Shown: positions 1 through 64,000 of the stretch, one piece after another
Position numbering within the stretch: the first letter of the stretch is position 1
Layout: each line of letters opens with the position of its first letter
Assembly: GCA_964514575.1 (NCBI GenBank)
Contig: CAZETJ010000002.1
Location: 1,391-65,390 of the forward strand
Reading direction: 5' to 3'
Source: an uncultured Candidatus Saccharibacteria bacterium
GTDB lineage: Bacteria > Patescibacteriota > Saccharimonadia > Saccharimonadales > UBA10212
Length of the DNA: 64,000 nucleotides
Notes under the pieces: generated by a model
Seen by the model: only the letters and a program-made list of their open reading frames with translations
Database searches by the model: none
What the model was told of the DNA's origin: nothing
Program-made: the position numbers and the translations under genes

Positions 1-75
1 AACGTCGCCGAATTTTATTTCGACAGGCTCTCGTGATACTTCAGGATTTGGCGGACCGGTTTCTTCATCACCCAT
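1..75 (-). CDS. First 25 codons of an ORF that runs off the left edge (MGDEETGPPNPEVSREPVEIKFGDV...)
   Basis: ATG at 75-73 on the minus strand. A TATACT box (87-82, minus sense) lies 6 nt upstream and there is no SD. Too short to name. Confidence 0.3.
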   Translation of the reverse strand, partial: MGDEETGPPNPEVSREPVEIKFGDV

Positions 76-108
76 ACCGAAAGTATACGCTTAGACACCT
101 AGACAGGG

Positions 109-130
109 AATACTTAACTAGTTAAGTATT
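109..130. repeat. Perfect 22-bp palindrome AATACTTAACTAGTTAAGTATT (motif family copy 1)
   Basis: Read directly and self-complementary. Intergenic, between the VIT gene stop and the next minus-strand start. Confidence 0.9.
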
Positions 131-140
131 TAATATGTTT

Positions 141-854
141 TTATATATTAGCGCCGACCAGGCGGCCAATACCATAGGTAATCAGCATAGCCAAAGCGCC
201 GCCTACGGCCACGCGTAGGACCGCGTGTTTAACGGGAGCTTTGCCGAACCGAGCGCTTATCGCGCCGGTTATCACCAGCGCTAGGATGACGCTGACGAAA
301 GTAATAGGAATACGACTGGCGGCAGGTGGAATCAAAATTGCCGCCATTGGTAAAACGGCGCCGCCCAGGTAGGCTGCCGCCGATGCAATGGCCGCTTGCC
401 AAGGGTTGGCCAAATCGTTCGGGTCGATGGCTAGCTCGGCATCCAGATGAGCGGCATAGGGATCTTTTTGAGACAGCTCTTTGGCAACTTCTTTCGCGGT
501 CTTGGCCGAAAGGCCTTTGGAGATATAAATCTGGGCCAGCTCGTCCAACTCCTCGTCAGGGTAATGGTCCAGCTCGAATTTTTCTTTTTTGATCATGGCC
601 CGCTCGGTATCGCGCTGACTGCTGACCGATACGTATTCGCCCGCGGCCATAGATAACATCCCGGCGACCAGACCGGCCAGCCCGGCGGTCAAAATCGGCG
701 TCCGGCTATTGGTAGCTCCGGCTACGCCAACAACCAACCCGGCAATAGAAACGATTCCGTCATCGGCGCCCAACACGGCGGCTCTCAGCCGGTTCAGTTG
801 CTTGGTCGAGTTTTTGTCGAGCGAATCGGTGTCTATGTTTTTAACATCTGTCAC
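141..854 (-). CDS. VIT1/CCC1-family Fe/Mn transporter
   Basis: 237 aa. Has LGADDGIVSIAGLVVGVAGA, a cytosolic helical insert (ELDHYPDEELDELAQIY) and C-terminal TM helices typical of the VIT family. Confidence 0.8.
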   Translation of the reverse strand: MTDVKNIDTDSLDKNSTKQLNRLRAAVLGADDGIVSIAGLVVGVAGATNSRTPILTAGLAGLVAGMLSMAAGEYVSVSSQRDTERAMIKKEKFELDHYPDEELDELAQIYISKGLSAKTAKEVAKELSQKDPYAAHLDAELAIDPNDLANPWQAAIASAAAYLGGAVLPMAAILIPPAASRIPITFVSVILALVITGAISARFGKAPVKHAVLRVAVGGALAMLITYGIGRLVGANI

Positions 855-896
855 ATCTGAATTATATCGCTTCGCGTCCAGAAAACCTTAAACGGC

Positions 897-1322
897 TTAG
901 TCTGGGTCCAGAAACTCTTCAAATTTCCGGACGGCGTTATCAAACTTCCGTTGATTGTAAACCACTGGCTTGGCAAACATATAGGCGTTAATAATTACGC
1001 CTTCGTGAGCGTCTGCCGGTCTCTTGACTATGTAGCCACCATTCTCTTTGACTATTTTTGAAAATTCCGACGGTCGAGGTTTCAAGGTATTCTCGTAAAG
1101 GGTCCAGTAGAAATGGGTGCCATCGACCTTTGCTTTAGGCGGCGCGGGTGCTTCTTCGCCGTCTAGCAAGAACAGTGGATGCGGCCAGACATCTCTTTCG
1201 TAGTGGTGGGTCGGGATGTCTGTAAAACCGGCGATTGAAACTCTGCCTAAATCAAGCGGTCGGGTATCGCCCGACTCTTCTAAGCGTAGTTCGGGGAACA
1301 GGCGAAAGGTCACCTCTTTCAT
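897..1322 (-). CDS. Hypothetical protein, 141 aa
   Basis: Clean ORF with the same compositional character as its neighbours. No motif recognised. Confidence 0.55.
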   Translation of the reverse strand: MKEVTFRLFPELRLEESGDTRPLDLGRVSIAGFTDIPTHHYERDVWPHPLFLLDGEEAPAPPKAKVDGTHFYWTLYENTLKPRPSEFSKIVKENGGYIVKRPADAHEGVIINAYMFAKPVVYNQRKFDNAVRKFEEFLDPD

Positions 1323-1406
1323 AAGCTAATCATGCGCTGGCTTATTCGGTCAGTGCAAGCATAAACGTTTCGGATTTGGGCGTACAATAAAAACAGGAGG
1401 ACACTA

Positions 1407-1586
1407 ATGAAAAAATGGAAAGAAAACAAAAGCCGCGGCGGCCCAATGCCCGGATACGGTCTAGGTATAATCGGCGCGGCCGTATATTACCTGCACACTA
1501 CGACAGGTCTATGGCCAAGCGTTACGGCTCTACTAAAAGCTTTGGTCTGGCCGGCATTCTTGGTCTATCATTTGCTCGGTTTGTAG
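1407..1586 (+). CDS. Small membrane protein, 59 aa (MKKWKENKSRGGPMPGYGLGIIGAAVYYLHTTTGLWPSVTALLKALVWPAFLVYHLLGL)
   Basis: AGGAGG at 1395-1400, 6 nt before the ATG at 1407. Two hydrophobic segments. Absent from the supplied track, where the out-of-frame arginine-rich ORF 1415..1606 is the likely artefact. Confidence 0.55.
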   Translation: MKKWKENKSRGGPMPGYGLGIIGAAVYYLHTTTGLWPSVTALLKALVWPAFLVYHLLGL

Positions 1587-1626
1587 TTTCAGCTTGCTTT
1601 CAGTAAGTAGGCTTAGAGTCTAGCTT

Positions 1627-3072
1627 ATGTCTGCCGTCAATCGCGGTATCCGCAACGCTTTCCGCAACCAAGTCCGCACGCTTTCGATTGTTTTAATTCT
1701 GGGTCTCTCCATTGGCCTGGCCTTGGTGATGTTGATAGCCCACCAAGCTGTCGGCCAAAAAATTAACCAGGTCAAAGCTAACGTTGGCAACACCATCAAT
1801 ATTTCTCCGGCCGGCTTTAACCCGCAGAGTTCGGCCAATAATGCCCTGACTACCGATCAGCTAGCCAAAGTCAAAAACGTTAACCATATTACTAGTCTGA
1901 CCGAAACTCTGACCGACAGGCTAACAACCATTGGCTCAAGCCAGCCATCGTTTTCTAATAACTCAAACGCCAGCAGCAATGCCCAAACCAGCCTGACGTC
2001 CCCAATCAAATTAAATAGTGATAGCGGCGGAGGTGGGCGATTCTTTATCTCGGGCGGTGACAGCAGTCTACCGACTAATTTTAGCCCGCCGATTACGATC
2101 CTGGGCACCAATAGCCCGACCCGGCTGAACTCTAGTATCGGTAACCCCGTAACCATAATCAGCGGTACGGTTATCGACGGATCGAAAGACACCAACGACG
2201 CTATGATTAGCAATGCTATGGCCGACAAAAACGGCCTTAAGGCGGGCTCAACTTTTACAGCCTACGGCCAAACGCTCACGGTAGCCGCTATTTATGGGAT
2301 TTCTGAAAACGGCACACAGGCCGGCAACGATACGGTTATTGTCAGTTTGCCGGCGCTACAGCGATTAAGCGGCCAGGGCAACGTGGTCAGTAGCGCTACA
2401 GCGGCAGTGGATTCAGCCGACAATTTAGCCACTGCCACCACTACCATAAAAACTGATCTGGGTTCGAGCGCCGACGTGCAAAGCGCGCAAGACGAAGCCA
2501 ACAATACTGTCCAGCCACTGAAGAACGTTCAGAGTATCTCGCTAATAAGTCTAATTGGCGCGCTGGTAGCTGCCGCTATAATCGTCTTTTTGACCATGGT
2601 CATGATTGTTCGTGAGCGCCGCCGCGAAATCGGCATCCTAAAAGCTATCGGCGCGTCAAATATGAAAGTCATGTTCCAGTTTATGAGCGAAGCGCTAACC
2701 TTGACGATTCTGGCGGCCGTCATCGGCCTGATTATCGGCGTGGTTGGCGGCAACCCAGTCACTAATACGTTGGTAACCAACAGCACCAATTCCTCATCAA
2801 CGACCGCATCAACTACCGCCGGCGGCGGCTTTGCGTCAAGATTCGCATCTGGCGGCAGTGGTTCAGTGACTTTCCGCCGGCCAACGGGCAGTCTGCTTAA
2901 CCGGACTGGCGGCGGCGTGAGTAACACTATCCGTAACATCCACGCCAATATCGGTTGGAGTCTCCTGGCTTACGGCTTAGGCGCGGCGCTTTTGGTGGCG
3001 ATCATCGGTAGTGCCGCCGCCTCGTGGCTGATTTCTAAAGTCCGCCCGGCGGAAGTAATGAGGGCTGAATAA
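1627..3072 (+). CDS. ABC transporter permease, FtsX/MacB-like
   Basis: 481 aa. N-terminal TM, large Ser/Thr/Asn-rich periplasmic domain and a C-terminal FtsX-type TM bundle (RERRREIGILKAIGAS). Coupled to the ATPase by an ATAATG overlap. Confidence 0.8.
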   Translation: MSAVNRGIRNAFRNQVRTLSIVLILGLSIGLALVMLIAHQAVGQKINQVKANVGNTINISPAGFNPQSSANNALTTDQLAKVKNVNHITSLTETLTDRLTTIGSSQPSFSNNSNASSNAQTSLTSPIKLNSDSGGGGRFFISGGDSSLPTNFSPPITILGTNSPTRLNSSIGNPVTIISGTVIDGSKDTNDAMISNAMADKNGLKAGSTFTAYGQTLTVAAIYGISENGTQAGNDTVIVSLPALQRLSGQGNVVSSATAAVDSADNLATATTTIKTDLGSSADVQSAQDEANNTVQPLKNVQSISLISLIGALVAAAIIVFLTMVMIVRERRREIGILKAIGASNMKVMFQFMSEALTLTILAAVIGLIIGVVGGNPVTNTLVTNSTNSSSTTASTTAGGGFASRFASGGSGSVTFRRPTGSLLNRTGGGVSNTIRNIHANIGWSLLAYGLGAALLVAIIGSAAASWLISKVRPAEVMRAE

Positions 3073-3740
3073 TGCTTAAAGTCAAAAACCTTTCTAAATC
3101 ATTTAAATCTGGCGACACCACCGTTCATGCCGTGGACGACGTATCATTCGAGGTTGGCGACGGAGCTTTTGCTTCAATTGTTGGCGCCAGCGGCAGTGGC
3201 AAGACGACCTTGCTGTCTCTACTCGGCGCGCTGGATAAACCGACCAGCGGTACCATTGAGGTCGCCGGCCAGAACATAACCGCTCTTTCCGACCATGACT
3301 TGATAAAATACCGAGCTCGTAGCATCGGCTTCGTTTTCCAAAGTTATAATCTAATTCCTAACTTATCAGCGATTGATAATGTCATGCTGTCCATGGAATT
3401 TGCCGGTACTCCAAAATCTGATCGTAGAACTCGGGCCGAGGAACTTCTAAATAAAGTCGGCCTAACTGATGACAAACAGCTACGCAAACCTGGCCGCCTG
3501 TCCGGTGGCGAGCAGCAGCGGGTGGCTATCGCGCGGGCTTTAGCTAATCAGCCCAAATTAATTTTGGCAGACGAGCCAACGGGGAATCTGGATTCCGAAA
3601 CCGGCAAGCTGATTTTCGACTTGCTGCACTATCTGGCCAAAAAAGAGAACACGACCATCATTGTCGTAACGCACGACTTATCAATTGCCGGCAAAACCGA
3701 CCGGCAATTCAAATTATCTGACGGAAAACTAACTAAATAG
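3072..3740 (+). CDS. ABC transporter ATP-binding protein (MacB/LolD-like)
   Basis: Walker A GASGSGKTT, signature LSGGEQQRV, Walker B LILADEPT. Confidence 0.95.
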   Translation: MLKVKNLSKSFKSGDTTVHAVDDVSFEVGDGAFASIVGASGSGKTTLLSLLGALDKPTSGTIEVAGQNITALSDHDLIKYRARSIGFVFQSYNLIPNLSAIDNVMLSMEFAGTPKSDRRTRAEELLNKVGLTDDKQLRKPGRLSGGEQQRVAIARALANQPKLILADEPTGNLDSETGKLIFDLLHYLAKKENTTIIVVTHDLSIAGKTDRQFKLSDGKLTK

Positions 3741-3742
3741 TT

Positions 3743-3862
3743 TTATTTGCTACGGCGAGCGTACCAGTTGCTGCCGGTGGCTCTTAAGAATTTGCCAAAG
3801 CCAAATAGAAAAACGCCAAGGCCGATGGGAGAGCCCCAGCCCAGTACTTGATTCCAATCCAT
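3743..3862 (-). CDS. Possible 39-aa membrane peptide (MDWNQVLGWGSPIGLGVFLFGFGKFLRATGSNWYARRSK)
   Basis: Read by hand on the minus strand. AAGGA lies 8 nt upstream. One hydrophobic helix. Below the track size cut-off. Confidence 0.3.
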   Translation of the reverse strand: MDWNQVLGWGSPIGLGVFLFGFGKFLRATGSNWYARRSK

Positions 3863-3931
3863 AGTGCTTATCCTTTCAACATAATTCTAACAGCCTGCGC
3901 GAGAGAAACTAGCGGACTTGGCGCAAAGTTA

Positions 3932-3937
3932 TATAAT
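3932..3937 (+). promoter_or_regulatory. -10 box TATAAT placed 7 nt before the ATG at 3945 (leaderless-type)
   Basis: TATAAT-tgaaagt-ATG with no SD. Confidence 0.4.
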
Positions 3938-3944
3938 TGAAAGT

Positions 3945-4475
3945 ATGAATAAAAAGTTCTGGTGGCTCACAGGTGCCGCTCTAGTCGGCATGTCCAGCAC
4001 GCTCTGGCAGATCATCGAGAAGGTCTCATTACTAAAAAATCCTAAGGTAGCACTTTCCTGCAATTTTAATAGCACCTTTAATTGCTCAGATGTACTTAAC
4101 GCCCATCAGTCTTCTATATTCGGCCCGCCCAATGCCGCGATTGGCTTGGCCGTCTTCAGCTTTTTCTTGGCGATAGGCATAGCTGGTTTGACCGGCTCTA
4201 AATTTGTTCGCAAATTTGCGCTAGCCATCCAAGGTTTGGCCTTATTTATGCTGGGATTCACATTGTGGTTTTTGTTCGAGAGTACCTACCGCATCCACGC
4301 CGTTTGTATCTTTTGCTTATTCATCGGCACATCGGTCTTGGTAATTAACGCCGTGATGCTGAGGCATAACTTTGGCGAACGAATAAAACGCTGGTCCATC
4401 CGCGGAGCTGATCTGTTTGGCTGGGCGCTGGTTTGGCTAATTGTAGCTTTTGCCATGCTCCTAAAATTTGCGTAG
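3945..4475 (+). CDS. Vitamin K epoxide reductase (VKOR)-family membrane protein
   Basis: Loop cysteine pair (SCNFNSTFNC) plus a CIFC redox motif in a TM helix, and 4-5 TM segments. I prefer the ATG at 3945 over the TTG at 3918. Confidence 0.7.
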   Translation: MNKKFWWLTGAALVGMSSTLWQIIEKVSLLKNPKVALSCNFNSTFNCSDVLNAHQSSIFGPPNAAIGLAVFSFFLAIGIAGLTGSKFVRKFALAIQGLALFMLGFTLWFLFESTYRIHAVCIFCLFIGTSVLVINAVMLRHNFGERIKRWSIRGADLFGWALVWLIVAFAMLLKFA

Positions 4476-4488
4476 ACTGAAGTCTAGT

Positions 4489-4830
4489 ATGGATTTTGAC
4501 GAGTATCAAAAAAAAGCCATTACGACTGATGTCTACGGTGGCAAGGGCGACATCCAATCAATCGCATTTTTAAATAAAGTTTTAGGCTTGGTCGGCGAGA
4601 CTGGCGAGGTGGCCGAGAAAGTCAAAAAGCTGCAGCGCAATCAGGCTGGTGAAATGAGTAAATCTGACAGGCAGGAGCTGCTCAAGGAGTTGGGCGATGT
4701 ACTTTGGTATTTGAGTGCATTAACTTTCTATCTCGGCGAATCGCTAGACAAGCTTGCTCAAAGCAACCTAAACAAACTTTTCGATCGTAAATCACGAGGC
4801 GTTATCAAATCCCAGGGCGACAACCGTTAA
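4489..4830 (+). CDS. MazG-like nucleotide pyrophosphohydrolase
   Basis: 113 aa. GLVGETGEVAEKVKK...ELGDVLWYL matches the EExxE/ExxD MazG helix motifs. Confidence 0.8.
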   Translation: MDFDEYQKKAITTDVYGGKGDIQSIAFLNKVLGLVGETGEVAEKVKKLQRNQAGEMSKSDRQELLKELGDVLWYLSALTFYLGESLDKLAQSNLNKLFDRKSRGVIKSQGDNR

Positions 4831-4850
4831 GTTTTATAAAAGTTGTGTGT

Positions 4851-4881
4851 GCCACCGGCCGGGAGTGTCCCGGCCGGTGGC
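4851..4881 (-). terminator. Perfect 14-bp GC-rich hairpin (GCCACCGGCCGGGA gtg TCCCGGCCGGTGGC)
   Basis: Lies 13 nt after the stop of the minus-strand high-GC ORF. Followed on that strand by ACACACAACTTTTATAAAAC. Confidence 0.8.
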
Positions 4882-4894
4882 TGTTGGCCGTCCG

Positions 4895-5473
4895 TCAGGT
4901 GAGCTTGATCGAGCTGAAGAACTTCGTGGCGAAGGCCGGCTTGGTCTTGCGTGGACCGGGGTAGTAGCCGGCGTGGATGTAGTAGACCTCGCCCCGGTGC
5001 CAGACCGTGTATCCGATGTAGCCGTACAGGTCGTTGAACTTCGCGGCCAGGTTGCCGTCGAACGTAGTTCGCGTCGGGTTCGTGACGCCGCCGTTGATGG
5101 CGGTTAGCGCCTGCCACGGATCCGAGTACTTGCTCTTGAACACGTCGATCGCATAGAACTCCTGCTGGCACCCGGAGGCGATTACTGCCTCGCACGGTTT
5201 GCCAGTCTTGACGTTGCGACCAACACCGGAGCTCCAGTCATCGGACTTCCTGGTCGCCGAAGTCGCGCCGTCGAAGACGCTGTGCCCGTAGCTGAACTTC
5301 ATTCCGGTGATGTACGGGAAGTCAGCGCAGAAGTGCGCCGTGCTGATGCAGTGGTGATGCCACGTCACTTGAGGTGACATGCTGTTCTTGAAGTTCGCGC
5401 TGGAGCTCGTCGCTGCGCTGATGAGCGCGATGACGGTCGCCAGGCAGGCAAACAAGCAGATGCGGCGGAGCAT
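4895..5473 (-). CDS. Secreted cysteine-containing protein, 192 aa, on high-GC island 1
   Basis: GGAGGGAG SD 5 nt before the ATG. Signal peptide MLRRICLFACLATVIALISAATSSSA. Strong G/C preference at third codon positions, unlike neighbouring genes. Family not recognised. Confidence 0.75.
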   Translation of the reverse strand: MLRRICLFACLATVIALISAATSSSANFKNSMSPQVTWHHHCISTAHFCADFPYITGMKFSYGHSVFDGATSATRKSDDWSSGVGRNVKTGKPCEAVIASGCQQEFYAIDVFKSKYSDPWQALTAINGGVTNPTRTTFDGNLAAKFNDLYGYIGYTVWHRGEVYYIHAGYYPGPRKTKPAFATKFFSSIKLT

Positions 5474-5581
5474 GTGACTCCCTCCCTCGGGGATAGTAGG
5501 TGCGAGTTTTCTGACGGAAAACCATTCCGAGCCGAAACTCGGTTGCGATATTATAACACTAAAGCTTATGTACGTCTATGC

Positions 5582-6268
5582 TCAAACGGTATGACGTGTC
5601 TCTTTGGTTGGAGAATTATCTAAAGATTGCCACAAGTACCAGCAGGCAACCGATTCGTAGGGATGCCACTTATTTTTATTAGCGATGGTGATGATCTGTT
5701 CAGGAGTCGGTAGCTTGCTTGTCCCGTTAGAAATTCCTTGACTAGTTAAGGAATTTTTTATGGGATAAAGTTTCTGGATGGCTTTGCGGATACCAAGATC
5801 GCCAACCGGCAAAACATCCAGCCGGCCGAGGCCGAACATCATAAACATGTGCGCGCTCCACTCGCCGATACCTTTGACGGCTGTCAATTGTTCTATTAAC
5901 TGGTCGTTAGGCATGGTGCTGATATGATCTAGGTCGAGTCGGCCGTCAATAATGTGCTGCGCCAAATCTTTCATGTAGCCGACTTTCGGCCAACTACAGC
6001 CGGCGTCGCGCAGTTTCTGACCGTCAATTCTGAGCAGCTGCTCAGGCGTGGGCATCTTGTCGTCAAACAGCGCCAAGACCCGGCGCCAAATGGTGCCGCC
6101 GGCTTTAGCCGACAACTGCTGGCCAACGATGGAACCGACCAGCTCGCCATAATAATCTTTGTGCGGTTTCAGGCGGCACGGTCCGCTGGATTTTATTACC
6201 GGCGCTAATTTTTTATCAACCTTAACTAAGTAAACTTCGGCGGCTCGCAGTTTTTGGGCAAATGTCAT
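5582..6268 (-). CDS. HhH-GPD DNA glycosylase (AlkA / 3-methyladenine glycosylase II-like)
   Basis: LTAVKGIGEWSAHMFMMFGLGRLDVLPVGDLGIRKA is the helix-hairpin-helix plus catalytic Asp region. Start trimmed to MTFAQKL (6268). Confidence 0.8.
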   Translation of the reverse strand: MTFAQKLRAAEVYLVKVDKKLAPVIKSSGPCRLKPHKDYYGELVGSIVGQQLSAKAGGTIWRRVLALFDDKMPTPEQLLRIDGQKLRDAGCSWPKVGYMKDLAQHIIDGRLDLDHISTMPNDQLIEQLTAVKGIGEWSAHMFMMFGLGRLDVLPVGDLGIRKAIQKLYPIKNSLTSQGISNGTSKLPTPEQIITIANKNKWHPYESVACWYLWQSLDNSPTKETRHTV

Positions 6269-6360
6269 GAATTTATTAAAACATCGCCCTTTGTTTTGTC
6301 TAAATGCTTGTGCTAAACTATGATCAAATCTAAGAGGTAAACAAAAAGGGGTAAACAAAG

Positions 6361-6870
6361 ATGAATCCAAATTCTGTCGCTGCGCCAAGGCCCGGTTTAA
6401 TGCATGACATCATGCCGCCGTATGCCAAGGCTTTTAATAAAACAATGACGGCTAAGGCTGACACACTGCCTCAGCAACCGGCTGCACCGAGCATACCGGT
6501 TACTGAACCAGAGCCAACTCCAAATCCCGTTCCGGCGCCTCCAGTCCCAGCTGAGCCGGTTGCGCCGCCCCAAGAGCCGACTACCTCGATGTCTGCTGAG
6601 TCTATTCCGGTCCAGCAGCAGTCTGCTAGCTCGCCAGCCGTTCAGCCAATGTTCCCAACCGAAACCGCTTCGGTCCCGATGCCAGCGGTTCAAAATGAAG
6701 CACCAGCGCAAGTTGCCGACAACCATGTTTCTCAACCAGCTGCTGCTAAGGCCGCGCATGCGCCGCGTGGGTCTAAAACCAACTGGCTGGTTATTAGTCT
6801 GGCCGTGATTGTCGCGCTAGGCCTGGCAGCCGCCGCTTATTTTGCTCTTAAATCTTCTAGCCAGCTCTAA
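6361..6870 (+). CDS. Pro/Ala-rich protein with a C-terminal TM anchor, 169 aa
   Basis: AAGGGG SD. Low-complexity PxP repeats followed by WLVISLAVIVALGLAAAAYFAL. Confidence 0.55.
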   Translation: MNPNSVAAPRPGLMHDIMPPYAKAFNKTMTAKADTLPQQPAAPSIPVTEPEPTPNPVPAPPVPAEPVAPPQEPTTSMSAESIPVQQQSASSPAVQPMFPTETASVPMPAVQNEAPAQVADNHVSQPAAAKAAHAPRGSKTNWLVISLAVIVALGLAAAAYFALKSSSQL

Positions 6871-7622
6871 TTGATATCAAATTCCAGGACCAAGGCTTTA
6901 TGGTCGGACACGAGCTCGTTTGAAGCGGTGAAGCTTTTGACTTCTATTTCTTTGCTAACAAAAATATAATCGCAAACCTCTATCTTCCGCGTCAGTTGGG
7001 TGCGCGTTGTCCTCAATTCGTACTTTATAGATAGATTCTCTAAGTGATTATTGATCTGCTCAAGAGATTTACTATCTGGCGTAAGGTTAAAATCACCAGT
7101 CAGAATAATTGGTCCACTGAGCCTCTTAATATATTCAGTGATTTGTTTCATCTGCCGCAGGGTACCAGCATCCCCGTTCTTATGTTCCGGGATGTGATGT
7201 CCGTGGTGGTTTAAAACATGCAGAGACTGCCCATTTAAAGACACCTGGACATGCTGAAGATTTCTGACATTATAATCATCGATATCAAAATCGAAGCCAC
7301 TTTTATGGGCTTTGTTGGTAAATATAGTTTCTTGTTTTTCGAAGGGTAGGGTTGAAATGATGGCATTCCCGAAATGAGCCTCCTTAGTCATAAATTTGAA
7401 AGAGAACATAGCCGAATGAAAAAGATAAGTTGGCTTTTGCCAGCAAGCCTGCAAGCCCTCTATTGACTTAAAAATTGCTCCGTTGCCATTGATACTAATC
7501 GCTTCTTGAAAGCAGGCAATGTCCGGTTGCTGATCGGAAAAAAAGAACATCAGTGGATTCTCTAGCCGGCCGCCATAGATATTTGCTTGAACTAGCTTCA
7601 CGCAAACCTTCCGCGTAGCCAC
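6867..7622 (-). CDS. Endonuclease/exonuclease/phosphatase (EEP) family protein
   Basis: CFQEA, LTGDFN and VSDHKALV motifs. Confidence 0.8.
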   Translation of the reverse strand: MATRKVCVKLVQANIYGGRLENPLMFFFSDQQPDIACFQEAISINGNGAIFKSIEGLQACWQKPTYLFHSAMFSFKFMTKEAHFGNAIISTLPFEKQETIFTNKAHKSGFDFDIDDYNVRNLQHVQVSLNGQSLHVLNHHGHHIPEHKNGDAGTLRQMKQITEYIKRLSGPIILTGDFNLTPDSKSLEQINNHLENLSIKYELRTTRTQLTRKIEVCDYIFVSKEIEVKSFTASNELVSDHKALVLEFDIN

Positions 7623-8890
7623 TCGTCGAGGGAACCAGAACCGCCGGCGGACAGGGCAATGACTAAATCGCCGGCCGCGGCGTGTTGTTTAATTTTTCGG
7701 GCAAGCGAATCGTCAAGTTCGGCAGCCTCGGCGTGCTGCTTTGACTCATTACTTAACATGTTAAGTAATTTGTCAGGGGTCAGGAGTTCCAAATCTTTAT
7801 TCTCACGCGCTAAGTAACTCGGCACTATATAAAACTGTTTTACGTTGTCAAACAATTTCTCTAACTCGTCTTTTATAAAATGCTGGCGGGTGTTATGCAG
7901 GCCTTCGTAGATTACGACGACATTATCACCAGCGACTTCATGTGCCGTGGCGAGAGCTCCGCGGATCTTAGGCGGCGTATGCGCATAATCGCTGTATATA
8001 TTGGGAGCGACTTGCTCGAAGCGGCGCGACAATCCAGGAAAATCGTTCAAAATTTCTAGATTCTTTTCCAAAGGAAAATTGGGCAATCGAGCGAAGGTTT
8101 GGGCGACTAACCAAGCATCCAGGCGGTTAACGCGCCCGACCAACCTCAACTTTTGGTCAATTGCCGGATCGCCATCGTCTAAGATCAAAAACTTGTCATC
8201 TTGCTCCAGGGCTAATGCCTCGGCGTCTGAGTGCCACAAAGTGGCTCGCTCGGATTGATCCAAAAATTCCCGGAAAGCGTCAAAGTAAGATTCGCGGGTC
8301 GGGTAAATATCGGGATGGTCCCAATCTAAACCCGAGATTAGAGCCATGTGGGGATAAAAACTTAGGAAATTGCGGTCGAACTCATCTGCCTCATAAATAA
8401 AATATTCGCTGTCTGCCTCCAGGTGGCCCATATCGCCAAAGCTGATTTTAGCCCCAACTGACCAGGCTGCCTTGACCCCAAGTTTTTGGGCTAACCAAAT
8501 GGCCATGGCAGTGGTTGTGGTCTTACCGTGAGTTCCGGATACCGCGATTAGCTTCAGACCCTTGTCGCTTATCAATTGGCTAAGAAATTCATCGCGACGG
8601 CTAGCTTTAATACCGTGTGTTTCACAAAATTTCAACTCCGGATGGTCAGGCTCAGTTTTTGGCAGGGCAGAACTGTAAACAAACCAGTCAATCGGCTTGG
8701 CGGCATATACTTTGGCGATAGCCTCGGCCGTTTGGCCGATGTGGATATCGCTAACACCCTGTTTTTTCAGGCTGTCGATATAGCTGCTGTCTTTGGCGTC
8801 CGAACCGCTGACCTCGTAGCCAGCCTGTTTAGCGATCAGCGCCAGCGGGCCGATACCAGTCCCGCCAATGCCAGAAAAGAAGATGTGCAT
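7598..8890 (-). CDS. Mur ligase family protein (MurC/Mpl-like)
   Basis: IFFSGIGGTGIGPLA Rossmann start and the VSGTHGKTTTTAM P-loop. Confidence 0.85.
   Translation of the reverse strand: MHIFFSGIGGTGIGPLALIAKQAGYEVSGSDAKDSSYIDSLKKQGVSDIHIGQTAEAIAKVYAAKPIDWFVYSSALPKTEPDHPELKFCETHGIKASRRDEFLSQLISDKGLKLIAVSGTHGKTTTTAMAIWLAQKLGVKAAWSVGAKISFGDMGHLEADSEYFIYEADEFDRNFLSFYPHMALISGLDWDHPDIYPTRESYFDAFREFLDQSERATLWHSDAEALALEQDDKFLILDDGDPAIDQKLRLVGRVNRLDAWLVAQTFARLPNFPLEKNLEILNDFPGLSRRFEQVAPNIYSDYAHTPPKIRGALATAHEVAGDNVVVIYEGLHNTRQHFIKDELEKLFDNVKQFYIVPSYLARENKDLELLTPDKLLNMLSNESKQHAEAAELDDSLARKIKQHAAAGDLVIALSAGGSGSLDEWLRGRFA
7748..7769. repeat. Perfect 22-bp palindrome ATTACTTAACATGTTAAGTAAT (motif family copy 2, inside the Mur ligase gene)
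   Basis: Read directly. Encodes LLNMLSN on the minus strand. Confidence 0.9.
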
Positions 8891-8962
8891 GAGCTTAGTT
8901 TATCTATTTAAGCGTTCGCTTTCCAGTTGCCAAGCGTGCCAACGCGTGCCAACATTAACGTT

Positions 8963-9571
8963 ATGAAGGCCTGGTCTAAAATTAAAAAAGCAATCGATCC
9001 GCGCTATGCCTCATATAAAGTATTCTTGGCGCTGTTTCTCGTAAGCGCCATAATTTGCGTTTTCGCGCTGCGTGGTAATAACGAAACCATGATCGGCTTA
9101 CGCAACCAGGTTTATGCTGCTGATAAATCAGGCCAAGGCGTTGAGCAGTCCTTAGATAAACTGCGAGCCTACGTTTACGCGCACATGAACACTAATCTGT
9201 CCAGCGGTGGTAATACCATCAAGCCGCCGATTCAGTTGAAATATACTTACGACCGATTAGCTACCGCTGCTGAGCAGCAAGCCAATAACACCGGCTTATA
9301 CACGGTCGCCGAGAATTATTGCCAGGCTCAGATTCCAGCTAGCGTTTCAATATCTGGCCGTGGACGGATCGGTTGCGTCCAAGATTATATCAGCAGTCAT
9401 GGCGGTCAGCAGCCGGTAGCTATCCCGGTGGCTGCCTATGAGTTTGATTTTTTGAGCCCCACCTGGAGTCCGGATTTGGCTGGTTGGAGTCTCGCGGCCA
9501 GCGCATCGTTCTTAATTGGCACCATCGGCTCGTATCTAATCCAACGGGTTAAAACAAAAATCCCGGTTTAA
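8963..9571 (+). CDS. Hypothetical membrane protein (N- and C-terminal TM)
   Basis: ORF 8927..9571. I prefer the ATG at 8963 (MKAWSKIKK). Family unknown. Confidence 0.55.
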   Translation: MKAWSKIKKAIDPRYASYKVFLALFLVSAIICVFALRGNNETMIGLRNQVYAADKSGQGVEQSLDKLRAYVYAHMNTNLSSGGNTIKPPIQLKYTYDRLATAAEQQANNTGLYTVAENYCQAQIPASVSISGRGRIGCVQDYISSHGGQQPVAIPVAAYEFDFLSPTWSPDLAGWSLAASASFLIGTIGSYLIQRVKTKIPV

Positions 9572-9586
9572 ATTAACCGGGATTTT
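9557..9586. terminator. Bidirectional hairpin AAAATCCCGGTT taaatt AACCGGGATTTT
   Basis: 12-bp stem with A/T runs on both sides, between convergent genes. Confidence 0.8.
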
Positions 9587-9607
9587 CTAAAGCCCTAAAT
9601 CCTGAAC

Positions 9608-10195
9608 CTAAGGGGTTGTAGCTGCGGCGTTAGAGCTGGTTGTGCTACTGGTCTGGCTACAGTTAGGTCCGTTTGGATTCTGCTGGATAAACTGTTTGAT
9701 AGCCGTAACAACCTTGCCATTGTCCTGCAGGTTCTCCCAGAAAGCGACCTGATTGCGGTTGATGACCATCTCGTCATATGGCGAGTGTAACTGCTGACAG
9801 CCGAGCTTGGTTAGCTGCGGATTAGCGGCAGTGCCGGTCGATGTTTGGTCGGTCGTCAGATAATAGACGTCTTTGAGGATCACATACTTGTCATTCAAGC
9901 GTGTGATGTGTCCAAAATAAGTAGTGTAAGCTACCGATCCGGAAGTACTACCGCCGTTAAGGAAAACAGCTTGATATTTATCCGTCTTGACTTGGCCGGC
10001 CTCGGAATAACCGATACTACCGTTAGACCAGATTGACCACCCAATTACTATTAAAAGCACTAGAGCCACCAGGAAAGTGAATATGAACCACTCAATCCTT
10101 ACAGCTCGGGCCTCCCAGTCGAAGTGCTTGCGGCGAGACTTTTGCTGGACAGGAGTCCCTGCGGACTGATCCTGACCACGTGACATAAACTCCAT
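9608..10195 (-). CDS. Hypothetical membrane-anchored protein, 195 aa
   Basis: AGGTGGA SD. Single TM (WFIFTFLVALVLLIVIGWSIW) followed by an extracytoplasmic domain. Confidence 0.6.
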   Translation of the reverse strand: MEFMSRGQDQSAGTPVQQKSRRKHFDWEARAVRIEWFIFTFLVALVLLIVIGWSIWSNGSIGYSEAGQVKTDKYQAVFLNGGSTSGSVAYTTYFGHITRLNDKYVILKDVYYLTTDQTSTGTAANPQLTKLGCQQLHSPYDEMVINRNQVAFWENLQDNGKVVTAIKQFIQQNPNGPNCSQTSSTTSSNAAATTP

Positions 10196-10460
10196 AAGAT
10201 TTATCCACCTAACTTTAAATTAACTACTCCCGTATATTAACGCATAAGCACTTTAGGGCGCAAGCCTGCTTCGCTAAGGTGTTGTTGTACTTAATACTCC
10301 TTAGACGGGCCTTGGCGCAAAAAGTTTATCTAACAGGGGTCATTCAGGCGATTCACCTCTGTAACTCCTTGGTTGAACGCTTGGCCGGGTTGACAAGTAA
10401 AATCTTAACAGAGTATGTTAGGGGTACATCAATTAATTAACGGAGAGAGGGAAATAAGCA

Positions 10461-10658
10461 ATGGCTTATAAGCACACTAACAGTAAAGGTGTTACCTATT
10501 ACCTAAACGCCAAGGCAGTTACGCTGCGCGGCGGCAAGACACAAACGATTTACTACTTTTCTAAGGACGAGCGAGCCGACACTGGCGTAGATTTGCCAGA
10601 CGACCGCGTTGTCAACGAAAATCCGCGCAACGGTTTCTTGACCCTCAAGCGCAAGTAA
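10461..10658 (+). CDS. Small basic hypothetical protein, 65 aa
   Basis: GGAGAGAGGG SD, followed by a terminator. Confidence 0.55.
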   Translation: MAYKHTNSKGVTYYLNAKAVTLRGGKTQTIYYFSKDERADTGVDLPDDRVVNENPRNGFLTLKRK

Positions 10659-10681
10659 TTTCGATTTAAGACAAATAAGAG

Positions 10682-10711
10682 TACCCGCTCAGCTTTTGGG
10701 CGGGTATTTTT
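10682..10711 (+). terminator. Rho-independent terminator TACCCGC ... GCGGGTA TTTTT
   Basis: 7-bp GC stem plus a T5 run directly after the 65-aa ORF. Confidence 0.7.
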
Positions 10712-10746
10712 ATGACCAAAAATGCCTAGTGTATAGTGGAAAGAGT

Positions 10747-11508
10747 ATGTCCGTAATCCTGGAGGTCGACAACCTGCAGAAGTCTTATGGAGGCCGCAAG
10801 GTCGTCAAGGGTATTAGCTTTGACGTCGCTCAAGGCGAGGTTTTCGGAATCCTCGGCCCCAACGGCGCTGGCAAAACCACTACCCTGGAAATGATTGAGA
10901 CCCTGCGCGAGATTGACGGCGGCCATGCTCGTATCAACGGTATCGACGTGGAAAAACAGCCTCAGAAAATTCGCTATATGATTGGCGTCCAGACCCAATC
11001 GACGGCGTTCATGGATAAGGTCAAGTTGACGGAACTGCTGGAGCAGCAGGCCGCCGCTTACGGCGAGCGGGTTGATACACACGAGCTTTTGAGGGACGTC
11101 AATCTGGACGATAAGGCCGATTCATATATAGAGAACTTAAGCGGCGGCCAAAAACAACGTTTCTCGATCGCCGCCGCGCTAGTCCACAACCCAACGGTAT
11201 TCTTCATGGATGAGCCCACGACCGGGCTTGACCCTAAGGCCCGGCGCAACTTGTGGGAGCTGGTTCAGAAAATTAACCAAAAAGGTAAGGGCACGACCAT
11301 CATTTTGACGACCCATTATATGGAAGAGGCCGAAGTGCTATGCGATCGCGTGGCAATCATGGACGAAGGCAAAATCGTAGCCATGGATACGCCGGCCGAC
11401 TTGGTCCAAAAGCTGCTCAAGAAGGGTTTCAAAAAGGCGCGCAAAGTTGAACAAGCCAATCTTGAGGATGTTTTCTTGAATCTGACAGGCAAGGAGCTCG
11501 GCCGATGA
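10747..11508 (+). CDS. ABC transporter ATP-binding protein (ABC-2/DrrA-like)
   Basis: GPNGAGKTT, LSGGQKQRF, FFMDEPTTGLD. Start trimmed to MSVILEV. Confidence 0.93.
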   Translation: MSVILEVDNLQKSYGGRKVVKGISFDVAQGEVFGILGPNGAGKTTTLEMIETLREIDGGHARINGIDVEKQPQKIRYMIGVQTQSTAFMDKVKLTELLEQQAAAYGERVDTHELLRDVNLDDKADSYIENLSGGQKQRFSIAAALVHNPTVFFMDEPTTGLDPKARRNLWELVQKINQKGKGTTIILTTHYMEEAEVLCDRVAIMDEGKIVAMDTPADLVQKLLKKGFKKARKVEQANLEDVFLNLTGKELGR

Positions 11509-12737
11509 AAATCTTCTGGGTTGTTGTACTGGTTTTGGTTATTGCGCGCATTGGCTGGCGTATCTCACGCCTGGTTCGCAAAAATCAGCCAAAGGCTCAA
11601 CCCGCCAGACCTAAGTCCAATAAAGATTTGAGCCAGCACCAACGCAATCTATTTACCATTTGGGTTTTTGCCAAAATTAGCGTTAAGCGCTACTTCCGCG
11701 ATCGGCTGGCCCTGTTCTTCACGGTAGCTTTTCCACTGATATTCCTCTTGGTCTTTGGCAGTCTTAGCAAAGGTAGCGGCGTAACTTTTCATGTCGGCTT
11801 AATCAATCAAGGGGGCAGCGCCTTCTCCCAGAAATTTATTAATGAAATTAACACTAACAAATCCTTCAATGTGGACAAGACCGTTACTAGCCTAGCAACC
11901 GCCAAGGATAAAATGAGCAAAAGTGAAATTGATGCGACTATTGTTTTGCCATCGGATTTCGGTGCTGTTAAAGACAATTTGCCGGCCGGCCAGGCACAGA
12001 TTTATTTCGACGAAAACAACGTCCAGGCCGCGCAGACTATTAGCTCGGTGGTTCAGGGGCAGCTTGATGGCGTCAACACTCAGCTGATAAAAGTTAAACC
12101 GCCGTTTAGCGTCAAAAATGTCTCGACCAATACCGGCGGATTATCTAAGTTAGACTACACTGTTTCGGGGTTGCTCGGCTTCTCAATAATTGGCCTCGGT
12201 ATCTTCGGCCCGGTTAATTATTTCCCGGAGATGAAAAAGCAGGGGGTCTTGCGGCGCCTGCACATCACGCCGCTGAGAGTCTGGCAGTTCTTTGTGTCCA
12301 GTGTTATATCTAACGCTATCATCGGATTGTTCTCGATCGGTATCATGATCGGCGTGGCCGCCGCGCTATTCCATTTCAAAATGGTGGGCAATTACTTTGA
12401 ATTAGCGACCTTTATCACATTGGGCATTTTATGTATTTTTGGCATAGGACTGGCGATCGGCGGCTGGGCTCGCAATGAGCGCCAAGCTGCGCCGCTGGCC
12501 AACGTAATTGTTTTTCCGATGATGTTTTTATCTGGTACTTTCTTTCCACGCTATGCGATGCCGGAATGGCTGCAGCACGTCAGTGCTTACTTACCCCTGA
12601 CTCCAGTAATCGACGGCATCAGAATGATCGCGACCGAGGGCAAGCATCTAACGCAGATTGGTCCACAGCTGGGCTGGGTGGCAATCTGGACAATTATTAT
12701 TTATGCCATCGCGTTCCGCGTTTTCCGCTGGGAATAA
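11505..12737 (+). CDS. ABC-2 type transporter permease
   Basis: ATGA overlap with the ATPase. N-terminal TM, large loop and six C-terminal TM segments. Confidence 0.8.
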   Translation: MKIFWVVVLVLVIARIGWRISRLVRKNQPKAQPARPKSNKDLSQHQRNLFTIWVFAKISVKRYFRDRLALFFTVAFPLIFLLVFGSLSKGSGVTFHVGLINQGGSAFSQKFINEINTNKSFNVDKTVTSLATAKDKMSKSEIDATIVLPSDFGAVKDNLPAGQAQIYFDENNVQAAQTISSVVQGQLDGVNTQLIKVKPPFSVKNVSTNTGGLSKLDYTVSGLLGFSIIGLGIFGPVNYFPEMKKQGVLRRLHITPLRVWQFFVSSVISNAIIGLFSIGIMIGVAAALFHFKMVGNYFELATFITLGILCIFGIGLAIGGWARNERQAAPLANVIVFPMMFLSGTFFPRYAMPEWLQHVSAYLPLTPVIDGIRMIATEGKHLTQIGPQLGWVAIWTIIIYAIAFRVFRWE

Positions 12738-12740
12738 AAC

Positions 12741-12772
12741 TTTTACCACTTTGTTCCGGCAAAGTGGTAAAA
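12741..12772. terminator. Hairpin TTTTACCACTTTG ttccgg CAAAGTGGTAAAA
   Basis: 13-bp stem directly after the permease stop. T/A runs make it usable in both directions. Confidence 0.7.
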
Positions 12773-12799
12773 ACCTCTCGAGCCGATTCAAACTCTAGA

Positions 12800-12935
12800 T
12801 GGTCGTTCGGTCTTCAGACAAAAGTGAACCTGCGGGACTTCTCGCTGACGCTCGTCGGAGAACACAAAAACCAATACTTAACTAGTCAAGTAATTTATAA
12901 GAGTATGAAAAAGCGCCTAGGCGCTGCGTAGGTTA
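12800..12935 (+). repeat. Segment X: decayed sequence paralogous to 52185-52355
   Basis: Colinear blocks: caaaa..gaacc..tgcgg..tcgct.gcgctc, then act.a.tagtcaag.a.t, then tgaaaag. The conceptual C-termini are also similar (YLTSQVIYKSMKKRLGAA versus GLISQALSSIEKKPRLC). Confidence 0.35.
12873..12895. repeat. Motif family copy 3, AATACTTAACTAGTCAAGTAATT (imperfect)
   Basis: Read directly. Intergenic, next to high-GC island 2. Confidence 0.8.
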
Positions 12936-12958
12936 AAAACCTCGCGCGCCTCAAGGCG
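12908..12958 (-). terminator. Two tandem GC hairpins with T-runs on the minus strand (AGCGCCTAGGCGCT-TTTTT and GCGCCTTGAGGCGC..GGTTTTT)
   Basis: Downstream of the minus-strand three-gene high-GC operon. Confidence 0.6.
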
Positions 12959-13013
12959 CTGTGCCTGGGTGAGAGCTAGGCTCAACCAATCCCAGGACTT
13001 CTGCTTTGTACAA

Positions 13014-13256
13014 CTAGTCGGCTTCACTCATCACGAACCCCACCTCGGCGAGCCAGATGACGAAAGCGACGAGACCGAAACAGAAAACGACGGAGTTGTT
13101 GGAGAGGAGCAAGAAAAAGCTGAGCCAGCCGATGAAGAAGTACAGAATCGGCAGCTCCTCGAGAACCTCACCCACCAGGCTTCGAAATGGGTGATCGTAC
13201 TTCCACCTCTCTTGTTCGTAGTCGGCCTTCCGTTGTTCGTACGAACGAATGATCAC
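13014..13256 (-). CDS. Small membrane protein, 80 aa (high-GC island 2, gene 3)
   Basis: GTG start preceded by GAAAGGGG. Hydrophobic core LPILYFFIGWLSFFLLL...FCFGLVAFVIWLA. Corresponds to the C-terminal part of track ORF 13014..13466. Confidence 0.6.
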   Translation of the reverse strand: MIIRSYEQRKADYEQERWKYDHPFRSLVGEVLEELPILYFFIGWLSFFLLLSNNSVVFCFGLVAFVIWLAEVGFVMSEAD

Positions 13257-13270
13257 GCTACCCCTTTCGG

Positions 13271-13471
13271 TCAGTACGGCTCGGGGAATATGAGGCGCTC
13301 GATCGCCCAGAAGAAAGCGGCGATCAACACGCCGACGATGAGTGTGCACCAGCCGACCCAGAAGGTTCCGGTCGAGTTGCTGACGTTGTAGGCCGAGCAC
13401 ACCATTGCTGCCAAAGCGCACCACACCATGGCGGCGCAGGCTCCAGCTGCGGCGGCTACGATCCACCTCAT
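13271..13471 (-). CDS. Small 2-TM membrane protein, 66 aa (island 2, gene 2)
   Basis: The ATG overlaps the upstream stop (ATGA). Sequence MRWIVAAAAGACAAMVWCALAAMVCSAY...WCTLIVGVLIAAFFWAI. Confidence 0.6.
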   Translation of the reverse strand: MRWIVAAAAGACAAMVWCALAAMVCSAYNVSNSTGTFWVGWCTLIVGVLIAAFFWAIERLIFPEPY

Positions 13472-13665
13472 GTCATGCTCCTTTTTCGGCCTTGGTTGCG
13501 GCCTGAGCGCCATACGGCGAAGATCATGCCCCAGATGGCGCCCGGTAAGCCCGCTTCGAATGCTGTCCACGCATCGTGGCCGTCGCCTAGAACGACTAGA
13601 ACTGCCGTTGGTATGAGCATCAATACCAACCACGTGTAGGCGAACCACTCCCATCTCTTGTCCAT
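13468..13665 (-). CDS. Small 2-TM membrane protein, 65 aa (island 2, gene 1)
   Basis: GGGAGA SD 5 nt before the ATG. Sequence MDKRWEWFAYTWLVLMLIPTAVLVVLG...AIWGMIFAVW. Confidence 0.6.
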   Translation of the reverse strand: MDKRWEWFAYTWLVLMLIPTAVLVVLGDGHDAWTAFEAGLPGAIWGMIFAVWRSGRNQGRKRSMT

Positions 13666-13824
13666 GTTTTCTCCCGGTCTAAAAGAACTAATGCTGACTG
13701 GAGCCGAAGCTCGACAGCCAAAATCATAAAGCAAATTCTACAATAAACAGGGGTAAATAGCAATCAAAAAATGACAAAAGCAGGGTTCTAAAAGCTGGGG
13801 CATGTCGCTTATACTATTTAGCAG

Positions 13825-15411
13825 ATGGAGAAGTGGTTAAGCAGGGCGAACCGGCGCATTTCACTGCCTAGCGCGGCGGCGCTCTTGATTGCCGCTTCGC
13901 TGATCGGTCTAATCCTTGGTTTTGTGCGGACCCAAATCATCAACGGTAGTTTTAATTACGGTACAAATGTCGCTACCGACCCGTATTTTGCCGCTTTTAA
14001 AATTCCGGATTTCTTCTTCTACACCATAGCTGCCGGTGCGCTTGGCGTGGCTTTCATGCCTTTTCTGATGGATCGTCTACAAAAAGGCGATCGTAAAACC
14101 GTCTGGCACCTAACATCCAGCCTGCTCAACCTGCTCAGCGCCCTAATGGTCATCGTTGGGTTCGCACTATTGTTATTTCCCGGCTTCTTTATCCGTATCG
14201 TAATTGGCCACAACCTAGGCCCGCACGAGACGCACCAAGCCATCGTGATTATGCGTTTGATCGCTTTTAACCCGCTGTTATTTACCATCTCCGGTATTTT
14301 AAGCGCGCTTCAGCAAACTTTCGGCCGATTCTTTTTCTATGCTCTGGCGCCAATCCTTTATAACGGCTCGATTATTGCCAGCGCCTATATATTTAGGGGA
14401 CACATAGGTCTGATTGGTTTGGGCATTGGTGCTCTTTGCGGCGCCATCTTGCAGCTACTATTCGTACTACTTGGCCTCGTGGGCATGGGCTATCGCTGGA
14501 CGCCGGTTATCGCGTGGCGTAGCACCGAATTCAAACAAATCCTACGCAACCTGCCGCCGCGATCAATCGACCAAGGCATTGACTCCATCAACTCGATTGT
14601 CGAGACTAATCGTGCTAGTACGCTGCCCAGCGGCTCGATTACCTTCTATGAGAACGCCTATACGTTGCACTTAGCGCCGATATTGCTGATCGGTACGACG
14701 ATTGCCACAGCGGCTTTTCCACGCCTTAACGAGCGGCTCAGCCAAGGCCGGCCGGATCTATTCCGGCGCGACTTTTTGAGGGTTTTTAGAGCAATTTTCT
14801 GGATTATCTTGCCGATGGCGGTCATTACATTCTTTGCCCGAGCGTATTTAGCACGTTTGATTTATAAATCGCCAGAACCAACAATTGCCTTAGTTTTGGG
14901 CTTCTTGGTCGGGGCGGTCATTTTCCGAACGCTCTATGCTATCATTAGCCGATATTTTTATGCCCAAAAAGATACCCGGACACCGCTTTACGTCTCGCTG
15001 TTCACAATCGCCCTAAACATTTATCTAGCGTTTACTTTGTCGCACATTTACGGAATTGTCGGCCTGGCGGTGGCTCAATCGATTGTAGCCACGGTCGAGG
15101 TATTTATACTGTTAGGCATCATGGTTTGGCGTGATCATAATCTATTTACTCCAGAATTCTGGAGTGACGTTACTCGCAGTATGTCTGTTACTGGCTTTAC
15201 GGTCGTAACCTGCTATACCATGGTCAAGCTAGTGCCGCTTTATGCCGCTGACAAAGGTTTTATAACCCTAGGCAGCAAACTGGTGTTTATCGTAATTCCA
15301 ACGCTGGCGGTGCATGTCGCGATATCATGGTTGTTCGCCCTGGAAGAAGTCCAGCCGGTAATAGAGAAACTTCGTAAATTGATCTTTCGCCCCGTCCGCG
15401 CTATAGAATAA
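13825..15411 (+). CDS. murJ: Lipid II flippase MurJ/MviN
   Basis: 528 aa, about 14 TM segments. N-terminal LILGFVRTQIINGSF..FKIPDFFF pattern of MviN. Confidence 0.8.
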   Translation: MEKWLSRANRRISLPSAAALLIAASLIGLILGFVRTQIINGSFNYGTNVATDPYFAAFKIPDFFFYTIAAGALGVAFMPFLMDRLQKGDRKTVWHLTSSLLNLLSALMVIVGFALLLFPGFFIRIVIGHNLGPHETHQAIVIMRLIAFNPLLFTISGILSALQQTFGRFFFYALAPILYNGSIIASAYIFRGHIGLIGLGIGALCGAILQLLFVLLGLVGMGYRWTPVIAWRSTEFKQILRNLPPRSIDQGIDSINSIVETNRASTLPSGSITFYENAYTLHLAPILLIGTTIATAAFPRLNERLSQGRPDLFRRDFLRVFRAIFWIILPMAVITFFARAYLARLIYKSPEPTIALVLGFLVGAVIFRTLYAIISRYFYAQKDTRTPLYVSLFTIALNIYLAFTLSHIYGIVGLAVAQSIVATVEVFILLGIMVWRDHNLFTPEFWSDVTRSMSVTGFTVVTCYTMVKLVPLYAADKGFITLGSKLVFIVIPTLAVHVAISWLFALEEVQPVIEKLRKLIFRPVRAIE

Positions 15412-15413
15412 AC

Positions 15414-16151
15414 ATGCCCACAATTTCAGTCATCATTCCTTGTTTAAACGAAGAAAAATATCTGGGCCTACTTTTGGAGGACTTAGCTAAGCAATCCGTT
15501 ATGCCCGATGAGGTCATAGTGGCGGACTGCGATTCTACTGATAACACGGTATCGGTTGCCAAAAGCTATCAGCGCAAATTGCCGATTAAAATTGCTCATT
15601 CACCAAAACAAAATCCAGGTTCCGCACGGAATGCGGGCGCCCAACAGGCATCGACAGACTATTTGATATTTATAGATGCTGACATGCGTATACCAAAAAA
15701 CACAATCGAGGTCATTGAAAACAGCCTAAACGAGAAGCAGGTAGACTTTTTGACTCCTAGCTATAAATCCGACGGCCTGCATCCGGCCGACCGTTTTTTA
15801 TTTTGGACAGTTAATCGTTGGATGCGCAAAAATATCAGTTCGGGAAAGCTAGCAGCAATCAGCGGATTCATGTGTGTCAAGCGGGTAGTGCATAACCGAC
15901 TTGGCGGCTTCAACACAAAAATGGCTGTCGGCGAAGACATAGATTACGTTGCAAAACTACGCAAGCATAAATTGAGCTATACCTATCTGGACAGCCTTGT
16001 AATTGTAAATTCCAGTCGTCGGTTTGAAGGCAGAAGTCTAATAACCGCTCTCCTGCAACAACTTATACAAAATTCTGATTTGGCGCGCTGGTTTTTTCAG
16101 CCACTGTTGCGCAAAGTTGGCTTACAAAAAAAGTACGGCCACTACCAATAG
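15414..16151 (+). CDS. Family 2 glycosyltransferase
   Basis: ISVIIPCLNEE ... VADCDSTD ... FIDADM (DxD). Confidence 0.85.
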   Translation: MPTISVIIPCLNEEKYLGLLLEDLAKQSVMPDEVIVADCDSTDNTVSVAKSYQRKLPIKIAHSPKQNPGSARNAGAQQASTDYLIFIDADMRIPKNTIEVIENSLNEKQVDFLTPSYKSDGLHPADRFLFWTVNRWMRKNISSGKLAAISGFMCVKRVVHNRLGGFNTKMAVGEDIDYVAKLRKHKLSYTYLDSLVIVNSSRRFEGRSLITALLQQLIQNSDLARWFFQPLLRKVGLQKKYGHYQ

Positions 16152-16176
16152 CTCCACCTCTGTTACAATAGGGGCA

Positions 16177-17958
16177 ATGACTCAGGACCATATTCGGAAT
16201 TTTTGCATAATTGCTCATATTGACCACGGCAAGAGTACGCTGGCCGATCGTTTGCTGGAATTGACTGGTACGGTCGAGAAAAGGCAAATGCACGAACAGT
16301 TGCTCGACAAAATGGAGCTTGAACGCGAGCGTGGCATAACCATCAAGCTGGCGCCAGTACGTATGAAATATAAGGACGTTGAACTTAACTTGATAGACAC
16401 GCCAGGCCATGTGGACTTTAGTTACGAAGTTAGCCGTTCGCTTGAGGCCGTCGAGGGAGCGATTTTGGTAGTCGACGCCACGCAGGGTATCCAAGCCCAG
16501 ACGCTAGCCAATGTTTACTTAGCTCTAGCTGCTGATTTAAAAATAATCCCAGTCCTCAACAAGATTGACTTGCCAGCTGCCGACGTCGATAAGGTCAGTG
16601 CCGAAGTTGTCGGGCTACTGGGCTGTAAGCCCGAAGAAATTTTGCATGTAAGCGCTAAGACCGGACAGGGGGTAGAAGAACTGCTGGAACGGCTTGTTCG
16701 AGAGGTTCCGCCACCCAGCGGCAGCGCCGAAGACCCAACTCGGGCCCTGATCTTCGATAGCTACTATGATGATTACCGCGGAGTAATTTTGTATATCCGG
16801 CTGGTTGACGGGCAGATCAACAAAGACTCGCATATCAAAATGTTTGGCACCAAGGCCGAGGGCTTAGCGCTAGAAGTCGGCTATTTGAATCCCGACATGA
16901 AATCCTCTGGCAAGTTAACAGCGGGAGAAATCGGCTACATTGTGACCAACCTTAAGACTACTCGATCGGGCCGGGTTGGCGATACCGTGACACTAACCGA
17001 CCGGCCATCTGAGACAGCTCTGCCGGGTTATCGCGATATCACGCCGTTTGTTTATGCCGGGTTTTTCCCTGATAGCAACGAAAATTACCAACTTTTAAAG
17101 GACGCTGTCGAAAAATTATCGCTTAGCGACTCGGCGCTTCAGTTTGCGCCGGAGAACTCGCCAGTTTTAGGTTTCGGAATACGCATTGGTTTCTTGGGCT
17201 TGCTCCATATGGACATAGTCCGCGAACGCCTGGAGCGCGAGTATAACCTAGAGCTGATCATTACTAACCCCTCGACCGACTACCAAGTGACTACTACAAA
17301 CGGACAAAAGCTAGACATAAAGTCAGCGGCAGAACTGCCGGATGCTAGTGAAGTCGTAGAAATTCGCGAGCCTTGGGTTAAGGGTGAGATTGTCGCGCCC
17401 AGCGAGTATGTCGGCGTGGTATTGCAGTTGATTGTCACGGCCCGTGGCGCCCATAAACACATCGGTTACGTCGAAGGCGGCTTGGCGGTGATTGATTTTG
17501 AGGCGCCATTAGCCAACCTGCTGACAGATTTTTACGACCAGCTTAAAAGCGTTACGTCCGGCTACGGATCGTTTAACTACGAGCTGGAAGACTATAGACC
17601 CGAAGATTTGGTCAGGTTAGATTTTTATATAGCCGGCGACCGAGTTGATGCTCTGTCCGTGGTGACGCACCGTTCGGAGGCCGAGCGGTTAGGCCGTCAA
17701 ACCGTCGAGAAATTGAAAGACGTCATACCGCGCCAGAACTTCAAAGTTAGCTTGCAAGCCGGCATTGGCGGTAAGTTTATTGCCCGCGAAGATATCTCGG
17801 CCTATCGCAAAGATGTAACCTCCGGTCTTTACGGCGGCGATGTGTCCCGCAAAAAGAAGGTGCTTGCCAAGCAGAAAAAGGGTAAAGAGCGGCTGAAGCG
17901 CTTCGGCCGTGTCGATATGCCTGCCGAGGCCTTTGCTGTTATGCTAAAACGAGATTGA
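16177..17958 (+). CDS. lepA: Elongation factor 4 (LepA)
   Basis: IRNFCIIAHIDHGKSTLADR, DTPGHVDF, NKIDL and the LepA C-terminal domain. Start trimmed to the ATG at 16177. Confidence 0.95.
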   Translation: MTQDHIRNFCIIAHIDHGKSTLADRLLELTGTVEKRQMHEQLLDKMELERERGITIKLAPVRMKYKDVELNLIDTPGHVDFSYEVSRSLEAVEGAILVVDATQGIQAQTLANVYLALAADLKIIPVLNKIDLPAADVDKVSAEVVGLLGCKPEEILHVSAKTGQGVEELLERLVREVPPPSGSAEDPTRALIFDSYYDDYRGVILYIRLVDGQINKDSHIKMFGTKAEGLALEVGYLNPDMKSSGKLTAGEIGYIVTNLKTTRSGRVGDTVTLTDRPSETALPGYRDITPFVYAGFFPDSNENYQLLKDAVEKLSLSDSALQFAPENSPVLGFGIRIGFLGLLHMDIVRERLEREYNLELIITNPSTDYQVTTTNGQKLDIKSAAELPDASEVVEIREPWVKGEIVAPSEYVGVVLQLIVTARGAHKHIGYVEGGLAVIDFEAPLANLLTDFYDQLKSVTSGYGSFNYELEDYRPEDLVRLDFYIAGDRVDALSVVTHRSEAERLGRQTVEKLKDVIPRQNFKVSLQAGIGGKFIAREDISAYRKDVTSGLYGGDVSRKKKVLAKQKKGKERLKRFGRVDMPAEAFAVMLKRD

Positions 17959-17959
17959 T

Positions 17960-18652
17960 ATGGACGCAGAGACAGTTGAACTAGTTGAAAAGTATAAGCC
18001 CAACCTTGATGTGCTCCGGGCAATGGGGCGGATTGAGCTTTTGGCGACGGTCGGGCCAACGGCCTCTGGCAAGACCACGCTTATGAACCGACTAGTGGCT
18101 AGCGACCCAAACTTCGCGATGGTTATAGACGAAACTACCCGCGCCGCCCGGCAAGGCGAAACTAACGGTGTTGATTTCTTGTTTCGCAGCCGCGAGGAGG
18201 TTCTGACCGAGATGGGTGACGGAGAACTTGTTCAGGTTGCGCTCGGTCCAAACGGCGACTTTTACTGCACCAGGGCAGATAGCTATCCAGAAAAAGGAGT
18301 CGGCCTATTGGCGCTAGTTCCGGCAGCCGTGCGGGGATTTCGACGCCTGCCAATTAAAAAATTCCACACAGCTTTTATTGTTCCAGCGAGCTACGAGCTA
18401 TGGCAGTCATGGCTTAAAAAACAAGCCGAAGCCAGCGGCTGGGATGAAGCCAAACTAGCTGGACGTCTGGCGGAGGCCGAGCAATCTTATAAGTTCGCTC
18501 TAGCTGACGAGCAGATGAGATTCGTTCTAAACGACGATGTCGGTAAAGCCGCCGAGCGTTTACGGCAAGTCGGGCTAGGCCAGACGCCAGACGATGAAGC
18601 AGAGGCTCGTCAAACAGCCGAAGAAAATTACCAGAAGTTGTTAGAGAGGTAG
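17960..18652 (+). CDS. Guanylate kinase-like P-loop protein (paralog 1, intact Walker A)
   Basis: GPTASGKTT, ETTRAARQGETNGVDFLFRSREEV, VLNDDVGKAAERL. Confidence 0.7.
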   Translation: MDAETVELVEKYKPNLDVLRAMGRIELLATVGPTASGKTTLMNRLVASDPNFAMVIDETTRAARQGETNGVDFLFRSREEVLTEMGDGELVQVALGPNGDFYCTRADSYPEKGVGLLALVPAAVRGFRRLPIKKFHTAFIVPASYELWQSWLKKQAEASGWDEAKLAGRLAEAEQSYKFALADEQMRFVLNDDVGKAAERLRQVGLGQTPDDEAEARQTAEENYQKLLER

Positions 18653-18658
18653 GCGGAT

Positions 18659-19387
18659 ATGCTCGATTTCGAACTGAAAAACCACGATGAGTTCACGAAA
18701 ATTCTAGCCAATTACCATATCTCGAAGCCGGCCAAAAAGTTACTGGCCGATTTAAAACTAGTTCTCATTTTGGCGCCGACTTCAACTGGCCGCAGCGTTT
18801 TAATCCGCCAGCTGGTTAAGACCGGCCACTATTTTTACATAGTCTCTGATACTACACGGCCACCACAAGTAAGAGACGGCAAACTCGAGAAAAATGGCCA
18901 CGCCTATTTCTTCAAAACCGAAGAAGAAGTGCTTAGCGGCCTAAGAGCCGGCCAATACCTAGAAGCCGAGATAGTGCACGACCAGCAAGTTTCAGGTATC
19001 AGTATAAGGGAGCTCGAAGCGGCCAAGCGGGCTCGAAAAATTGCGATAACAGAGGTGGAACATGGCGGGGTTGATCATATAAAGGCCATAAAACCCGATA
19101 CTGTCGCGATTCTACTATTGCCGCCAAGTTTCGAAGAATGGCAGTCGCGCATAGCTGGCCGTGGCGGACTTGGACCAGACGAAATTAACCGCAGACTGCT
19201 AGGCGCTGCCAAAATTCTGCAGGCAGGCCTCGAACATGATTATTTTGAATTTGTAATCGCCGGCGACGTCAGCCGCACTACTAAAATAATTGACAATCTA
19301 GCAGCTGGACAATCCAACCCAGAACAGGCACATGGGCGCCAACTCGCTCACAATCTCCTGAAAGAACTCGCAGAAGTTATCCACTAA
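18659..19387 (+). CDS. Guanylate kinase-like protein (paralog 2, degenerate Walker A)
   Basis: APTSTGRS in place of GxxGxGKS/T. Also SDTTRPPQVRDGKLEKNGHAYFFKTEEEV. Confidence 0.65.
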   Translation: MLDFELKNHDEFTKILANYHISKPAKKLLADLKLVLILAPTSTGRSVLIRQLVKTGHYFYIVSDTTRPPQVRDGKLEKNGHAYFFKTEEEVLSGLRAGQYLEAEIVHDQQVSGISIRELEAAKRARKIAITEVEHGGVDHIKAIKPDTVAILLLPPSFEEWQSRIAGRGGLGPDEINRRLLGAAKILQAGLEHDYFEFVIAGDVSRTTKIIDNLAAGQSNPEQAHGRQLAHNLLKELAEVIH

Positions 19388-19430
19388 TATGCCGCTTGTT
19401 CGGCAAGACGCTTACGACTATTGTTAATCT

Positions 19431-19898
19431 ATGGAAGCTGCTTTGCAGCCTCAGGTCGTCTTGCAAGCGTCTGAGGCATCAGACATCCAGCAGTTGGCCG
19501 ACGAGGCCGAGCATTTGCTCAACCTCTTTTATGACCAAGATTATTTGGGACGCACGCTATCTTCTGAAGATGGCGAATTCATGGCTCGCCGATTCGGGGA
19601 GAATGTAGTAGCCATCCGTCTTCGGCGGCTTGGCGGAAGTGTAACAATACTGGCTCAATTCGAGGAAGAAGAGTTTTATAAAGGCCGCCGGCTGACCAAA
19701 GCAGGCGATACTATTACGCAGCGACATGATTTTGATCTAAGTTCAGTTAGTCCAACCATCCTAGCAGAATTAAAAGATGCACGCTCCGCTCAACCACCTG
19801 TGCCACGTAGCGGACATCAATTCACTGTTCATGGTATGCGGGTTTCGCGCCCCAAAAGGGGTCCAGTGGCGCCATTCAGACACAATTGGCACTCTTGA
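19431..19898 (+). CDS. Hypothetical protein, 155 aa
   Basis: Clean ORF directly upstream of hrcA. No motif recognised. Confidence 0.5.
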   Translation: MEAALQPQVVLQASEASDIQQLADEAEHLLNLFYDQDYLGRTLSSEDGEFMARRFGENVVAIRLRRLGGSVTILAQFEEEEFYKGRRLTKAGDTITQRHDFDLSSVSPTILAELKDARSAQPPVPRSGHQFTVHGMRVSRPKRGPVAPFRHNWHS

Positions 19899-19922
19899 CT
19901 AAATGCTGCTAACTTCGATAAA

Positions 19923-19949
19923 CTAGCACTCAGAACAAGAGAGTGCTAA
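19923..19949. promoter_or_regulatory. CIRCE operator (CTAGCACTC-N9-GAGTGCTAA)
   Basis: One mismatch to the consensus TTAGCACTC-N9-GAGTGCTAA. Abuts the hrcA ATG. Confidence 0.85.
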
Positions 19950-20654
19950 ATGACTAAACGACAAGCCAAGATTCTACAAGCTATCGTCGAAGAATACGCC
20001 GAGGTGGCCAGCCCTGTCGGCTCTAATCTGTTGGCCAGGGTATTCGGTGTATCTAGCGCCACCGTTCGCGCCGAAATGGCTGAGCTGGAGCGCGAAGGAT
20101 ACATTATGCAACCTCATACTAGTGCTGGTCGCGTTCCAACAGACAGGGGCTATCGTTTTTATGTTAATGAATTAGCCCAGGAGACCGTGGCTGAACTGCC
20201 CAAAGGCCAGCGTGTAGAACGGGCTTTGTCCGCTCGAGTACACAGCGCCGGCCTGCCGGAGCAAACTATCCGTAGTGCCGTCGATACCCTGGTCGAGCTG
20301 ACCCATAACTTAGGTCTGGCCACTATCGGCCCCCAACTTTATATGAGCGGCCTATCCAATCTATTCGGCCAGCCGGAATTTATGCATCCTGGTCACGTTC
20401 AAGAAGTTGCTAGACTGTTGGATAATCTAGAGCCTTGGCTTTACGAAGCTGCGCCCAACGAGCCACTAAGCGTATTTATTGGCCGCGAGAACCCCATCGG
20501 CCGCAGCGCCGGCGCCAGTTTGATTATCAGCCGTTTCCGCAGTCCGTTCTCTGACCGTAGTTATATCGGCGTACTTGGGCCGACCCGCCAGAGTTATCGC
20601 GAAGTCATGAATTTGGTTAGCCGGGCCGGCCAAACTCTGGAGGCCAGTTTCTAA
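19950..20654 (+). CDS. hrcA: Heat-inducible repressor HrcA (short form, 234 aa)
   Basis: N-terminal winged helix ILQAIVEEY...PVGSNLLA...SSATVRAEMAELEREGYI.QPHTSAGRVPTDRGYRFYV. Confidence 0.9.
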   Translation: MTKRQAKILQAIVEEYAEVASPVGSNLLARVFGVSSATVRAEMAELEREGYIMQPHTSAGRVPTDRGYRFYVNELAQETVAELPKGQRVERALSARVHSAGLPEQTIRSAVDTLVELTHNLGLATIGPQLYMSGLSNLFGQPEFMHPGHVQEVARLLDNLEPWLYEAAPNEPLSVFIGRENPIGRSAGASLIISRFRSPFSDRSYIGVLGPTRQSYREVMNLVSRAGQTLEASF

Positions 20655-20714
20655 TGTTTTTCTATTGGCTACATGACTTATGGAAGTTAATAACCGGTAA
20701 ACTAAAAGGGACAG

Positions 20715-21188
20715 ATGATGAGTAAAAAACCAACCATAGCTGAATTAGAGCAAAAGATCAGCGAGCTGACCGAAGCCTTGCAGCGTGAACGGGCTGACGC
20801 CATCAACTTGCGCCGCCGCACTGAGGAAGAACGGTCGCAAATGGCTGATTTTTATAAAGCTATGGTCGTGCGAGAACTTCTGCCGGCATTGGATAATCTA
20901 GACCGTGCGCTTCAGCACATTCCAAAAGAACATGCCGACCACGACTATGTCAAAGGTATCCAAGGCGTGGCTAAACAATTCGAGCAGTGCCTGGCTCAGC
21001 TTGGGGCGGAACGGATTAAGACTGTTGGTGAAATCTTCGACCCTAAACTGCACGAGGCAGTTCATATGGAAGACGGCGCCGGCCATGTTGAAGTCGTTTG
21101 CGAGGAGCTTCAACCTGGCTACAAAATCGGTGATGAGGTTATAAGACACGCTATGGTTAAAGTAAGAATGGAGAAAAATAATGTTTAG
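20715..21188 (+). CDS. grpE: Nucleotide exchange factor GrpE
   Basis: RERADAINLRRRTEEE...LLPALDNLDRAL...FDPKLHEAV. Confidence 0.92.
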   Translation: MMSKKPTIAELEQKISELTEALQRERADAINLRRRTEEERSQMADFYKAMVVRELLPALDNLDRALQHIPKEHADHDYVKGIQGVAKQFEQCLAQLGAERIKTVGEIFDPKLHEAVHMEDGAGHVEVVCEELQPGYKIGDEVIRHAMVKVRMEKNNV

Positions 21189-21693
21189 GAAAAAAACTTT
21201 CTACCCTCCGAAAATAGCCGAGACAATACTAGGTCTATCTGGAAAAGATGTAATGTGGATGTTTCAGAATTTGCGACCTGGTATGGATATTGAAAATATG
21301 CCAACTGGCGAAACCGGTATTTTTGACGCCTGGTCTGAATACATGAAAGCTCTGTTTGGCATCCATCTATCTTATGTCGACCCGGGATTAAGGAAAGGTT
21401 TTGAACATCTTTTGCAAGATGCCACTGTCGTCAGACTGAAGAGCTCTGAGAACGTTGATGACCTAGAAAAATTAGTTTCCAACAAACAATGGTTTGAAGG
21501 AGCGGCAGAATACAGTCGCTTGTCCGATGGTGAAATTGTAAAAAAGCTTTTAAAAGAGCTTATAAAAGCTTTTCCGTGGGAACTATCATCCAATGAAGAA
21601 AGTGTTCTGGAGAACTACCTGACCAGACACTTGCCCCAAATACACGATGAGCTAAAGAAACATAAGTTTAGTATCCGTATAGAAGATAACTAA
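21181..21693 (+). CDS. Hypothetical protein, 170 aa, inserted between grpE and dnaK
   Basis: The start overlaps the grpE stop by 8 nt. No motif recognised. Confidence 0.55.
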
Positions 21694-21704
21694 GGAGGTA
21701 TAAA

Positions 21705-23618
21705 ATGGCAAAGATTATCGGAATCGATTTAGGAACAACTAACAGTGCGATGGCAGTGATGCAGTCTGGCAAGCCGGAGATTATCGCCAACAGCGAAGGC
21801 AATCGCACTACGCCAAGCGTAGTAGCGATTAATAAAAACGGCGAACGGCTGGTCGGCCAAGTGGCTAACCGCCAACGGGTCACTAACCCAACTAACACTA
21901 TTTTTGGTATCAAGCGTTTAATTGGCCGCAAATTCGAGGATAAAGAAATCCAGCGCGACATGGAGTTAATGCCCTATAAGATTGTTAAGGCCGGTACCGG
22001 CGTTAAGGTCGAGATGGCTGGCAAAGAATATAGCCCCGAAGAAGTTAGCGGCATGATTTTATCCAAGCTTAAGGCTGACGCCGAGACTTTTCTGGGCGAG
22101 CCGGTCACCGAAGCCGTCATTACCGTGCCGGCTTATTTTGACGACTCGCAGCGCCAAGCGACTAAAGACGCCGGTAAAATTGCCGGACTGGAAGTCAAGC
22201 GCATCATTAACGAACCAACGGCGGCCGCTTTGGCCTATGGCCTGGACAAAGGCAAAGAAGAAAAAATTGCCGTCTTCGACCTAGGTGGCGGTACGTTCGA
22301 CGTATCGATCATGCAGCTAGGCGAGGGCGTTTTCGAAGTCCTTTCTACCAACGGCGACACGCACCTCGGTGGCGAAGATTTCGACATGCGCATCGTTAAC
22401 CATTTTGTGGAGCAGTTCAAGAAAGAATCTGGCATTGATGTTAAGGACGACAAGGCCGCGATGCAGCGTCTTAAAGAAGAGGCCGAGAAGGCCAAGAAAG
22501 AACTGTCCACGACCGAAGTGGCCGACATCAACCTGCCATTCCTGACAGCCGACTCCGAGGGTCCAAAGCACTTTGAGTACAAACTGACCCGCGCCAAACT
22601 TATCGAGCTGGTGCAAGAGCTCATCGACAAAGTCGAGGATCCGTGCCAAAAAGCACTCAAAGACGCCAAACTTACCAATAGCGACATCAATGAAGTCATT
22701 TTGGTCGGCGGCATGACTCGCATGCCGGCCGTGGTCGAAAAAGTTAAGCAAATTTTTGGCAAAGATCCATTGCAAGGTGTTAATCCTGACGAAGTTGTGG
22801 CCGTCGGTGCCGCTATCCAGGCCGGCGTTCTACAAGGCGACGTTAAAGATGTTCTGCTCCTGGATGTTACACCGCTGTCTCTTGGTATCGAGACTTTGGG
22901 TGGTGTATCTACCAAATTGATTGAGCGTAACACTACTATTCCAACCAGCAAGAACGAAACGTTTTCTACAGCTGCCGATAACCAAAACAGCGTGGAGATC
23001 CACGTTTTGCAGGGCGAGCGCGGGATGGCTGGCGATAACAAGTCGCTGGGCCGTTTTGTGCTAGATGGTATCCCGCCAGCGCCGCGCGGTACGCCCCAGA
23101 TCGAAGTGACCTTTAATATCGATGCTAACGGTATTTTGAACGTCTCGGCTAAGGACAAAGGTACCGGCAAGGAACAAAGCATCACGATTCAAAACAGCGG
23201 CAATCTGGACAAAGCTGAAGTCGAAAAAGCTGCTAAAGAGGCCGAAGCCCATGCCGAAGAAGATAAGAAAAAGCGCGAGGCTATAGAGGTTAAAAACCAG
23301 TTGGACAACTCCGTCTACCAGGCCGAAAAAATGAAGACTGACTACAAAGACAAGCTATCCGAAGAAGACCTCAAGACTTTGCAGAGCGCGATTGACGAAG
23401 CAAAAACTCACCTAGAGGCCACAGACAAAGATGAGCTAGAAAAAGCCGCCAAAGATTTGACAGACGCTATCATGCCCATTGGCGCCAAAATGTACGAGTC
23501 GGCCCAAGCCGAAGAAAAACCAGCCGAAGACTCCGAAAAATCTGACGACAAGAAATCGGATAAGAAAAAATCCGACAAAGACGAACCAGTCGAGGGCGAG
23601 GTGGTAGATGAGAAATAA
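21705..23618 (+). CDS. dnaK: Chaperone DnaK (Hsp70)
   Basis: [38 protein letters not shown] and an EEVD-like acidic tail. Confidence 0.98.
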
Positions 23619-23790
23619 ATATTTCTCTGCCGAAGGATTACTGTGGTTGGTGGTGTTTGTTGGCGCCGTTACGATCACCAACTGGTTAGCGCCCCACAAC
23701 TTTTGGCTGGGTCTTGTTGTGGCCACCATTGTAGGCGCGGTTGTATGGTTACTTTGGAAAAAAGTCGTCGACGATAAGAAAGGGGAGTGA
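23608..23790 (+). CDS. 2-TM membrane protein, 60 aa
   Basis: The ATG overlaps the last dnaK codons. Sequence [16 protein letters not shown] ... [17 protein letters not shown]. Confidence 0.5.
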
Positions 23791-24467
23791 GCATGCTTGA
23801 GCTAGTACCCGATGATCCAGAGAAGCTTACCGAAGATAAAGTAATCGAAGCCCTTCATGAGATAGACGAGATCCTTGATTACGAAGAAAGCCACACACAA
23901 CCCGGCAGGATAGGATTTCATCCTAACGATCCTTGTTTTGAGGAGCCATTGCTTAAAGGCGATAGTCCATTACTGAGATTCTTGAGTACTACAAAGTACG
24001 ATGTTTTGATCCGAAAGCGTGAAGGAAAGATTGGCCGAGCCAAGGCGCAACCGTACAGAGAAAGCCACGAAGAAATACAGGCAGAATTTCCTCGTATTTC
24101 CGTAAAGGACCTGGAGTACACTCAGCTAAGAGAGCGAAGAGGCGCAAGTTTATCCGGTAACAAGTTCAGAAAATCGATAGTTACTCTTTCCTTGGGCCAG
24201 CAACTCGAAATGGAAGATCTATCCGGTGGAGAATACGGAATCGTGTTTAATATCATTGATGCTAAAAACACTGAAGGGCGGAGACTGACCATATCCGCTT
24301 TTCCATACGCCGGCGGGAGGAGAGAATTGCCTAGGGATGAAATTAATAAGTTTGACCCCGCTCACTTATTGACCAGACATAACCATGAAACCGCTGAGCT
24401 TTTGATTCAGGGCATCAAAGCTGCCAAAGAAAATGAGGATCGGAGAATAGGGCGGAGAAGTCGTTAG
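23787..24467 (+). CDS. Hypothetical protein, 226 aa
   Basis: GTGA overlap with the preceding ORF. Soluble and charged. No motif recognised. Confidence 0.55.
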   Translation: MSMLELVPDDPEKLTEDKVIEALHEIDEILDYEESHTQPGRIGFHPNDPCFEEPLLKGDSPLLRFLSTTKYDVLIRKREGKIGRAKAQPYRESHEEIQAEFPRISVKDLEYTQLRERRGASLSGNKFRKSIVTLSLGQQLEMEDLSGGEYGIVFNIIDAKNTEGRRLTISAFPYAGGRRELPRDEINKFDPAHLLTRHNHETAELLIQGIKAAKENEDRRIGRRSR

Positions 24468-24616
24468 TGAAACCAACCAACTTCCTGCGCTACGTGCTTT
24501 TACCCGCAGTGGCCGTAGCCGCAGGAGTTAAGCTTGGCATAAAGTATGCTCAAGACCATTATGTCTCTAAAGATCGCAGGTTCATTGATGCCGAAATCGC
24601 GAAAGGCAAAAAATAA
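24467..24616 (+). CDS. Small membrane protein, 49 aa (VKPTNFLRYVLLPAVAVAAGVKLGIKYAQDHYVSKDRRFIDAEIAKGKK)
   Basis: The GTG overlaps the upstream TAG (TAGTG) and its TAA overlaps the next ATG (TAATG). Not in the supplied track. Confidence 0.45.
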   Translation: MKPTNFLRYVLLPAVAVAAGVKLGIKYAQDHYVSKDRRFIDAEIAKGKK

Positions 24617-24990
24617 TGCTTAGCCCAGAAGGGTATCAGTCGCCAGACGAACTTATAGAACCTCATCCATTGGACGAGATCGGAATGGATATTAACGTCC
24701 TGCTTGAGCAAGGGGGCTATATAAATCCAACGATGACAGGGTTCTCAACCACTCGGAACATTCAGCACGGAGATGTGTCTTTTTTTCTCTGTCGGATCGA
24801 TAGCCCCGAAAGCCGGAAGTTTACGGTCGGAATAGACCTAGTCCATGACGATGAGCTGGTGGCAGTTTGTAGCTATCAATGGGATATTTATGATCCGGCC
24901 AGTAGCAGTTTGAACGAGCGAGATTTTAAAAAACTTAGGACAGTTTTGAACGTTGCCGGCATGATCGTGAGGAACGATGCCGAAGCGTGA
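24616..24990 (+). CDS. Hypothetical protein, 124 aa
   Basis: Translationally coupled to the upstream ORF. No motif recognised. Confidence 0.55.
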   Translation: MLSPEGYQSPDELIEPHPLDEIGMDINVLLEQGGYINPTMTGFSTTRNIQHGDVSFFLCRIDSPESRKFTVGIDLVHDDELVAVCSYQWDIYDPASSSLNERDFKKLRTVLNVAGMIVRNDAEA

Positions 24991-25060
24991 TTATTACGAA
25001 GTTTTAGGTGTTGGTAAAAGAGCCAGCGTCGGCGAGGCACAGGAAGTAGTATTTATATGA
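24977..25060 (+). pseudogene. Fragment of a diverged dnaJ 5' end ([27 protein letters not shown])
   Basis: Matches codons 1-25 of the resident dnaJ ([24 protein letters not shown]). Lacks the HPD motif. Ends in an ATGA overlap with the next ORF. Confidence 0.8.
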
Positions 25061-25602
25061 TTAACAGGTATGAATTTTTAACATTCAGGATCGATAACGC
25101 GTTAGCTGAGAAAAAAGCTAGACCCCACTCTGTGGCGGTAGACGGCCTTGGTAAAATTGCGGTGAGCGAGGTCAATCTAGGCGAGGTAACAATAGGGAAG
25201 TTTGCGACCTCTCGGCGGCAACTTGTAAGACATAATGTCATGGCTCGTTTTATCGAATCAGCGTTTGACCCAGGAGACGTAGCCAGACAATTATGGCTTC
25301 CATATGAACCGGATCCATCTAAACGAAAAAGAGCTATTATTGCAACATCGGCTGAATCCGCCCGGAGATTCAACATATGGCAAGACGTGGCTTCCCTTGC
25401 AGATAATCTCAACGATTACGACCCATATGATGAACAGACTAATGCGCTTTATGAAGAAGCTAAACTATTGCTACATCTGGCCGATGCCAGGGACGAGAGC
25501 TTCGGCTTTGAAGTTTCAGGAGTGGATACCTTTGATAAATTATTAACCTTGGCCGCTAACTTACAATCCGTAGATACCGGGTCGGAGGACAATCTTGGCT
25601 AA
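25057..25602 (+). CDS. Hypothetical protein, 181 aa
   Basis: Clean ORF, acidic C-terminus. No motif recognised. Confidence 0.55.
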   Translation: MINRYEFLTFRIDNALAEKKARPHSVAVDGLGKIAVSEVNLGEVTIGKFATSRRQLVRHNVMARFIESAFDPGDVARQLWLPYEPDPSKRKRAIIATSAESARRFNIWQDVASLADNLNDYDPYDEQTNALYEEAKLLLHLADARDESFGFEVSGVDTFDKLLTLAANLQSVDTGSEDNLG

Positions 25603-25714
25603 ACGTGATTATTACCCCAGCACCAAAAACTTGATGCTCCATAATCTGATTACAGACTATTCTGCTCAGGTTTTGGTACGGGGCAGGCGAAGTTTCGGAG
25701 GCTATCGTGGCTAA
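25595..25714 (+). pseudogene. Second dnaJ 5' fragment (LAKRDYY then unrelated sequence), ending over the true dnaJ start
   Basis: TTGGCTAAACGTGATTATTAC repeats the real start GTGGCTAAAAGGGATTACTAC. Confidence 0.65.
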
Positions 25715-26816
25715 AAGGGATTACTACGAAGTACTTGGTGTTTCTAAGAACGCCAGCCCGGACGAGATTAAAAAGGCTTATCGGCAGCTAGCTGTCCAAC
25801 ACCACCCAGACCGCGGTGGCGATGAAGCTAAGTTCAAAGAAGTCAGCGAAGCCTACGAAGTCTTAAACGACCCCAGCAAGCGCCAACGCTACGACCAGTT
25901 CGGCCATGCCGGCGTTGGCACCAGTGCCGCCAGCGGCGGCAACCCATTTAGCGGCTTCGGTGGTTTCTCTGGCGCCGAGAACATCAACTTTGACTTCGGC
26001 GACCTGGGCCTGGGCGATATTTTTGGCAGTTTCTTTGGCGGTGATATGGGCGGGGCGCGTAACCGGCGCGGCAACCGCGGCCGAGACGTCGAAACCGATA
26101 TAGAAATTTCATTTGAACAAGCAGTTTTTGGCACTGAAGTCGAGCTTAAGCTCAACATGGAAGACGTTTGTGAGCACTGCAAAGGAACGACCGCCGAGCC
26201 TGGCTACGAGCTCAAAACCTGTCCGAACTGTAATGGCTCCGGCCAAGTAACCAACGAAATGCGGACCGTTTTTGGCAATATTCGCCAGAGCGCTACTTGT
26301 CCGCAGTGCAAAGGCCGGGGCAAGATTGCCGAAAAACCATGCAGCGTCTGCCATGGAAAGGGCACTCATCGTAAGGATCGCATGGTAACGCTTAAAATCC
26401 CGGCCGGCATTGACGATGGCGCGACTATCCGCTTGCGTGAGCATGGCGAAGCCACAGCCGGCGGCCATCAGGGTGATCTCTATGTAAACATCCGAGTCCG
26501 GCCGCACAAAAAATTCACTCGTGAGGGAGAGCTGATTTTATCAACCGAGCATATCAGTATGGTCGAAGCTGCCCTTGGCACCGAAATTGACGTCGAAACC
26601 GTCGACGGTAAGGTTCGCATGAAAATACCTGCCGGTACCCAGAGCGGAACCGACTTTAAATTATCCGGCCACGGCGTGACACACCTTAATAAATCTAGCC
26701 GCGGCGCGCATATTGTTACAGTAGTTGTCGACACGCCAATCAAACTGTCGACTAGTCAAAAGGGACTACTCGAAGAACTGCGCCATAGCGAAGGCCGTCG
26801 CGGAATTTTCAACTAA
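25707..26816 (+). CDS. dnaJ: Co-chaperone DnaJ
   Basis: GTG start with a GGAGG SD. J domain with HPD, a G/F-rich region and four CxxCxGxG zinc motifs. Confidence 0.97.
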
Positions 26817-26829
26817 ACTCCAAAGAGCT

Positions 26830-28722
26830 CTATTCTAGCCCTTGTCTGGCCAAGCCGCCCCACTCCACGACCGTAAAACCTGTGCGCTTGGGAGCTTTGA
26901 ATTGTTGAGCGGGTAAGTTGTACGGTTGGCCCAGGCCTTCGAAATCCAAGAAGACACGGATGACCGTTTTAGGGGCAGGGTTAATGTTTAGCGGAGCCAA
27001 TTCGTTCATCTGTTGTGTGTTTAGCCAACTCAAACGTACATAAGGCTTTTTAATAGCCAGGAGTTTTTGCCCCCAAAAGTTTATAAAATCGTTTACTTCA
27101 CCAGGCTTTAGGCCTTGCTGGGCAAGTTGAGACCGTACAGTTTGGACAGAATCTGCAGTCGGGACAATTACGCCATCCGTTATGTCAGGATAGACTCCCC
27201 AGCCATAGCCTTCCCAGAATAAGCTGGAGTAAGAATGGCCGTCATATGATAATTGGCCGTCGGGATGCGCCAGAACTTTTTGCCAGCCGCTGTTGGTGTA
27301 GAACGGATCCGATTTAGTTATCGTAGCGCCGACCTTGACTGATACATTTGTGTCTGTCTGAGGGTAAAGATAAATAACTGGCTTGGCACAGCCGCCGCGT
27401 ATAAACATATCCTCTCTTTGGTATAGAACGTATTCTCCAAACCCGTTTTTCGCCAGGAAGTAAGCATGTTTGTCGGTTATCTGTTGGACGGTTAGATTTT
27501 TTAGCGAATTATTGTCCAGGTTGCTGCCACCATCGTAGTCTTTGGTAAAAATTTCTTGAACCAGCGGTGAGCTAGTAGATAGCTGGTAGACAGCCTGGCC
27601 GGCACCAGTAGTGCCGACACTGCTTAAATCGGAAACTGAAATACTCTTGCCAATTACATAGCCGAGCGAACCGCAGCCCTGGCCGCCGCTAAAGTAGCTG
27701 CTTGAATTAGAGTCGCCGCTTGTCCAGTTAATCGATAAATTATCAGCAGAGACTAAAGTACCCGAAGGCTTATAGGAGATTGCGAATAGCGTCTTGAAGG
27801 TAGCATAAACTTCAATAACCTGAAAAGTATCTTGGTCGTTAGTCACCACTCCGTAGTAGCTAAGGCCGTCCTTGTCAGCTATTTTGTGTATTGATGCAGG
27901 ATCAGTTACAGCTCCGAATACACTGGCTCTCATCGATGCAAGCCCATTTACCAAAAGTGTCGCTGAGCTCATCGGTTCATTGCGCGTTAAATCTTGCCCG
28001 ACTACATTAACTGTGTCCGGGAAAGTTATACCACTGAGCTTATTGGTCAAATCGAAATTCACACTAGCCGCAGTAGAGCCTTGATAGGTCGCCTTGAAGG
28101 TATCTGGCGAATAGTCCATTTGAGCCAGCAAACTATAAGTACCGTCAGAGTGGTTGATCGCGTAAATGGTACCTACGGACCGTTCACCTGTTAGCCCTGG
28201 GGTGTTGATGGTGATAATTTTAGAACCGTCACTGGTGCTGCCTATCTGATAGTATTGTAGGTCGGTAAGATTTATAGAGTTGGTACAGCCAGTAGCTTGA
28301 TTAGTCTGAGTATCGTAACCGGTGCAGTCTTGACCGAAAGCATCGGTGTTTTTGAAAAGCTGAAGGCCAGATAAGCTTTTTGGAGTATCCAAGTAATTTA
28401 TATCGCTGAGATCAGTAGGTGCCGGCAAAACAGAGTTTGATGTCACCTTCTTTTTAACGAATGTTGTAACTTGCTTAACGGGGGCCTTATCGCCGTGCCT
28501 AATGACAAGGTAGGTTGTCCCGGCAGCAAGTAAAATTGTAGCCATAGCCAGGGGTATGAATATTTTTTTGTGGGAAGAGATTGTCCTCCAGATTCTAGGA
28601 TGCAGTTTAGGCGTTTTTGGTACGGCTGACGACGGGTCAGTAGATGGTGCTGGACTTTCTATAGGAGGGGATAGTGGCGGTTCCGGCGGAATAGCTGGAA
28701 CAGGATTCTCGTTATCTTGCAT
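26830..28722 (-). CDS. Large membrane-anchored surface protein, 630 aa, unknown function
   Basis: Pro-rich N-terminus, one TM (IFIPLAMATILLAAGTTYLVI) and a long extracytoplasmic region. Confidence 0.65.
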   Translation of the reverse strand: MQDNENPVPAIPPEPPLSPPIESPAPSTDPSSAVPKTPKLHPRIWRTISSHKKIFIPLAMATILLAAGTTYLVIRHGDKAPVKQVTTFVKKKVTSNSVLPAPTDLSDINYLDTPKSLSGLQLFKNTDAFGQDCTGYDTQTNQATGCTNSINLTDLQYYQIGSTSDGSKIITINTPGLTGERSVGTIYAINHSDGTYSLLAQMDYSPDTFKATYQGSTAASVNFDLTNKLSGITFPDTVNVVGQDLTRNEPMSSATLLVNGLASMRASVFGAVTDPASIHKIADKDGLSYYGVVTNDQDTFQVIEVYATFKTLFAISYKPSGTLVSADNLSINWTSGDSNSSSYFSGGQGCGSLGYVIGKSISVSDLSSVGTTGAGQAVYQLSTSSPLVQEIFTKDYDGGSNLDNNSLKNLTVQQITDKHAYFLAKNGFGEYVLYQREDMFIRGGCAKPVIYLYPQTDTNVSVKVGATITKSDPFYTNSGWQKVLAHPDGQLSYDGHSYSSLFWEGYGWGVYPDITDGVIVPTADSVQTVRSQLAQQGLKPGEVNDFINFWGQKLLAIKKPYVRLSWLNTQQMNELAPLNINPAPKTVIRVFLDFEGLGQPYNLPAQQFKAPKRTGFTVVEWGGLARQGLE

Positions 28723-28830
28723 ATGTTTAGTCTTTGGCCTAACTCTATCTCGCGCTACCTATTCTGTAAAGTATCAATTTTGCATAGACAACCTCTTCAA
28801 AAACTCGTCTGCCCAGTACATAATAAGCAT

Positions 28831-28992
28831 ATGCTTAAAAATAAAGACCAGGCTGGTTTTGTGCCGATGCTTGTCATGATAATTATTGTCCTTGGCGTAG
28901 TGGTTTGGCTTGGTTATAAGCACGTATCCGACGCTCACCAGAAAAAGATTCTGCAAAAGGCCAACCAGGTGGAGAGCTCTCTTAGTCAGTAA
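28831..28992 (+). CDS. Small single-TM protein, 53 aa
   Basis: MLKNKDQAGFVPMLVMIIIVLGVVVWLGY... This is the internal ATG of track ORF 28717..28992. Confidence 0.4.
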   Translation: MLKNKDQAGFVPMLVMIIIVLGVVVWLGYKHVSDAHQKKILQKANQVESSLSQ

Positions 28993-29062
28993 CGGGCTTT
29001 ATTAGACGGCTGACGCATGCTTAGTATTGATAAAAATGTAAAAAGGTGTTAGAATAACCGCC

Positions 29063-29572
29063 GTGTTACCAGATAAAACAATCATAGGGCGAGGGGAGAG
29101 CGTAAACTTCCCATCCATTGGTCTAAAGAATATCCCCGCCAAAATAGATACCGGCGCGGACTCTTCTTCTATTTGGTGCAGTAAAGTTAAGATGAGAGAC
29201 GGCAGTTTAAGTTGCGTACTATTCGCTCCCGGCAGTAAGTACTATACCGGCGACGAGATAGTTTTTGGGGCCAGCGAACTTGAAGTCACAAGAGTGGCCA
29301 GTTCATTTGGACATAAGCAATTGCGCTACAAAGTTAAACTACCCGTAGAGATAAAAGGCAGGACGATTAGAGCCAGCTTTACTCTTACCGACCGGTCCAC
29401 AAAGCTCTACCCAATTCTGATTGGACGTAGTACTCTACAAGGGAAATTTGTAGTCGATGTTACGAAAGATAGCCCGCTGGGAAAACAAGAGACTGCCCGC
29501 AAAAAACGATTACAAAGTGAAATGAAACGAATCAAGGAAGAACTCGATAGTGAAAATAGCAATCTTATCTAA
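29063..29572 (+). CDS. Retropepsin-like / ATP-dependent zinc protease-family protein (RimK-associated)
   Basis: AKIDTGADSSSIW (D-T-G). Overlaps the rimK start. Confidence 0.7.
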   Translation: MLPDKTIIGRGESVNFPSIGLKNIPAKIDTGADSSSIWCSKVKMRDGSLSCVLFAPGSKYYTGDEIVFGASELEVTRVASSFGHKQLRYKVKLPVEIKGRTIRASFTLTDRSTKLYPILIGRSTLQGKFVVDVTKDSPLGKQETARKKRLQSEMKRIKEELDSENSNLI

Positions 29573-30476
29573 AGGACCAGGTAACTACTCGACCAAGCGG
29601 CTGAAAGAAGAGGCCCTCAAGCACGGCCATGAAGTCGAGGTTATAAACTATGCCCGCTGCGAAGCAAAAATCCAAGAAAATAACCAAGTTATTACTTACG
29701 ACGGTGAAGAACTCAAAGGCTACGACGTCATTATTCCGCGAATTGCTTCGTCTTTTACACGCTATGGTTCGGCCATCGTCCGCCAGTTCGAGATGCAAGG
29801 CGTCTTTACGACAGCCAGCTCGATCGCTATTGTCCGCTCGCGCGACAAGCTAAGAGCCACCCAATTATTGGCGCGCGCTGGCATCGGTATTCCCAAAACG
29901 ATTTTTTCTAGAGGCATGTTAAACCCCGAAGAGATTGATAAGCTTGTCGAAGAGCTAGGCGGCCCGCCAATAATTATCAAGCTGGCTCGTGGTACGCATG
30001 GCCGTGGTGTTGTCTTGGCCGAAACCCGCAAAGCTGCCCGCTCAGTTTTGCAGGGCTTTTACCTTATGGAAGAAGAAGGCACCAACATTTTATTGCAAGA
30101 GTATATCGAAGAGGCCTCCGGAACTGATATTCGTGCTTTCGTGGTTGGCGGTAAAGTTGTTGCCTCCATGAGACGCCAAAGTGTCAATTCCGAGGATGAA
30201 TTCCGCTCTAACCTCCATCAGGGCGGCACCGGTTCGGTTGTTAAGCTAACTGACGAGGAAAAACGAATCGCCACTAAGGCCGCCCGGGCAATGGGGTTGT
30301 CGATTTGCGGTGTGGACATGGTCCGCTCCAAGCGTGGACCGCTAGTTCTGGAAGTTAATTCCAGCCCTGGTTTCGCGATCGAAAAAGTTACCGGCCGCAA
30401 TGTCGGCGAAAAAATTATCGAATATATCGAACAAAACGCCAAAGCTCGCCGCCGCAAAGACCGCGTCGGCGCCTAA
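29550..30476 (+). CDS. rimK: ATP-grasp ribosomal protein S6 glutamate ligase RimK
   Basis: MKIAILSK... PPIIIKLARGTHGRGVVL ... CGVDMVRSKRGPLVLEVNSSPG. Confidence 0.9.
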   Translation: MKIAILSKGPGNYSTKRLKEEALKHGHEVEVINYARCEAKIQENNQVITYDGEELKGYDVIIPRIASSFTRYGSAIVRQFEMQGVFTTASSIAIVRSRDKLRATQLLARAGIGIPKTIFSRGMLNPEEIDKLVEELGGPPIIIKLARGTHGRGVVLAETRKAARSVLQGFYLMEEEGTNILLQEYIEEASGTDIRAFVVGGKVVASMRRQSVNSEDEFRSNLHQGGTGSVVKLTDEEKRIATKAARAMGLSICGVDMVRSKRGPLVLEVNSSPGFAIEKVTGRNVGEKIIEYIEQNAKARRRKDRVGA

Positions 30477-30511
30477 CCCCGGTTAACTAGATATAAAATT
30501 GCTGTTAGAAT

Positions 30512-30988
30512 GTGCTTATGCCTGACATCCTGTTGGCCGTAATGGTTTTTGGCCCTTTAGTTATTACTTATTTTTTAAAAAGCAACGCGGCGCTTAGCTT
30601 CTTAGCACTCTGTGTAGGTTTTGTCCTGAGCACCTCAGTAATAGGCGACTTGAAGCACCTACTGAGCGAGACCCATCTTTCGATTGCCAACGACACGCTC
30701 GGAGCAGTTCTTGTGCTGGTGCCGTTTTTGCTGACGCTACTACTTAGCCGGCACGGGCATAGCCGCGGGCCAATGTTCTTCTTCCAACTTCTGGCGGCGT
30801 TAGCCGGCGGCGGCTTGCTTGCATTGTCGCTCGGGCCGCTGCTGACTTCCAGCTCAAGCTTTGATATTACCAACTCTAGTGCTTGGAACGAGCTGACCAA
30901 AGTCCAGGCCGGTGTCATTGGCTTTGGTAGCCTGCTCAGTTTACTGTTAGTCTGGACGCACAGTTACAAGCACACCAAGAAGCACTGA
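30512..30988 (+). CDS. Hypothetical polytopic membrane protein, 158 aa
   Basis: Four or five hydrophobic helices. Confidence 0.55.
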   Translation: MLMPDILLAVMVFGPLVITYFLKSNAALSFLALCVGFVLSTSVIGDLKHLLSETHLSIANDTLGAVLVLVPFLLTLLLSRHGHSRGPMFFFQLLAALAGGGLLALSLGPLLTSSSSFDITNSSAWNELTKVQAGVIGFGSLLSLLLVWTHSYKHTKKH

Positions 30989-31044
30989 TTGATTTTTCGG
31001 GTTAAAAAACAGATAATGTAAGGTGTTAAATTTCCCTATAGTTT

Positions 31045-31163
31045 AACCCAATTTTGCAAATCGGGGGTCTAGTAACCGTTTACAAAATTGAGAGGAGCGA
31101 CATAGCGCTAAGCCGAAGCTTTTACGAAACAGTAAAACGAGGAAAGCGCGTAAGTCGCGACGA
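31045..31163 (+). ncRNA. Structured tRNA 5' leader, copy A
   Basis: P0 31052-60/31079-87; box GAGAGGAG 31090-97; P1 GCGAC 31097-101 / GTCGC 31154-58; TAAGCCGAAGC; P2 31120-25/31132-37; GACGA 31159-63. Confidence 0.6.
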
Positions 31164-31241
31164 GGGCCCATAGCTCAGCCTGGTTAGAGCAGCGGCCTTT
31201 TAAGCCGCGTGTCGTGGGTTCAAATCCCACTGGGCCCTCCA
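31164..31241 (+). tRNA. tRNA-Lys (UUU)
   Basis: Cloverleaf folded by hand. Anticodon loop CUUUUAA. CCA encoded. Confidence 0.9.
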
Positions 31242-31290
31242 CAATAAAATCCAGTCGAGAGGCCGTTTTTAATCGTAAGCGATTAATTTA

Positions 31291-32739
31291 TTGCTCGCTT
31301 TCTGGCATGATGGATTTATGCGCAGGCTTCGGCGGACAACCTTAATTACCGCTGGCTGTTTATCGATCTTGGCTGGTTTGGGCTTAGCCCGCATAGTATC
31401 TTTTTCACCAAGCGACTGGCTGATATTTCTCTGGCCGATAGTATTATTACTTAAACGAAAAAATCTGACAGCCTTATTTCTGGTTGTATTACTCGGCATT
31501 GGCGTGGGTCTATGGCGGGGCACGCTATATATGCAAAAGCTGGGGCAACTCAGGCAGCTGACGGGACAACAGGTGATTGTCCAAGCTATGGCTACTAGCG
31601 ACTCGGTTTATTCGTCGGGCAACCAAATGGAATTCACTGCTAATAAGTCAGTGCTAATACCGCAACAACAACCGTTGGCAGGCTCTTTCAAAATCAGCGG
31701 CTTCGGCGTCCACATGGTTTATCGTGGCGATACAGTAAGAGTCGCCGGTAAACTTTATGCGATGCGCGGCTCAAACCAGGCCCGGATCTCTTACGCGCAG
31801 CTAGCCGTCGTTCAGGCTGGGCACAGTTGGTCTAGTGATTTATCGCGCCGATTCTCAGCGGGCATGCAGAATGCTCTGCCGGAGCCGCAGTCCAGTTTTG
31901 GTATGGGGCTATTGATCGGCCAGCGCATTAATTTGCCAGAACTAATTACGGCCGAACTAACTGCCGTTGGCCTAGTGCATATTGTGGCGGTCAGCGGTTA
32001 CAACCTGACGATCTTGATCCGCGGTGTTCAACGGCTACGACTAAGATCCAAGTACCAACAGTTAGCTGTTTCACTGGTTCTGATCGCTACCTTCATTACG
32101 ATCACTGGTTTTAGTGCTTCAATTGTCCGGGCGGCTTTGGTCAGTTCTCTCAGCCTATGGGCATGGTATTATGGCCGGCGTATCAAGCCGGCTGTACTCA
32201 TTGGTTTCGCGGCAGCTTTGACGGGAATGATTAACCCGTTTTATGTCTGGGGCGATATGAGCTGGTACCTATCTTTTCTGGCGTTTTTTGGCGTTATGAT
32301 TATCGCACCGATCATACAAGCCCGCCTGTTTAAAAAATCTCCCAAAATTCTGACCAGCGTTTTAATTGAAACGCTAAGCGCCGAGCTGATGACTCTGCCG
32401 ATAATTATGTTGAGCTTCAATCAACTATCAATGGTGGCCTTACTGGCCAATGTGATGATAGTACCGCTAGTGCCGGTCGCTATGTTGCTGGCCGCAATAG
32501 CCGGCACGGCCGGTATGCTTATCCCTCAGGTTGCCGGCTGGTTCGCTTTGCCGGCTCGGTTACTTTTGACGTATATGTTAGATATCATTCACCTGCTGGC
32601 TTCGATTCCGTCGGTTCTGATGCATCTATCAATCAGCGTGACCTATATGCTCGCCTTTTATATAGCTGTATTGATGGTTCTTTTAGTTGCTCACAAACAC
32701 ATCAAAAATAAAAAACCGGCTGACTTCGCACGAATTTAA
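31291..32739 (+). CDS. comEC: DNA internalisation competence protein ComEC/Rec2 (membrane channel part)
   Basis: Polytopic, with the GLVHIVAVSGYNLTIL competence-domain motif. Start uncertain (TTG 31291 or ATG 31318). Confidence 0.8.
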   Translation: MLAFWHDGFMRRLRRTTLITAGCLSILAGLGLARIVSFSPSDWLIFLWPIVLLLKRKNLTALFLVVLLGIGVGLWRGTLYMQKLGQLRQLTGQQVIVQAMATSDSVYSSGNQMEFTANKSVLIPQQQPLAGSFKISGFGVHMVYRGDTVRVAGKLYAMRGSNQARISYAQLAVVQAGHSWSSDLSRRFSAGMQNALPEPQSSFGMGLLIGQRINLPELITAELTAVGLVHIVAVSGYNLTILIRGVQRLRLRSKYQQLAVSLVLIATFITITGFSASIVRAALVSSLSLWAWYYGRRIKPAVLIGFAAALTGMINPFYVWGDMSWYLSFLAFFGVMIIAPIIQARLFKKSPKILTSVLIETLSAELMTLPIIMLSFNQLSMVALLANVMIVPLVPVAMLLAAIAGTAGMLIPQVAGWFALPARLLLTYMLDIIHLLASIPSVLMHLSISVTYMLAFYIAVLMVLLVAHKHIKNKKPADFARI

Positions 32740-32747
32740 TAAAAGAA

Positions 32748-32773
32748 AATGGGCGGTCCGGAGACCGCCCATT
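32748..32773 (-). terminator. Perfect hairpin AATGGGCGGTC cgga GACCGCCCATT
   Basis: Lies 2 nt after the minus-strand high-GC ORF stop. Followed on the minus strand by TTTCTTTTATT. Confidence 0.8.
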
Positions 32774-32775
32774 CC

Positions 32776-33264
32776 TCACTTGCCCCGGTCGAGATAGCTG
32801 TAGGTGCTGATCGTGTTGGAGGGGTATCCCTCCACGAAGGCCTCGGCCTGGACCTCGAAGATCCACGAGTCATCGACCCCGGAAGAAGGACCCGGGGGCG
32901 TCAGGACGTCGTAACGAATCTTCGGGATCGTCTGCCATGCCTGGAGCGTGTAGTGCAACGTGCGCACATTCCACGGTCCGTTCGACGAGCTCGAATCCCA
33001 GGACGTGAACTCCACGGTGACGTGCTGGACCTGCGCAGAGCGTGAGCTCAGTGAGAACAGATAGGTCATGTGGCCGTTCCAGACGTAGTACGACGCCGGC
33101 GAGAAGTTCGCATTCCAGCCAAGGACGGCTGGCTGCGGGTAGTGCGCGTCCGCTGGTGCGGCCTTGGCAATCGCTGCGAGAGCGAGTGCTCCGAGGCAGA
33201 AGACGAAGATCACGCAGCCCAGCGCAAAGATACGCTTGGGCCCTTGCGGGATAATCCTAGACAC
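32776..33264 (-). CDS. Secreted protein, about 162 aa, on high-GC island 3
   Basis: GTG start with AAAGGA 7 nt upstream. Signal peptide ...FALGCVIFVFCLGALALAAIAKAAPADA. Strong G/C third positions. Family not recognised. Confidence 0.7.
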   Translation of the reverse strand: MSRIIPQGPKRIFALGCVIFVFCLGALALAAIAKAAPADAHYPQPAVLGWNANFSPASYYVWNGHMTYLFSLSSRSAQVQHVTVEFTSWDSSSSNGPWNVRTLHYTLQAWQTIPKIRYDVLTPPGPSSGVDDSWIFEVQAEAFVEGYPSNTISTYSYLDRGK

Positions 33265-33403
33265 GGAAGTGTCCTTTCGACGGGGGAATGATAGCAAATG
33301 AGGTGCTCCGGCGAGGGAGCGGGCCACAAAAGTGGCGCATCACCCCACAGGATTCGAATATTTTAGCATAAACGTTATAAAAAAGCAACTCCCAGGCTGT
33401 GTT

Positions 33404-33425
33404 AACACCTTAAAAGTGTTAAAAT
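33404..33425 (+). promoter_or_regulatory. AACACCTTAAAA box plus an extended -10 (TGtTAAAAT), 6 nt before the yebC ATG
   Basis: The same 12-mer recurs at 38414-38425 in front of another -10 box. Confidence 0.45.
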
Positions 33426-33431
33426 AGGGGT

Positions 33432-34163
33432 ATGAGTGGTCATAGCAAGTGGTCAACAATCAAGCGCCAAAAAGGTGTTAACGATGCCAAGCGCGGCGCT
33501 TTGTTTACTAAATTGGGCAACCAGATCGCCATAGCGGCTAGGTCAGGCACTGACCCCGCCACTAATTCTTCCTTAGCTATGGTGATCGAGAAAGCCAAAA
33601 AAGCCAGCATGCCAAATGTAAATATCGAGCGTTCTATTGCCCGGGCAGCTGATAAATCTGCAGTCGCCTTAGAAGAGAACATGTATGAGGGCTATGGCTC
33701 GGGCGGCGTCGCGGTCTTGGTCGAAGTAGCCACTGATAATAAAAACCGTACTTACCCCGAAGTCCGTGCGGCCTTTTCCAAACATGGCGGCAGTCTGGCC
33801 GGCGCTGGCAGCGTGGCTTTCCAGTTTAGCCGCAAGGGCGTGATTCGTCTAAAAGGTCTTGGGGAAGATTTGGAGTTGGCAGCTATTGAAGCCGGCGCCG
33901 AAGATGTTTATGAAGAACCAGAAACCAGTGAAACCGTTGTTCACACGGCTCCAACCGAATTGGCCAAAGTCCGAGACGCCCTGATTGCCGCGGGGCTAGA
34001 AGTTGAGGACGCCGAGCTGACCTACGTGCCCAACGATGTTATTAAAGTTTCCGATAGCGAGACTGCCCGTAAAGTTATGAACCTTATGAATGCCCTGGAA
34101 GACATCGATGAAGTCGTGGCTACGCACACCAATTTTGATATAGACGAAGGCGTGCAGGTTTAG
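33432..34163 (+). CDS. yebC: YebC/PmpR family DNA-binding regulator
   Basis: MSGHSKWSTIKRQKG..DAKRG..F.KL is a hallmark N-terminus. Confidence 0.95.
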   Translation: MSGHSKWSTIKRQKGVNDAKRGALFTKLGNQIAIAARSGTDPATNSSLAMVIEKAKKASMPNVNIERSIARAADKSAVALEENMYEGYGSGGVAVLVEVATDNKNRTYPEVRAAFSKHGGSLAGAGSVAFQFSRKGVIRLKGLGEDLELAAIEAGAEDVYEEPETSETVVHTAPTELAKVRDALIAAGLEVEDAELTYVPNDVIKVSDSETARKVMNLMNALEDIDEVVATHTNFDIDEGVQV

Positions 34164-34165
34164 CC

Positions 34166-34804
34166 ATGAGATTATTTTTATCAAGCGAGAACCTGGGCGA
34201 ATACCCAGAAGCATTTATTGAGCTGGTCGGCGACAACAACAAGCTGGCCTTTATCGAAAATGCTAAAGACGACTGGACGCTTGATGATCGTACCGCTAAA
34301 CTCCAAGAGCACAAGCATCAGTTCAGACAGCTTGGCTTTGACGTTCATGAGCTAGACCTTAGAGATTTCTTTGGTAAAGCCGATAAGCTAGACAATTGGC
34401 TAAAAGATTTTGGTGGCGTGTTCGCTGCCGGTGGAAATTCATTTATACTACGTCGCGCCATGGCCCAAAGCGGTCTAGACAAGATCCTGATAAAACGGAC
34501 GAAAGATGACTCCGTAGCTTACGGCGGTTCAAGCGCTGGGAGCATAGTCGTTACGCCAAGCTTAAGGGGTAGCGAACATGGTGATTATCCTGATGTTGTG
34601 CCCAAAGGCTACGATAAAAAAATAATTTGGAAAGGGCTAAGCCTGGTCCCGTTTTATGTCGTGCCGCACTACAAGTCGAGTTGGTGGGGCGAGGAGGCTG
34701 ACATTATGGTCCGGAAACTCAAGGCCAAGGACTCACGCCATTACAAATTGCGAGACGGACAAGTCATAGTCGTTGAGGCTGGTAAAATCGAGTATCTAAA
34801 ATGA
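34166..34804 (+). CDS. Peptidase S51 (dipeptidase E-like)
   Basis: GGNSFILRRAM and GGSSAGSIV (Ser nucleophile context). Confidence 0.7.
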   Translation: MRLFLSSENLGEYPEAFIELVGDNNKLAFIENAKDDWTLDDRTAKLQEHKHQFRQLGFDVHELDLRDFFGKADKLDNWLKDFGGVFAAGGNSFILRRAMAQSGLDKILIKRTKDDSVAYGGSSAGSIVVTPSLRGSEHGDYPDVVPKGYDKKIIWKGLSLVPFYVVPHYKSSWWGEEADIMVRKLKAKDSRHYKLRDGQVIVVEAGKIEYLK

Positions 34805-34805
34805 G

Positions 34806-34874
34806 TCCCGTTAAAGCTAAGTATTTTTATAAAATCTGCCGGTTCGCTTGGCAGCGAGCCGGAGCTCTAACGGG
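34806..34874. mobile_element. MITE-like element, copy 1 (13-bp terminal inverted repeats, flanked by ATGAG/ATGAG)
   Basis: TCCCGTTAAAGCT ... AGCTCTAACGGG(A). Inner hairpin CTGCC/GGCAG. About 80% identical to 50887-50964. Confidence 0.6.
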
Positions 34875-35351
34875 ATGAGAATTATCGGCATCGATCCAGG
34901 CACGGGTATTCTGGGGTTTGGGATTATCGAGGCCGAAGGCGACAAATTCCACTTGGTGGATGGTGGAGTTATCCGAACGCCGGTTAAAGAAGACGATGCT
35001 GTGCGTCTGCAGACTATCTTCGAAGAACTGACCGATATCATTGCCGAGACTAAGCCCGAAGAAATGGCCGTCGAGAAATTGTTTTTTGCCCAAAATGTTA
35101 CTACCGCCATGACGGTCGCCCAGGCCCGCGGCGTAGTTTTGCTAGCAGCCAAGCAAGCCGGCCTAAAAATTTCGGAGTACACACCTCTCCAAATTAAGCA
35201 GGCGCTGACCGGCTACGGCCGGGCCGAAAAAAAGCAGGTCCAGGAGATGGTGCGGGTGATGTTGGGACTAAAAGAGATTCCAAAGCCAGACGATTGCGCC
35301 GATGCTCTGGCCGCTGCCATCTGTCATTCGCAGTCGGTTAAGGTAAAATAA
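34875..35351 (+). CDS. ruvC: Holliday junction resolvase RuvC
   Basis: MRIIGIDPGTGILGFGIIE ... EKLFFAQN ... DCADALAAAICH. Confidence 0.93.
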   Translation: MRIIGIDPGTGILGFGIIEAEGDKFHLVDGGVIRTPVKEDDAVRLQTIFEELTDIIAETKPEEMAVEKLFFAQNVTTAMTVAQARGVVLLAAKQAGLKISEYTPLQIKQALTGYGRAEKKQVQEMVRVMLGLKEIPKPDDCADALAAAICHSQSVKVK

Positions 35352-35355
35352 AGCC

Positions 35356-35928
35356 ATGATAGCCTCATTAAATGGCAAGGTTGCCGAAAAACAAGGCGAC
35401 TTGATAATCTTAGAGATCGGCGGACTCGGCTACGGAGTTTACGTTACGTTTGAAGATTTTGGCGCGTCAACGGTCGGCTCCAATGCCAAGCTTTATATCT
35501 ACGAGCACATTCGGGAAAACAGCCATGATTTATTTGGCTTTAGGCGCCCGGAAACAAAATTTTTGTTCGAGCAGCTACTGAGCGTCAATGGCGTTGGCCC
35601 TAAGATGGCTATGGCGATTATGAGTCTGGCAAATTCGGAGCAAGTTCGTTCGGCCATCGCCGGCGGTGATACCAAATTTATCACTGGCGCCAACGGTGTT
35701 GGCAAGCGCGTTGCCGAGCGGGTGATTGTTGACCTTAAAGACAAAGTCGGCCTGGCCGCCTCTGATACAGCCACGGATTTTTTGACGGCTAGCGCCAATC
35801 CTAACGACGAAGCTCTACAAGGACTGGTGGCTCTGGGATATTCCGTGCAAGACGCTGCTGAAGCTCTGAAAGGCGTTGACGATAAACTGCCATCTCCAGA
35901 ACGCATAAAGCAGGCCCTTAAGGCCTAG
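35356..35928 (+). CDS. ruvA: Holliday junction helicase subunit RuvA
   Basis: MIASLNGKV...GLGYGVYV... LLSVNGVGPKMAMAI (HhH). Confidence 0.93.
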   Translation: MIASLNGKVAEKQGDLIILEIGGLGYGVYVTFEDFGASTVGSNAKLYIYEHIRENSHDLFGFRRPETKFLFEQLLSVNGVGPKMAMAIMSLANSEQVRSAIAGGDTKFITGANGVGKRVAERVIVDLKDKVGLAASDTATDFLTASANPNDEALQGLVALGYSVQDAAEALKGVDDKLPSPERIKQALKA

Positions 35929-35944
35929 CTGGTAAAATATAAGT

Positions 35945-36412
35945 ATGTCTTCAAGTCCGGAAGCACAACCACCACAAGCTCAAGGTGATGAGATAGATTC
36001 AGCTCTGCGATCCGCAGAGCGCCTGCTGCAACTCGCTAGGGACCGCAGACCACAGGGTGTGGATGAACCTGTTGTGTTTGAGGCTCCAGAGACCATGCCG
36101 GACGCTGGTGATGAATATAGTAAGGCGTGGGACATAGAAGCAGCCAAATCTATACCACAGACCGACGCAGACATTAGAGCAAAATTAGCCAAACGCGGTT
36201 TGTATCCTCCGCGTACTGAGGAAGAGGTTGAAGCAGCTGAGCAGCAAAGATTGGCCGATTTACGGGCTGCAGCACCTCCGACTATCAGGAAACATCAAAA
36301 ACCGCCGGCTGAGCGGGTATCATCCAGAACTCATGCAGAATTAAGTCCTAGGGTTCGCGCTAGGCCCGGCAACCAAAGGCCAGGTCCTTCTTATCCCAAG
36401 CTATTCGAGTAG
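35945..36412 (+). CDS. Hypothetical low-complexity protein, 155 aa
   Basis: Rich in charged residues, Pro and Ala. No motif recognised. Confidence 0.45.
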   Translation: MSSSPEAQPPQAQGDEIDSALRSAERLLQLARDRRPQGVDEPVVFEAPETMPDAGDEYSKAWDIEAAKSIPQTDADIRAKLAKRGLYPPRTEEEVEAAEQQRLADLRAAAPPTIRKHQKPPAERVSSRTHAELSPRVRARPGNQRPGPSYPKLFE

Positions 36413-36421
36413 AATAAGATT

Positions 36422-37390
36422 ATGAGTTTTTTGCAAGGGCTGCCTAGGCTGTTTTTTGTTTTGGCGCCGATGGACGATGTCACAGATACCGTTTTTAGAC
36501 AGATCGTGGCGGACTGCGCCAGGCCGGATTTATTCTTTACTGAATTTGTGAACGTCGATGGCTTAGCTAGCCCTGGTCGGAAAAAACTCTTGCCAAAATT
36601 GTGGTTCGATAAAAAGGAACAGCCCATCGTCGCCCAACTATGGGGGCTTAAACCGGACAATTTTTATAAAGCCACCAAAGACCTAAAAAAAATGGGTTTC
36701 GCCGGAGTGGATCTAAATATGGGCTGTCCGGTCAAAACCGTCATCAAAAACGGCGCCTGCGCCGCGCTCATTGATAATCGGGAGCTCGCGGGTGAGATTA
36801 TCCAGGCGACACAAAAAGCGGCCGGCAAGGATTTTCCGGTCAGCGTCAAAACCAGAGTTGGCTTTAAAGAGATCGACATGAGCTGGATAGAATTCCTGTT
36901 ATCAAAAAAACTTAACATGTTAAGTATTCATGGACGGACGGCTAAACAACTATCCAAAGTTCCGGCTGATTGGGGGCTCATAGGTCAATCCCGCGAGCTG
37001 CGCGACAAGCTGTCGCCCAGCACTCTGCTGGTTGGCAACGGCGATGTCAGCAGTCGTTCTGAGGGGCTAGCTCTGGCAAAGAAACATAAACTTGACGGTA
37101 TAATGCTCGGCCGGGGCATTTTTCATGACCCGTTTATTTTTGCCAATTCGCCGGATGGCGAAAGTCCGTGGCAAGCATGGACCAAGCAGCAAAAACTGGA
37201 GCTATTTTCACGCCACATTAAACTTTATCTGCAGACCTACAAGAACAATGAGCGTAAATTTGAGGCTCTGCGAAAATTTTGCAAAGTTTATATCAACGGC
37301 TTTGATGGAGCCAGCGAGCTGCGTGCCAAATTTATGGAAACACATACCCCAGACCAAGCACTAGCATTGTTGGCAAAGGACTTAATTTAA
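36422..37390 (+). CDS. dus: tRNA-dihydrouridine synthase
   Basis: LAPMDDVTDTVFR ... GVDLNMGCP ... TIM-barrel Dus motifs. Confidence 0.9.
   Translation: MSFLQGLPRLFFVLAPMDDVTDTVFRQIVADCARPDLFFTEFVNVDGLASPGRKKLLPKLWFDKKEQPIVAQLWGLKPDNFYKATKDLKKMGFAGVDLNMGCPVKTVIKNGACAALIDNRELAGEIIQATQKAAGKDFPVSVKTRVGFKEIDMSWIEFLLSKKLNMLSIHGRTAKQLSKVPADWGLIGQSRELRDKLSPSTLLVGNGDVSSRSEGLALAKKHKLDGIMLGRGIFHDPFIFANSPDGESPWQAWTKQQKLELFSRHIKLYLQTYKNNERKFEALRKFCKVYINGFDGASELRAKFMETHTPDQALALLAKDLI
36910..36925. repeat. Motif family copy 4, ACTTAACATGTTAAGT (16-bp palindrome inside dus)
   Basis: Read directly. Encodes LNMLS. Confidence 0.8.
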
Positions 37391-37404
37391 GCTAGAGTAC
37401 GGTT

Positions 37405-37617
37405 GTGGGTGAATCAAAACAAAAACCCGAGGGAACACCAGTCGATCCTGAGGCCGGCCCTGAATATGAGTCAGTCATTGATGTAGTCGCTAGGTCCATC
37501 AGATCTGCCAGAGAAATTATGAGTCCAAAGCCACCGGGCATTGATCGATTGCCGCCTGAGAAACAGGCTGAAATCATGAGGCGCAATCTCAGCCGGCGAG
37601 AAGAACGGGGCTGGTGA
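37405..37617 (+). CDS. Hypothetical 70-aa charged protein
   Basis: ORF only. Confidence 0.35.
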   Translation: MGESKQKPEGTPVDPEAGPEYESVIDVVARSIRSAREIMSPKPPGIDRLPPEKQAEIMRRNLSRREERGW

Positions 37618-37663
37618 ATACTAGCCAGCTAGTGGTCTTTCCATCTGTTATACTGACATCTAA

Positions 37664-37740
<77 letters not shown>

Positions 37741-37765
37741 GCTTAGGCCGTGACTCCAGCTTCCG

Positions 37766-37788
37766 TAAAACAGCGGGAGCTGTTTTAG
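37766..37788 (+). terminator. Hairpin TAAAACAGC ggga GCTGTTTTA
   Basis: 9-bp stem with a T-run, 25 nt after the tRNA. Confidence 0.6.
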
Positions 37789-37963
37789 TTTCAGCTTCCA
37801 CACGTCCTTACGCTTAACAAAACTGGAAGAATCTGCAAGCAGGATCTTCCAGTTTTGTGCAGAACCAGTAGGATGTATCGTTGCTGCTTTTCCATCCGGC
37901 TTATCCTCAAGCCGGATAGGCAGGGAGTTAGGACCACCTGCGGTATCCAGGTGAGGCGCAAGG

Positions 37964-37969
37964 TATAAT
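37964..37969 (+). promoter_or_regulatory. -10 TATAAT, 7 nt before the ATG at 37977 (leaderless-type)
   Basis: TATAAT-tattctt-ATG with no SD. Confidence 0.45.
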
Positions 37970-37976
37970 TATTCTT

Positions 37977-38411
37977 ATGAGGCTGCAGCCGATAAAAATC
38001 AAAAAACACTTTACGACCAGCAATGTGGCGCTTTATATCTTCGCGCTAATCGTGCTGGCTATAACCTGGAGTGGTGTAAAAACCATCCAAAGCAACTATG
38101 AGCTGCAAAAACAGGTATCTGTTCTAAAGCAACAAAATGACGTGACGAGCCTACAGAACCAAACTATCCAGCTCAAAAATCAATATTACGCCACCGACCA
38201 ATACTTGGATTTAGCGGCTCGCCAAGATCTTGGACTGGCAGCACCCGGCGAACAAGTTCTGTTGATCTCTAAAGCTACCGCACTCAAGTATGTTAATACT
38301 TCGATTGCTTCCCAAGTTCAAATTTCAAAAAGTGACACTCGACCGCAATTTATAAAAAATATGGAAGCTTGGCGAGACTTTTTGCTTGGACGAAACGTCA
38401 GTGGCAATTGA
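37977..38411 (+). CDS. Septum formation initiator (FtsB/DivIC-like)
   Basis: N-terminal TM followed by a coiled coil (YELQKQVSVLKQQNDVTSLQNQTIQLKNQ) and YLDLAARQDLGL. Confidence 0.7.
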   Translation: MRLQPIKIKKHFTTSNVALYIFALIVLAITWSGVKTIQSNYELQKQVSVLKQQNDVTSLQNQTIQLKNQYYATDQYLDLAARQDLGLAAPGEQVLLISKATALKYVNTSIASQVQISKSDTRPQFIKNMEAWRDFLLGRNVSGN

Positions 38412-38459
38412 CCAACACCTTAAAACGGGTTAGAATACGAAGCTAGTGCCCTTTGGGGC

Positions 38460-38571
38460 CCCCGCAAAATTTATTTTGTGGGGAGAGGAGAAGCAGCGAT
38501 AAGCTGAAGGAGCGAACAACTGAGACAAGGGTTGGTCGCCTCCGCAAGCTGACAGCTTGCTTCGACGACGA
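38460..38571 (+). ncRNA. Structured tRNA 5' leader, copy E
   Basis: P0 CCCCGCAAAA 38460-69 / TTTTGTGGGG 38474-83; GAGAGGAG 38483-90; P1 GAAGCA 38490-95 / TGCTTC 38558-63; GACGA 38567-71. A TAGAAT -10 lies at 38431-36. Confidence 0.6.
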
Positions 38572-38646
38572 CGCGGGGTGGAGCAGTAGTAGCTCGCATG
38601 GCTCATAACCATGAGGTCGCAGGTGCAAATCCTGCCCCCGCTACCA
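38572..38646 (+). tRNA. Initiator tRNA-fMet (CAU)
   Basis: CGCGGGGTGGAGCAG start with an unpaired 1:72 position (C:U). CCA encoded. Confidence 0.88.
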
Positions 38647-38653
38647 CGAAAAG

Positions 38654-38679
38654 CGCCCGACGCAAGGTCGGGTGTTTTT
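38654..38679 (+). terminator. Rho-independent terminator CGCCCGAC gcaag GTCGGGTG TTTTT
   Basis: 8-bp stem with one G:U pair, plus a T5 run. Confidence 0.75.
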
Positions 38680-38797
38680 CGTGGAGGGGCAGTCTGCACC
38701 TAACCGACAGAGAATTTTAAAATCTTAGTGATTAAGTCAGCGATAAATTCACAGACGCTTTTCTAGCGTGAACTCAGAGTGCCCCCGGCACTCTTCG

Positions 38798-38822
38798 GGT
38801 GCAAATCCTGCCCCCGCTACCA
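38798..38822 (+). repeat. 25-nt exact direct repeat of the tRNA-fMet 3' end (GGTGCAAATCCTGCCCCCGCTACCA)
   Basis: Identical to 38622-38646. Confidence 0.9.
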
Positions 38823-38924
38823 AGCATAAGCATTTTGACCTCTGAGAATAGAGGTCTTTTTGTTTGGCTTATGCTTGCGTAGAAATAATAACTTAATATA
38901 GGATTTAATTAATCGGAGCAAATT

Positions 38925-39356
38925 ATGTTGAGAGAAGATGATAAAAGAGGTTTTGTTTGGGAGTACGAAAGCTGGGCGTTTGGCGGTAATAGGCAGTGGG
39001 CAGAACCAGAGGAAGCAATTTCTGTTGGTGAACGAGTTGGTGAAGAGCTTTTTGATAGATTTGTAGGCGAAGATAGGGACTATGGTGATAGCCCCGAAGT
39101 CCGTGATAGTGCTCATAGGGTATTAGACACAGCACTTGAAGTTGTTGATTATGCAGCCCTTCCAACTGAACGAAGAGCCAATATTTTGCGTGGAGTAATA
39201 AACACACTCGAAAGCACTGGTGCATTAGGGGGCAGACCTGAGTGGGCAAAGGTCCAACCACGAGAGCGAATGTTCGGCAACAATCTTCGTCATGCTATAT
39301 CAACAATACGAAACCTAAGAAATCGACGCCTGAGAAGTGCAAACCCTACCGCCTAG
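38925..39356 (+). CDS. Hypothetical protein, 143 aa
   Basis: ORF in a visibly AT-richer stretch just after the tRNA-end repeat. No motif recognised. Confidence 0.5.
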   Translation: MLREDDKRGFVWEYESWAFGGNRQWAEPEEAISVGERVGEELFDRFVGEDRDYGDSPEVRDSAHRVLDTALEVVDYAALPTERRANILRGVINTLESTGALGGRPEWAKVQPRERMFGNNLRHAISTIRNLRNRRLRSANPTA

Positions 39357-39597
39357 ACACTGACAGGGCTATCTCTCCTAATCTCGTTCACTATCTTCCA
39401 CATAGTTATCAGTTCTCGTTTAACCTGGTTCCATTTCGGCTCTATCACGCCTACCAAGTTTGATTGCAGATAGAGATTGGTTCCAAAACCAGTCTCTATT
39501 TGATTTACCCTCTGTTATGGAAGTTTGAGTTCCGGTCGATTTGATCACATACTCATGCGGACAATGAGCGTATACTAAAGTCACCAAGGAGATTCGC

Positions 39598-39984
39598 ATG
39601 AATAAAGCATTGATGGTAATTATCGCAGTAGTGGTTCTGGCAGTGGGAGGTTGGGTTATTTATGATCGCCATAAGACAAATAGCAATACGAATAATTCAT
39701 CGTCCAATTCGAGCCAATCTGTGACATCGACGGGCGCAATAACTATTAAGAATATGATGTTCACACCCTCTCAAATATCAATTCAAAAAGGCGGGACAGT
39801 TACTTGGACAAACAACGATAGCACTACGCACACGGTAGTCGACGACTTAAGCAATGTCGGCGGACCATCCAGCGGAGATATCCAGCCTGGTTCAACCTAT
39901 AGTTTTACCTTTAATAAAACGGGTTCATTCCAGTACCACTGTAGTATTCACCCGTCTATGCGCGGAACAATAGTCGTTAAATAG
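39598..39984 (+). CDS. Cupredoxin (plastocyanin/azurin-like) with an N-terminal anchor
   Basis: AAGGAG SD. HTV...YHCSIHPSMRG type-1 copper ligand pattern (H, C, H, M). Confidence 0.8.
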   Translation: MNKALMVIIAVVVLAVGGWVIYDRHKTNSNTNNSSSNSSQSVTSTGAITIKNMMFTPSQISIQKGGTVTWTNNDSTTHTVVDDLSNVGGPSSGDIQPGSTYSFTFNKTGSFQYHCSIHPSMRGTIVVK

Positions 39985-40071
39985 GCTCTAGTCTTTCAGC
40001 TCAAATATGCTATCAGATTGAATCAAAAACTCCCTCGAACGAGGGAGTTTTCTGTTAGAAAACGACTAAAC

Positions 40072-40326
40072 TTAGCGATTTTCTTTAGGACGAGCCACGT
40101 CGACCGAGATGGTCCGGCCGCCAAGATCGGCGCCGTTCATGGCTGCTTGGGCAGCTTTGCCTTCTTCTTCGTTTTCGAACTCAACGAAGCCGAAGCCTTT
40201 GCTGCGGCCACTTTCGCGGTCACGGACAACAGTAGCGCTGGCTACAGTACCATGAGCGGCAAAAGCGTCACGAAGCTCTTCATCGGTGGTTGCGAAAGGC
40301 AATCCGCCTACAAATAGTTTGTACAT
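40072..40326 (-). CDS. RRM-type RNA-binding protein, 84 aa
   Basis: RNP2 KLFVGGL and RNP1 KGFGFVEF. Confidence 0.9.
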   Translation of the reverse strand: MYKLFVGGLPFATTDEELRDAFAAHGTVASATVVRDRESGRSKGFGFVEFENEEEGKAAQAAMNGADLGGRTISVDVARPKENR

Positions 40327-40569
40327 TCAATTTTTCCTTAATCTTATTTACTTAGGAACGACCACTTATAGTCTGATTCAGATTCGGCCGGTCCTAACAG
40401 ATCTTCAGGCGCCAATGCTTTATCGAACAGAACAGATAAGATCCTAACTAGCAAGAGTTAACCATAAATCGTTTAATAAAACAACGACCCTATAAAAGAT
40501 TATTGTTGACAAGCATTAGAACTATATATAATCTGAGCTTAGTTCACAAAAAACAAAAAGGAAAAAGTA

Positions 40570-40647
40570 ATGTCAGCGCCACAATTCATAATGCCGCAGA
40601 CCAGTCCTGAGTTTAGCGAGATTGATAAAATCTTGATGAACAGCTAA
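40570..40647 (+). CDS. Possible 25-aa peptide (MSAPQFIMPQTSPEFSEIDKILMNS)
   Basis: A TTGACA...TATAAT promoter about 50 nt upstream and AAGGA 8 nt before the ATG. Confidence 0.3.
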   Translation: MSAPQFIMPQTSPEFSEIDKILMNS

Positions 40648-40663
40648 CGGCTGGCGGTCACGA

Positions 40664-40695
40664 AATAACAGATGCTATACTACATCTGTTATTTT
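40664..40695 (+). terminator. Hairpin AATAACAGATG ctatacta CATCTGTTATT + TT
   Basis: 11-bp stem, 9 nt upstream of tRNA-Met. Confidence 0.5.
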
Positions 40696-40704
40696 AGTTT
40701 GCGA

Positions 40705-40781
40705 GGCAGGGTAGCTCAGTTGGTTAGAGCACAGGACTCATAAGCCTGCGGTCGCGAGTTCGAATCTCGCCCCTGCTACCA
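40705..40781 (+). tRNA. Elongator tRNA-Met (CAU)
   Basis: Cloverleaf folded by hand. Has a G1:U72 wobble and an A31:G39 mismatch. Confidence 0.8.
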
Positions 40782-40913
40782 CGCAAAATTCCGGCTTATT
40801 GAGACAGAATTTTTACGCCAGAAGATTCTTACGTAAAAATTCATGTCTTGACGGCCGGTTTTTGCTTTTCTGCTCGCTTTATCCCCAAAGCTCGCAGGAG
40901 ACCAGGACAGAAA

Positions 40914-42119
40914 TTACTTTGTCAGGTTCTTGATGGCGTTGATGAAGGCAGCTTCTTTTAAGCTGACAGCTTTTGACTCGGAAGTTTTTAAGAGCAAGTC
41001 GGTAGCTTTGACCATGTAATTTTCCAACTCGCGGTTTACCTTATCCTCTGGCCAGTGCTCGCCGGCCTTGTTTTGGACCCATTCCAGGTAACTGACGATC
41101 ACACCCCCGGCATTAGCGATAATATCCGGCAGAACGGTCACTCCTTGTGAGTTTAAGACATCCAGCGCGGCTTCATTGATTGGGCCATTAGCGAGCTCGA
41201 CAATGATTTCAGACTTAAGACTTTCTACGTTCGCTTCCGTTACGGCATCGCCCAGAGCTGCCAGCACCAAAATATCAACATCAAGGTCTAACATCTCCTC
41301 GTTACTCATCTTTTGGATGCCTTCGCTCTCGAAGTCGGCAAAGCGCTTGCCGGCCTGCTTGAATTTGTCCAGGGCTTTGGCATCCAGGCCATTTGGATTA
41401 AAAAGTGCTGTCCGTGAATCACTAGCGGCTACTAATTTCCAATTAGGGTGATCGTTTGCCGCGACGACCGAGAAGAACGAGCCGACATTGCCAAAACCCT
41501 GGACGGCATAGGTTAGCTGCTTATCCGCTTGGCCCATGTGCTTGAGCAATTCCCTTAGAGCAATAACGCCGCCGCGTCCAGTGGCTGCGTCGCGGCCAAG
41601 GCTGCCGCCGCGCTCGATGCTCTTGCCGGTAAAGCTCGCCCGGCTGGAATCACCGGTCAGTTTCTGATACTCATCGACCATCCAGTCGATGATTTCAGCG
41701 TTGGTATTAACGTCTGGAGCCGGCACATCTTTGTCTGGTCCGATGTGCGGCACTAAATGCTGAACGTATTTACGGCTAAGCTCTTCGAGTTCGTTTTTGT
41801 CGAGGCTCCTAGGATCGACCACTACGCCGCCTTTACCACCACCAAGCGGTAAACCGACGGCAGCTGTTTTGTAACTCATCAACGTTGCCAAAGCTCTGAC
41901 TTCGTCCAAGTCAACTTCGGGGTGGAACCGTATACCACCTTTGTATGGCCCGAGCTTGCTACTATGTTGAACGCGGTAAGCCGGGAAGGTCTTGCCGTTT
42001 TTGAGCTTTATATCAAACGTGTGTTCAGCGTCGATCTTTATAAGTTTTTTAATTTCCTCGTCGCTTAAGCCGAGTGTCTTTCCGGCGCGGGTTATAAAGG
42101 CATGGGCGGTACTTAGCAT
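40914..42119 (-). CDS. Glu/Leu/Phe/Val dehydrogenase (glutamate dehydrogenase-like)
   Basis: KGGIRFHP ... GLPLGGGKGGV ... GFGNVG Rossmann motif. Confidence 0.9.
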   Translation of the reverse strand: MLSTAHAFITRAGKTLGLSDEEIKKLIKIDAEHTFDIKLKNGKTFPAYRVQHSSKLGPYKGGIRFHPEVDLDEVRALATLMSYKTAAVGLPLGGGKGGVVVDPRSLDKNELEELSRKYVQHLVPHIGPDKDVPAPDVNTNAEIIDWMVDEYQKLTGDSSRASFTGKSIERGGSLGRDAATGRGGVIALRELLKHMGQADKQLTYAVQGFGNVGSFFSVVAANDHPNWKLVAASDSRTALFNPNGLDAKALDKFKQAGKRFADFESEGIQKMSNEEMLDLDVDILVLAALGDAVTEANVESLKSEIIVELANGPINEAALDVLNSQGVTVLPDIIANAGGVIVSYLEWVQNKAGEHWPEDKVNRELENYMVKATDLLLKTSESKAVSLKEAAFINAIKNLTK

Positions 42120-42210
42120 CTGTTTCTGACTCCTATAATCTTAAATGGCTCCTGGGTTACTATAGCCTACTGCTTTGCAATTTTCACCCGCCGAACCTAA
42201 TATTAACCTA

Positions 42211-42747
42211 ATGGCTGACCAGAAGAAAAAACAGGAGCTCGATAAAAAGCTTGAACGGATGAATCCGGTCGAGCATCCAAAAGACCTCACTGACCGAGCA
42301 TTTCGAATCGGCTTGCTGCTAAAAGCTTTGGATGGGTTGATCGAGACTCTTGGCGGGATCCTACTTTTAATTATTAGCCCGGCTCAGATTAACCACTGGG
42401 CGGAAAGGCTGACCAACGGCGAGCTCAGCCAAGACCCCCACGACTTTATAGCCAATCACGTCTTAAGAACGGCCCACAATCTGACGGGCTCAGCTTTGAT
42501 ATTCGGAGCTATTTATTTGCTGAGCCACGGGATCGTTAAATTAGTTCTGGTCTTTGAGGTCTGGCGTGATCATCTTTGGGCTTATTTGGCGCTAATTGGT
42601 GTTACGGCGCTGTTTGTGATTTATCAGCTCTATAGGATTGTCGATAAGTTCTCGCTCGGGCTGACCCTATTAACGATCCTCGACCTAATAATCATTTACT
42701 TGACGACTGTTGAATACCGGCGCCAAAAAGTCCGTCTGGCCAGCTAA
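42211..42747 (+). CDS. DUF2127-like membrane protein
   Basis: RAFRIGLLLKALDGLIETLGGILLL pattern. Start trimmed to MADQKKK. Confidence 0.6.
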   Translation: MADQKKKQELDKKLERMNPVEHPKDLTDRAFRIGLLLKALDGLIETLGGILLLIISPAQINHWAERLTNGELSQDPHDFIANHVLRTAHNLTGSALIFGAIYLLSHGIVKLVLVFEVWRDHLWAYLALIGVTALFVIYQLYRIVDKFSLGLTLLTILDLIIIYLTTVEYRRQKVRLAS

Positions 42748-43271
42748 AGCCAACGTATAATTTGGGCATTAGGAAGCTCCTCTTCGATAGGAACTTCAAC
42801 CTGGCTGGTTTGCTTTAAAATTTGATCCCGCAGAACTCGGCCAAAAGTCCCGTGGCCTACAATCAATAAATTATTAGCTTCTAAATTTTTGAGGAACTCG
42901 GCAGCCTTAACGCCTCGAGCTAATAGTGCCTCAGTTGTTTCTATGCCGGGAACTTGCTCAAATTCTATTCCGTCGGCCGCCTCGTAAGGTTTTTGCTGTA
43001 GCTCGCCGTAATTTCTTTCAATTAATAATTCAGATTTAATAATTCTGTCTTTCGAATAGTCTATAACCGCAGCGATAATTTCAGCCGTTTCCGATGCCCT
43101 CGATAGCGTTGAGCAAACTATCCTATCTACCCCGAGGCTTTTAGCTTGTTCGCCCTCCAGCTTGGCCTGCTTGCGACCGTGGCTGGTTAAAGGGGTATCC
43201 CACGTTCCTGCAAATATCCTGTCTTTATTAGCCTGGCTCTCACCGTGACGGGCAAAGTATAGTTTTTTCAT
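42744..43271 (-). CDS. Histidine phosphatase (phosphoglycerate mutase-like) family protein
   Basis: LYFARHGESQAN (RHG motif). Confidence 0.85.
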   Translation of the reverse strand: MKKLYFARHGESQANKDRIFAGTWDTPLTSHGRKQAKLEGEQAKSLGVDRIVCSTLSRASETAEIIAAVIDYSKDRIIKSELLIERNYGELQQKPYEAADGIEFEQVPGIETTEALLARGVKAAEFLKNLEANNLLIVGHGTFGRVLRDQILKQTSQVEVPIEEELPNAQIIRWL

Positions 43272-43831
43272 TCTTGGTCCGAATACCACTTGGCAAAATC
43301 GTGCCAGACTTTTGAGGCGTTGTGGTCAGCCCCGAGATCCTGCTTTTCGTAAACTTCGGCAATACTTTTGCCCTCGTCTCCATCTAGCGAGACTACGGTG
43401 TGGTTGGCGTATTTGGATTCACCGCGTGCCTCTTTCAGAATTTTGCCAGAGAGGTTGGCTTGAAAAATCTTCTGTTCAACGTCGTTGTTATAAACCAGTC
43501 TCATGGTCAGCGTCACGCGTCTGTCTTTTAGCGACAGAGTAAGGTTCAGGAAATCCTGCGGAGTAAGCCATTTGTTAATGGAGTGCATATAAACTCCGGG
43601 AAACCCGCGCAGGCCAGAAAATGCCCACGAGTCGTCGGTTATCACGAGCGGTTCTTTTAGTGCCACATACATTTTGTCGGCTTTATCAATTGCGACCTTT
43701 TCCGCGTCCTCGCCCTGGACTTCTTCTATATCAGCGTTTTTTCTGACCAATTGGATGCCATGGCTCCGGCAAACCACATCCGCCATCATAAACTTCATCT
43801 CATTGCTGGTGGCAAAAACCAAACTCTTCAT
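43268..43831 (-). CDS. Ham1/RdgB-like non-canonical NTP pyrophosphatase
   Basis: VFATSNEMKF ... ITDDSWAFSGLRGFPGVY. ATGA overlap with the downstream gene. Confidence 0.7.
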   Translation of the reverse strand: MKSLVFATSNEMKFMMADVVCRSHGIQLVRKNADIEEVQGEDAEKVAIDKADKMYVALKEPLVITDDSWAFSGLRGFPGVYMHSINKWLTPQDFLNLTLSLKDRRVTLTMRLVYNNDVEQKIFQANLSGKILKEARGESKYANHTVVSLDGDEGKSIAEVYEKQDLGADHNASKVWHDFAKWYSDQE

Positions 43832-43848
43832 TACTGATAAGATTATAA

Positions 43849-44733
43849 GTGATGGAAGTAGAATTGGCACCGGGCAAATACGTCTTGGCTGTTTCTGGCG
43901 GCGTAGACTCCATGGTGTTGCTGGACCTTCTGGCGAGGAAGCCAAGAGTTGAAATTGTTGTAGCTCATTTTGACCATGGCATTCGGCCGGACTCTGGCAA
44001 GGATACGCTTTTTGTCGAGAAGGCGGCTAAAGATTATAATTTTCCATTCGAGACGGGAGAGGGAAGACTGGGCAGCGAGGCTAGCGAAGCCCAAGCCAGA
44101 GCAGCCCGCTATAAATTCCTGGAATCCGTGAGACGCAAGCATAAGGCTCAAGCAATCATTACCGCTCATCATCAAGACGACCTTTTAGAAACCGCTCTAA
44201 TTAATATTCTTCGGGGCACTGGGCCGAGAGGTCTGGTTGCCATTCAAAACAATAGCCAGATCATAAGGCCGCTGCTGGGATTCACAAAGGCAGAGATTTC
44301 TATGTATGCCAAAAAACAGCATCTAAAATGGCGCGAAGATAGCACCAACGCGGAAGATAATTATCTACGCAACTATCTACGGCACAAAATTATCCCCAAA
44401 ATTGACGAAAAGCAACGCGAGCAAATTCTGGGCAACATCGACAAAGTGGCAAAAGTCGGCATAGACCAAGATAGAATATTTGCGATCTTGTCTCGGCAAC
44501 TCCTAAAAAACCAACAGATCAATCGGCTAGGCTACATTTCTCTGCCCGGCGTTGTCGGCAAGGAGACGCTTGTCCAGTTGTTAAGGCAGCTGGACATCGG
44601 CGACTTTGATAGAAAAACTATTGAACGTTTAGACATGGCATTAAGGACCGCAAAAGCTGGCACGGTAGTCAACGTCGTGGGATCCACCAATTTAAACATC
44701 GGTAAAGATGTTGCCTCTTTTAGCCTCGCCTGA
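43849..44733 (+). CDS. tilS: tRNA(Ile)-lysidine synthase TilS
   Basis: VLAVSGGVDSMVLLDLL PP-loop. Confidence 0.9.
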   Translation: MMEVELAPGKYVLAVSGGVDSMVLLDLLARKPRVEIVVAHFDHGIRPDSGKDTLFVEKAAKDYNFPFETGEGRLGSEASEAQARAARYKFLESVRRKHKAQAIITAHHQDDLLETALINILRGTGPRGLVAIQNNSQIIRPLLGFTKAEISMYAKKQHLKWREDSTNAEDNYLRNYLRHKIIPKIDEKQREQILGNIDKVAKVGIDQDRIFAILSRQLLKNQQINRLGYISLPGVVGKETLVQLLRQLDIGDFDRKTIERLDMALRTAKAGTVVNVVGSTNLNIGKDVASFSLA

Positions 44734-44742
44734 CTAGCGGAC

Positions 44743-44751
44743 TGATATAAT
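44743..44751 (+). promoter_or_regulatory. Extended -10 TGATATAAT, 8 nt before the ftsH ATG (leaderless-type)
   Basis: TGATATAAT-atcctcgt-ATG with no SD. Confidence 0.5.
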
Positions 44752-44759
44752 ATCCTCGT

Positions 44760-46628
44760 ATGGATAGAAAACAGTTTAAGCTGGGAGGTCCTAGCGGTGG
44801 TAGGCGAGGCGTTTTCAAAAACGCTGGCTTTATAGCGCTTTTGATACTTATTGGACTGGTTATCTATTCTGCGATGGGGCAGCCAACCAAACTACAATCG
44901 ATACCTTTTTCACAAGCCATCCAACAAGCTAATAGCGGCCAGATAAAACAAATCGTCATCAATGGCGATGAACTTGATATTACTCCAGCGGGCCAGAACC
45001 AAGCTACCGAGAAATCATTTAAAGAGCCCGGTTCTAGTATTTACGAGCAAGGCTTGCAGCAGGGCAAGGTTCAGCTAGTAAATAAGCCTCAATCTAATAG
45101 CGGCAACAGTGTTTGGGGCCAGCTACTCATCGGCATTTTGCCGGTGATACTGATCGCCTTTATTTTGATCATAATGTTTCGTAGTGCGCAGGGGCAGGGC
45201 AACCAAGCGCTCAGCTTCGGCAAAAGCAAGGCCCGCCTCTATGGCAACGAAAAGGATCGTATTACATTCTCCGATGTAGCTGGTAACGACGAATCCAAGC
45301 AAGATCTGCAGGAAGTCGTAGAGTTTTTGAAGTATCCCAAAAAGTTCGAAGGAGTCGGCGCTAAAATTCCTAAGGGCGTACTCTTGGTTGGTCCTCCGGG
45401 TACTGGTAAAACCATGCTCGCTCGAGCGGTAGCCGGCGAAGCTAATGCGCCGTTCTTCTCTATCTCTGGTTCGGAATTCGTCGAGATGTTCGTTGGTGTA
45501 GGAGCTAGCCGGGTAAGAGATCTTTTTAACAAGGCCAAGAAAAACGCGCCATGCATCATTTTTATAGACGAAATTGATGCTGTCGGTCGCCGCCGCGGCT
45601 CTGGTATGGGCGGCGGGCACGATGAGCGCGAGCAGACCCTCAACCAAATCCTGGTAGAAATGGACGGCTTTGAACAGGGCCAGAACGTGATTGTACTAGC
45701 CGCTACCAACCGTTCCGATGTGTTGGACCCGGCGCTGCTTCGCCCCGGACGTTTTGACCGCCGCGTCAATATTGACCTACCGGATCGGCGCGATCGCAAA
45801 CTTATACTAGAGACCCACTTTAAAGACAAGCCAGTTGGCAAGGATGTTGACCTGGACAGCTTAGCCGCAAAAACGGCCGGTTCGTCTGGCGCCGACTTGG
45901 CTAACATCGCCAACGAGGCGGCAATTCTAGCGGCTCGCCACAATCGCAAAGTTATCGAGAACGAAGATGTCGTAGCGGCTTTTGAAAAAGTAGCTATCGG
46001 ACCGGAGCGCAAGAGTAAGGTCATGAGCGAGAAGGAAAAAGAGCTGACGGCCTACCACGAAGCTGGGCACGCCGTTGTCGGGCATGTATTGCCGGATAGC
46101 GATATGGTTCATAAAGTTACTATCATCCCGCGCGGCCCGACCGGCGGCGTTACTTGGTTTATTCCGCCCGAAGATAAAAGTTACCACAGCATCGTTGAAT
46201 TCAAGGATGTACTGGCTCGCATGCTTGGCGGCCGGGTGGCCGAAGAGCTGATCTATGGTGCCGACCACGTTACTACCGGTGCCGGCAGCGATCTGCAAAA
46301 AGCCGCCGAGCTGGCTCGCGATATGGTCATGAACCAAGGCATGGGCAAAAAACTGCGAGACCAAGTCTTCCAGGTGGACGAAGGTATGATGATAGAAAGG
46401 CTAGTCCACGAACGTACCTATTCCGACGAAACCGCCAAGGTGATTGACGATGAAGTCGAGGCTTTGATCACCGAGGCTGGCTCTCGTGCTCGCATCGTGC
46501 TCAAAGCCAATATGGACAAACTCGAAGATCTCAAAAAAGCTTTACTCGAGAAAGAAACTGTTGAAGCGGACAATGTTCTAAAAATCCTGAAGGGCTCGCA
46601 CATGCCCAAAGCCGCAGCCCTTTATTAG
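44760..46628 (+). CDS. ftsH: ATP-dependent zinc metalloprotease FtsH
   Basis: GPPGTGKT, the AAA second region of homology and the HEAGH zinc site. Confidence 0.97.
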
Positions 46629-47041
46629 TTGAAGTAGACCTTACCAGTTTTATAGCTTTCCAGCGAAAGCTTGCAGGCTTCAAACATTTTAGGAGGCAGC
46701 TTATCTAAGCTGTACCAATCCCACGAACCGGCTTTTTCCGGTTCAAGGACCTTGGGCTCGCCGCTAGCCCAGTCGGCTATCATTCCTATGTGAGCGTAGT
46801 GCTTACCCGGGTAGTGTGTCAGATTAGTTACATATAAAAAACGAATATTCTTAATTCTTATGCCGCATTCTTCACTGGTTTCTCTACGGCAACATTCTTC
46901 AAACGACTCCCCAAACTCAAGATGCCCTCCAGGGAAAGCGTACTCGCCGGCGCCATGAGCTCCTTTGCGTTCAGAAAGAAGAACTCGACCGTTCTTCATA
47001 ATCATCACCCCGACTCCAACCTTTGGCATATTTACCATCAA
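46625..47041 (-). CDS. NUDIX hydrolase
   Basis: GGHLEFGESFEECCRRETSEECGI Nudix box. Confidence 0.85.
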   Translation of the reverse strand: MMVNMPKVGVGVMIMKNGRVLLSERKGAHGAGEYAFPGGHLEFGESFEECCRRETSEECGIRIKNIRFLYVTNLTHYPGKHYAHIGMIADWASGEPKVLEPEKAGSWDWYSLDKLPPKMFEACKLSLESYKTGKVYFN

Positions 47042-47075
47042 TATAATAATAACGCTAAAATGTTAAACTGTTGGT

Positions 47076-48122
47076 ATGGCAGTTGAGAGGATTATAAACA
47101 CTACGGCTAGTCCGCTGGACAGCGGAGATCCGGTCGAGGAAGAGCTGCAAGAAACCCTGCGGCCCAGGGACTTTATAAATTATGTGGGCCAGGAGCGATT
47201 AAAGAAAAATTTAAAACTATCAATCAGTGCCGCCAAAAAACGCGGCGAACCGATTGACCACGTCTTACTTTATGGCCCGCCAGGTTTGGGAAAAACCACT
47301 CTGGCTGGCGTCATCGCCAATGAAATGGGCGCTCAAATTCGGGTAACTTCCGGTCCCGCGATTGAGCGGGCAGGGGACTTGGCTAGCCTGCTGACCAACC
47401 TCTCCGACGGCGATATCTTATTCATCGACGAGATCCATCGCCTGCACCGAATTATCGAAGAGGTCCTTTATTCGGCTATGGAAGACTTTAAGTTAGATAT
47501 CATGCTAGGCAAAGGCCCGAGCGCCAAAAGTCTGCGCCTGGATTTACCGCGTTTCACTATTATCGGTGCCACTACCCGAACTGGCGAATTGGCTGCCCCG
47601 CTGCGCGATCGTTTTGGTATGATCCATCGCTTGGAGTTTTACACGCCCGAGGAAATTGCCCGGATTATAAAACGCTCCGCCAGAATCTTGGATGTAAAAA
47701 TTGACGACAAGGCAGCTAAGCTGCTGGCCGGTCGAGCTCGGCTGACGCCCCGCATTGCTAACCGGCTACTGCGCCGGGTACGTGACTACGCTGACATTAA
47801 TGCTGACGGCATCATCGACGAACCGCTGGCTACTAAAGCTTTGGAGCTGCTCGAAATTGACGATCTCGGCCTCGACCCGGCCGATCGCCAACTGCTAGGC
47901 GCAATCATGGATTTTCACGCCGGCGGCCCGGTCGGCCTGCAAACCCTGGCTGCTTTAACCTCCGAAGAGCAGACCACTATCGAAGATTTCCACGAGCCAT
48001 ATTTAATGCAAATCGGCCTATTGGAGCGTACTCCCCGCGGCCGTAAAGTTACGCCCAAAGCCTGGCAACACCTTGGCAAGAAACCTAAAGCTGGCACTAA
48101 GAACCAGCCTACGCTACTGTAG
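47076..48122 (+). CDS. ruvB: Holliday junction helicase RuvB
   Basis: [19 protein letters not shown] and TTR sensor motifs. Confidence 0.97.
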
Positions 48123-48130
48123 GAGTTAAC

Positions 48131-48775
48131 ATGCCAGAAGACCAAAAAGAAAAATTCGAAATTGGAGCTATAGCTGTGACTAATGCCGGAGACACGGGCA
48201 AAAAAACGATCCTAAACAAAATTGGCGGCTTCGCTATTACCAAGGTCGACCAAAAAGTTTTGGAACCTGGCGAGACTTTGGTGACGGTGGTTCGTCGCCA
48301 CCCGATCGGCATTATTGGCATCTACGTCGAGATGCTGACTGGTATTTTGCTAGTCATCGGACTCGTCATTCTGGCGATGGTCGGATTTTTCTTTAGCATT
48401 TCTTCTCAGACAAAGGGACTAGTAGCAGCTATGGGGCTATTCGTGGTCGGGTTCTTGATCGCGATCTTACTTATTTCTACATATGTATACAGGCAATGCC
48501 GACTGGTAGTGACAGATAAAAGCGTCGTCCAAATTTTGCAAAGAGCGCTATTCAATCGCAAAATCTCCCGCCTTAGTATGAGTAACGTCGAAGACGTCAA
48601 TGTCGAGCAACAAGGTGTTTTGCCAAGTATGTTTAATTACGGTACGTTGGTAATTCAAACTGCCGGTGAAGTCGACAATTTTGTTTTTAAGTTTTGCCCA
48701 ACACCCGACCAGTACGCGAACCGGATTTTGGAGGCTCGCCAAAGCTACGTCCGAAATTATTCCGAAGACCACTAA
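48131..48775 (+). CDS. Bacterial PH-domain (YdbS/YdbT-like) membrane protein
   Basis: Two TM segments followed by a PH-like domain (LVVTDKSVVQILQRALFNRKISRLSM). Confidence 0.65.
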   Translation: MPEDQKEKFEIGAIAVTNAGDTGKKTILNKIGGFAITKVDQKVLEPGETLVTVVRRHPIGIIGIYVEMLTGILLVIGLVILAMVGFFFSISSQTKGLVAAMGLFVVGFLIAILLISTYVYRQCRLVVTDKSVVQILQRALFNRKISRLSMSNVEDVNVEQQGVLPSMFNYGTLVIQTAGEVDNFVFKFCPTPDQYANRILEARQSYVRNYSEDH

Positions 48776-48777
48776 AA

Positions 48778-49275
48778 CTAGTCCAAAGATTGCTTGGTGT
48801 AGATTCCGCCCGATTCCAAATTGGCGCTAAGAGTGTAGCTGGTGCAAGCAACATCCAGGTCGTCGCATTCGGCCGGGCTGACGGCGTAGCCGTAACAGCC
48901 TTTGTCTGGAGCGGTTGTCGCTTCTAGCTGCGGTTGGCCGTTAACATTACAGAATTTATTCCTGCTGGCCCATGAAGGGTCTTTCAGGATCTGAGAATCA
49001 AAATTTTTGAAGTTAACGCTTATAAATTTTGGATCATTTAGCTGTCCGGCGGTTGGGTATTTATCATTCTCGGCTTGATAGGTATTAATTTGTTCTTGCA
49101 GGCTCAAAAGGTCATTTTTCCTCTGGCTGTCTCGAGATTTCTGAGCCACGGCACTATAGTTAACCGCGACTAGCACACTCAAGACACAAATGATCACTAG
49201 CAGGATCAAAAGCTCAAGGTTAGAAAAGCCGCCGCTACTACGGCGCCCAGGCCGTTTCAAGTTAAGTTTGAACAT
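48778..49275 (-). CDS. Type IV pilin / pseudopilin
   Basis: Prepilin motif GG|FSNLELLILLVIICVLSVL with Glu at +5. Confidence 0.8.
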   Translation of the reverse strand: MFKLNLKRPGRRSSGGFSNLELLILLVIICVLSVLVAVNYSAVAQKSRDSQRKNDLLSLQEQINTYQAENDKYPTAGQLNDPKFISVNFKNFDSQILKDPSWASRNKFCNVNGQPQLEATTAPDKGCYGYAVSPAECDDLDVACTSYTLSANLESGGIYTKQSLD

Positions 49276-49409
49276 AGTGCACTATTTAATATAGGGTCAA
49301 AGCCGCGGGTCCGCAAGGAAACAGTTTAAAAACACCAAGGTTACAACATTATTTTTGGAGCGCAAGCTAAGTTGATATACTGAGGTTAATATCGTTAAGG
49401 AGGCAAAAA

Positions 49410-50426
49410 GTGGCAGACAAAACTAAAGACGCAGCCGCTCGGTCGAGCGGTAAAGTCCAAGCTCTTAAGCTGGCAGTTGATCAGATTGAAAAGCAGTTTG
49501 GCAAAGGTTCGATCATGCGGCTTGGTGAAGCTCATGCCGCTGACGTCGAAACAATTTCAACCGGCAGCCTTAGTCTCGACTTGGCTCTAGGCGGAGGAAT
49601 TCCTCGCGGCCGGGTTGTTGAAATCTACGGCCCAGAGAGCTCTGGCAAAACAACGGTTTGTTTGCACGCCGTGGCGGAGGTTCAGAAAAATGGCGGCACT
49701 GCGGCCTTTATTGACGCCGAGCATGCCCTAGATCCGGCTTACGCCAAGCGCCTGGGCGTTAATACTGATAGTCTGCTAATCTCTCAGCCAGATAGCGGCG
49801 AACAAGCTTTGGAAATTTTGGAAACCCTTGTACGCTCCAACGCCGTTGACATTGTCGTGATTGACTCGGTTGCTGCTCTAGTTCCCCAGGCCGAAATCGA
49901 GGGCGACATGGGCGATGCCCACATGGGCCTGCAAGCTCGGCTGATGAGCCAAGCTTTACGTAAACTAACCGGCATAATTTCCCGCACCAAGTGCACGGTA
50001 ATTTTTGTTAACCAGCTGCGTATGAAGATCGGTATCATGTTCGGTAACCCAGAGACCACGACTGGCGGCAACGCTCTAAAGTTCTATGCTTCAGTGCGTA
50101 TGGATATTCGCCGTCTCAGCCAGATCAAACAGGGCGATCAGGCCATTGGCAACCACTGCCGGGTCAAAGTCGTTAAGAACAAAATCGCGCCGCCTTTCCG
50201 CGAGGCCGAATTCGACATCATGTACAACGAGGGTATTAGCAAATCTGGCGATGTAATTGACTTGGCTGTGGCTAAGGGCGTGGTCGACAAGACCGGCGCT
50301 TGGTACGAATATAGCGGCGAAAAAATCGGCCAGGGCCGTGAAGCTACCAAGAAATTCCTAAAAGAAAATCCCAAAATTTTGGATAAAATCTCCAAAGAAA
50401 CTATAGTCGCCGCCAACAAGGAGTAG
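49410..50426 (+). CDS. recA: Recombinase RecA
   Basis: GTG start with an [18 protein letters not shown] and the loop L1/L2 regions. Confidence 0.98.
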
Positions 50427-50429
50427 ATA

Positions 50430-50885
50430 GTGACCGCAACAAACCATGCCATAACCGGCGCAGTGATCGCTGTTACTTTTAGTTCGCCGTGGTTGGCGCT
50501 GCCGGCGGCTTTGCTGTCACATTTTGTACTAGACGCTGTTCCGCATTGGGACTATCAACTGAAGCTTGCCGCGAAGCGAGCCGTAATGGCGGGTGATCTT
50601 TTACTAGCGGCCATAATTATTTTGGCGGTCGCTTTCTTTGCCGGTACGTTCAACGCGCCGGTTTGGGTGATTGTAGCCTGCGGCGCGCTGGCTGTGGTGC
50701 CCGATGCTATGTGGCTGCCGCATATCTTACGCGGCCGGCCAATTCCCATGGGTGACGACAGGCCGCTTTACTACGCTAGGCGATTTCACCGCTGGATTCA
50801 GTGGAGCGAGACAAAGCGATTGGGTATTTTAACTGAGTCTGTTTGGCTGGCGGCCATGGTTATAATTCTGTTTCAGTCGAAATGA
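50430..50885 (+). CDS. Membrane protein resembling YdjM/DUF457 metal-dependent hydrolases
   Basis: MTATNHAITGAVIA...LSHFVLDAVPHWDY and four TM segments. Confidence 0.5.
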   Translation: MTATNHAITGAVIAVTFSSPWLALPAALLSHFVLDAVPHWDYQLKLAAKRAVMAGDLLLAAIIILAVAFFAGTFNAPVWVIVACGALAVVPDAMWLPHILRGRPIPMGDDRPLYYARRFHRWIQWSETKRLGILTESVWLAAMVIILFQSK

Positions 50886-50886
50886 A

Positions 50887-50964
50887 TCCCGTTAGAGCTA
50901 AGTATTTTATCAAAGATAAAATCTGCCGCATATCTAGCCGGCAGTTATGCGGAGCTCTAACGGG
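50887..50964. mobile_element. MITE-like element, copy 2 (perfect 13-bp terminal inverted repeats, flanked by ATGAA/ATGAA)
   Basis: TCCCGTTAGAGCT ... AGCTCTAACGGG(A). Inner hairpin CTGCCG/CGGCAG. Confidence 0.6.
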
Positions 50965-51561
50965 ATGAAAATTACGGCCCTCAAGCAGCAGGTTAAAAAT
51001 CCGGGACGGGTTAGTATTTTTGTCAATGAGAAATACAGTTTTTCACTGACCATTAACCAGGTGGCTGACTACGGGGTCAAAAAAGATCTAGAAATATCCG
51101 AGGCCGAGCTTAAGAACTTCAAAAAAATGTCCGAAGACGGCAAGCTGGCAGCGCGGGCTCTCGAGTGGGTGCTCAACCGGCCGCATTCAGTCCGTGAGTT
51201 CAAGGATTACATGTACCGCAAAAAGGCCGAGCCGGAACTGGCCGGAAAGTTGATCGAGGAGTTCGGGGCAAAGGGTTACCTAAACGACGAAGCCTACGGC
51301 CGATGGTTGATCGAGCTAAGGGCTAGGACCGGCAAAAGTAACCGGGCGATGAGCGCCGAGCTTTTTGCCAAAGGATTGGATAGGGAAGTCATTGGTCAGA
51401 TTCTAGAAGAGCAGGAGGCCAGCGAGGCGGAACGACTACGGGTACTAGTAGCCAAGAAACGACCACTCTCCCGATATAAAAATGATGACCCAAAGCTTAT
51501 AAAATACTTAACTAGTCAAGGATTCTCTTACGACCTAGTTAAGCAAGAGTTAAATACTTAA
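50965..51561 (+). CDS. recX: RecA regulator RecX
   Basis: Three-repeat helical protein following recA. Start trimmed to MKITALKQQ. Confidence 0.8.
   Translation: MKITALKQQVKNPGRVSIFVNEKYSFSLTINQVADYGVKKDLEISEAELKNFKKMSEDGKLAARALEWVLNRPHSVREFKDYMYRKKAEPELAGKLIEEFGAKGYLNDEAYGRWLIELRARTGKSNRAMSAELFAKGLDREVIGQILEEQEASEAERLRVLVAKKRPLSRYKNDDPKLIKYLTSQGFSYDLVKQELNT
51502..51524. repeat. Motif family copy 5, AAATACTTAACTAGTCAAGGATT (inside recX)
   Basis: Read directly. Confidence 0.8.
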
Positions 51562-51576
51562 CTAGTTAAGTATTTA
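51551..51576. repeat. Perfect 26-bp palindrome TAAATACTTAACTAGTTAAGTATTTA (motif family copy 6)
   Basis: Read directly. Contains the recX stop codon. Lies between convergent genes. Confidence 0.9.
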
Positions 51577-51601
51577 CTAAAGGGAAAAGAGCAGCGATTT
51601 T

Positions 51602-52123
51602 TTACGTTGCCGGAGCCGCAGCGAATTCTGGCGCGTCGGCCGTCACTTCCGTGTCTCGTACCAGTATGTAGCTGTCCGTTACTTCCAGTATCTGCGTTCT
51701 GTCTATAATCAGAGTGCTTTGGGTGGCTAGAATTTTGGTTACCGGCCGGGCGACATAAAGTTTTTGAACAAACATGCCTTCGTTATAACTGTAGTCATTG
51801 ATCTTGCCGAGTTTACTGCGCTTGGTCCTGACGGTTTTGCCAAGTAAGTCAAATTTAATATCTAAAATTTCGCGATGGCGGACAAGGTCCGAGGGCGAAC
51901 TTAGTACGTCTTCATCGTTGACGGCTAGGCCTTCGCTGGAAGCTTGGCGGATATCTTCAATCAGCAGGATTTTTGGTTCCGGGTGGCCGGACTCTTTGCA
52001 CCACCAGCCTAAAATCTTAAGATTGTGCGGGTTAATCACCGGAGTTTTGGCAATGGCTATCGCCCCGCCCAAACGCAGGCTGACAACCGGCTGGTTCATC
52101 AATGTGGCGCTTAATCTAAGCAT
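51602..52123 (-). CDS. PRC-barrel domain protein (two repeats)
   Basis: The LMNQPVVSLRLGGAIAIAKTPVINPHNLKILGWW pattern is repeated. Confidence 0.5.
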   Translation of the reverse strand: MLRLSATLMNQPVVSLRLGGAIAIAKTPVINPHNLKILGWWCKESGHPEPKILLIEDIRQASSEGLAVNDEDVLSSPSDLVRHREILDIKFDLLGKTVRTKRSKLGKINDYSYNEGMFVQKLYVARPVTKILATQSTLIIDRTQILEVTDSYILVRDTEVTADAPEFAAAPAT

Positions 52124-52184
52124 AAGTACAGTTTATTACTTTTGATGGCAAAAGTAATGCAAAACCACCGGGCGGCTAGCTCGC

Positions 52185-52355
52185 TTGACGCAAGCTCAAA
52201 GTCAAAAATACGAACCGCCTGCGGAACTCGCTAGCGCTCAAACAGTCCTCGGCTTTATGGTTGATATTTTTGACGATCTTGCTCGGGCTCGTCAGATGCC
52301 CGGACTCATTAGTCAAGCATTGAGCTCGATTGAAAAGAAACCACGATTATGTTAA
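52185..52355 (+). repeat. Segment Y: paralog of 12800-12935, possibly a decayed gene end
   Basis: See the feature at 12800. Conceptual peptide ...MVDIFDDLARARQMPGLISQALSSIEKKPRLC. Confidence 0.35.
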
Positions 52356-52435
52356 AGTATTAATCTATTCACAAGGCTTTAAACAGTTTTGGAATCGTAC
52401 ATGGAGCTCAAAGCTCCCCGAACTAGGAAAGGTGG

Positions 52436-52930
52436 ATGTTTGCAATGGTCGACTATGACGCGTTGCAGAGAATCGTGCGCTTAACGCACGCCGACCCGCT
52501 GACACAGGCGATCGCCATGTTCATCCTCGGCGGAAAGACCGGCGATCGTCGAGATGCCGTGCTCGATGCAGCTATGACGGGGCTCACCTCAGACGACGTA
52601 CGCACCATGTTCGGCGACAGGGTCAGGATGGAGCTCCTGCTCAACAAGGATCTTGATCGCCTAGAGGACGACGACCCATGCCAATGGGCTCGCCTGATCA
52701 AGGCCGATGGGCGCGGAAACCCGCATGACAGCGCGTTCTACCAGCTGTCGCCGTTCAGGGGGAAGCGCATTGCCTTCTTCACCTACGGAGACCAGGTCGA
52801 CGTGCTTCTTCGTGGCTCGGTGTACAACGGGGACCTCCCTGGCACGGATTTCCTCCTGGTCATCGACGCGAACGCGCCCTTCAAGGACGCGGAGGTGCAC
52901 TCCCTGAGCCAGCTTTCCGCCGTCGAGTAG
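52436..52930 (+). CDS. Cytoplasmic protein, 164 aa, on high-GC island 4
   Basis: GGAAAGGTGG SD. No signal peptide. Strong G/C third positions. Family not recognised. Confidence 0.7.
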   Translation: MFAMVDYDALQRIVRLTHADPLTQAIAMFILGGKTGDRRDAVLDAAMTGLTSDDVRTMFGDRVRMELLLNKDLDRLEDDDPCQWARLIKADGRGNPHDSAFYQLSPFRGKRIAFFTYGDQVDVLLRGSVYNGDLPGTDFLLVIDANAPFKDAEVHSLSQLSAVE

Positions 52931-52956
52931 TACACGGATCCACTAGTTCGCACATT

Positions 52957-52987
52957 GCGGGAGCGACGACAACTTCGTCGCTCCCGC
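52957..52987 (+). terminator. Perfect hairpin GCGGGAGCGACGA caact TCGTCGCTCCCGC
   Basis: 13-bp stem followed by CTCAACACTTTATAAAC. Confidence 0.75.
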
Positions 52988-53049
52988 CTCAACACTTTAT
53001 AAACGTAAGCACTTGCTTTAGCGATTTATCAGGATAATAATTCAGAAAA

Positions 53050-54411
53050 ATGAGGCAAACCCTGGCGAAGCTGTCGGTGGTGTTATTAATCCTGGGTTTT
53101 GCTCTTATTCCGACCGTCGTAAAGGCCACTTTCGCGGCTGCCGACCTAACTATCATAAGCTTCAAAATGACCGGCTCGGAGTCGATTGTGCTAGAGAATA
53201 CCAGCGGCGCCAGTCTTAATCTGCAGAACTATATACTTGAGTATTTCAACAAATCTTCCGGTATCAATTTCAACGTACCCACAGACAGCCAACAGTTGCC
53301 AAATTTTATACTGCAGCCACAACAATCCTTCTTGCTTAGCGGCGATACGGTAGCAACATGCGGGGCTACCGGAGAGTCTAATCTTTCAATAAGCCTAAGC
53401 GACACGAATGGCTACTTTGAGGTAATAAAGGTCGGCGGCAGTGGCCCGACCGTGACCTATACGCCGCAGGATCATGTGAGTTGGACTTCGTCCTCAGCTC
53501 CGACACCGCCGACTACAGACGGCATAGACCTCCATTCTGTCGGCTCGACATCAGGTAGCATAAATAGCGCGAACTCAATCTATTACAGACAGCTTTCCGA
53601 CGGCAGCTGGCAGAGAGCGGCTATAGACGCTACGCCCTGCAACCTTTTTGTGAGTATGATCGCCGGCGGCGGGACAACCTATGTGGATTGGGCGGAGGGT
53701 TCTGCTGCTCCAGCTATGATACTGGCTGCTAGCGCCGATACTGGCATACCAACCAGCGACTTAGGACTGGCCGCACCGCAGATTACAGAACTTTTGCCAA
53801 ACCCGGCCAGCCCACAGAGCGATGATGAGGATGAGTTTATCGAACTTTATAACTCAAACGCCGTAGCATTTGATCTCTCTGGTTTTAAATTGCAGGTTGG
53901 GTCGACCACTAAACATACCTATACGATCTCGGACGGTACAATAATTGAGCCTAAAGCATTTAAAGCCTTCTTCTCGGTAGATACCAATTTGGCGATGAGC
54001 AATACCAGTGGCCAAGCCGCACTGTTGGATCCTCTTGGCAATGTTATGAGTCAATCGGATCCTTACGGCAGCGCTAAAGACGGGCAGTCGTGGGCTTTGG
54101 CTAATGGCAAATGGTATTGGACTACCACCCCAACACCAAACGCCGCCAATCAAGTGAGCGGCGCGACAACTGCTAGTAGCTCGTCTAGCAAAACCAGCGG
54201 TACAACCAAAAGTGTTTCGACCCAAAGCTCTACTGGCGCCACTAATGCCGCCAATAATTCTTTACCTGCAACACCTCTGCACGCATGGACGCTTGCCGGG
54301 GTCGGTGGAGCCGCGCTACTATATGCTGGCTATGAGTACAGAACTGACTTGGCAAACAATATCTACCGGCTCCGGCGATACTACGAGGCTAGGCGAGCTC
54401 CTCGGAAGTAA
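53050..54411 (+). CDS. Secreted lamin-tail-domain (LTD) protein with a C-terminal TM anchor
   Basis: Signal peptide. ITELLPNPASPQSDDEDEFIELYN LTD motif. Ser/Thr-rich linker and WTLAGVGGAALLYAGY. Confidence 0.7.
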   Translation: MRQTLAKLSVVLLILGFALIPTVVKATFAAADLTIISFKMTGSESIVLENTSGASLNLQNYILEYFNKSSGINFNVPTDSQQLPNFILQPQQSFLLSGDTVATCGATGESNLSISLSDTNGYFEVIKVGGSGPTVTYTPQDHVSWTSSSAPTPPTTDGIDLHSVGSTSGSINSANSIYYRQLSDGSWQRAAIDATPCNLFVSMIAGGGTTYVDWAEGSAAPAMILAASADTGIPTSDLGLAAPQITELLPNPASPQSDDEDEFIELYNSNAVAFDLSGFKLQVGSTTKHTYTISDGTIIEPKAFKAFFSVDTNLAMSNTSGQAALLDPLGNVMSQSDPYGSAKDGQSWALANGKWYWTTTPTPNAANQVSGATTASSSSSKTSGTTKSVSTQSSTGATNAANNSLPATPLHAWTLAGVGGAALLYAGYEYRTDLANNIYRLRRYYEARRAPRK

Positions 54412-54829
54412 ATTAGCCGGCGGCGAAGTTATAGAACTGCGCTCCGATTTGGGAGGCGGCAAAACAACTTTCGTAAAAGGCCTGGCTAAAGGCGCCGGCA
54501 GTTACGACCAAGTCGCTAGCCCAACCTTCACGCTCAAGCGGATTTATAAAACTCCAAAACTTCAAATTTTTCACTACGATTTTTATCGGCTGAGCGAGCC
54601 GGGCATTTTACACGAAGAATTGGCTGAATCTATCAGCGACCCAAAGGCCGTGACCGTGATTGAGTGGTCCGATATCGTCAAAGATGTTCTGCCCACGGAT
54701 CACTTAGCAGTTGAATTTATACCGACGGCTAGTAATTCCGAAGAGCGCCAGATAACTATTAGCTACCCGGAAAATTGGCAAGGAATTATGCGCGAGATAG
54801 AAACACAGTGGCAGGAGAGTCAGCCATGA
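54332..54829 (+). CDS. tsaE: tRNA t6A biosynthesis ATPase TsaE
   Basis: LRSDLGGGKTTFVKGL ... VASPTFTL. The only in-frame ATG gives an 80-nt overlap with the LTD gene. Confidence 0.8.
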   Translation: MSTELTWQTISTGSGDTTRLGELLGSKLAGGEVIELRSDLGGGKTTFVKGLAKGAGSYDQVASPTFTLKRIYKTPKLQIFHYDFYRLSEPGILHEELAESISDPKAVTVIEWSDIVKDVLPTDHLAVEFIPTASNSEERQITISYPENWQGIMREIETQWQESQP

Positions 54830-55215
54830 AAATACTAACGATCAGAACAGACAAACCAAAGGCAGAGCTAGGGGTATATGACGGCCAAAAGAAATTAGCT
54901 TATATAAAGTGGCTGGCCGACCGGCAGCTGGCCGAAACCATTCATACTAAAATCTCAGAAATACTTAACAAGTCAAGTATTTTGCAAGATGACCTGCGGG
55001 GAATAGCTGTATTCAAAGGTCCGGGCAGTTTTACGGGTTTGCGGATCGGTTTATCCGTCGCCAATGCCCTGGCCTACTCGCTGAGCATCCCTATCGTTGC
55101 CGCTGACGGCAAGAATTGGGCTTCCCAGGCCATAAAAAAATTAGAAACAGGTAAGAACGATAAAATTGCTTTGCCTGAGTACGGCGCGCCGGCCAGAACC
55201 ACGCTCCAACGCTAA
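54826..55215 (+). CDS. tsaB: tRNA t6A biosynthesis protein TsaB (short form)
   Basis: ATGA overlap with tsaE. GPGSFTGLRIGLSVANALAYSL. Confidence 0.85.
   Translation: MKILTIRTDKPKAELGVYDGQKKLAYIKWLADRQLAETIHTKISEILNKSSILQDDLRGIAVFKGPGSFTGLRIGLSVANALAYSLSIPIVAADGKNWASQAIKKLETGKNDKIALPEYGAPARTTLQR
54959..54982. repeat. Motif family copy 7, AAATACTTAACAAGTCAAGTATTT (inside tsaB)
   Basis: Read directly. Encodes ILNKSSI. Confidence 0.8.
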
Positions 55216-55396
55216 ATAATTTGACCAACCAGCCAAACCGGACGTATAGTAGGTTTAGGATTTTTCTGGATTTTGGGGAAACATCCATCCGAACGATTAA
55301 CTTAAATACTGATACCTGCTGTTAAGAGTTGGCGCTAAAGAAGTGATAGTGATCGCAAAAACTAGATAACAGCTACGGTCCTAGTAGGAGGACGAT

Positions 55397-56851
55397 ATGG
55401 CAATACTGGATTTTTTCACCGGTAGGGCTGCCGCTGAGGCTAAAAAAGAACTGGCTCAGGCTAAAAAAGAAGCAGCTGAAACAGTTCGAAAAGCTGAAGA
55501 AGATGCAGCACGGCGCATTGAAGAAATGCGCAAGGACGAACAAAAGCGCCGAGGCGAGCTGAAGGATATTGAAGCCCGTTTGCTTGGTCGCGAGGAATCG
55601 CTCGACAAGAAACTAGACGAGCTGGATAAGCGCAGCGAGAACCTTCGCAAGTCCGAGGGCGAAGTCGAGGATCTAAAAAACGAAATTCGCGACATTCGCG
55701 GAAAACAGCAGGAGAAGCTGGAAAAGATCGCTAAGCTGTCTAAGACCGACGCGACTGACAAGCTCATGCAAATGACTGAGCGTGACATTAAGAACGACTT
55801 ACTCGGTCTGGTCAATAAACTACAGAACGAAGCTCGCGAAAATGCCGAGGAACTTTCGGCCACGATTTTGGCTACGACTATGGAACGCATGGCTTCCGAA
55901 GTTACATCGGAGCGTACCGTCACGGCCGTTAAGCTGGAAGACGAAGAAATGAAAGGCCGGATCATTGGCAAGGAAGGCCGCAACATCCAGGCCTTGCAAA
56001 GAGCTACTGGCGTCGACATCTTGGTGGATGAAACCCCAGGAATGATTGTGCTGTCTAGCTTTGATCCTGTCCGCCGCGAGATTGCTCGCCAGGCCATGGA
56101 GATGCTACTAAAAGACGGTCGGGTTCACCCAGGCCGGATTGAGGAAGTTGTCGAGAAGGCGCAGAAACAAGTTCAAAAAGACGTCATCCGAGCCGGCGAA
56201 GATGCCGCACGTGAAGTCGGACTGGTGGGAATACCACCAGAAATTCTGCAATTGATGGGCGAGTTAAAGTACCGTACCAGCTATGGGCAGAACGTTCTTA
56301 AGCACTCAGTCGAGATGGCTCAATTGGCTGGAGTACTAGCCGAAGAACTTGGCGCCAATGTCAAAACTGCCAAATATGCTGCCTTTACTCACGACATGGG
56401 CAAGGCTCTATCGCACAAAGTCGAGGGTAAGCACCACCACATCACTGGCGAGATGCTGCGCAAATACGGCGCCCCGGAAGAAGTTGCTGAGGCAGCCGAA
56501 CAGCACCACGACGATATGGAATCAACAAGTATCGAGGGCCTAGTAGTTCGTGTTGTAGACGCCATCAGCGGCGCCCGGCCAGGCGCCCGCAACGTCAGCG
56601 CCGAGAACTTTGCCGAGAGAATGAAAGACTTGGAAAATACCGCGCTTGGATTCGACGGCATCGAAAAGGCCTATGCAATTAGTGCTGGCCGTGAAGTTCG
56701 AGTTTTTGTGCAGCCGAAATCCATCGACGATTTACAGGCTATCAAACTGGCTCGAGACATTGCCAATAAGATTGAATCGACAATGCAGTACCCAGGGACC
56801 ATTAAGGTCAACGTTATCCGCGAGACTCGTGCTATCGAATTCGCTAAATAG
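55397..56851 (+). CDS. rny: Ribonuclease Y
   Basis: AGGAGG SD. Coiled coil, KH domain (GRIIGKEGRNIQ) and HD domain (HDMGKA). Confidence 0.95.
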   Translation: MAILDFFTGRAAAEAKKELAQAKKEAAETVRKAEEDAARRIEEMRKDEQKRRGELKDIEARLLGREESLDKKLDELDKRSENLRKSEGEVEDLKNEIRDIRGKQQEKLEKIAKLSKTDATDKLMQMTERDIKNDLLGLVNKLQNEARENAEELSATILATTMERMASEVTSERTVTAVKLEDEEMKGRIIGKEGRNIQALQRATGVDILVDETPGMIVLSSFDPVRREIARQAMEMLLKDGRVHPGRIEEVVEKAQKQVQKDVIRAGEDAAREVGLVGIPPEILQLMGELKYRTSYGQNVLKHSVEMAQLAGVLAEELGANVKTAKYAAFTHDMGKALSHKVEGKHHHITGEMLRKYGAPEEVAEAAEQHHDDMESTSIEGLVVRVVDAISGARPGARNVSAENFAERMKDLENTALGFDGIEKAYAISAGREVRVFVQPKSIDDLQAIKLARDIANKIESTMQYPGTIKVNVIRETRAIEFAK

Positions 56852-56881
56852 TTCGCTCGCGTTCGTAGTACACTGGACTAA

Positions 56882-57298
56882 ATGATCAAGGTTGTCCTAT
56901 TTGATTATGGTGGAGTGTTGTCGCGGCTGTTGGTGCCGCAATACAAAGTCCGGCGGCTGGCCAAAGCCCTGCACAACCAGGGCATCAGCGTGGCGGTTCT
57001 GTCCAACATGAACTCACTTGGCGGCTGGGGTATCCGAATGCTGGGTCTGTACCACGGATTCGCGCCAGTGATTCTGTCCTATCAGGAGGGCGTCCGCAAG
57101 CCCGACCCGCGCATCTACCAAATAGCGATTAAAAAACTTGGGGTTAAGCCCAACGAAATTCTGTTCGTAGATAATTTGGTCGAAAATGTAAGGGCGGCGC
57201 GGGCAGGAGGGATACAAACGCTGCACGCTGATGGCACCAAAAGACTAATCTCTCGGCTCAAGACAATCTTAGCTAAAGAAAACAACCTAGTGCTATAA
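56882..57298 (+). CDS. HAD-superfamily hydrolase (short)
   Basis: VVLFDYGGVL ... KPDPRIYQ ... LFVDN. Confidence 0.7.
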   Translation: MIKVVLFDYGGVLSRLLVPQYKVRRLAKALHNQGISVAVLSNMNSLGGWGIRMLGLYHGFAPVILSYQEGVRKPDPRIYQIAIKKLGVKPNEILFVDNLVENVRAARAGGIQTLHADGTKRLISRLKTILAKENNLVL

Positions 57299-57316
57299 TT
57301 ACCCCTGTTCTGGCAA

Positions 57317-57392
57317 CGGGGTGTGGCGCAGTTGGTAGCGCGCAGCGTTCGGGACGCTGAGGCCGCCGGTTCAAGTCCGGCCACCCCGACCA
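57317..57392 (+). tRNA. tRNA-Pro (CGG)
   Basis: CGGGGTG acceptor stem, loop UUCGGGA, CCA encoded. No structured leader; a TATAAT box lies at 57293-98. Confidence 0.9.
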
Positions 57393-58189
57393 CTTTTGGC
57401 TTGGTGATAGAGCACAGTCGTGAAGATGCTATTTATAAGTTTGAAGATTACCAAGCCCGAGGTGGCTAACTCTAAGCTGACTAACCAGCCGACGTTTTCG
57501 GCAGTACGTCCATGAAAAATACCGTGCTGAATTAGTTTCGGCAAAGCGACTACCAAAAAGACCGCCACGTACATCCAGATTTTCAAAACTAAGCCCTCGC
57601 GCCAGGTCTTGCTGAATGTATTAATCGTGCCGCGAATTGTTGCGCCGACGCCTTTATGCTCGGTTAAAACTTCTGGAGCCACTTGGGCCATGTGCAAGGT
57701 TAGCGAATTTCCCATAACGCCAACGAAACCTTTTGGCAGTTTACGGCGTTGGGCGTAAACTGCCATCGGAAAAAAGAAGACTGCCGCCACTGCGAATTTG
57801 GTAATTCTAAAAAAATGACTCAAGACTTGGCGTAGAGCGTAGAACGGCGGGACTGGCTGTCTCTCTAGCCTGGCTAGAACTCCGGCAGAAATCGCGCAAC
57901 TGAAATAGGCGGTGACTAAAGCGGCATAAAAAAATGAAAATCCGACCAGCCCTAGGATTATCCGGGTGTGGTGTGGTGCTAGATCACCAGCCCCTGTGAA
58001 AATGCGATTATACCAATGAGCGAAGATCGAAGCGCCGACTATCGGGTAGGTTAACGATATAAAAAGACCGGCACTGTAAATATAGGCAATGATCTGTGGG
58101 TAGCGGGCAGTGACTTTAAGACCATCTTTGACGACGGCTGCCGCACCGCGAGTAGCGGTCTTGGTACCATGAAAGAATTCTGCCGGCAT
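57371..58189 (-). CDS. Hypothetical polytopic membrane protein, 272 aa
   Basis: Six or more TM segments. The last 22 nt overlap tRNA-Pro on the opposite strand. Confidence 0.6.
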   Translation of the reverse strand: MPAEFFHGTKTATRGAAAVVKDGLKVTARYPQIIAYIYSAGLFISLTYPIVGASIFAHWYNRIFTGAGDLAPHHTRIILGLVGFSFFYAALVTAYFSCAISAGVLARLERQPVPPFYALRQVLSHFFRITKFAVAAVFFFPMAVYAQRRKLPKGFVGVMGNSLTLHMAQVAPEVLTEHKGVGATIRGTINTFSKTWREGLVLKIWMYVAVFLVVALPKLIQHGIFHGRTAENVGWLVSLELATSGLVIFKLINSIFTTVLYHQAKSGRGGRT

Positions 58190-58340
58190 GACTAGAGTTT
58201 ATACTACCTCAGCGGTTAAAAGGTAAACTTTTGATATATAGCTTTGCGCCGAGAAAACTATTTTTCTACAATGACTGTACTTTCTCGGGCTCTGCATATA
58301 ATTCTCACTTATCGCTCGAATTATAATTACCTCCTAAATA

Positions 58341-58456
58341 AAACCAATTTTGCAAGCTAGGCACCGATGCTTGTAAAATTGAGAGGAGTAACTTAGCACT
58401 AAGCCGAAGCTTTTGATTCACTAACCAAAACGAGGCAAATGCGCAAGTTATGACGA
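58341..58456 (+). ncRNA. Structured tRNA 5' leader, copy B
   Basis: P0 58348-57/58369-78; GAGAGGAG 58381-88; P1 TAACTT 58389-94 / AAGTTA 58445-50; TAAGCCGAAGC 58400-10; P2 58411-30; GACGA 58452-56. Confidence 0.65.
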
Positions 58457-58533
58457 CGGGGTGTGGCGCAGTTGGCTAGCGCGCCGCGTTTGGGACGCGG
58501 AGGCCGGAGGTTCGAGTCCTCTCACCCCGACCA
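58457..58533 (+). tRNA. tRNA-Pro (UGG)
   Basis: Cloverleaf folded by hand. Loop UUUGGGA. CCA encoded. Confidence 0.9.
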
Positions 58534-58546
58534 GAACTAAGCTACA

Positions 58547-59194
58547 ATGTTTATAATGCTTGCGTTATTTGCTTGTTTGGTGGGGGTGCTGTCAATCCTA
58601 TTGGTGGCCGAAGCGCTCTGGCGCGGCGGCCACTTGAGGTATGAAGACCATCGAAAATTTGTGCACATTGGTGTCGGCATTTTTGTAGCATTTTGGCCAT
58701 GGATCATCGGCTGGCATTGGATTGAGCTGCTAGGCCTGGCGATGGCCTTTGTAGTTTTGGTCGATCGACAGATTCGAGTTTTTCACTTTTCAGTCAGACT
58801 CAATCGCCAGACATATGGTGATATTTTGTTCGCACTAGCTATTACAGCTTGCGCCCTGCTAGCTAACAACAAGATAATTTTCGCGCTCGCTATATTAAAT
58901 CTATCCGTAGCCGACGGTGTGGCCGCCATTATTGGCAATCATTTTGGCCGGCACTTTCGGTACAAAGTTTTTGGCCAAACCAAATCGGTGATCGGCAGTA
59001 TGGCTTTTTGGCTTGGCTCTATGTTGATACTGGGCATCGGACTACTTTTCTTCCAAGTTAATCCGCACCACTACCTGTGGATGCTGTTATTCTTACCGCC
59101 AACTCTAACCTGGCTAGAGAACTTCGCGGTTTACGGAACGGACAACCTGGCTGTCTCGCTGGCTGTAGTTGCCACCCTCCGACTCATAAATTAG
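58547..59194 (+). CDS. Polyprenol/dolichol/phytol kinase-like membrane protein (CTP-transferase 1 superfamily)
   Basis: SVADGVAAIIGNHFGRH...GQTKSVIGSMAFW. The ATG lies 13 nt after the tRNA CCA. Confidence 0.55.
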   Translation: MFIMLALFACLVGVLSILLVAEALWRGGHLRYEDHRKFVHIGVGIFVAFWPWIIGWHWIELLGLAMAFVVLVDRQIRVFHFSVRLNRQTYGDILFALAITACALLANNKIIFALAILNLSVADGVAAIIGNHFGRHFRYKVFGQTKSVIGSMAFWLGSMLILGIGLLFFQVNPHHYLWMLLFLPPTLTWLENFAVYGTDNLAVSLAVVATLRLIN

Positions 59195-59723
59195 ATGAAC
59201 CAATAAGGACGCCGGCGAGAAAAACTAGCCCTCCGCCGACAATGACCTGCAACGCGGAGATCCAGGCTTTCATTTCAAAGAAGCGGTAGCGAATGTAGGC
59301 AATGACTAGGAGTTCTATGCCCACGACCAAGTAGGCTAGGGTTAGGGCGGTGTGAATGTTGCCGCTCAAGAAGGGCAGGGTATGAAATATGCCACCCAGA
59401 AAAGTCATGGCGCCGATTATCATGCCGCGGCGTACAGGCCGTCCGCGACCGGTAAGTTCGCCAGTGTCGCTTAAGCCTTCGGCAAAAGCCATTGAGATTC
59501 CAGCACCGACGGCAGCCGACAGGCCGATGACAAAAGCAAAGTGCGGTTTATGGGATGCGAAAGCAGCGGCAAAGATTGGCGCCAAAGTTGAGATCGAGCC
59601 GTCAATCAAACCAGCCAGACCCGGTTGAACAGTTTGCAGAACGAAGCGATTGTATTCTGCTTCAGTCCGCGGTGTTTTACCGCCAAGCTTAATCGGCCAA
59701 GAAAATGGGTTAATATCTGTCAT
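59184..59723 (-). CDS. VIT-family membrane protein (no N-terminal cytosolic domain)
   Basis: GLIDGSISTLAPIF ... GISMAFAEGLSD ... Start trimmed to MTDINPF, 9 nt after the tRNA-His CCA. Confidence 0.7.
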   Translation of the reverse strand: MTDINPFSWPIKLGGKTPRTEAEYNRFVLQTVQPGLAGLIDGSISTLAPIFAAAFASHKPHFAFVIGLSAAVGAGISMAFAEGLSDTGELTGRGRPVRRGMIIGAMTFLGGIFHTLPFLSGNIHTALTLAYLVVGIELLVIAYIRYRFFEMKAWISALQVIVGGGLVFLAGVLIGSSNL

Positions 59724-59732
59724 AAAAATTGC

Positions 59733-59810
59733 TGGGGCGAACGATGGGTCTTGAACCCACGACCTCCGGGACCACAACCCGGCGCTCTAACCAACTGAGC
59801 TACGTTCGCC
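59733..59810 (-). tRNA. tRNA-His (GUG) with an encoded G-1
   Basis: Cloverleaf folded by hand. Loop UUGUGGU. An extra 5' G opposite C73. CCA encoded. Confidence 0.9.
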
Positions 59811-59925
59811 TCGTCGGAACTTGCGGTTTTGTCTCGTTTTGCCAAATTGGCAAAAGCTTCGACCTGAACCTATGTTCCTCCTCTCAATTTTACAAGCAGC
59901 AATGCTTGGCTTGCAAAATTGGTTT
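59811..59925 (-). ncRNA. Structured tRNA 5' leader, copy C
   Basis: GAGAGGAG within 59878-88; P1 GGAAC (59878-74) / GTTCC (59820-16); P2 palindrome 59837-55; GACGA 59815-11. Confidence 0.65.
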
Positions 59926-59964
59926 AGACCAAAGACGCCGTAATTGTATCACCAACAGAGGTGA

Positions 59965-60207
59965 TTACCTAGCTATTCTTAATTTCTTTATTACTCTAGC
60001 GAGACCCGAGAGCCCAATCTCAGGCGGTACGTCGGTTTCCTCAACACGTTCACCAAATCTGTCATATCTTTTTATAGCCGGAACAACTTCTTCAGCAACT
60101 CGGCCATTACTGTAAACTAGCATCCCATCGATGTGGGCGGGCGCAAAACTCTCGGCACGCGGTAGAAGTGTGCCCTCGAGTCTAAGTTGTTCTCCAACTC
60201 CAGCCAT
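59965..60207 (-). CDS. Hypothetical protein, 80 aa
   Basis: ORF only, no SD. Lies 52 nt downstream of tRNA-Arg. Confidence 0.35.
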   Translation of the reverse strand: MAGVGEQLRLEGTLLPRAESFAPAHIDGMLVYSNGRVAEEVVPAIKRYDRFGERVEETDVPPEIGLSGLARVIKKLRIAR

Positions 60208-60259
60208 TTAAGTTAATGATAACTATAATCTGTTTATATAAAAAGTGCGGAATTAACAA

Positions 60260-60336
60260 TGGTACCCCGGGCAGGACTTGAACCTGCGACCTTGAGCTTA
60301 GAAGTCTCCTGCTCTATCCAACTGAGCTACCGGGGC
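60260..60336 (-). tRNA. tRNA-Arg (UCU)
   Basis: Loop CUUCUAA. Has a G1:U72 wobble and a weak anticodon stem (G27:A43, A31:G39). Confidence 0.8.
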
Positions 60337-60337
60337 T

Positions 60338-60412
60338 TGGTGCGGGTGGAGGGAATCGAACCCTCATCCTGAGTTTGGAAAACTCATATACTAGCCGCTG
60401 TACGACACCCGC
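60338..60412 (-). tRNA. tRNA-Gly (UCC)
   Basis: Loop UUUCCAA. CCA encoded. Lies 1 nt from tRNA-Arg. Confidence 0.88.
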
Positions 60413-60460
60413 TCGTCAAAGCACGGCTTAAGCCTATACCGCTCCTCTTAATTCTACAAG
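60413..60460 (-). ncRNA. Minimal tRNA 5' leader, copy D
   Basis: TTGTAGAATTAAGAGGAGCGGTATAGGCTTAAGCCGTGCTTTGACGA followed directly by the tRNA. Confidence 0.5.
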
Positions 60461-60495
60461 GTAGAGAGTACACTGAGAATAGAAAGGGGAGAATT

Positions 60496-60834
60496 ATGGA
60501 TAAAGATTTTTTGGTGGTTACAACCACCACAAACGACATACCAGGCTACAAAATAACCAAAGTCTACGGCGAGGTTTTTGGCCTGATAGTCAGGAGCCGC
60601 AACCTATTTAGTAATATCGGAGCGGGCTTCCGCACGGTTTTTGGAGGAGAAGTTCGTGGCTACACCAAGCTTTTGAGTGACAGCCGCGAGCAGGCCATTG
60701 AGCGAATGTGCGAAGAGGCTAAGTCGAGAGGCGCCAACGCTGTTGTCGCTATGAACTTCGATTCTGGCGGCATGGGCAATATCATGAACGAGGTCGCCGC
60801 TTACGGCACGGCCGTCAAAGTCGAAAAAATCTAA
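60496..60834 (+). CDS. YbjQ/UPF0145 family protein
   Basis: GGGGAG SD. GYKITKVYGEVFG...GGEVRGYTKLL...ANAVVAM. Confidence 0.88.
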   Translation: MDKDFLVVTTTTNDIPGYKITKVYGEVFGLIVRSRNLFSNIGAGFRTVFGGEVRGYTKLLSDSREQAIERMCEEAKSRGANAVVAMNFDSGGMGNIMNEVAAYGTAVKVEKI

Positions 60835-62357
60835 GCTTCGTGAGCAATAGTGATGTGGGCACCGAGCGAATTAAGCCGCTCGGCCAAATCTTCATACCCG
60901 CGGTTGATCGTATAAATATTACGCAACATCGATGTGCCTTCGGCAGCCATCATGCCTATTAAAAGAATCACTGCTGGTCGTAAGCCACTCGGTGCCACCA
61001 CCTCGCCGGCCCGCCATTTAGTTGGACCATTAATAAAAACGCGGTGCGGATCAGCCAGCTCAAGATCGACGCCGATCTTCTTCATCTCGGTATACATCAG
61101 TGCCCGGTCTTCGTAAACCCAGTCATGAATCAAGGTGCGGCCCTTGGCTACCGCGGCAATTGGCACAAAGTAGGGCAGGTTATCGATATTGATTCCTGAA
61201 CCTCCCGCCAGAGGGTGTAGTTTTTCCTCTGGCGCCTTAAGCTCGCCGTTATGTTTATAGATTGTAATATCCGCTAGGTCAGCATAGCCATTGTCAGATT
61301 TGTATGGCTCGCTGAGTTTTATGCGCAGCCCCATCATCTTAAGTTTGAGCAGTTCCAAATCAAGAAAATCAATCGGCGCTCGCTTGATGGTGATCTGCGA
61401 GTTGGTTGTAACGGCTGCTGAAATAAATGTCATGGCTTCCACTGGATCTTCGGTTGGCGTATAGCTTACATTTCGTTTAATGGTTTTGGTGCCGCGGATT
61501 TTCAGCGTTGGTGTGCCAATGCCCTCGATTTTAACGCCCAGTTTCTGCAGGAAGAAACAGACATCCTGGACCTGGTAGTTGGCGCTGGCCTGTTTAATAA
61601 TGGTCTGGCCTTCGATTCGCGCGGCAGCCAGTATGGCATTCTCGGTCGCCACGTCGCTCATTTCATACATGACTACTGGCGAAGTCGGTAACTTGCGGCG
61701 GACAGAGATTTGGTAATGGCCATTATGGGCTTCGATCTGGGCGCCAAATTCAGCTAGGGCATAAATATGCGGGATGATTGTCCGCCGGCCCAGTTCGCAG
61801 CCGCCGGCATAGGGAATTTTAAATTCGGAATGTTCATGCATTAGCGCTCCGGTCAGCAAAATAACGATGCGAGTTTTACGGGCAGATTCTTTATTCATTT
61901 GATCGAGCCTGAGCGTAGTTGGTGGTTTGATTTCCAGCTCATTGCCAGGCAGCCACCGGATATGGACTCCGATGCTAGTTAAGACTTCGATGATCCGGTT
62001 CACTTCTTCAATTCTTGGCACGCGTTTAAGCCGGGTGGTGCCGTGGTTCAAAAGGCTGGCGCAGAGCAGGGCGACTGCGGCGTTTTTGGAAGTTTTAACT
62101 TCGATCTCGCCGGATAGCGAATGGCCGCCTTCAATCTGAAGGTTAATGCCGCTGCTACCCAAAGAGATAATCTGCTTATTAAGTACTCTGCTAATACGAC
62201 CGATTGTCTCCAGGCTGAGGTTTTGTTTGCCGTGCTCCATACGGTTGACGGCCGACTGGCTAGTGCCGAGCTGCCTGGAGAATTCTGCCTGAGTTAGGCC
62301 CTTCTCTTGTCTAATCTGTGCAATCAATTGGCCTATTTGCTGGTTTGTTTCCTGCAT
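60831..62357 (-). CDS. murA: Fusion of an XRE-type HTH domain and UDP-GlcNAc 1-carboxyvinyltransferase (MurA)
   Basis: N-terminus IRQEKGLTQAEFSRQLGTSQSAVNRMEHG. Then the MurA fold: KTSKNAAVALLCASLL and the AGGCELGRR active-site Cys loop. Confidence 0.8.
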   Translation of the reverse strand: MQETNQQIGQLIAQIRQEKGLTQAEFSRQLGTSQSAVNRMEHGKQNLSLETIGRISRVLNKQIISLGSSGINLQIEGGHSLSGEIEVKTSKNAAVALLCASLLNHGTTRLKRVPRIEEVNRIIEVLTSIGVHIRWLPGNELEIKPPTTLRLDQMNKESARKTRIVILLTGALMHEHSEFKIPYAGGCELGRRTIIPHIYALAEFGAQIEAHNGHYQISVRRKLPTSPVVMYEMSDVATENAILAAARIEGQTIIKQASANYQVQDVCFFLQKLGVKIEGIGTPTLKIRGTKTIKRNVSYTPTEDPVEAMTFISAAVTTNSQITIKRAPIDFLDLELLKLKMMGLRIKLSEPYKSDNGYADLADITIYKHNGELKAPEEKLHPLAGGSGINIDNLPYFVPIAAVAKGRTLIHDWVYEDRALMYTEMKKIGVDLELADPHRVFINGPTKWRAGEVVAPSGLRPAVILLIGMMAAEGTSMLRNIYTINRGYEDLAERLNSLGAHITIAHEA

Positions 62358-62507
62358 TTGCCTCAATAGCTTACCACATATGGTAAGCCCCCTCAATCTC
62401 TCTTAATCCTTACCGAGTGGCTTTAGGTGAGTAGTGATACAATAATTTAATGATCTAGCTACCTCAACTTCACGAAATATATAAAGTGAAATAGAGGAGT
62501 TATTAAA

Positions 62508-63785
62508 ATGGACGATAAACAAGTAGCGGCGCTAATCGCCGGCGAGGAAAAAAGGCAACGTGAGGGCTTAGAGCTAATCCCCTCTGAGAACTATGTCAGC
62601 CGGGACGTGCTCAATGCTTTGGGCAGTGTTTTTACTAATAAATACTCCGAGGGTTATCCAGGCAGGCGTTATTACGGCGGCCAAGACTTTACGGATAAGG
62701 TCGAGACGCTGGCTATCGAGCGGGCAAAAAAACTGTTCGGTGCCGACCACGCCAATGTCCAGCCACATTCCGGGGCGCCAGCTAACATCGCGGTGTATTT
62801 TGCTTGGCTGGAGCCAGGCGACACAGTTTTAGGGATGAGGCTCGACCATGGCGGACACCTGACCCATGGGCATCCGGTTACTACTATGGCCAAACTTTAC
62901 AACTTCGTACGCTACGGTATCAAGGACGTAGAAACTGGCGAGATTGATTACGACGAGATGCGTCGCGTTGCCCTCAAAGAAAAACCTAAAATAATCCTGG
63001 CCGGCTTCTCTGGCTATCCACGCAACTTGGACTACGCTAAGTTCGCTGAAATCGGCAACGAGGTTGGTGCTCTGCTGATGGCTGACATGGCTCACATAGC
63101 TGGCTTGATTGCCGGCAAAGCCCTGCCGAACCCGTTCGATTTTGGGTTCCAAGTGATCACGACTACTACGCACAAAACTCTGCGCGGTCCGCGCGGGGGT
63201 ATGATCTTGACGAAGGGCACGGTTGGCAACCCGCTTAAACCGGTCGAGAAAACGCTAGAAAATCTGCCCACGTTGATTGACCGTGAAGTTTTCCCAGGCT
63301 TCCAGGGCGGCCCGCACATGAACAACACAGCTGCCAAAGCCATAACTTTTGGAGAAGCTCTTAAGCCAGAGTTCAAAACTTACGCTAAGCAAATACTCGT
63401 TAACGCTAAAACACTTGCCGACGAAATGATGAGCCGCGGCTTTAAACTGGTGACTAACGGTACCGACAATCACTTGATCATGGCCGATGTCCACACTAGC
63501 TTTGGGGTAGATGGCAGGGAAGTGCAGGATATTCTTGATAAGATCGGCTTATCCGCAAACTGCAACTCTATACCCAACGATGTTCTGCCGCCGTTTCGAC
63601 CTAGCGGACTGAGGCTCGGCACTCCAGCCATGACTACTCGTGGTTTAAAAGAAAAAGACATGGCCCAAATTGCGCAGTGGATGGCCCAAGCTATCAAGAA
63701 TCGTAAAGACGATAAAATACTTAACAAGTTAAGTAATGAAGTCCGGGAGTTCAGCCTAAAATTCCCATTACCCAGCGACCAGTAA
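62508..63785 (+). CDS. glyA: Serine hydroxymethyltransferase
   Basis: AGAGGAG SD. LIPSENYVS ... TTTTHKTLRGPRGG (PLP lysine). Confidence 0.97.
   Translation: MDDKQVAALIAGEEKRQREGLELIPSENYVSRDVLNALGSVFTNKYSEGYPGRRYYGGQDFTDKVETLAIERAKKLFGADHANVQPHSGAPANIAVYFAWLEPGDTVLGMRLDHGGHLTHGHPVTTMAKLYNFVRYGIKDVETGEIDYDEMRRVALKEKPKIILAGFSGYPRNLDYAKFAEIGNEVGALLMADMAHIAGLIAGKALPNPFDFGFQVITTTTHKTLRGPRGGMILTKGTVGNPLKPVEKTLENLPTLIDREVFPGFQGGPHMNNTAAKAITFGEALKPEFKTYAKQILVNAKTLADEMMSRGFKLVTNGTDNHLIMADVHTSFGVDGREVQDILDKIGLSANCNSIPNDVLPPFRPSGLRLGTPAMTTRGLKEKDMAQIAQWMAQAIKNRKDDKILNKLSNEVREFSLKFPLPSDQ
63715..63737. repeat. Motif family copy 8, AAATACTTAACAAGTTAAGTAAT (inside glyA)
   Basis: Read directly. Encodes ILNKLSN. 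Confidence 0.8.
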
Positions 63786-63887
63786 GCAGACTCATTCTCC
63801 GATAGGGCGTGTTTTGTTTGAAGAACTTCTTTACAATGTCAAGCTTATGCTTGCAAAATCTTTTAACAAGAGAATAATTGTCGATAT

Positions 63888-64000
63888 ATGACAAGAGTCG
63901 AGACCAGTCCCGAAATTCTTGAAGCGAAAAAGAAGCTCGAAGCTATCTTTGCCATAGGACAAATAGCCTTGAATTTGGAGAACGAAGCCTCGCAGTTACG
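63888..64000 (+). CDS. Start of an ORF leaving the window (MTRVETSPEILEAKKKLEAIFAIGQ...)
   Basis: TTGCAA-N17-ATAATT promoter (63851-63879) with the ATG 8 nt after the -10. No SD. Confidence 0.3.
   Translation, partial: MTRVETSPEILEAKKKLEAIFAIGQIALNLENEASQL

Follow-up and report, generated by a model that had tools for sequence, protein, structure and literature searches.

The question raised by this locus is what a short high-GC island, lying between an ABC-2 permease gene and murJ and crowded with overlapping open reading frames, encodes, and what its products might do. The window analysed was a stretch of 64,000 nucleotides whose host is a Saccharimonadales (Saccharibacteria) bacterium; all relatives of its MurJ were from Saccharibacteria MAGs, with a best identity of 76%. 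An earlier, sequence-only reading had proposed that five overlapping ORFs (150, 127, 88, 140 and 62 aa) conceal three minus-strand genes for proteins of 65, 66 and 80 aa. All five ORFs were found, and the three genes, their Shine-Dalgarno sites and the ATGA overlap of the first two could be read directly from the sequence. In our judgment the best explanation, and a reasonably probable one, is that the locus is a horizontally acquired islet of about 0.9 kb carrying a three-cistron operon of small membrane proteins with an accessory role at the membrane.

The GC content of the islet was 0.55 to 0.63, versus a window mean of 0.494 (SD, 0.043), and it peaked at 0.62 to 0.63 in 200- to 300-nt windows, which confirmed the compositional island that had been described. 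Similarly, GC at third codon positions (GC3) was 0.68 to 0.82 in the three gene frames, compared to approximately 0.57 in host genes. The islet separates the terminator of the ABC-2 permease gene from the murJ promoter; its genes converge with the former gene and diverge from the latter. It is bounded on one side by a lineage-conserved palindrome, which is found 3' of the permease gene in relatives and occurs in 8 copies in the window against 0 expected, and on the other by a MurJ −10 element that is kept in relatives (by-eye comparison of the spacer sequences of 16 relatives), although the putative MurJ promoter as a whole did not pass a consensus promoter scan. The features are collected in Table 1.

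Table 1. Features of the islet, its landmarks and the competing open reading frames (window coordinates)
Feature	Position	Strand	Description
Left landmark, resident DNA	12874-12894	.	Copy of lineage-wide palindrome TACTTAAC-NN-GTTAAGTA
Inserted islet	12895-13785 (ends approximate, ~890 bp)	minus	Terminators, three cistrons, 5'UTR and promoter
Compound terminator	12907-12996	minus	Hairpins 12996-12964, 12959-12946 and 12925-12912
Gene 3	13014-13256	minus	GTG at 13256, stop TAG at 13016-13014, 80 aa; Shine-Dalgarno GAAAGGGG at 13268-13261
Gene 2	13271-13471	minus	ATG at 13471-13469, stop at 13273-13271, 66 aa; Shine-Dalgarno AAGGAG at 13483-13478, 6 nt upstream
Gene 1	13468-13665	minus	ATG at 13665, stop at 13470-13468, 65 aa; Shine-Dalgarno 4 nt ahead of ATG
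Putative 5'UTR	13666-13728	minus	GAGC-UUCG-GCUC hairpin and GGGAGA Shine-Dalgarno (13675-13670)
Candidate sigma-70-like promoter	13735-13763	minus	TTGCTA-N17-TAGAAT, 9/12 consensus matches
Right landmark, resident DNA (putative MurJ promoter)	13786-13815	plus	−10 TATACT at 13810-13815
Long ORF, 150 aa	13014-13466	minus
Long ORF, 127 aa	13271-13654	minus
Long ORF, 88 aa	13468-13734	minus	Begins with TTG at 13734
Long ORF, 140 aa	12969-13391	plus
Long ORF, 62 aa	13428-13616	plus

The islet is probably transcribed from the minus strand as an independent unit, in which a promoter-like site is followed by three packed cistrons and a stacked intrinsic terminator. The promoter motif reported earlier was present, at the position given in Table 1 and not at 13745-13717, where it had been placed. 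A scan found one promoter-like site, versus 1.1 expected in shuffled sequences; since such sites are equally frequent in shuffles, this one is a candidate and weak evidence by itself. It would put the start of transcription near 13728, downstream of the TTG codon of the 88-aa ORF. The putative 5'UTR was considered as a structured leader and rejected, its fold being no better than those of shuffles (z = −0.4), and it yielded no Rfam match. At the other end, the tandem GC hairpins with T-runs were borne out: the second hairpin is followed by GCGAGG and a T-run at 12939-12935, the third by TTTTT (T-run at 12911-12907), and the fold was better than those of 200 out of 200 shuffles (z = −3.7; MFE of −55 kcal/mol over 12880-13030).

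Several intrinsic signals distinguish the proposed frames from the longer ORFs. The values of GC3 were highest in the former (0.68, 0.82 and 0.75 for genes 1, 2 and 3, respectively), and for gene 2 the other two frames reached 0.49 and 0.58. Gene 2, whose ATG overlaps the TGA of gene 1, is also preceded by a strong Shine-Dalgarno site, which the sequence-only reading had missed. When ORFs of at least 60 aa were counted in 1,000 dinucleotide-preserving shuffles of positions 13014 to 13665, 6% of them contained one membrane-helix-like segment and 0.13% contained two, and none of the 1,000 shuffles produced three same-strand ORFs with such segments. Public gene calls give the 65-, 66- and 80-aa proteins on short contigs and 65- and 150-aa proteins on long contigs only; gene 1 was called as 65 aa on 23 public contigs and gene 2 as 66 aa on six short ones. 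Altogether, these data show that the 65-, 66- and 80-aa frames are the coding ones. Given that no homologue was found for gene 1 or gene 2, the case for their translation is built on intrinsic signals only. As for the 150-aa ORF, the 70 residues by which it exceeds gene 3 are 24% Arg and include no hydrophobic segment, and its GC content peaks at codon position 1 (0.83) rather than at position 3, both features typical of off-frame reading.

Gene 3 offers a second line of evidence. Among about 15 billion proteins it had a single homologue, P0017, which was also the sole non-self match (E = 3.6e-23) when the concatenated products were run by HMMER against all 1.84 billion representatives. P0017 is likewise an 80-aa protein, 58 to 59% identical to gene 3, and its start falls at the aligned position. 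Homology, which had been named beforehand as capable of overturning the three-gene model in favour of a long ORF, thus favoured the 80-aa frame instead: because the homologue is 80 aa long, starts at the same place and has no open frame upstream, the 150-aa ORF was discounted, which supports the prediction that gene 3 encodes a protein of 80 aa in its own right rather than the C-terminal half of a longer, 150-aa protein. The pN and pS values between the two genes were 0.25 and 0.78, respectively, and their identities at the three codon positions were 0.70, 0.72 and 0.46. On this codon-level evidence gene 3 is a member of a very rare conserved protein family under purifying selection.

The two proteins share the core HPFR-x-L-x-GE-x-LEELPILYFF-x-GWLSFFLL, the length of 80 aa and the position at the end of a GC-rich cassette of three genes, features that define the family provisionally, as it has two members only. 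In gene 3 approximately 35 aa of charged N-terminal helices precede a two-helix membrane hairpin and an acidic tail. An AlphaFold2 model contained four helices (mean pLDDT, 74.8), and a Foldseek search with it against PDB and BFVD gave nothing at an E value of ≤0.001, only generic helical hairpins being retrieved; nothing was found in PDB by sequence. The locus of P0017 (L094, 1.8 kb) is the sole comparison locus behind the functional proposal made below. In it the gene 3 homologue comes third, after ORFs for soluble proteins of 72 and 63 aa, and is coupled by an ATGA overlap; the GC content of the cassette is 0.57, versus 0.48 in its flanks. Its partner proteins were similar to none of the islet's frames and gave no PADLOC, Pfam or NCBIfam match, and the first looked ribbon-helix-helix-like by eye, without HMM support. 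The locus also holds a 255-aa neighbour, and no transporter adjoins the gene 3 homologue. Gene 3 is the conserved member of the islet cassette.

The foreign origin of the islet was evident from its surroundings. In 15 relatives the gap between the ABC-2 permease gene and murJ is AT-rich and 48 to 269 bp long, versus 1,088 bp here, and a presence/absence survey, which had been suggested as a check, revealed, in 80 related loci, no gene for any of the islet proteins. The composition thus deviates from that of the host, and a synteny conserved in relatives is broken by DNA absent from them. The islet contains no integrase or transposase ORF. Target-site duplications and inverted repeats were sought at its ends, and nothing convincing was obtained, only short repeats at chance level; a direct repeat matching at 15 of 17 positions (12768/12934) falls within the left flank and not at both ends. 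Among the public contigs, positions 12654 to 13730 showed zero differences except for one SNP (13349) in the 660-bp contig L101, while the flanks of the islet haplotypes differed by 17 to 25%, predominantly at third codon positions. The invariant block extends, in most haplotypes, over the permease gene as well (about 11450 to 13827). The islet is thus foreign, horizontally acquired and lineage specific, and it is the same across haplotypes with diverged flanks. Its identity in backgrounds that have diverged by approximately 20% suggests a recent gene-specific spread in this Saccharibacteria population and, because of that, the islet may be of use, or act selfishly, at the episymbiont's membrane.

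The same invariance admits a less generous reading, namely, that the islet carried genuine genes in its donor but is here recent, functionless passenger DNA, invariant only through its youth. Zero polymorphism gives no sign of selection within the population, the islet is an orphan, and islands gained by horizontal transfer are frequent in Patescibacteria (PMC12455944). Furthermore, the SNP in L101 changes TGG to TGA at codon 41 of gene 2 (W41 to stop), so gene 2 may be dispensable, or the change may be an assembly error. However, none of the three frames is disrupted, nor are their Shine-Dalgarno sites or the terminators. The presence of the islet in several haplotypes with diverged flanks argues that it spread by recombination and did not merely persist in one clone. 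Moreover, the streamlined genomes of Saccharibacteria usually shed useless DNA. We regard this reading as unlikely, though it fares better than the other alternatives.

The proteins themselves had been compared to phage lysis or holin-like cassettes and to small membrane toxins, each being credited with hydrophobic helices. This description was correct for genes 2 and 3, with two helices apiece; in gene 1, by contrast, the hydropathy test revealed only one strong segment (residues 7 to 30), followed by a weakly hydrophobic second helix (residues 33 to 52) and a basic C-terminal tail, RSGRNQGRKRSMT. The tail of the gene 2 protein is acidic or neutral, and its first helix has a high content of Ala, Gly and Cys and may represent a segment of the signal-peptide or SAR (signal-anchor-release) type. 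In composition and hydropathy analyses the islet proteins were Trp-rich with a helix-flanking composition. They are not paralogues of one another, and no paralogues were found within the window. Searches of 5.8 billion proteins (word-indexed) and of 1.84 billion representatives (HMMER) retrieved no homologue of gene 1 or of gene 2, nor did contig pattern scans for the latter. With each of the three products, the word-indexed search recovered nothing beyond the query proteins. Residues 2 to 65 of the gene 1 protein aligned with positions 44 to 109 of the 168-position Pfam profile DUF6611 (PF20315) with an E value of 0.0017, the score being 18.8 bits with the 65-aa protein and 19.6 bits with its 88-aa extension. 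Membership was rejected, the gathering cut-off being 27 bits and only the hydrophobic middle of the model being covered; since the match is sub-threshold and partial, and gene 1 has no relative among the 1.84 billion representatives, it was taken as compositional, hydrophobic noise.

A holin-like or lysis cassette, for instance the relic of a prophage lysis module in which the product of gene 1, gene 2 or both would permeabilise the membrane as a class II holin or pinholin, would account for part of this architecture. All three proteins are of 65 to 80 aa with two hydrophobic helices, the tail of gene 1 is highly basic, the first helix of gene 2, with its low hydrophobicity and high Ala, Gly and Cys content, resembles the SAR domains of pinholins, and the islet is foreign DNA. 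These traits are compatible with holins and not specific to them (one strong and one weak helix with a basic tail in gene 1, two helices with an acidic or neutral tail in gene 2 and an acidic one in gene 3). The profile searches that the sequence-only reading had proposed returned no holin, toxin or defence family above threshold in Pfam, PHROGs, PADLOC or NCBIfam, and no holin at an E value of up to 10 in Pfam and PHROGs. The best PHROG matches were a spanin (E = 0.67) and the family of unknown function phrog_1248 (E = 0.011); the latter was rejected as hydrophobic noise, since the homologue does not reproduce it. Neither did 50,697 phage records, 72,556 plasmids and viral contigs yield a match (blastn, tblastn and pattern scans), and back-translated pattern scans of viral and metagenome contigs detected no relatives of gene 3 or of genes 1 and 2 together. 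No endolysin, integrase or other phage gene adjoins the islet or lies in its flanks, and its neighbours are the ABC-2 permease and MurJ genes, and a free-standing promoter and perfect conservation across strains would fit a lethal unregulated holin poorly. The likeness to holins and toxins is thus architectural only, and a lysis function appears quite improbable.

The location of the islet raises another alternative, according to which the small proteins would be accessory subunits or modulators of the ABC-2 transporter or of the MurJ flippase. Small membrane proteins frequently modulate transporters, the islet sits between the two genes, and in most haplotypes the invariant block covers the permease gene too. 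Nevertheless, the islet runs convergent to one neighbour and divergent from the other, with a promoter and terminator of its own, and the ABC2-MurJ pair lacks the islet in 15 relatives. In addition, the permease gene of contig L012 carries differences up to 12653 while the islet is identical, and the gene 3 homologue has no transporter beside it. Such a role seems very doubtful.

Finally, it is extremely improbable that the public gene-caller model (a 65-aa gene plus a 150-aa gene, with gene 2 not real) is correct, for although Prodigal-type calls on long contigs give it, the frame is open and the L101 SNP is missense in the 150-aa frame and nonsense in that of gene 2, its C-terminal 80 aa have an 80-aa homologue with a closed frame upstream, its N-terminal part is Arg-rich and off-frame in character, gene 2 has AAGGAG at ideal spacing plus ATGA coupling, and an N-terminal extension of gene 3 occurs among the 1.84 billion representatives only in the call made at this locus. 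The locus thus illustrates cleanly how annotation goes wrong systematically in GC-rich inserted DNA: standard gene callers join the genuine gene of 80 aa to off-frame sequence, report a protein of 150 aa and so hide the 66-aa gene, and public databases carry this wrong model.

Returning to the operon of small membrane proteins, each of its three products would form a small helical hairpin in the cytoplasmic membrane, and the three would work jointly there as one small module. The gene 3 protein may be the conserved membrane core or effector, with the two upstream genes supplying exchangeable partners, because in L094 the gene 3 homologue is also last and coupled while its partners are unrelated soluble proteins. 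We consider an accessory membrane module, self-sufficient and acting for example in toxin/immunity, addiction or exclusion, the most likely role, and a phage lysis cassette less so. A bolder conjecture, which we hold to be rather unlikely, is that gene 3-type hairpins mark undescribed GC-rich three-gene mini-cassettes, devoid of mobility genes of their own and with interchangeable partners (membrane proteins here; soluble, possibly DNA-binding ones in L094), which enter Saccharibacteria-like genomes and sweep through strains by homologous recombination, serving the episymbiont as a membrane module of a new kind for toxin/immunity, phage exclusion or host interaction. The islet establishes a very rare family of small proteins, whose two members, gene 3 and its homologue, each close a GC-rich cassette of three genes; for the present, however, it is one more orphan accessory operon.

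Compared to known systems, the islet resembles the acquired islands of Patescibacteria (PMC12455944) in its atypical GC content, the break in conserved synteny, the absence from relatives and the uncharacterised cargo. It differs from them in being very small (0.9 kb), in lacking an integrase or other mobility gene and in a cargo of only three orphan small membrane proteins, with no donor identifiable. With regard to phage proteins, class II holins and pinholins include S21-68 of phage 21 and Gp4 of mycobacteriophage Ms6. The islet differs from these in the absence of sequence or profile similarity to the holin families tested, of an endolysin, of phage context and of a dual-start motif, and in its free-standing promoter and chromosomal intergenic spacer; it is like them in protein size, two transmembrane helices, tight packing and translational coupling, together with the basic tail of gene 1 and the SAR-like, weakly hydrophobic first helix of gene 2. 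Small membrane toxins comprise type I toxins of the Hok/Gef, Fst and TisB types, as well as the two-helix membrane effector domains of defence systems. The islet proteins exceed type I toxins in length and contain two helices, and Rfam revealed no antisense RNA or other RNA element in 12650-13900, nor any match in L094; PADLOC, Pfam and NCBIfam matches and a sensor or enzymatic partner are likewise lacking, and in the window the two genes upstream of gene 3, where a DNA-binding antitoxin might be sought, both encode predicted membrane proteins. What the islet shares with such toxins is the presence of small hydrophobic proteins on a horizontally moving cassette, and the order in L094, with two small soluble proteins followed by the gene 3 homologue, resembles that of an antitoxin preceding its toxin.

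Direct reading of the minus strand at 12500-14100 confirmed the three-gene model (65, 66 and 80 aa) of the GC-rich islet between the ABC-2 permease gene and murJ, with the SD sites and ATGA overlap described in the sequence-only reading, and all five longer overlapping frames cited there (150, 127, 88, 140 and 62 aa) were also found. A near-ideal AAGGAG (13483-13478) lies 6 nt ahead of the gene 2 ATG, and 14 nt separate the gene 2 stop from the gene 3 start. The hairpins with T-runs reported 3' of the operon proved to be three, and this stretch folded more strongly than 200 of 200 shuffles (z = -3.7). The promoter motif exists but lies 18 nt from its earlier placing, and since shuffled sequences yield promoter-like sites equally often, it is kept as a candidate only.

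Features of the islet, its surroundings and the sister cassette (window coordinates except for L094)
Feature	Position	Strand	Details
ABC-2 permease gene	11505-12737	+	left neighbour of islet
Palindrome landmark	12874-12894		resident DNA, adjoining insert on the left
Terminator hairpins (three)	12996-12964, 12959-12946, 12925-12912	-	downstream of gene 3; T-runs after last two
Gene 3	GTG 13256, TAG 13016-13014	-	80 aa; GAAAGGGG precedes GTG
Gene 2	ATG 13471-13469, end 13271	-	66 aa; start overlaps gene 1 stop as ATGA
Gene 1	ATG 13665, TGA 13470-13468	-	65 aa; GGGAGA 4 nt 5' of ATG
Candidate promoter	13763-13735	-	TTGCTA-N17-TAGAAT, upstream of gene 1
TATACT -10 box	13810-13815		before murJ
murJ	13825-15411	+	right neighbour of islet
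Palindrome copies	111, 7750, 12875, 36909, 51505, 51555, 54962, 63718
ORF in GC-rich stretch	4895-5473	-	192 aa, N-terminal hydrophobic segment
ORF in GC-rich stretch	32776-33327	-	183 aa, N-terminal hydrophobic segment
ORF in GC-rich stretch	52436-52930	+	164 aa
Diverged flank, ABC ATPase region	10500-11450		contigs L001, L005, L007, L009
Diverged flank, murJ	from 13983		contigs L006, L011, L012
Diverged flank, murJ	from 13828		contig L096
L094 cassette	950-1582 of L094		72-aa ORF, 63-aa acidic ORF, then 80-aa P0017; ATGA overlap with second ORF

With the three products concatenated as the query, HMMER was run in full against 1.84 billion representative proteins and returned a single non-self match, P0017 (E = 3.6e-23), an 80-aa protein with 58-59% identity to gene 3. 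The two differ with a pN of 0.25 versus a saturated pS of 0.78, and their identities at codon positions 1, 2 and 3 are 0.70, 0.72 and 0.46, respectively; thus, gene 3 is a real gene under purifying selection. A rival model of 65 plus 150 aa, whose 150-aa ORF is called on long public contigs (the short ones carry 65, 66 and 80 aa), is contradicted by P0017, which is 80 aa long, starts at the aligned gene 3 residue and has a closed frame 5' of that start; with its Arg-rich N-terminal part and off-frame GC peak, the 150-aa ORF is an artefact, in agreement with the sequence-only reading. The locus is therefore mis-annotated in public databases, and its gene model is now corrected.

Base composition agreed with this model. 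GC3 was maximal precisely in the frames of genes 1, 2 and 3 (0.68, 0.82 and 0.75, respectively, versus ∼0.57 in host genes), and across the gene 2 region the 150-aa frame had its GC peak at codon position 1 (0.83). In the 150-aa and 127-aa ORFs, arginine makes up 20-24% of the extra N-terminal residues, and no segment there is hydrophobic; the gene 2 and gene 3 products each have two strong hydrophobic helices, and that of gene 1 has one strong and one weaker. When ORFs of at least 60 aa from 1000 dinucleotide-preserving shuffles of the block were scored for membrane-helix-like segments, only 6% had one and 0.13% had two, and three same-strand ORFs with such segments occurred in 0 of 1000 shuffles. 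The coding status of genes 1 and 2, which had no relatives in any protein, phage, plasmid, viral or metagenome collection searched, rests on GC3, hydropathy and arginine content, the shuffles and the translation signals. A minor caveat to gene 2 is a G-to-A change at 13349, seen once, on a 660-bp contig (L101), by which the Trp41 codon becomes a stop (in the 150-aa frame, Val40 is replaced by Met); either a rare null allele or an error of assembly could account for it.

P0017 is encoded on L094, an 1849-bp contig of the Logan assembly of SRR30970427, in a cassette with a GC content of 0.57 (peak, 0.61; flanks, 0.48 [0.44-0.50]). The 72-aa and 63-aa proteins encoded ahead of it are soluble and bear no relation to genes 1 and 2; the former looks ribbon-helix-helix-like by eye only, no HMM support for this fold being found. 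A 255-aa ORF upstream of the cassette had no Pfam, phage or other match. From the two layouts, the conserved unit is therefore the 80-aa protein, placed last in a GC-rich cassette of three small genes with exchangeable partners, which defines a small-protein family of two members with a recurring layout.

Relatives of the adjacent MurJ all came from Saccharibacteria/Saccharimonadales MAGs (identity ≤76%). The permease gene and murJ adjoin in 15 related genomes, separated by 48-269 bp of AT-rich DNA versus 1088 bp here. Common to the relatives' spacers are a palindrome, TACTTAAC-NN-GTTAAGTA, immediately 3' of the permease gene and, ahead of murJ, a TATACT -10 box; since these landmarks bracket the islet, the insert spans ∼12895-13785, roughly 890 bp. 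Its GC content is 0.55-0.63, versus 0.49 in the genome. Neither an integrase nor a transposase turned up among the ORFs, and no flanking repeat was convincing. In the presence/absence survey proposed earlier, 0 of 80 related loci encoded any of the three proteins. A less likely reading, from their location, is that the products serve the adjoining transporter or flippase as accessory subunits.

At the same junction, a related Saccharibacteria genome (L043) has a different 3.1-kb insert with several unrelated ORFs (2877-5998), and the junction may be an insertion hot spot. The ∼135 nt from the permease stop to the palindrome (12738-12873) are absent from most relatives, hold a perfect 13-bp-stem hairpin (12741-12772) and had no Rfam match. 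Copies of a 15/17 direct repeat, TAAAAACCTC.CG.GCC, lie at 12768-12784 and 12934-12950.

The 18-bp palindrome occurs eight times in the window at ≤2 mismatches (0 expected), often flanked by A-runs and T-runs. It is found in many related loci (e.g., L016 5937, L023 5872, L056 5923 and L057 5918) and is repeated across Saccharimonadales genomes, mostly directly past gene ends; it may act as a bidirectional, terminator-like element of the whole lineage or else as a binding site for a protein. To our knowledge, it has not been described. Further short GC-rich stretches (>0.60 versus 0.49 in the genome) lie at 4800-5500, 32750-33350 and 52450-53000, each with one plausible ORF overlain by Arg-rich off-frame ORFs, and one more GC-rich 300-nt window starts at 25801. 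Several small inserts of foreign DNA seem to be present in this genome.

The islet was present on 21 public contigs from related samples, and 12654-13730 was identical to the window in all of them except for the L101 SNP. Their flanks are haplotypes 17-25% diverged from the window, largely at third codon positions; L006 is also diverged beyond 16100. Across 10500-15700, diverged blocks alternate with an identical block, ∼11450-13827, comprising the permease gene and the islet. The break points of the mosaic repeat across independent assemblies; co-assembly artefacts are a less likely source of it. The haplotypes suggest recombination or a gene-specific sweep, and the simplest reading of the alignments is that the islet is younger than the strain divergence and was moved among backgrounds by homologous recombination. 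The pattern points to gene-specific spread in recent time.

Pfam, PHROGs, PADLOC and NCBIfam searches gave nothing above threshold for the three proteins; matches to DUF6611 (18.8 bits; cut-off, 27) and phrog_1248 (E = 0.011; not recovered with the homologue) were treated as noise. Searches of PDB by sequence, and of Rfam and the phage, plasmid and viral collections for the islet, found no match. For gene 3, AlphaFold2 predicted four helices (pLDDT, 74.8), and Foldseek returned nothing significant for this model. The three products would form a small membrane-embedded module, built on the gene 3 protein as conserved core, to which genes 1 and 2 would contribute lineage-specific partners. Its most plausible role would be a self-sufficient accessory one, such as toxin/immunity, addiction or exclusion, an assignment that we make very tentatively; the structural and evolutionary description of the islet as a whole is offered with high confidence. 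Functionless passenger DNA is a rival, less likely reading.

The cargo of acquired islands commonly includes small membrane proteins of orphan status. As such islands are common in Patescibacteria (PMC12455944), the islet fits a known category on both counts. The sequence-only reading had likened the products to holins, lysis proteins or small toxins, and the islet might, less probably, be a holin relic; the profile searches gave no match above threshold, neither an adjoining endolysin nor a phage lysis cassette was present at the islet, and the likeness survives as architecture only. Behind it stand the small size and two helices of the proteins, to which gene 1 adds a basic tail and gene 2 an Ala/Gly-rich first helix, features that would suit a holin without singling one out.

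What the first reader, a model, noticed from the sequence alone, without database searches (positions are those of the whole stretch)
31045..31318. Leader copy A plus tRNA-Lys, reading into comEC without a terminator
Copy A has the longest P0 loop (18 nt), which contains a C:A mismatch. It has canonical P1 and P2 helices.

A TGTTAAATT extended -10 lies at about 31024-31032. After the tRNA-Lys CCA (31241) I see no hairpin with a T-run before the comEC start (31291/31318).

The competence channel gene may therefore be co-transcribed with a leader-controlled tRNA.
Basis: partly seen in the sequence, partly recalled or inferred. Interest (0 to 1): 0.55.

Follow-up and report, generated by a model that had tools for sequence, protein, structure and literature searches.

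The report
Structured leader RNA fused to tRNA-Lys
A roughly 120-base folded RNA sits directly in front of tRNA-Lys and belongs to an apparently undescribed family attached to the 5' ends of many tRNAs and a tmRNA in Saccharibacteria, while the neighbouring DNA-uptake gene comEC appears to have its own conserved promoter rather than depending on the tRNA.

Summary
The sequence features are real. Copy A (31042-31163) is one of five copies in the window of a structured leader that ends exactly at the tRNA 5' end.

With 37 copies, 88% of the proposed pairs form, against 24-44% in shifted controls, and 29 of 33 pairs show compensatory changes. Rfam 15 has no match, and four of five literature searches found no description; the fifth errored.

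Copies occur in Saccharibacteria, one Dojkabacteria and one Peribacteria genome. They precede 20 anticodon types, a tmRNA and an intron-containing tRNA. In tRNA-His the end shifts by one base to keep G-1, which matches the RNase P cut site.

The leader is dispensable for a given tRNA, can lie between two tRNAs, folds independently of the tRNA, and evolves in concert within genomes. Its function is unknown. My best guess is a cis-acting domain excised by RNase P.

The comEC interpretation is mostly not supported. There is indeed no real terminator after tRNA-Lys. However, comEC has a conserved promoter of its own (TTAATT-17-TGgCATGAT, 6 nt before the ATG). In the closest relative tRNA-Lys lies on the opposite strand and has no leader.

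The parts
30989..31017 (+). Most likely promoter of the leader-tRNA-Lys unit: -35 TTGATT (30989-30994), 17-nt spacer, -10 GATAAT (31012-31017)
   Evidence: Consensus scan scores it 9 of 12. TTGAyT-17-GATAAT plus the following rTAAGGTGTTA is invariant in five relatives, with or without a leader and on either strand (alignment A6).
31024..31032 (+). It is present, but probably lies in the initial transcribed region or is a weaker second promoter
   Evidence: The sequence reads as stated. The homologous hexamer is TAATCC in L142 and TAATTC in L149, so the key final T is lost. Extended -10 promoters are otherwise common in this genome.
31042..31163 (+). Leader copy A, full covariance-model match
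   Evidence: 110.7 bits, E 3e-21, model positions 1-124. MFE -35.3 kcal/mol, z -3.2. No Rfam match at E <= 10.
31049..31090 (+). P0 hairpin: stem 31049-31060 / 31079-31090 with the C31057:A31082 mismatch, an inner CGG/CCG helix (31062-31064 / 31076-31078) and an 11-nt apical loop
   Evidence: Fold. P0 has 10 of 10 pairs with compensatory changes and 91.8% of cells paired.
31091..31097 (+). AGAGGAG, a single-stranded Shine-Dalgarno-like heptamer; its last G closes P1
   Evidence: Invariant in 38 of 39 aligned copies, partly because the search pattern required it. It is kept in the pattern-independent Met2 and Gly copies. The same heptamer serves as a true SD 8 nt before the ATG at 62508.
31097..31158 (+). 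Long interrupted stem: P1 (31097-31101 / 31154-31158), P1b (31105-31108 / 31146-31149), P1c (31112-31114 / 31141-31143), purine loop GAA (31115-31117) facing GA (31139-31140), and P2 (31118-31125 / 31132-31138)
   Evidence: Folds. Covariation: helix 2 has 10 of 11 pairs with double changes, helix 3 has 2 of 3, helix 4 has 4 of 6.
31159..31163 (+). GACGA, the conserved last five bases of the leader; the inferred RNase P cut is 31163/31164
   Evidence: It abuts tRNA +1 in most copies and the first base of a tmRNA. In tRNA-His copies it abuts G-1 instead.
31164..31241 (+). tRNA-Lys (anticodon UUU) with encoded CCA
   Evidence: ARAGORN; Rfam RF00005, 71.4 bits.
31257..31270 (+). GAGAGGCCG followed by T5: by eye, the apparent remnant of a terminator 3' half
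   Evidence: My reading of raw sequences. Relative L150 has the intact hairpin GCTGACC...GGTCGGC plus T5 at the same place. No stable stem forms here.
31269..31286 (+). Weak AT-rich hairpin TTAATCG-TAAG-CGATTAA, followed by TTTATTG; not a credible terminator, and it overlaps the comEC -35 region
   Evidence: Centroid -4.8 kcal/mol, z -0.28, with 64 of 200 shuffles folding as well.
31283..31311 (+). comEC's own promoter: -35-like TTAATT (31283-31288), 17-nt spacer, TG (31303-31304), -10 CATGAT (31306-31311). The ATG follows 6 nt later, so the mRNA is probably leaderless
   Evidence: Conserved in 8 of 8 aligned relatives whatever the position or strand of tRNA-Lys (alignment A5; raw sequences). 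The 17-nt spacing is my count on those raw sequences; in A5 itself the -35 hexamer is diverged in L144. Many genes in the window have a -10 box 6-9 nt before the ATG and no SD.
31318..32739 (+). comEC (473 aa; Competence domain only)
   Evidence: Pfam PF03772, E 2e-39. Gene callers in six metagenome assemblies start it at this ATG.
58338..58456 (+). Paralogous leader in front of tRNA-Pro(UGG)
   Evidence: 104.8 bits.
59811..59928 (-). Paralogous leader in front of tRNA-His; GACGA is followed by G-1
   Evidence: 118 bits; sequence.
38453..38571 (+). Divergent leader in front of an initiator-like tRNA-Met; it ends in GACGACGA
   Evidence: 29.2 bits, E 2e-4. Same overall fold, z -4.5.
60413..60503 (-). 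Truncated leader in front of tRNA-Gly(UCC): AGAGGAG and GACGA are kept, P2 and the P1 3' strand are deleted
   Evidence: 19.4 bits, E 0.025; alignment.

Best explanation
Copy A is one member of a previously undescribed family of structured 5' leader domains on pre-tRNAs and pre-tmRNA in Saccharibacteria and a few other CPR bacteria.

Proposed course of events:
1. The unit is transcribed from TTGATT-17-GATAAT (30989-31017).
2. The nascent RNA folds into two rigid hairpins. P0 is followed by an exposed Shine-Dalgarno-like AGAGGAG. The long P1-P2 stem is followed by GACGA.
3. RNase P cuts between A31163 and G31164, releasing mature tRNA-Lys and the roughly 140-nt leader.

Proposed function (inferred): the leader acts in cis on the precursor. 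It serves as a handle that sets how the precursor is stabilised or presented for 5' processing. AGAGGAG may bind the 16S rRNA 3' tail or another pyrimidine-rich partner, in the manner of a 5' stabiliser. GACGA forms the cleavage-site context for the diverged RNase P of these bacteria.

comEC is a separate transcription unit. It has its own extended -10 promoter (31283-31311) and probably a leaderless mRNA starting at the ATG at 31318. Because the tRNA terminator has decayed in this genome, some read-through may add to comEC transcription, but this is incidental.

Shown: the family, its structure, its boundary at the tRNA 5' end, its distribution and dispensability, and both conserved promoters. 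Inferred: RNase P cleavage itself, action in cis, and the roles of AGAGGAG and GACGA.
For: Structure:
- On a MAFFT alignment not fitted to the structure, 33 pairs are 88.4% paired, against 24-44% when partners are slid.
- 29 of 33 pairs show compensatory changes, and 0 of 500 shuffles reach the observed values.

Family:
- The model gives 85-126 bits for Saccharibacteria copies and at most 24 bits for about 90 chance pattern hits in other phyla. It gives nothing for 15 viral pattern hits.
- It finds copies that do not match the search pattern (L074b, L049b, L118b, L144, L145, Met2, Gly).

Boundary:
- GACGA abuts +1 of tRNAs with 20 anticodons.
- It abuts the first base of a tmRNA: leader ends at L025:5546 and RF00023 starts at 5547.
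- It precedes a tRNA carrying a group I intron.
- In tRNA-His it abuts G-1. Bacterial RNase P is known to cut at that position (established knowledge).

Cis-type behaviour:
- There is one copy per gene with different helix sequences, it folds as a module independent of the tRNA, and it occurs between two tRNAs only 4-28 nt after the upstream one.

AGAGGAG:
- It is a working SD in this genome.

RNase P background:
- CPR RNase P RNAs are diverged, and two thirds lack the CCA-binding motif (PMC8172020).

Promoters:
-.
Against: - The leader is dispensable for a given tRNA. tRNA-Lys has it in the window, L144, L145, L037 and L050, but lacks it in L142 (ComEC 88% identical) and in L146-L152 and L155.
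- Only 36 of 73 tRNAs in leader-bearing sources carry it.
- Copies are more alike within a genome (72%, up to 91%) than in front of the same tRNA across genomes (56%). That is unusual for cis-regulators and fits a multi-copy RNA gene or a spreading element.
- Two orphaned copies no longer joined to a whole tRNA still score 110-119 bits.
- No RNase P RNA, 16S rRNA or transcript data were available, so no partner has been shown.
- The invariance of AGAGGAG, GAAGC and GACGA is partly an ascertainment effect of my search pattern.
Confidence: 0.45

Rival explanations
1. The excised leader is itself the product. It would be a multi-copy small RNA of about 115-140 nt whose ends are made by tRNA-processing enzymes, with RNase P making the 3' end. 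This is the logic of MALAT1-mascRNA or plant tRNA-snoRNA transcripts. It would act in trans, for example through its exposed AGAGGAG.
For: - Many redundant copies per genome, and loss of single copies is tolerated.
- Concerted evolution within genomes, as seen for multi-copy RNA genes.
- Leaders flanked by tRNAs on both sides would be released with defined ends.
- Orphan copies remain intact.
- Conserved internal loops and partly sequence-conserved helices suggest a bound partner.
Against: - Helix sequences differ between copies of one genome, so the products would be heterogeneous.
- Conservation runs right up to the cleavage site, and the strict abutment to the cut is most simply read as a cis requirement.
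- Truncated forms keep only the two single-stranded blocks next to the tRNA.
- There is no expression evidence.
Confidence: 0.28
2. One reading: a leader-controlled tRNA-Lys whose transcript continues into comEC, so the competence channel is expressed as part of a regulated tRNA operon.
For: - The tRNA and comEC are on the same strand with a 76-nt gap and no canonical terminator.
- Adjacency of tRNA-Lys and comEC is conserved in 12 of 12 relatives.
Against: - comEC has a conserved promoter of its own in 8 of 8 relatives, with leaderless-mRNA geometry.
- tRNA-Lys is on the opposite strand in L142, L146-L149 and L154.
- L150 has a real terminator in between.
- The leader is absent in every relative where the tRNA lies within about 100 nt of comEC.
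- The leader has no switchable element.
- In L037 the tRNA is followed by a strong terminator and mobile genes.
Confidence: 0.1
3. A selfish or passively spreading sequence module. It would be copied between tRNA upstream regions by gene conversion or an RNA-level process, and tolerated because RNase P removes it.
For: - Within-genome similarity reaches 91% in front of unrelated tRNAs.
- Distribution is patchy, with gain or loss between close relatives.
- Truncated and orphaned copies exist.
- In the pairs I read by eye, the repeated unit seems to start near the transcription start and end exactly at tRNA +1.
Against: - Long-term purifying selection on the structure, with many compensatory changes, and on about 35 unpaired bases across three CPR lineages.
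- No target-site duplications, no associated transposase or reverse transcriptase, and none on viral contigs.
- The Lys copies of the window and L144 share the variable P1 sequence and the flanking genes, which indicates vertical descent.
Confidence: 0.1
4. A new self-cleaving ribozyme that cuts at its own 3' end, freeing the tRNA 5' end without RNase P.
For: - Highly conserved purine-rich strands (AGAGGAG, GACGA) flank the base of P1 right at the cleavage site.
- There is no sequence requirement 3' of the cut.
Against: - No match to any ribozyme family in Rfam at E <= 10.
- The products would be a 5'-OH tRNA, which is not the normal mature end.
- CPR retain RNase P RNA (PMC8172020).
- Half of the tRNAs have no such leader.
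- No known ribozyme class cuts at its extreme 3' end without pairing to the downstream sequence (own knowledge).
Confidence: 0.05
5. A ligand- or protein-sensing regulatory leader (riboswitch-like) that tunes stable-RNA output.
For: - Conserved unpaired nucleotides in internal loops.
- Its position on stable-RNA genes that are usually under growth-rate control.
Against: - No terminator, anti-terminator or sequestering alternative structure.
- It folds independently of the tRNA.
- It is rod-like rather than a junction or pseudoknot architecture.
- It can sit in the middle of a transcript.
Confidence: 0.07

Closest known systems
Ordinary bacterial pre-tRNA 5' leaders removed by RNase P
   Same: It lies between the promoter (or an upstream tRNA) and tRNA +1. 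It ends exactly at the mature 5' end, and at G-1 for tRNA-His. It also precedes tmRNA, another RNase P substrate.
   Different: Ordinary leaders are short, unstructured and not conserved. This one is about 115 nt, has 33 covarying base pairs and about 35 conserved unpaired bases, and is shared by 20 different anticodon types.
RNase P-defined 3' ends of upstream RNAs (MALAT1/MEN-beta with mascRNA; plant tRNA-snoRNA dicistrons; mitochondrial tRNA punctuation)
   Same: A structured RNA lies immediately 5' of a tRNA or tRNA-like element, so the RNase P cut creates its 3' end. Some copies are flanked by tRNAs on both sides.
   Different: Those are eukaryotic or organellar cases with a single defined product. 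Here there are many non-identical copies per bacterial genome, and no evidence yet that the released RNA is stable.
STAB-SD and other 5' stabilisers of Gram-positive mRNAs (for example the cryIIIA leader and the ermC leader)
   Same: A 5'-proximal hairpin plus a Shine-Dalgarno-like sequence that is complementary to the 16S 3' tail and has no start codon at working distance.
   Different: Those protect mRNAs. Here the downstream RNA is a tRNA or tmRNA. The long P1-P2 stem and GACGA have no counterpart, and some copies are not at the transcript's 5' end.
T-box leaders
   Same: A long irregular hairpin with conserved internal loops in a leader RNA functionally linked to tRNA.
   Different: T-boxes lie upstream of aminoacyl-tRNA synthetase and amino-acid genes. 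They read a tRNA in trans and end in a terminator/antiterminator switch. None of this is present, and Rfam's T-box model does not match.

Membership tests
Any Rfam 15 family (4227 models, including all ribozyme, riboswitch and leader families) | Covariance-model match to the leader | tested here: not met
   Only the tRNA itself matches in 30950-31350 at E <= 10. Only tRNAs match in the whole window at the gathering threshold and at E <= 0.1.
The new tRNA 5'-leader family defined here (model R1) | P0 hairpin, AGAGGAG, interrupted P1-P1b-P1c-P2 stem, GACGA, then tRNA +1 | tested here: met
   Copy A scores 110.7 bits over model positions 1-124. All elements were located by coordinates.
RNase P substrate leader | The leader's 3' end coincides with the RNase P cleavage site of a tRNA-like substrate | tested here: met
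   0-nt gap to tRNA +1 in most copies; G-1 retained for His; tmRNA start at L025:5547.
RNase P substrate leader | Actual cleavage by RNase P | not testable with these tools
   This needs an enzymatic assay or 5'/3' end mapping.
   TTAATT-17-TGgCATGAT, 6 nt before the ATG, is conserved in 8 of 8 relatives. This is comparative evidence, not experimental.
   tRNA-Lys is on the opposite strand in L142, L146-L149 and L154.
Transcription-attenuation leader or riboswitch | An expression platform: a terminator/antiterminator or an alternative pairing with the downstream RNA | tested here: not met
   No terminator-like site in 30800-31600. Leader and tRNA fold independently in 9 of 10 co-folds.
T-box | Specifier loop, T-box sequence and antiterminator, located upstream of aminoacyl-tRNA synthetase or amino-acid genes | tested here: not met
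   No Rfam T-box hit. The downstream gene is a tRNA or tmRNA in every intact copy.
Known self-cleaving ribozyme classes | Match to the hammerhead, HDV-like, twister, twister-sister, pistol, hatchet, hairpin or glmS models | tested here: not met
   No hit at E <= 10. Self-cleavage activity itself was not testable.
STAB-SD-type 5' stabiliser | An SD-like sequence complementary to the 16S 3' tail, with no start codon at working distance | tested here: inconclusive
   AGAGGAG is used as a real SD at 62493, and no ATG, GTG or TTG follows it in the leaders.

The most novel reading that the evidence does not exclude
The leader is an autonomous RNA module rather than a passive spacer. It would be either a multi-copy small RNA manufactured by tRNA-processing enzymes, or a new catalytic or mobile RNA that attaches itself to the 5' ends of RNase P substrates and homogenises within genomes. 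Either way it would add a new layer to stable-RNA biology in the reduced CPR bacteria.
Probability: 0.35. Interest if true: 0.85.

Novelty: categorically new. Interest (0 to 1): 0.6.

Why it matters
- **New RNA class.** Conserved, structured domains fused to the 5' ends of many different tRNAs and of tmRNA have not been described in bacteria, as far as Rfam 15 and the searchable literature show. Saccharibacteria and their relatives have tiny genomes and unusual, reduced RNase P RNAs. A leader family carried by about half of their tRNA genes points to an unrecognised step in how these organisms make or control their translation machinery.
- **Annotation tool.** The covariance model gives a ready marker for finding these elements in CPR genomes.
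- **Ready for experiment.** The inferred cut site and the short, conserved single-stranded blocks make the system directly testable.
- **comEC.** The ordinary reading is the useful result. The competence channel gene has its own promoter and probably a leaderless mRNA, so it should not be annotated as part of a tRNA operon.

Tried and rejected
- **Rfam at permissive thresholds**, on the locus and on the whole window: only tRNAs. No RNase P RNA is in the window, so I could not test complementarity of AGAGGAG to it.
- **Literature searches** (one search failed on syntax): no description of the motif. The only useful paper concerned diverged CPR RNase P RNA.
- **Viral contigs**: 15 pattern matches, all chance.
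- **K-turn, loop E, T-loop and 11-nt tetraloop-receptor readings** of the internal loops: considered by eye and none fits cleanly, so I make no claim.
- **Alternative pairing between P0 and P2** (both are U4/A4-rich): rejected. Copies with a GC-rich P2 (L049, L110) keep the AU-rich P0.
- **Leader peptide after AGAGGAG:** rejected. There is no start codon, and loop lengths vary out of frame.
- **DNA operator reading of the P0 palindrome:** rejected. The spacing varies and G-U pairs are strand-specific.
- **IS200/605-like or guide-RNA reading** (scaffold plus tRNA stub in the orphan copies): no fixed flanking target and no associated gene, so I dropped it.
- **ARAGORN** missed the tmRNA and the intron-containing tRNA behind two leaders. 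Rfam resolved them.
- **Search pattern:** The distribution is therefore a lower bound, and the invariance of the pattern blocks is partly built in.
Full report
**1. What is at the coordinates**

- tRNA-Lys(UUU) occupies 31164-31241, with its CCA encoded.
- The 120 bases before it fold into two hairpins (MFE -35.3 kcal/mol, z -3.2).
- P0 has its stem at 31049-31060 / 31079-31090, with a C31057:A31082 mismatch. It encloses 18 nt, of which CGG/CCG pair again.
- The single-stranded heptamer AGAGGAG follows at 31091-31097.
- Next comes a long interrupted stem: P1 31097-31101 / 31154-31158, P1b 31105-31108 / 31146-31149, P1c 31112-31114 / 31141-31143, a GAA/GA purine loop, and P2 31118-31125 / 31132-31138.
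- GACGA (31159-31163) closes the leader and touches G+1 of the tRNA.

The one correction is that the C:A mismatch is in the P0 stem, not in the loop.

**2. It is a family, and the structure is real**

The window holds five copies:

| tRNA | Coordinates | Score | Note |
|---|---|---|---|
| His | 59811-59928 (-) | 118 bits | |
| Lys | 31042-31163 | 110.7 bits | copy A |
| Pro-UGG | 58338-58456 | 104.8 bits | |
| initiator-like Met | 38453-38571 | 29.2 bits | divergent |
| Gly-UCC | 60413-60503 (-) | 19.4 bits | truncated; keeps AGAGGAG and GACGA |

tRNA-Met1, Met3, Pro-CGG and Arg have no leader.

A pattern built from the unpaired blocks was scanned over one genome per prokaryotic species. About 33 hits were true copies. 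All true copies came from Saccharibacteria/Saccharimonadia MAGs, plus one Dojkabacteria and one Peribacteria MAG.

I counted the proposed 33 pairs on a MAFFT alignment of 37 copies that was not fitted to any structure:
- 88.4% of cells are paired, against 24-44% when partners are slid by 1-3 columns.
- 29 of 33 pairs carry compensatory double changes.
- None of 500 shuffles reaches the observed values.

A covariance model built from this alignment separates the family cleanly. True copies score 85-126 bits, with the Dojkabacteria, Peribacteria and one divergent copy at 34-52 bits. The roughly 90 chance pattern hits in other phyla score at most 24 bits. All 15 viral-contig pattern hits fail.

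The model also recovers copies that do not match the pattern (L074b, L049b, L118b, L144, L145, Met2, Gly). These carry small deviations such as AGAGGAC or GUUGAAGC. So the conserved blocks are strongly conserved but not absolutely, and part of their apparent invariance in my set comes from how the set was collected.

**3. Not a known family**

Rfam 15 gives nothing but the tRNA at E <= 10 across 30950-31350. It gives nothing but tRNAs across the window. Four full-text literature searches found no description; a fifth attempt errored.

**4. Where the leader sits**

- In nearly every intact copy, GACGA abuts the first base of a tRNA. The copies cover 20 different anticodons.
- In a few copies the end reads GACGACGA.
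- In tRNA-His copies, GACGA is followed by the encoded G-1. The boundary therefore tracks the RNase P cut rather than position +1. The cut position in pre-tRNA-His is established knowledge.
- One leader ends at L025:5546 and a tmRNA (RF00023) starts at 5547. Another precedes a tRNA that carries a group I intron.

The common denominator is an RNase P substrate.

- Leaders are not confined to transcript 5' ends. L118 reads leader, tRNA-Ala, 17 nt, leader, tRNA-Ile, terminator. L088, L069 and L105 have a leader 4-28 nt after an upstream same-strand tRNA.
- Two copies in genome CP064992 are orphans. They are followed by only a roughly 20-nt tRNA 5' stub, and the intact tRNA downstream has a new promoter.
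- In co-folds, leader and tRNA behave as independent modules in 9 of 10 cases, so there is no structural switch.

**5. Evolutionary behaviour**

- Only 36 of 73 tRNAs in the leader-bearing sources carry a leader. The same isoacceptor may have it in one genome and lack it in another.
- Copies within one genome, in front of unrelated tRNAs, are on average 72% identical and up to 91% (Lys-CUU against Ser-GCU in one MAG). Copies in front of the same tRNA in different genomes average 56%, and the background is 58%. The family therefore evolves in concert within genomes.
- The Lys copy nevertheless has orthologues. RimK and a small membrane protein precede leader-tRNA-Lys in the window, L037, L050 and L144. 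The window and L144 copies share the otherwise variable P1 sequence GCGAC/GUCGC.

**6. The promoter**

A stronger candidate lies 12 nt upstream: TTGATT-17-GATAAT at 30989-31017.

In five relatives this promoter and the following rTAAGGTGTTA are invariant, with or without a leader and on either strand.

Either way the whole leader is transcribed. Without start-site mapping, the two candidates cannot be separated with certainty.

**7. comEC**

The ORF is a ComEC with only the Competence domain. Gene callers start it at 31318.

The 76-nt spacer has no terminator. Its only hairpin is worth -4.8 kcal/mol (z -0.3). The terminators after tRNA-Met2 and after the L037 tRNA-Lys reach -36 and -24 kcal/mol (z about -6). 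By eye, the run GAGAGGCCG-T5 (31257-31270) looks like the 3' half of the intact terminator seen at the same place in L150.

I then fetched 15 ComEC relatives from metagenomes, at 48-91% identity. tRNA-Lys(UUU) is next to comEC in all 12 that include upstream sequence, but in every possible arrangement:

| Arrangement | Loci |
|---|---|
| Opposite strand, about 100 nt away, no leader | L142 (closest, 88%), L146-L148, L149 |
| Same strand, 83-98 nt away, no leader | L150/L155 (terminator in between), L151/L152 |
| Same strand with leader, 1.4-1.8 kb away | L144 (two genes in between), L145 |
| Opposite strand, 1.2 kb away | L154 |

In all eight aligned cases the 50 nt before comEC are conserved. 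By my count on the raw sequences, they read TTAATT, 17 nt, TGn, CAtgAT, then 6-11 nt to the ATG. In the window this is 31283-31311, and the ATG follows 6 nt later.

Many genes in the window show the same geometry, with a -10 box 6-9 nt before the ATG and no SD. Leaderless mRNAs therefore seem common here.

It is supported by comparison, not by experiment. Read-through from the tRNA may still occur in this genome, but it is not a conserved arrangement and comEC does not depend on it.

**8. How the leader most likely works**

Shown:
- a modular, covarying RNA domain whose 3' end is the RNase P cut of tRNAs and tmRNA;
- an exposed heptamer identical to a working SD of this genome (62493, 8 nt before the ATG of a 425-aa gene);
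- dispensability for a given tRNA, internal positions, concerted evolution and decay products.

Inferred:
- RNase P removes the leader.
- It acts in cis on the precursor as a handle for stability or processing.
- AGAGGAG binds a pyrimidine-rich partner. From general knowledge, the 16S 3' tail CUCCUUU would give 7 pairs, as in STAB-SD stabilisers.
- GACGA sets the cleavage-site context for an RNase P that in CPR is diverged and often lacks the CCA-binding motif (PMC8172020).

I give this 0.45.

The main rival, at 0.28, is that the released leader is itself a multi-copy small RNA made by tRNA punctuation. That would better explain the concerted evolution, the tolerated losses and the intact orphans.

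Other rivals are a spreading or selfish module (0.10), a ligand- or protein-sensing leader (0.07) and a new 3'-cutting ribozyme (0.05). None is excluded.

**9. Verdict**

The operon interpretation is largely wrong. The leader itself is a strongly supported, apparently undescribed RNA family whose function remains open.

Noticed in passing
window 38798-38822 (and 38622-38646): An exact 25-nt duplicate of the 3' end of tRNA-Met2 lies 176 nt downstream of the gene, like an attachment-site repeat left by an integrating element. In another strain (L001), a serine recombinase gene lies just after the Dus gene in this neighbourhood.
   Followed up: no
window 109, 5733, 7748, 12873, 36907, 51503, 51553, 54960, 63716 (about 27 nt each): A near-perfect 22-bp palindrome, AATACTTAACTAGTTAAGTATT, occurs about ten times across the window (family D1). 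It may be an operator for a global regulator or a dispersed repeat.
   Followed up: no
window, many gene starts (for example upstream of 33432, 35356, 47076): Many ORFs have a TATAAT-like box ending 6-9 nt before the ATG and no Shine-Dalgarno sequence. This suggests that leaderless mRNAs are common in this genome. A minority have strong SDs such as AAGGAGG or AGAGGAG.
   Followed up: partly
L064:2914-3203 and L108:7536-7835 (both from genome CP064992): Two intact-looking leaders are each followed by only a roughly 20-nt tRNA 5' stub. An insert with a new TACAAT promoter and an intact tRNA follows. In L064 the stub duplicates the first 22-23 nt of the downstream tRNA-Gly.
   Followed up: partly
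L074:7369-7498 (+): A typical P0 hairpin is followed by TAAGGAGG and a long perfect hairpin. It scores 28 bits with the leader model but runs antisense into tRNA-Gly(UCC). It is a diverged or re-used leader fragment.
   Followed up: no
L037:3849-6477: Downstream of the orthologous tRNA-Lys there is a repeat of the tRNA 3' end (about 4005-4027), then a C39-like peptidase, a Phd/YoeB toxin-antitoxin pair and a DDE transposase. tRNA-Lys appears to be an integration hot spot.
   Followed up: partly
L125:4624-4846: The tRNA behind this leader carries a group I intron (RF00028, 74 bits) and is missed by ARAGORN.
   Followed up: no
L049:1957-2089: Between tRNA-Gly(UCC) and tRNA-Arg(UCU) there is the start of another P0-like sequence (CCAATTTTGCAAAAAC) about 60 nt before the Arg gene. 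It is possibly a shortened leader. In the window the same two tRNAs are only 1 nt apart.
   Followed up: no
window 37391-40913: A 3.5-kb stretch has three tRNA-Met genes and only short ORFs (144 aa or less). No Rfam family other than tRNA matches there.
   Followed up: partly

What the first reader, a model, noticed from the sequence alone, without database searches (positions are those of the whole stretch)
32748..33345. High-GC island 3: secreted, Cys-free protein of about 162 aa between comEC and yebC
The architecture matches island 1. A resident-type promoter (TTGCTT-N17-TAAAAT, about 33386-33358 on the minus strand) is followed by a GC-rich 5' UTR of about 95 nt. The GTG start has an AAAGGA SD and is followed by a signal peptide ending AKAAPADA. 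The mature protein is rich in W, Y, S and T and looks all-beta. A perfect 11-bp hairpin lies 2 nt after the stop.

I recognise no family. The track start (33327) is probably too far upstream.
Basis: partly seen in the sequence, partly recalled or inferred. Interest (0 to 1): 0.55.

Follow-up and report, generated by a model that had tools for sequence, protein, structure and literature searches.

The report
Swappable secreted-protein slot in Saccharibacteria
A small gene for an exported, all-beta protein of unknown function sits between comEC and yebC in an uncultured Saccharibacterium (TM7); close relatives keep the same leader and export signal there but carry unrelated protein bodies, so it is a recombination-shuffled variable locus and not a fresh import from a high-GC bacterium.

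Summary
Window 32740-33386 (minus strand) is a complete one-gene unit:
- an AT-rich promoter
- a 93-nt GC-rich leader
- AAAGGA-N7-GTG
- a 35-aa Sec-type signal peptide (AKA|AP)
- a 127-aa Cys-free all-beta mature domain
- an 11-bp perfect hairpin terminator

GC steps from 0.21 in the promoter to 0.59-0.63 in the transcribed part. GC3 is 0.81, against 0.54 +/- 0.09 for the window's genes. Eight independent assemblies are 100% identical, so it is not a chimera.

The host is a Candidatus Saccharimonadales bacterium. The implied origin, import from a high-GC Gram-positive, is not supported. Searches of 1.84 and 5.8 billion proteins found one credible homologue. It is a 34%-identical protein in the same comEC/yebC slot of a distant Saccharimonadales, and it is also GC3-rich.

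In close relatives the same leader, signal peptide and terminator flank two other, sequence-unrelated mature domains (weakly DUF11-like). One contig is a mosaic with a crossover inside the signal-peptide codons.

Best reading: a lineage-endemic, polymorphic secreted Ig-like beta-sandwich protein whose body is exchanged by homologous recombination. Its biochemical function is unknown, and the cause of the high GC3 is unexplained.

The parts
33358..33386 (-). Promoter TTGCTT-N17-TAAAAT with a TG extended -10. It is AT-rich (GC 0.21).
   Evidence: Read; GC. The motif TTGCTTTTTTATAnnGTTTATGnTAAnAT is conserved at filled slots of L100, L025, L023 and L009, with a more diverged version in L020. It is absent from empty slots. 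It falls below the scan's consensus threshold. No transcription data are available.
33265..33357 (-). 5' UTR of about 93 nt, GC 0.59. It contains a predicted structured element at 33298-33348 and the SD AAAGGA at 33272-33277. In the structured element, an 8-bp closing stem GUGGGGUG/CACCUCAU encloses two hairpins.
   Evidence: 86 of 93 nt are identical to L009, while 4-fold sites of neighbouring genes are only 42-47% identical. Fold energy is -32.2 kcal/mol, z = -2.5. Hairpin 1 shows a compensatory series C-G > U-G > U-A. The closing-stem sequence recurs in the distant L100 leader. There is no Rfam match.
33160..33264 (-). GTG start and a 35-aa Sec/SPase I-type signal peptide, MSRIIPQGPKRIFALGCVIFVFCLGALALAAIAKA|AP.
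   Evidence: The AKA|AP motif is shared with the orthologue P0008. The N-terminal 31 residues are shared with cassette types B and C. The cleavage site is inferred from sequence rules and was not predicted by a tool.
32779..33159 (-). Mature domain of 127 aa (type A). It is Cys-free, all-beta, and predicted to be an Ig-like beta-sandwich. The stop codon is at 32776-32778.
   Evidence: AF2 on a two-sequence alignment gave pLDDT 73, pTM 0.69 and 8 strands. Foldseek finds only generic beta-sandwich matches, TM 0.5-0.58. The one credible homologue is P0008, 34% identical, E = 6e-15.
32785..33153 (-). Replaceable segment. This is the stretch with no DNA similarity to the syntenic gene of L009, which has 498 bp here.
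   Evidence: The 5' break against types B and C is at about codon 31. The 3' break is just before the conserved GGCAAGTGA.
32740..32775 (-). Intrinsic terminator with an 11-bp perfect stem (13 pairs counting G-U), a 4-nt loop and a T-run. It lies between the convergent X and comEC genes.
   Evidence: L009 carries compensatory changes that keep the stem, and L101 (type C) is 100% identical over 33 nt.
33190..34430 (.). Tract of raised identity to the L009 lineage: 0.87-0.95 against a background of 0.75-0.80. It covers the 5' part of the S51 peptidase gene, yebC, the intergenic region, the leader and the signal peptide, and it stops at the cassette.
   Evidence: YebC is 99.2% identical at the protein level, with 4-fold sites 72% identical, against 42-47% in S51, ruvA and rimK.
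31291..32739 (+). comEC, the left flank of the slot. It converges on X.
   Evidence: Pfam Competence on the identical JGI gene. comEC lies upstream of yebC in most of the closer Saccharimonadales loci examined.
33432..34163 (+). yebC, the right flank of the slot. It is transcribed divergently from X.

Best explanation
Window 32740-33386 (minus strand) is a self-contained one-gene expression module in a slot between comEC and yebC of an uncultured Candidatus Saccharimonadales (TM7, Patescibacteria) genome.

**How it probably works**
- A promoter drives a roughly 0.6-kb mRNA with a structured, GC-rich 5' leader.
- Translation starts at GTG 33264.
- The Sec pathway exports the product, and signal peptidase I probably cleaves it after AKA (residue 35).
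- This releases a 127-aa Cys-free beta-sandwich protein with no detectable anchor.

**What kind of locus it is**
- It is a polymorphic locus endemic to one Saccharimonadales subclade.
- The leader, most of the signal peptide, the last codons (GGCAAGTGA) and the terminator act as conserved arms.
- Between these arms, at least three sequence-unrelated mature domains (A here, B and C in close relatives) are exchanged by homologous recombination.
- DNA taken up through natural competence is the likely route.

**Shown**
- The anatomy of the module.
- The restriction of homologues to this slot.
- The alternative bodies.
- The mosaic haplotypes.

**Inferred**
- Export and cleavage of the protein.
- The recombination route.
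- A role at the cell surface or in contact with the host bacterium, under diversifying selection.

The cause of the high GC3 is not established.
For: **Host and slot**
- The best YebC relatives are all Saccharimonadales MAGs.
- comEC lies upstream of yebC in 25 of the 57 Saccharibacteria loci recovered, including most of those with the highest YebC identity. Of these 25, 18 have a gap of only 13-137 bp and 7 have a larger gap.
- Slots that carry a gene are confined to one subclade and interleave with empty ones.

**The gene is real and endemic**
- P0008 is 34% identical (E = 6e-15). It has its own signal peptide with AKA|AP and occupies the same slot, in a genome whose YebC is 74% and ComEC 61% identical.

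**Alternative bodies**
- L009 has YebC 99% and ComEC 88% identical to the window. Its leader is 92% identical (86 of 93 nt) and it has the same first 31 residues, but its mature domain is unrelated and 168 aa long.
- P0011 on L101 has the same signal peptide and a third body.
- hhalign of type A against types B and C gives probability 1%.

**Recombination**
- L102 is 98.6% identical to L101 over yebC, promoter, leader and signal peptide. It is 99-100% identical to L009 from the cassette onward.
- The terminator of L101 is 100% window-type.
- A 1.2-kb tract of raised identity abuts the cassette.
- Types A and C occur in the same metagenome sample, 3300031249.

**Competence**
Saccharibacteria are naturally competent and integrate DNA by homologous recombination with arms of about 1 kb (PMC10633639).

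**Fold**
Against: - No expression, secretion or cleavage data exist, and no SignalP run was possible. The 22-residue hydrophobic core could instead act as an uncleaved membrane anchor.
- The structural model rests on a two-sequence alignment. Only the best of five models reaches pLDDT 73; the others score 65, 48, 38 and 36.
- Only four haplotypes were recovered, all from two sequencing projects.
- The YebC tree is a single-gene NJ tree of a gene that itself recombines.
- The model does not explain why the transcribed unit is GC3-rich, nor why yebC, which lies inside the recombining tract, keeps a normal GC3 of 0.53.
- Function in host interaction is inference only.
Confidence: 0.65

Rival explanations
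1. Recent horizontal import of the gene from a high-GC Gram-positive (for example an actinobacterial host of the epibiont), placed under a resident promoter.
For: - GC3 is 0.81-0.85 against 0.54 for the window's genes, with sharp boundaries at the promoter and terminator.
- Cultivated Saccharibacteria live on Actinobacteria (PMC10633639).
- Housekeeping and chaperone genes such as dnaK, grpE, recA and ftsH have normal GC3, so general translational selection does not explain the bias.
Against: - No credible homologue exists outside the slot in 1.84e9 and 5.8e9 protein sets.
- The orthologue in a distant relative sits in the same slot with the same GC3.
- Cassettes B and C are orphans too.
- The promoter is conserved with the module across different genes.
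- No integrase, att site or adjacent tRNA is present.
Confidence: 0.08
2. The cassettes circulate in an unsampled high-GC gene pool (a high-GC Saccharimonadales lineage or an unknown mobile element). They are imported repeatedly into the slot through the conserved arms. In that case GC3 reflects donor composition and not a force acting in this genome.
For: - Types A, A2, B and C and the L025 slot gene all have GC3 of 0.78-0.86, whatever the protein.
- The GC-rich part includes the non-coding leader and the terminator.
- Mosaic haplotypes show that exchange happens.
- The window has two more GC3-rich orphan genes.
Against: - No such donor is seen in any collection.
- The slot genes of L023 and L028 are not GC3-rich.
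- The leader is shared by close relatives only and differs in L100.
Confidence: 0.2
3. Programmed intragenomic variation. A single expression site (promoter, leader, signal peptide) receives alternative bodies from silent cassettes elsewhere in the same genome, as in Mycoplasma vsa or Neisseria pilE/pilS.
For: The conserved 5' expression region with alternative bodies, and a junction inside or just after the signal peptide, resemble those systems.
Against: - No copy of the B or C body exists in the 64-kb window (tblastn), and no repeat of the leader does either.
- No recombinase is adjacent.
- Breakpoints differ: A against B/C at about codon 31, and B against C at about codon 39. This fits homologous rather than site-specific exchange.
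- All eight type A assemblies are identical.
Confidence: 0.06
4. Assembly chimera or spurious ORF.
For: The abrupt composition change, and long antisense ORFs inside the island.
Against: - Eight independent assemblies are identical through both junctions.
- Codon-position GC shows strong periodicity in this frame.
- An orthologue is conserved with a matching hydrophobic pattern.
- The terminator shows compensatory changes.
Confidence: 0.01

Closest known systems
Mycoplasma variable surface lipoprotein loci (vlp, vsp, vsa). Recalled from my own knowledge and not tested here.
   Same: The promoter/5' UTR and signal-peptide sequence are highly conserved. They are followed by divergent mature surface-protein regions, and variation is generated by recombination.
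   Different: - Those are multi-copy families within one genome.
- They encode lipoproteins with a lipobox.
- They switch by site-specific inversion or repeat slippage.
- Here there is one copy per genome in the DNA seen, no lipobox, variation between co-occurring lineages, and breakpoints typical of homologous recombination.
Allelic replacement at hypervariable loci of naturally transformable bacteria, where conserved flanks recombine around non-homologous alleles. General knowledge; competence in Saccharibacteria is from PMC10633639.
   Same: Conserved arms, unrelated central alleles, mosaic haplotypes and a raised-identity tract next to the variable part.
   Different: The arms lie inside the transcription unit, in the leader, the signal peptide and the terminator. 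The exchange therefore swaps only the mature protein body while keeping expression and export signals.
DUF11 (PF01345) and other Ig-like beta-sandwich secreted or surface domains
   Same: - The slot gene of L020 is a true DUF11 protein (43.8 bits against a cut-off of 24.6).
- Types B and C give weak DUF11 hits.
- The type A model is also an Ig-like beta-sandwich.
   Different: Type A has no Pfam hit at E <= 10 and no profile similarity to types B and C. The likeness is at the level of fold class only.
5' stem-loop or SD-like mRNA stabilisers of Gram-positive bacteria (for example the cryIIIA STAB-SD). Recalled from my own knowledge.
   Same: A stable structure lies about 10 nt from the predicted 5' end, and it contains the SD-like GAGGUGAU paired with the anti-SD-like CACCUCA.
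   Different: Nothing was tested. There is no Rfam family, and the covariation rests on four sequences.

Membership tests
Sec/SPase I secreted protein | Positively charged n-region, a hydrophobic h-region, small residues at -3 and -1 (AXA), and no lipobox | tested here: met
   - By direct reading: K10 and R11; hydrophobic core at residues 12-33 with mean hydropathy 2.6; A33-K34-A35|A36.
- AKA|AP is conserved in P0008, and AHA|AT is found in types B and C.
- C17 is not conserved and C23 lies mid-core, so there is no L-x-G/A-C lipobox.
- No dedicated predictor was available.
Sec/SPase I secreted protein | Demonstrated export and cleavage | not testable with these tools
   This needs proteomics or a reporter fusion.
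DUF11 (PF01345) | Pfam HMM score above the gathering cut-off of 24.6 bits | tested here: not met
   - Type A (P0001) and P0008 give no hit.
- L020_X scores 43.8 bits and meets the cut-off.
- P0002 scores 18.9 bits and P0011 14.1 bits, both below it.
Genomic island acquired from a high-GC donor | Compositional anomaly relative to the host genome | tested here: met
   GC3 is 0.81 against 0.54 +/- 0.087, with sharp boundaries.
Genomic island acquired from a high-GC donor | Homologues in a candidate donor clade | tested here: not met
   The only credible homologue is a Saccharimonadales slot orthologue. No viral match was found.
Genomic island acquired from a high-GC donor | Mobility signatures: integrase, direct repeats, or a tRNA target | tested here: not met
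   There is no such ORF between comEC and yebC. The nearest tRNA (Lys, 31164-31241) lies beyond comEC. No repeats of the island occur in the window.
Programmed antigenic-variation cassette system (expression site plus silent cassettes) | Silent copies of alternative bodies in the same genome | tested here: inconclusive
   None occur in the 64-kb window. The rest of the genome was not available.
Polymorphic toxin / CDI-like systems | A variable C-terminal toxin followed by a cognate immunity gene | tested here: not met
   The gene is monocistronic. The terminator starts right after the stop codon, and the next gene is the convergent comEC.
Integron gene cassette | An attC site and an integrase, with a promoterless ORF carrying its own start | tested here: not met
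   The exchanged segment starts inside the signal-peptide codons and has no start codon of its own. No intI is nearby.
Intrinsic (Rho-independent) terminator | A GC-rich stem-loop followed by a T-run | tested here: met
   13 pairs, 7 of them G-C, a 4-nt loop and a T-run. L009 carries compensatory substitutions.

The most novel reading that the evidence does not exclude
The slot is a plug-in expression platform specific to a clade of Saccharimonadales. A fixed promoter, structured leader, signal peptide and terminator accept any small beta-sandwich body. The alternative bodies would be alleles of a host-recognition or host-range determinant kept polymorphic by frequency-dependent selection. The GC3-rich coding, shared with two other orphan genes in the window, would be actively maintained, for instance by selection on the mRNA, and would not be a relic of transfer.
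Probability: 0.2. Interest if true: 0.7.

Novelty: new variant of a known kind. Interest (0 to 1): 0.45.

Why it matters
Saccharibacteria are obligate epibionts whose host range and attachment factors are largely unknown, and most of their small secreted proteins are orphans.

A locus where expression and export signals stay fixed while the exported body is swapped between co-occurring lineages is a concrete candidate for a determinant under host-driven or competitor-driven diversifying selection. It also gives in-situ evidence that homologous recombination shuffles alleles in uncultured soil TM7. This is consistent with the natural competence shown in cultured strains.

There is a methodological lesson too. 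A sharp GC3 island is not in itself evidence of recent foreign origin, because here the signature persists across deep divergence at one locus.

If the persistent GC3 bias turns out to be selected, it would be an unusual case of gene-specific codon composition in a reduced genome.

Tried and rejected
**Searches that found nothing**
- An exact 26-mer of the leader in genome contigs: 0 hits.
- The leader in viral contigs: 0 hits. A type A profile in viral contigs: none confirmed.
- Rfam on the leader and terminator: only sub-threshold noise.
- Pfam, NCBIfam, PHROGs and PDB sequence searches for type A: nothing.
- A profile of B, C and L020_X against 5.8e9 proteins found only those three. No outside source for those bodies was found.

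**Searches of limited value**
- The metagenome scan with the N-terminal peptide found only one locus. One pattern required an ATG start, while these genes start with GTG.
- Single-sequence AF2 gave pLDDT 45.6 and was unusable.
- A scan for GC3 outliers of at least +0.2 in 494 ORFs of other Saccharibacteria yebC loci found none. At +0.13 or more, five outliers appeared in those loci, of which only L025's is a slot gene; the slot genes of L009, L102 and L001, added to that scan, were also flagged.

**Hits judged not credible**
- P0009 (2093 aa, 19 tandem weak matches) and P0010 (3103 aa, repeats) were judged repeat-inflated and not credible homologues. I did not verify this further.

**Readings rejected**
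- Lipoprotein: there is no conserved lipobox.
- Prepilin: there is no G|F/M-x-x-x-E motif.
- Translational selection as the cause of high GC3: dnaK, grpE, recA and ftsH have normal GC3.
- Biased gene conversion alone: yebC lies inside the recombining tract and has GC3 0.53.

Full report
**1. What is in the sequence**

On the minus strand the region reads as follows:
- TTGCTT-N17-TAAAAT at 33386-33358, with TG just before the -10.
- A 93-nt leader at 33357-33265.
- AAAGGA, a 7-nt spacer, then a GTG at 33264.
- A 162-codon ORF ending with TGA at 32776-32778.
- Two nt later, an 11-bp perfect hairpin (AATGGGCGGTC/TCCG/GACCGCCCATT) followed by a T-run.

GC content steps sharply across these parts:

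| Segment | GC |
|---|---|
| Promoter | 0.21 |
| Leader | 0.59 |
| Signal-peptide codons | 0.60 |
| Mature-domain codons | 0.62 |
| Terminator | 0.63 |
| Window mean | 0.494 |

The excess lies at synonymous sites. GC1/2/3 are 0.54/0.49/0.81, and the mature part has GC3 0.85. The 69 long ORFs of the window have GC3 0.54 +/- 0.087. Housekeeping and chaperone genes have ordinary GC3: dnaK 0.58, grpE 0.49, recA 0.56, ftsH 0.55. The bias is therefore not general translational selection.

**2. It is not an assembly artefact, and the start codon is 33264**

The identical protein (P0001) is called on at least 10 JGI contigs. Eight loci from eight different samples are 100% identical to the window through the gene and both junctions, and L001 is identical over 12.5 kb.

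JGI's gene call starts at the same GTG. The distant orthologue also starts at a GTG, preceded by AAGGAGG. The longer 183-aa ORF starting at 33327 has no SD.

**3. The host**

All the best YebC relatives are Candidatus Saccharimonadales (Saccharibacteria) MAGs, at up to 79% amino-acid identity. The neighbouring genes are ordinary core genes: rimK, comEC, yebC, an S51 peptidase, ruvC, ruvA and dus.

**4. Homologues**

- Pfam, NCBIfam, PHROGs and PDB sequence searches give nothing.
- A word-indexed search of 5.8e9 proteins found only P0001 and P0002. P0002 matches only over the N-terminal 44 residues.
- A full phmmer of the mature domain against 1.84e9 representatives found one credible homologue, P0008: 156 aa, 34% identical, E = 6e-15.
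- Two giant repeat proteins also scored in that search, through many weak repeated matches. I do not regard them as homologues.

P0008 lies in the same slot and the same orientation (yebC <- | X -> | <- comEC), in a contig whose YebC is 74% and ComEC 61% identical to the window's. Its GC3 is 0.78, while its neighbours have 0.42-0.58.

The gene family is therefore endemic to this slot of Saccharimonadales. Its high GC3 persists across deep divergence, which argues against a recent import that has not yet ameliorated.

**5. The slot in relatives**

comEC lies upstream of yebC in 25 of the 57 Saccharibacteria loci recovered, including most of those with the highest YebC identity. Of these 25:
- 18 have a gap of only 13-137 bp.
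- Four have gaps of 716-1189 bp that carry a different small protein with an N-terminal hydrophobic signal: L020, L023, L025 and L028.
- Three have intermediate gaps of 205-275 bp with no clear gene.

L020's protein is a genuine DUF11 protein.

In a YebC NJ tree, slots that carry a gene fall in one subclade and interleave with empty ones. This is a rough guide only.

The promoter TTGCTTTTTTATAnnGTTTATGnTAAnAT is shared by the window, L009, L100, L025 and L023, with a more diverged version in L020, whatever gene follows. Empty slots lack it and keep only the yebC-proximal AAGGTGTTA motif. The promoter therefore belongs to the module.

**6. Alternative bodies behind one leader**

L009 is a close relative: YebC 99.2% and ComEC 87.5% identical at the amino-acid level. 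Against the window it compares as follows:
- Leader: 86 of 93 nt identical.
- First 31 codons: conserved.
- Last codons (GGCAAGTGA) and terminator: conserved.
- Between these: 369 bp in the window and 498 bp in L009, with no similarity.

Its product P0002 has an unrelated 168-aa body.

A third body, P0011 on L101, follows the same signal peptide. It carries its own TAA stop placed just before GGCAAGTGA, and its terminator is 100% identical to the window's over 33 nt.

Types B, C and L020_X are weakly related to each other (phmmer E about 1e-4; sub-threshold DUF11 hits). Type A shows no profile similarity to them (hhalign probability 1%). A profile of B, C and L020_X finds nothing else in 5.8e9 proteins.

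Both GC3 values are again high: 0.825 for type B and 0.856 for type C.

**7. Evidence for recombination**

- *Mosaic contig.* L102 is 98.6% identical to L101 over the yebC end, promoter, leader and signal peptide. From about codon 37 onward it is 99-100% identical to L009, through the type B body and comEC. One body is thus linked to two upstream haplotypes, and one upstream haplotype to two bodies.
- *Raised-identity tract.* Background identity between the window and L009 is 0.75-0.80, and 4-fold sites are 42-47% identical. From 34430 to 33190 identity rises to 0.87-0.95, and yebC 4-fold sites are 72% identical. The tract ends at the cassette.
- *Variable breakpoints.* A differs from B and C from about codon 31. 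B differs from C from about codon 39. This fits homologous rather than site-specific exchange.
- *Co-occurrence.* Types A and C occur in the same sample.
- *A plausible route.* Saccharibacteria are naturally competent and integrate DNA through homologous arms of about 1 kb (PMC10633639).
- *No sign of programmed switching.* The window holds no silent copies of B or C and no repeat of the leader.

**8. The protein**

The N-terminus has the features of a monoderm Sec signal peptide: K10 and R11, a 22-residue hydrophobic core, and AKA|AP. The cleavage motif is conserved in P0008, and it is AHA|AT in types B and C. There is no conserved lipobox, no prepilin motif and no C-terminal anchor.

AF2 on the two-sequence alignment gives an eight-strand all-beta model with pLDDT 73 and pTM 0.69. 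The other four models are worse.

Foldseek finds only generic Ig-like sandwiches, with TM 0.5-0.58 and about 10% identity. Examples are:
- the TMEM106B luminal domain
- the B. subtilis Ipi inhibitor
- GH2 and transglutaminase accessory domains

I conclude that it is a small exported beta-sandwich. A binding, adhesion or inhibitor role is plausible but not shown.

**9. The leader**

The 93-nt leader is far more conserved than neutral sites. It folds better than shuffles, z = -2.5.

The consensus fold is an 8-bp stem (GUGRGGUG/CACCUCAU) enclosing two hairpins. Across the window, L009 and L101, hairpin 1 shows a compensatory series C-G > U-G > U-A. The same stem sequence encloses a single hairpin in L100.

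There is no Rfam match. A role as an mRNA stabiliser or a regulatory element is inference only.

**10. What remains unexplained**

Why the transcribed unit, and the alternative bodies, are GC3-rich. The readings compare as follows:
- *Recent actinobacterial import:* not supported (section 4).
- *General translational selection:* excluded.
- *Biased gene conversion alone:* does not fit, because yebC inside the recombining tract has normal GC3.
- *An unsampled high-GC donor pool, or selection on the mRNA:* both remain open.

The window has two further GC3-rich orphan genes, at 4895-5473 and 52436-52930.

**11. Verdict**

The implied origin is not supported.

The feature is a lineage-endemic, polymorphic secreted-protein module whose mature domain is exchanged by homologous recombination between conserved leader and terminator arms. 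It is a new variant of a known kind of locus, with an orphan protein family. It is of moderate interest.

Noticed in passing
window 4850-5560 (minus strand): 'Island 1' is a 192-aa orphan ORF at 4895-5473 with GC3 0.87. Its architecture matches the finding but its sequence is unrelated: a TATAAT -10, a 5' hairpin CCGAG/CTCGG in the leader, a GGGAGG SD, an N-terminal signal peptide and a strong hairpin terminator. Pfam, NCBIfam and PHROGs give no hit.
   Followed up: partly
window 52436-52930 (+): This is the third GC3 outlier (0.79). It is a 164-aa protein without a signal peptide. It has only a sub-threshold Pfam hit to the CDI immunity family CdiI_3 (17.9 bits against a cut-off of 28).
   Followed up: partly
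window 13014-13654: A GC-rich stretch (about 0.60) carries several overlapping ORFs on both strands, and none is clearly the gene. The longest has GC3 0.67.
   Followed up: no
window 33190-34430: yebC and the 5' part of the S51 peptidase gene are much more similar to the L009 lineage than the rest of the genome is. YebC is 99% identical at the protein level and 72% at 4-fold sites, against 42-47% elsewhere. This indicates a recent inter-lineage recombination tract.
   Followed up: yes
window 33350-33359 (minus strand); L100 about 1345-1354: The motif ATTCGAATCC contains the 8-bp palindrome ATTCGAAT. It occurs once in the window, at the predicted transcript start of the slot gene. It also occurs in the leader of the distant orthologue, but just upstream of the SD. 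It may be a protein-binding site or chance; 19 of 100 shuffles give at least one match in the window.
   Followed up: partly
window 31164-31241 versus L009 6635-6715: The tRNA-Lys(UUU) gene next to comEC is 96% identical between the two lineages but inverted relative to its flanks. L009 also has an extra 106-aa ORF there.
   Followed up: no
L028 2875-3948: In one relative the comEC/yebC slot holds a 357-aa protein with an N-terminal hydrophobic signal on the opposite strand, co-directional with yebC. It has normal GC3 (0.52) and no Pfam hit.
   Followed up: no
window 37664-40781: Three tRNA genes with a CAT anticodon lie within about 3 kb. They are presumably the initiator, the elongator and the tRNA-Ile2 precursor. 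This looks ordinary.
   Followed up: no
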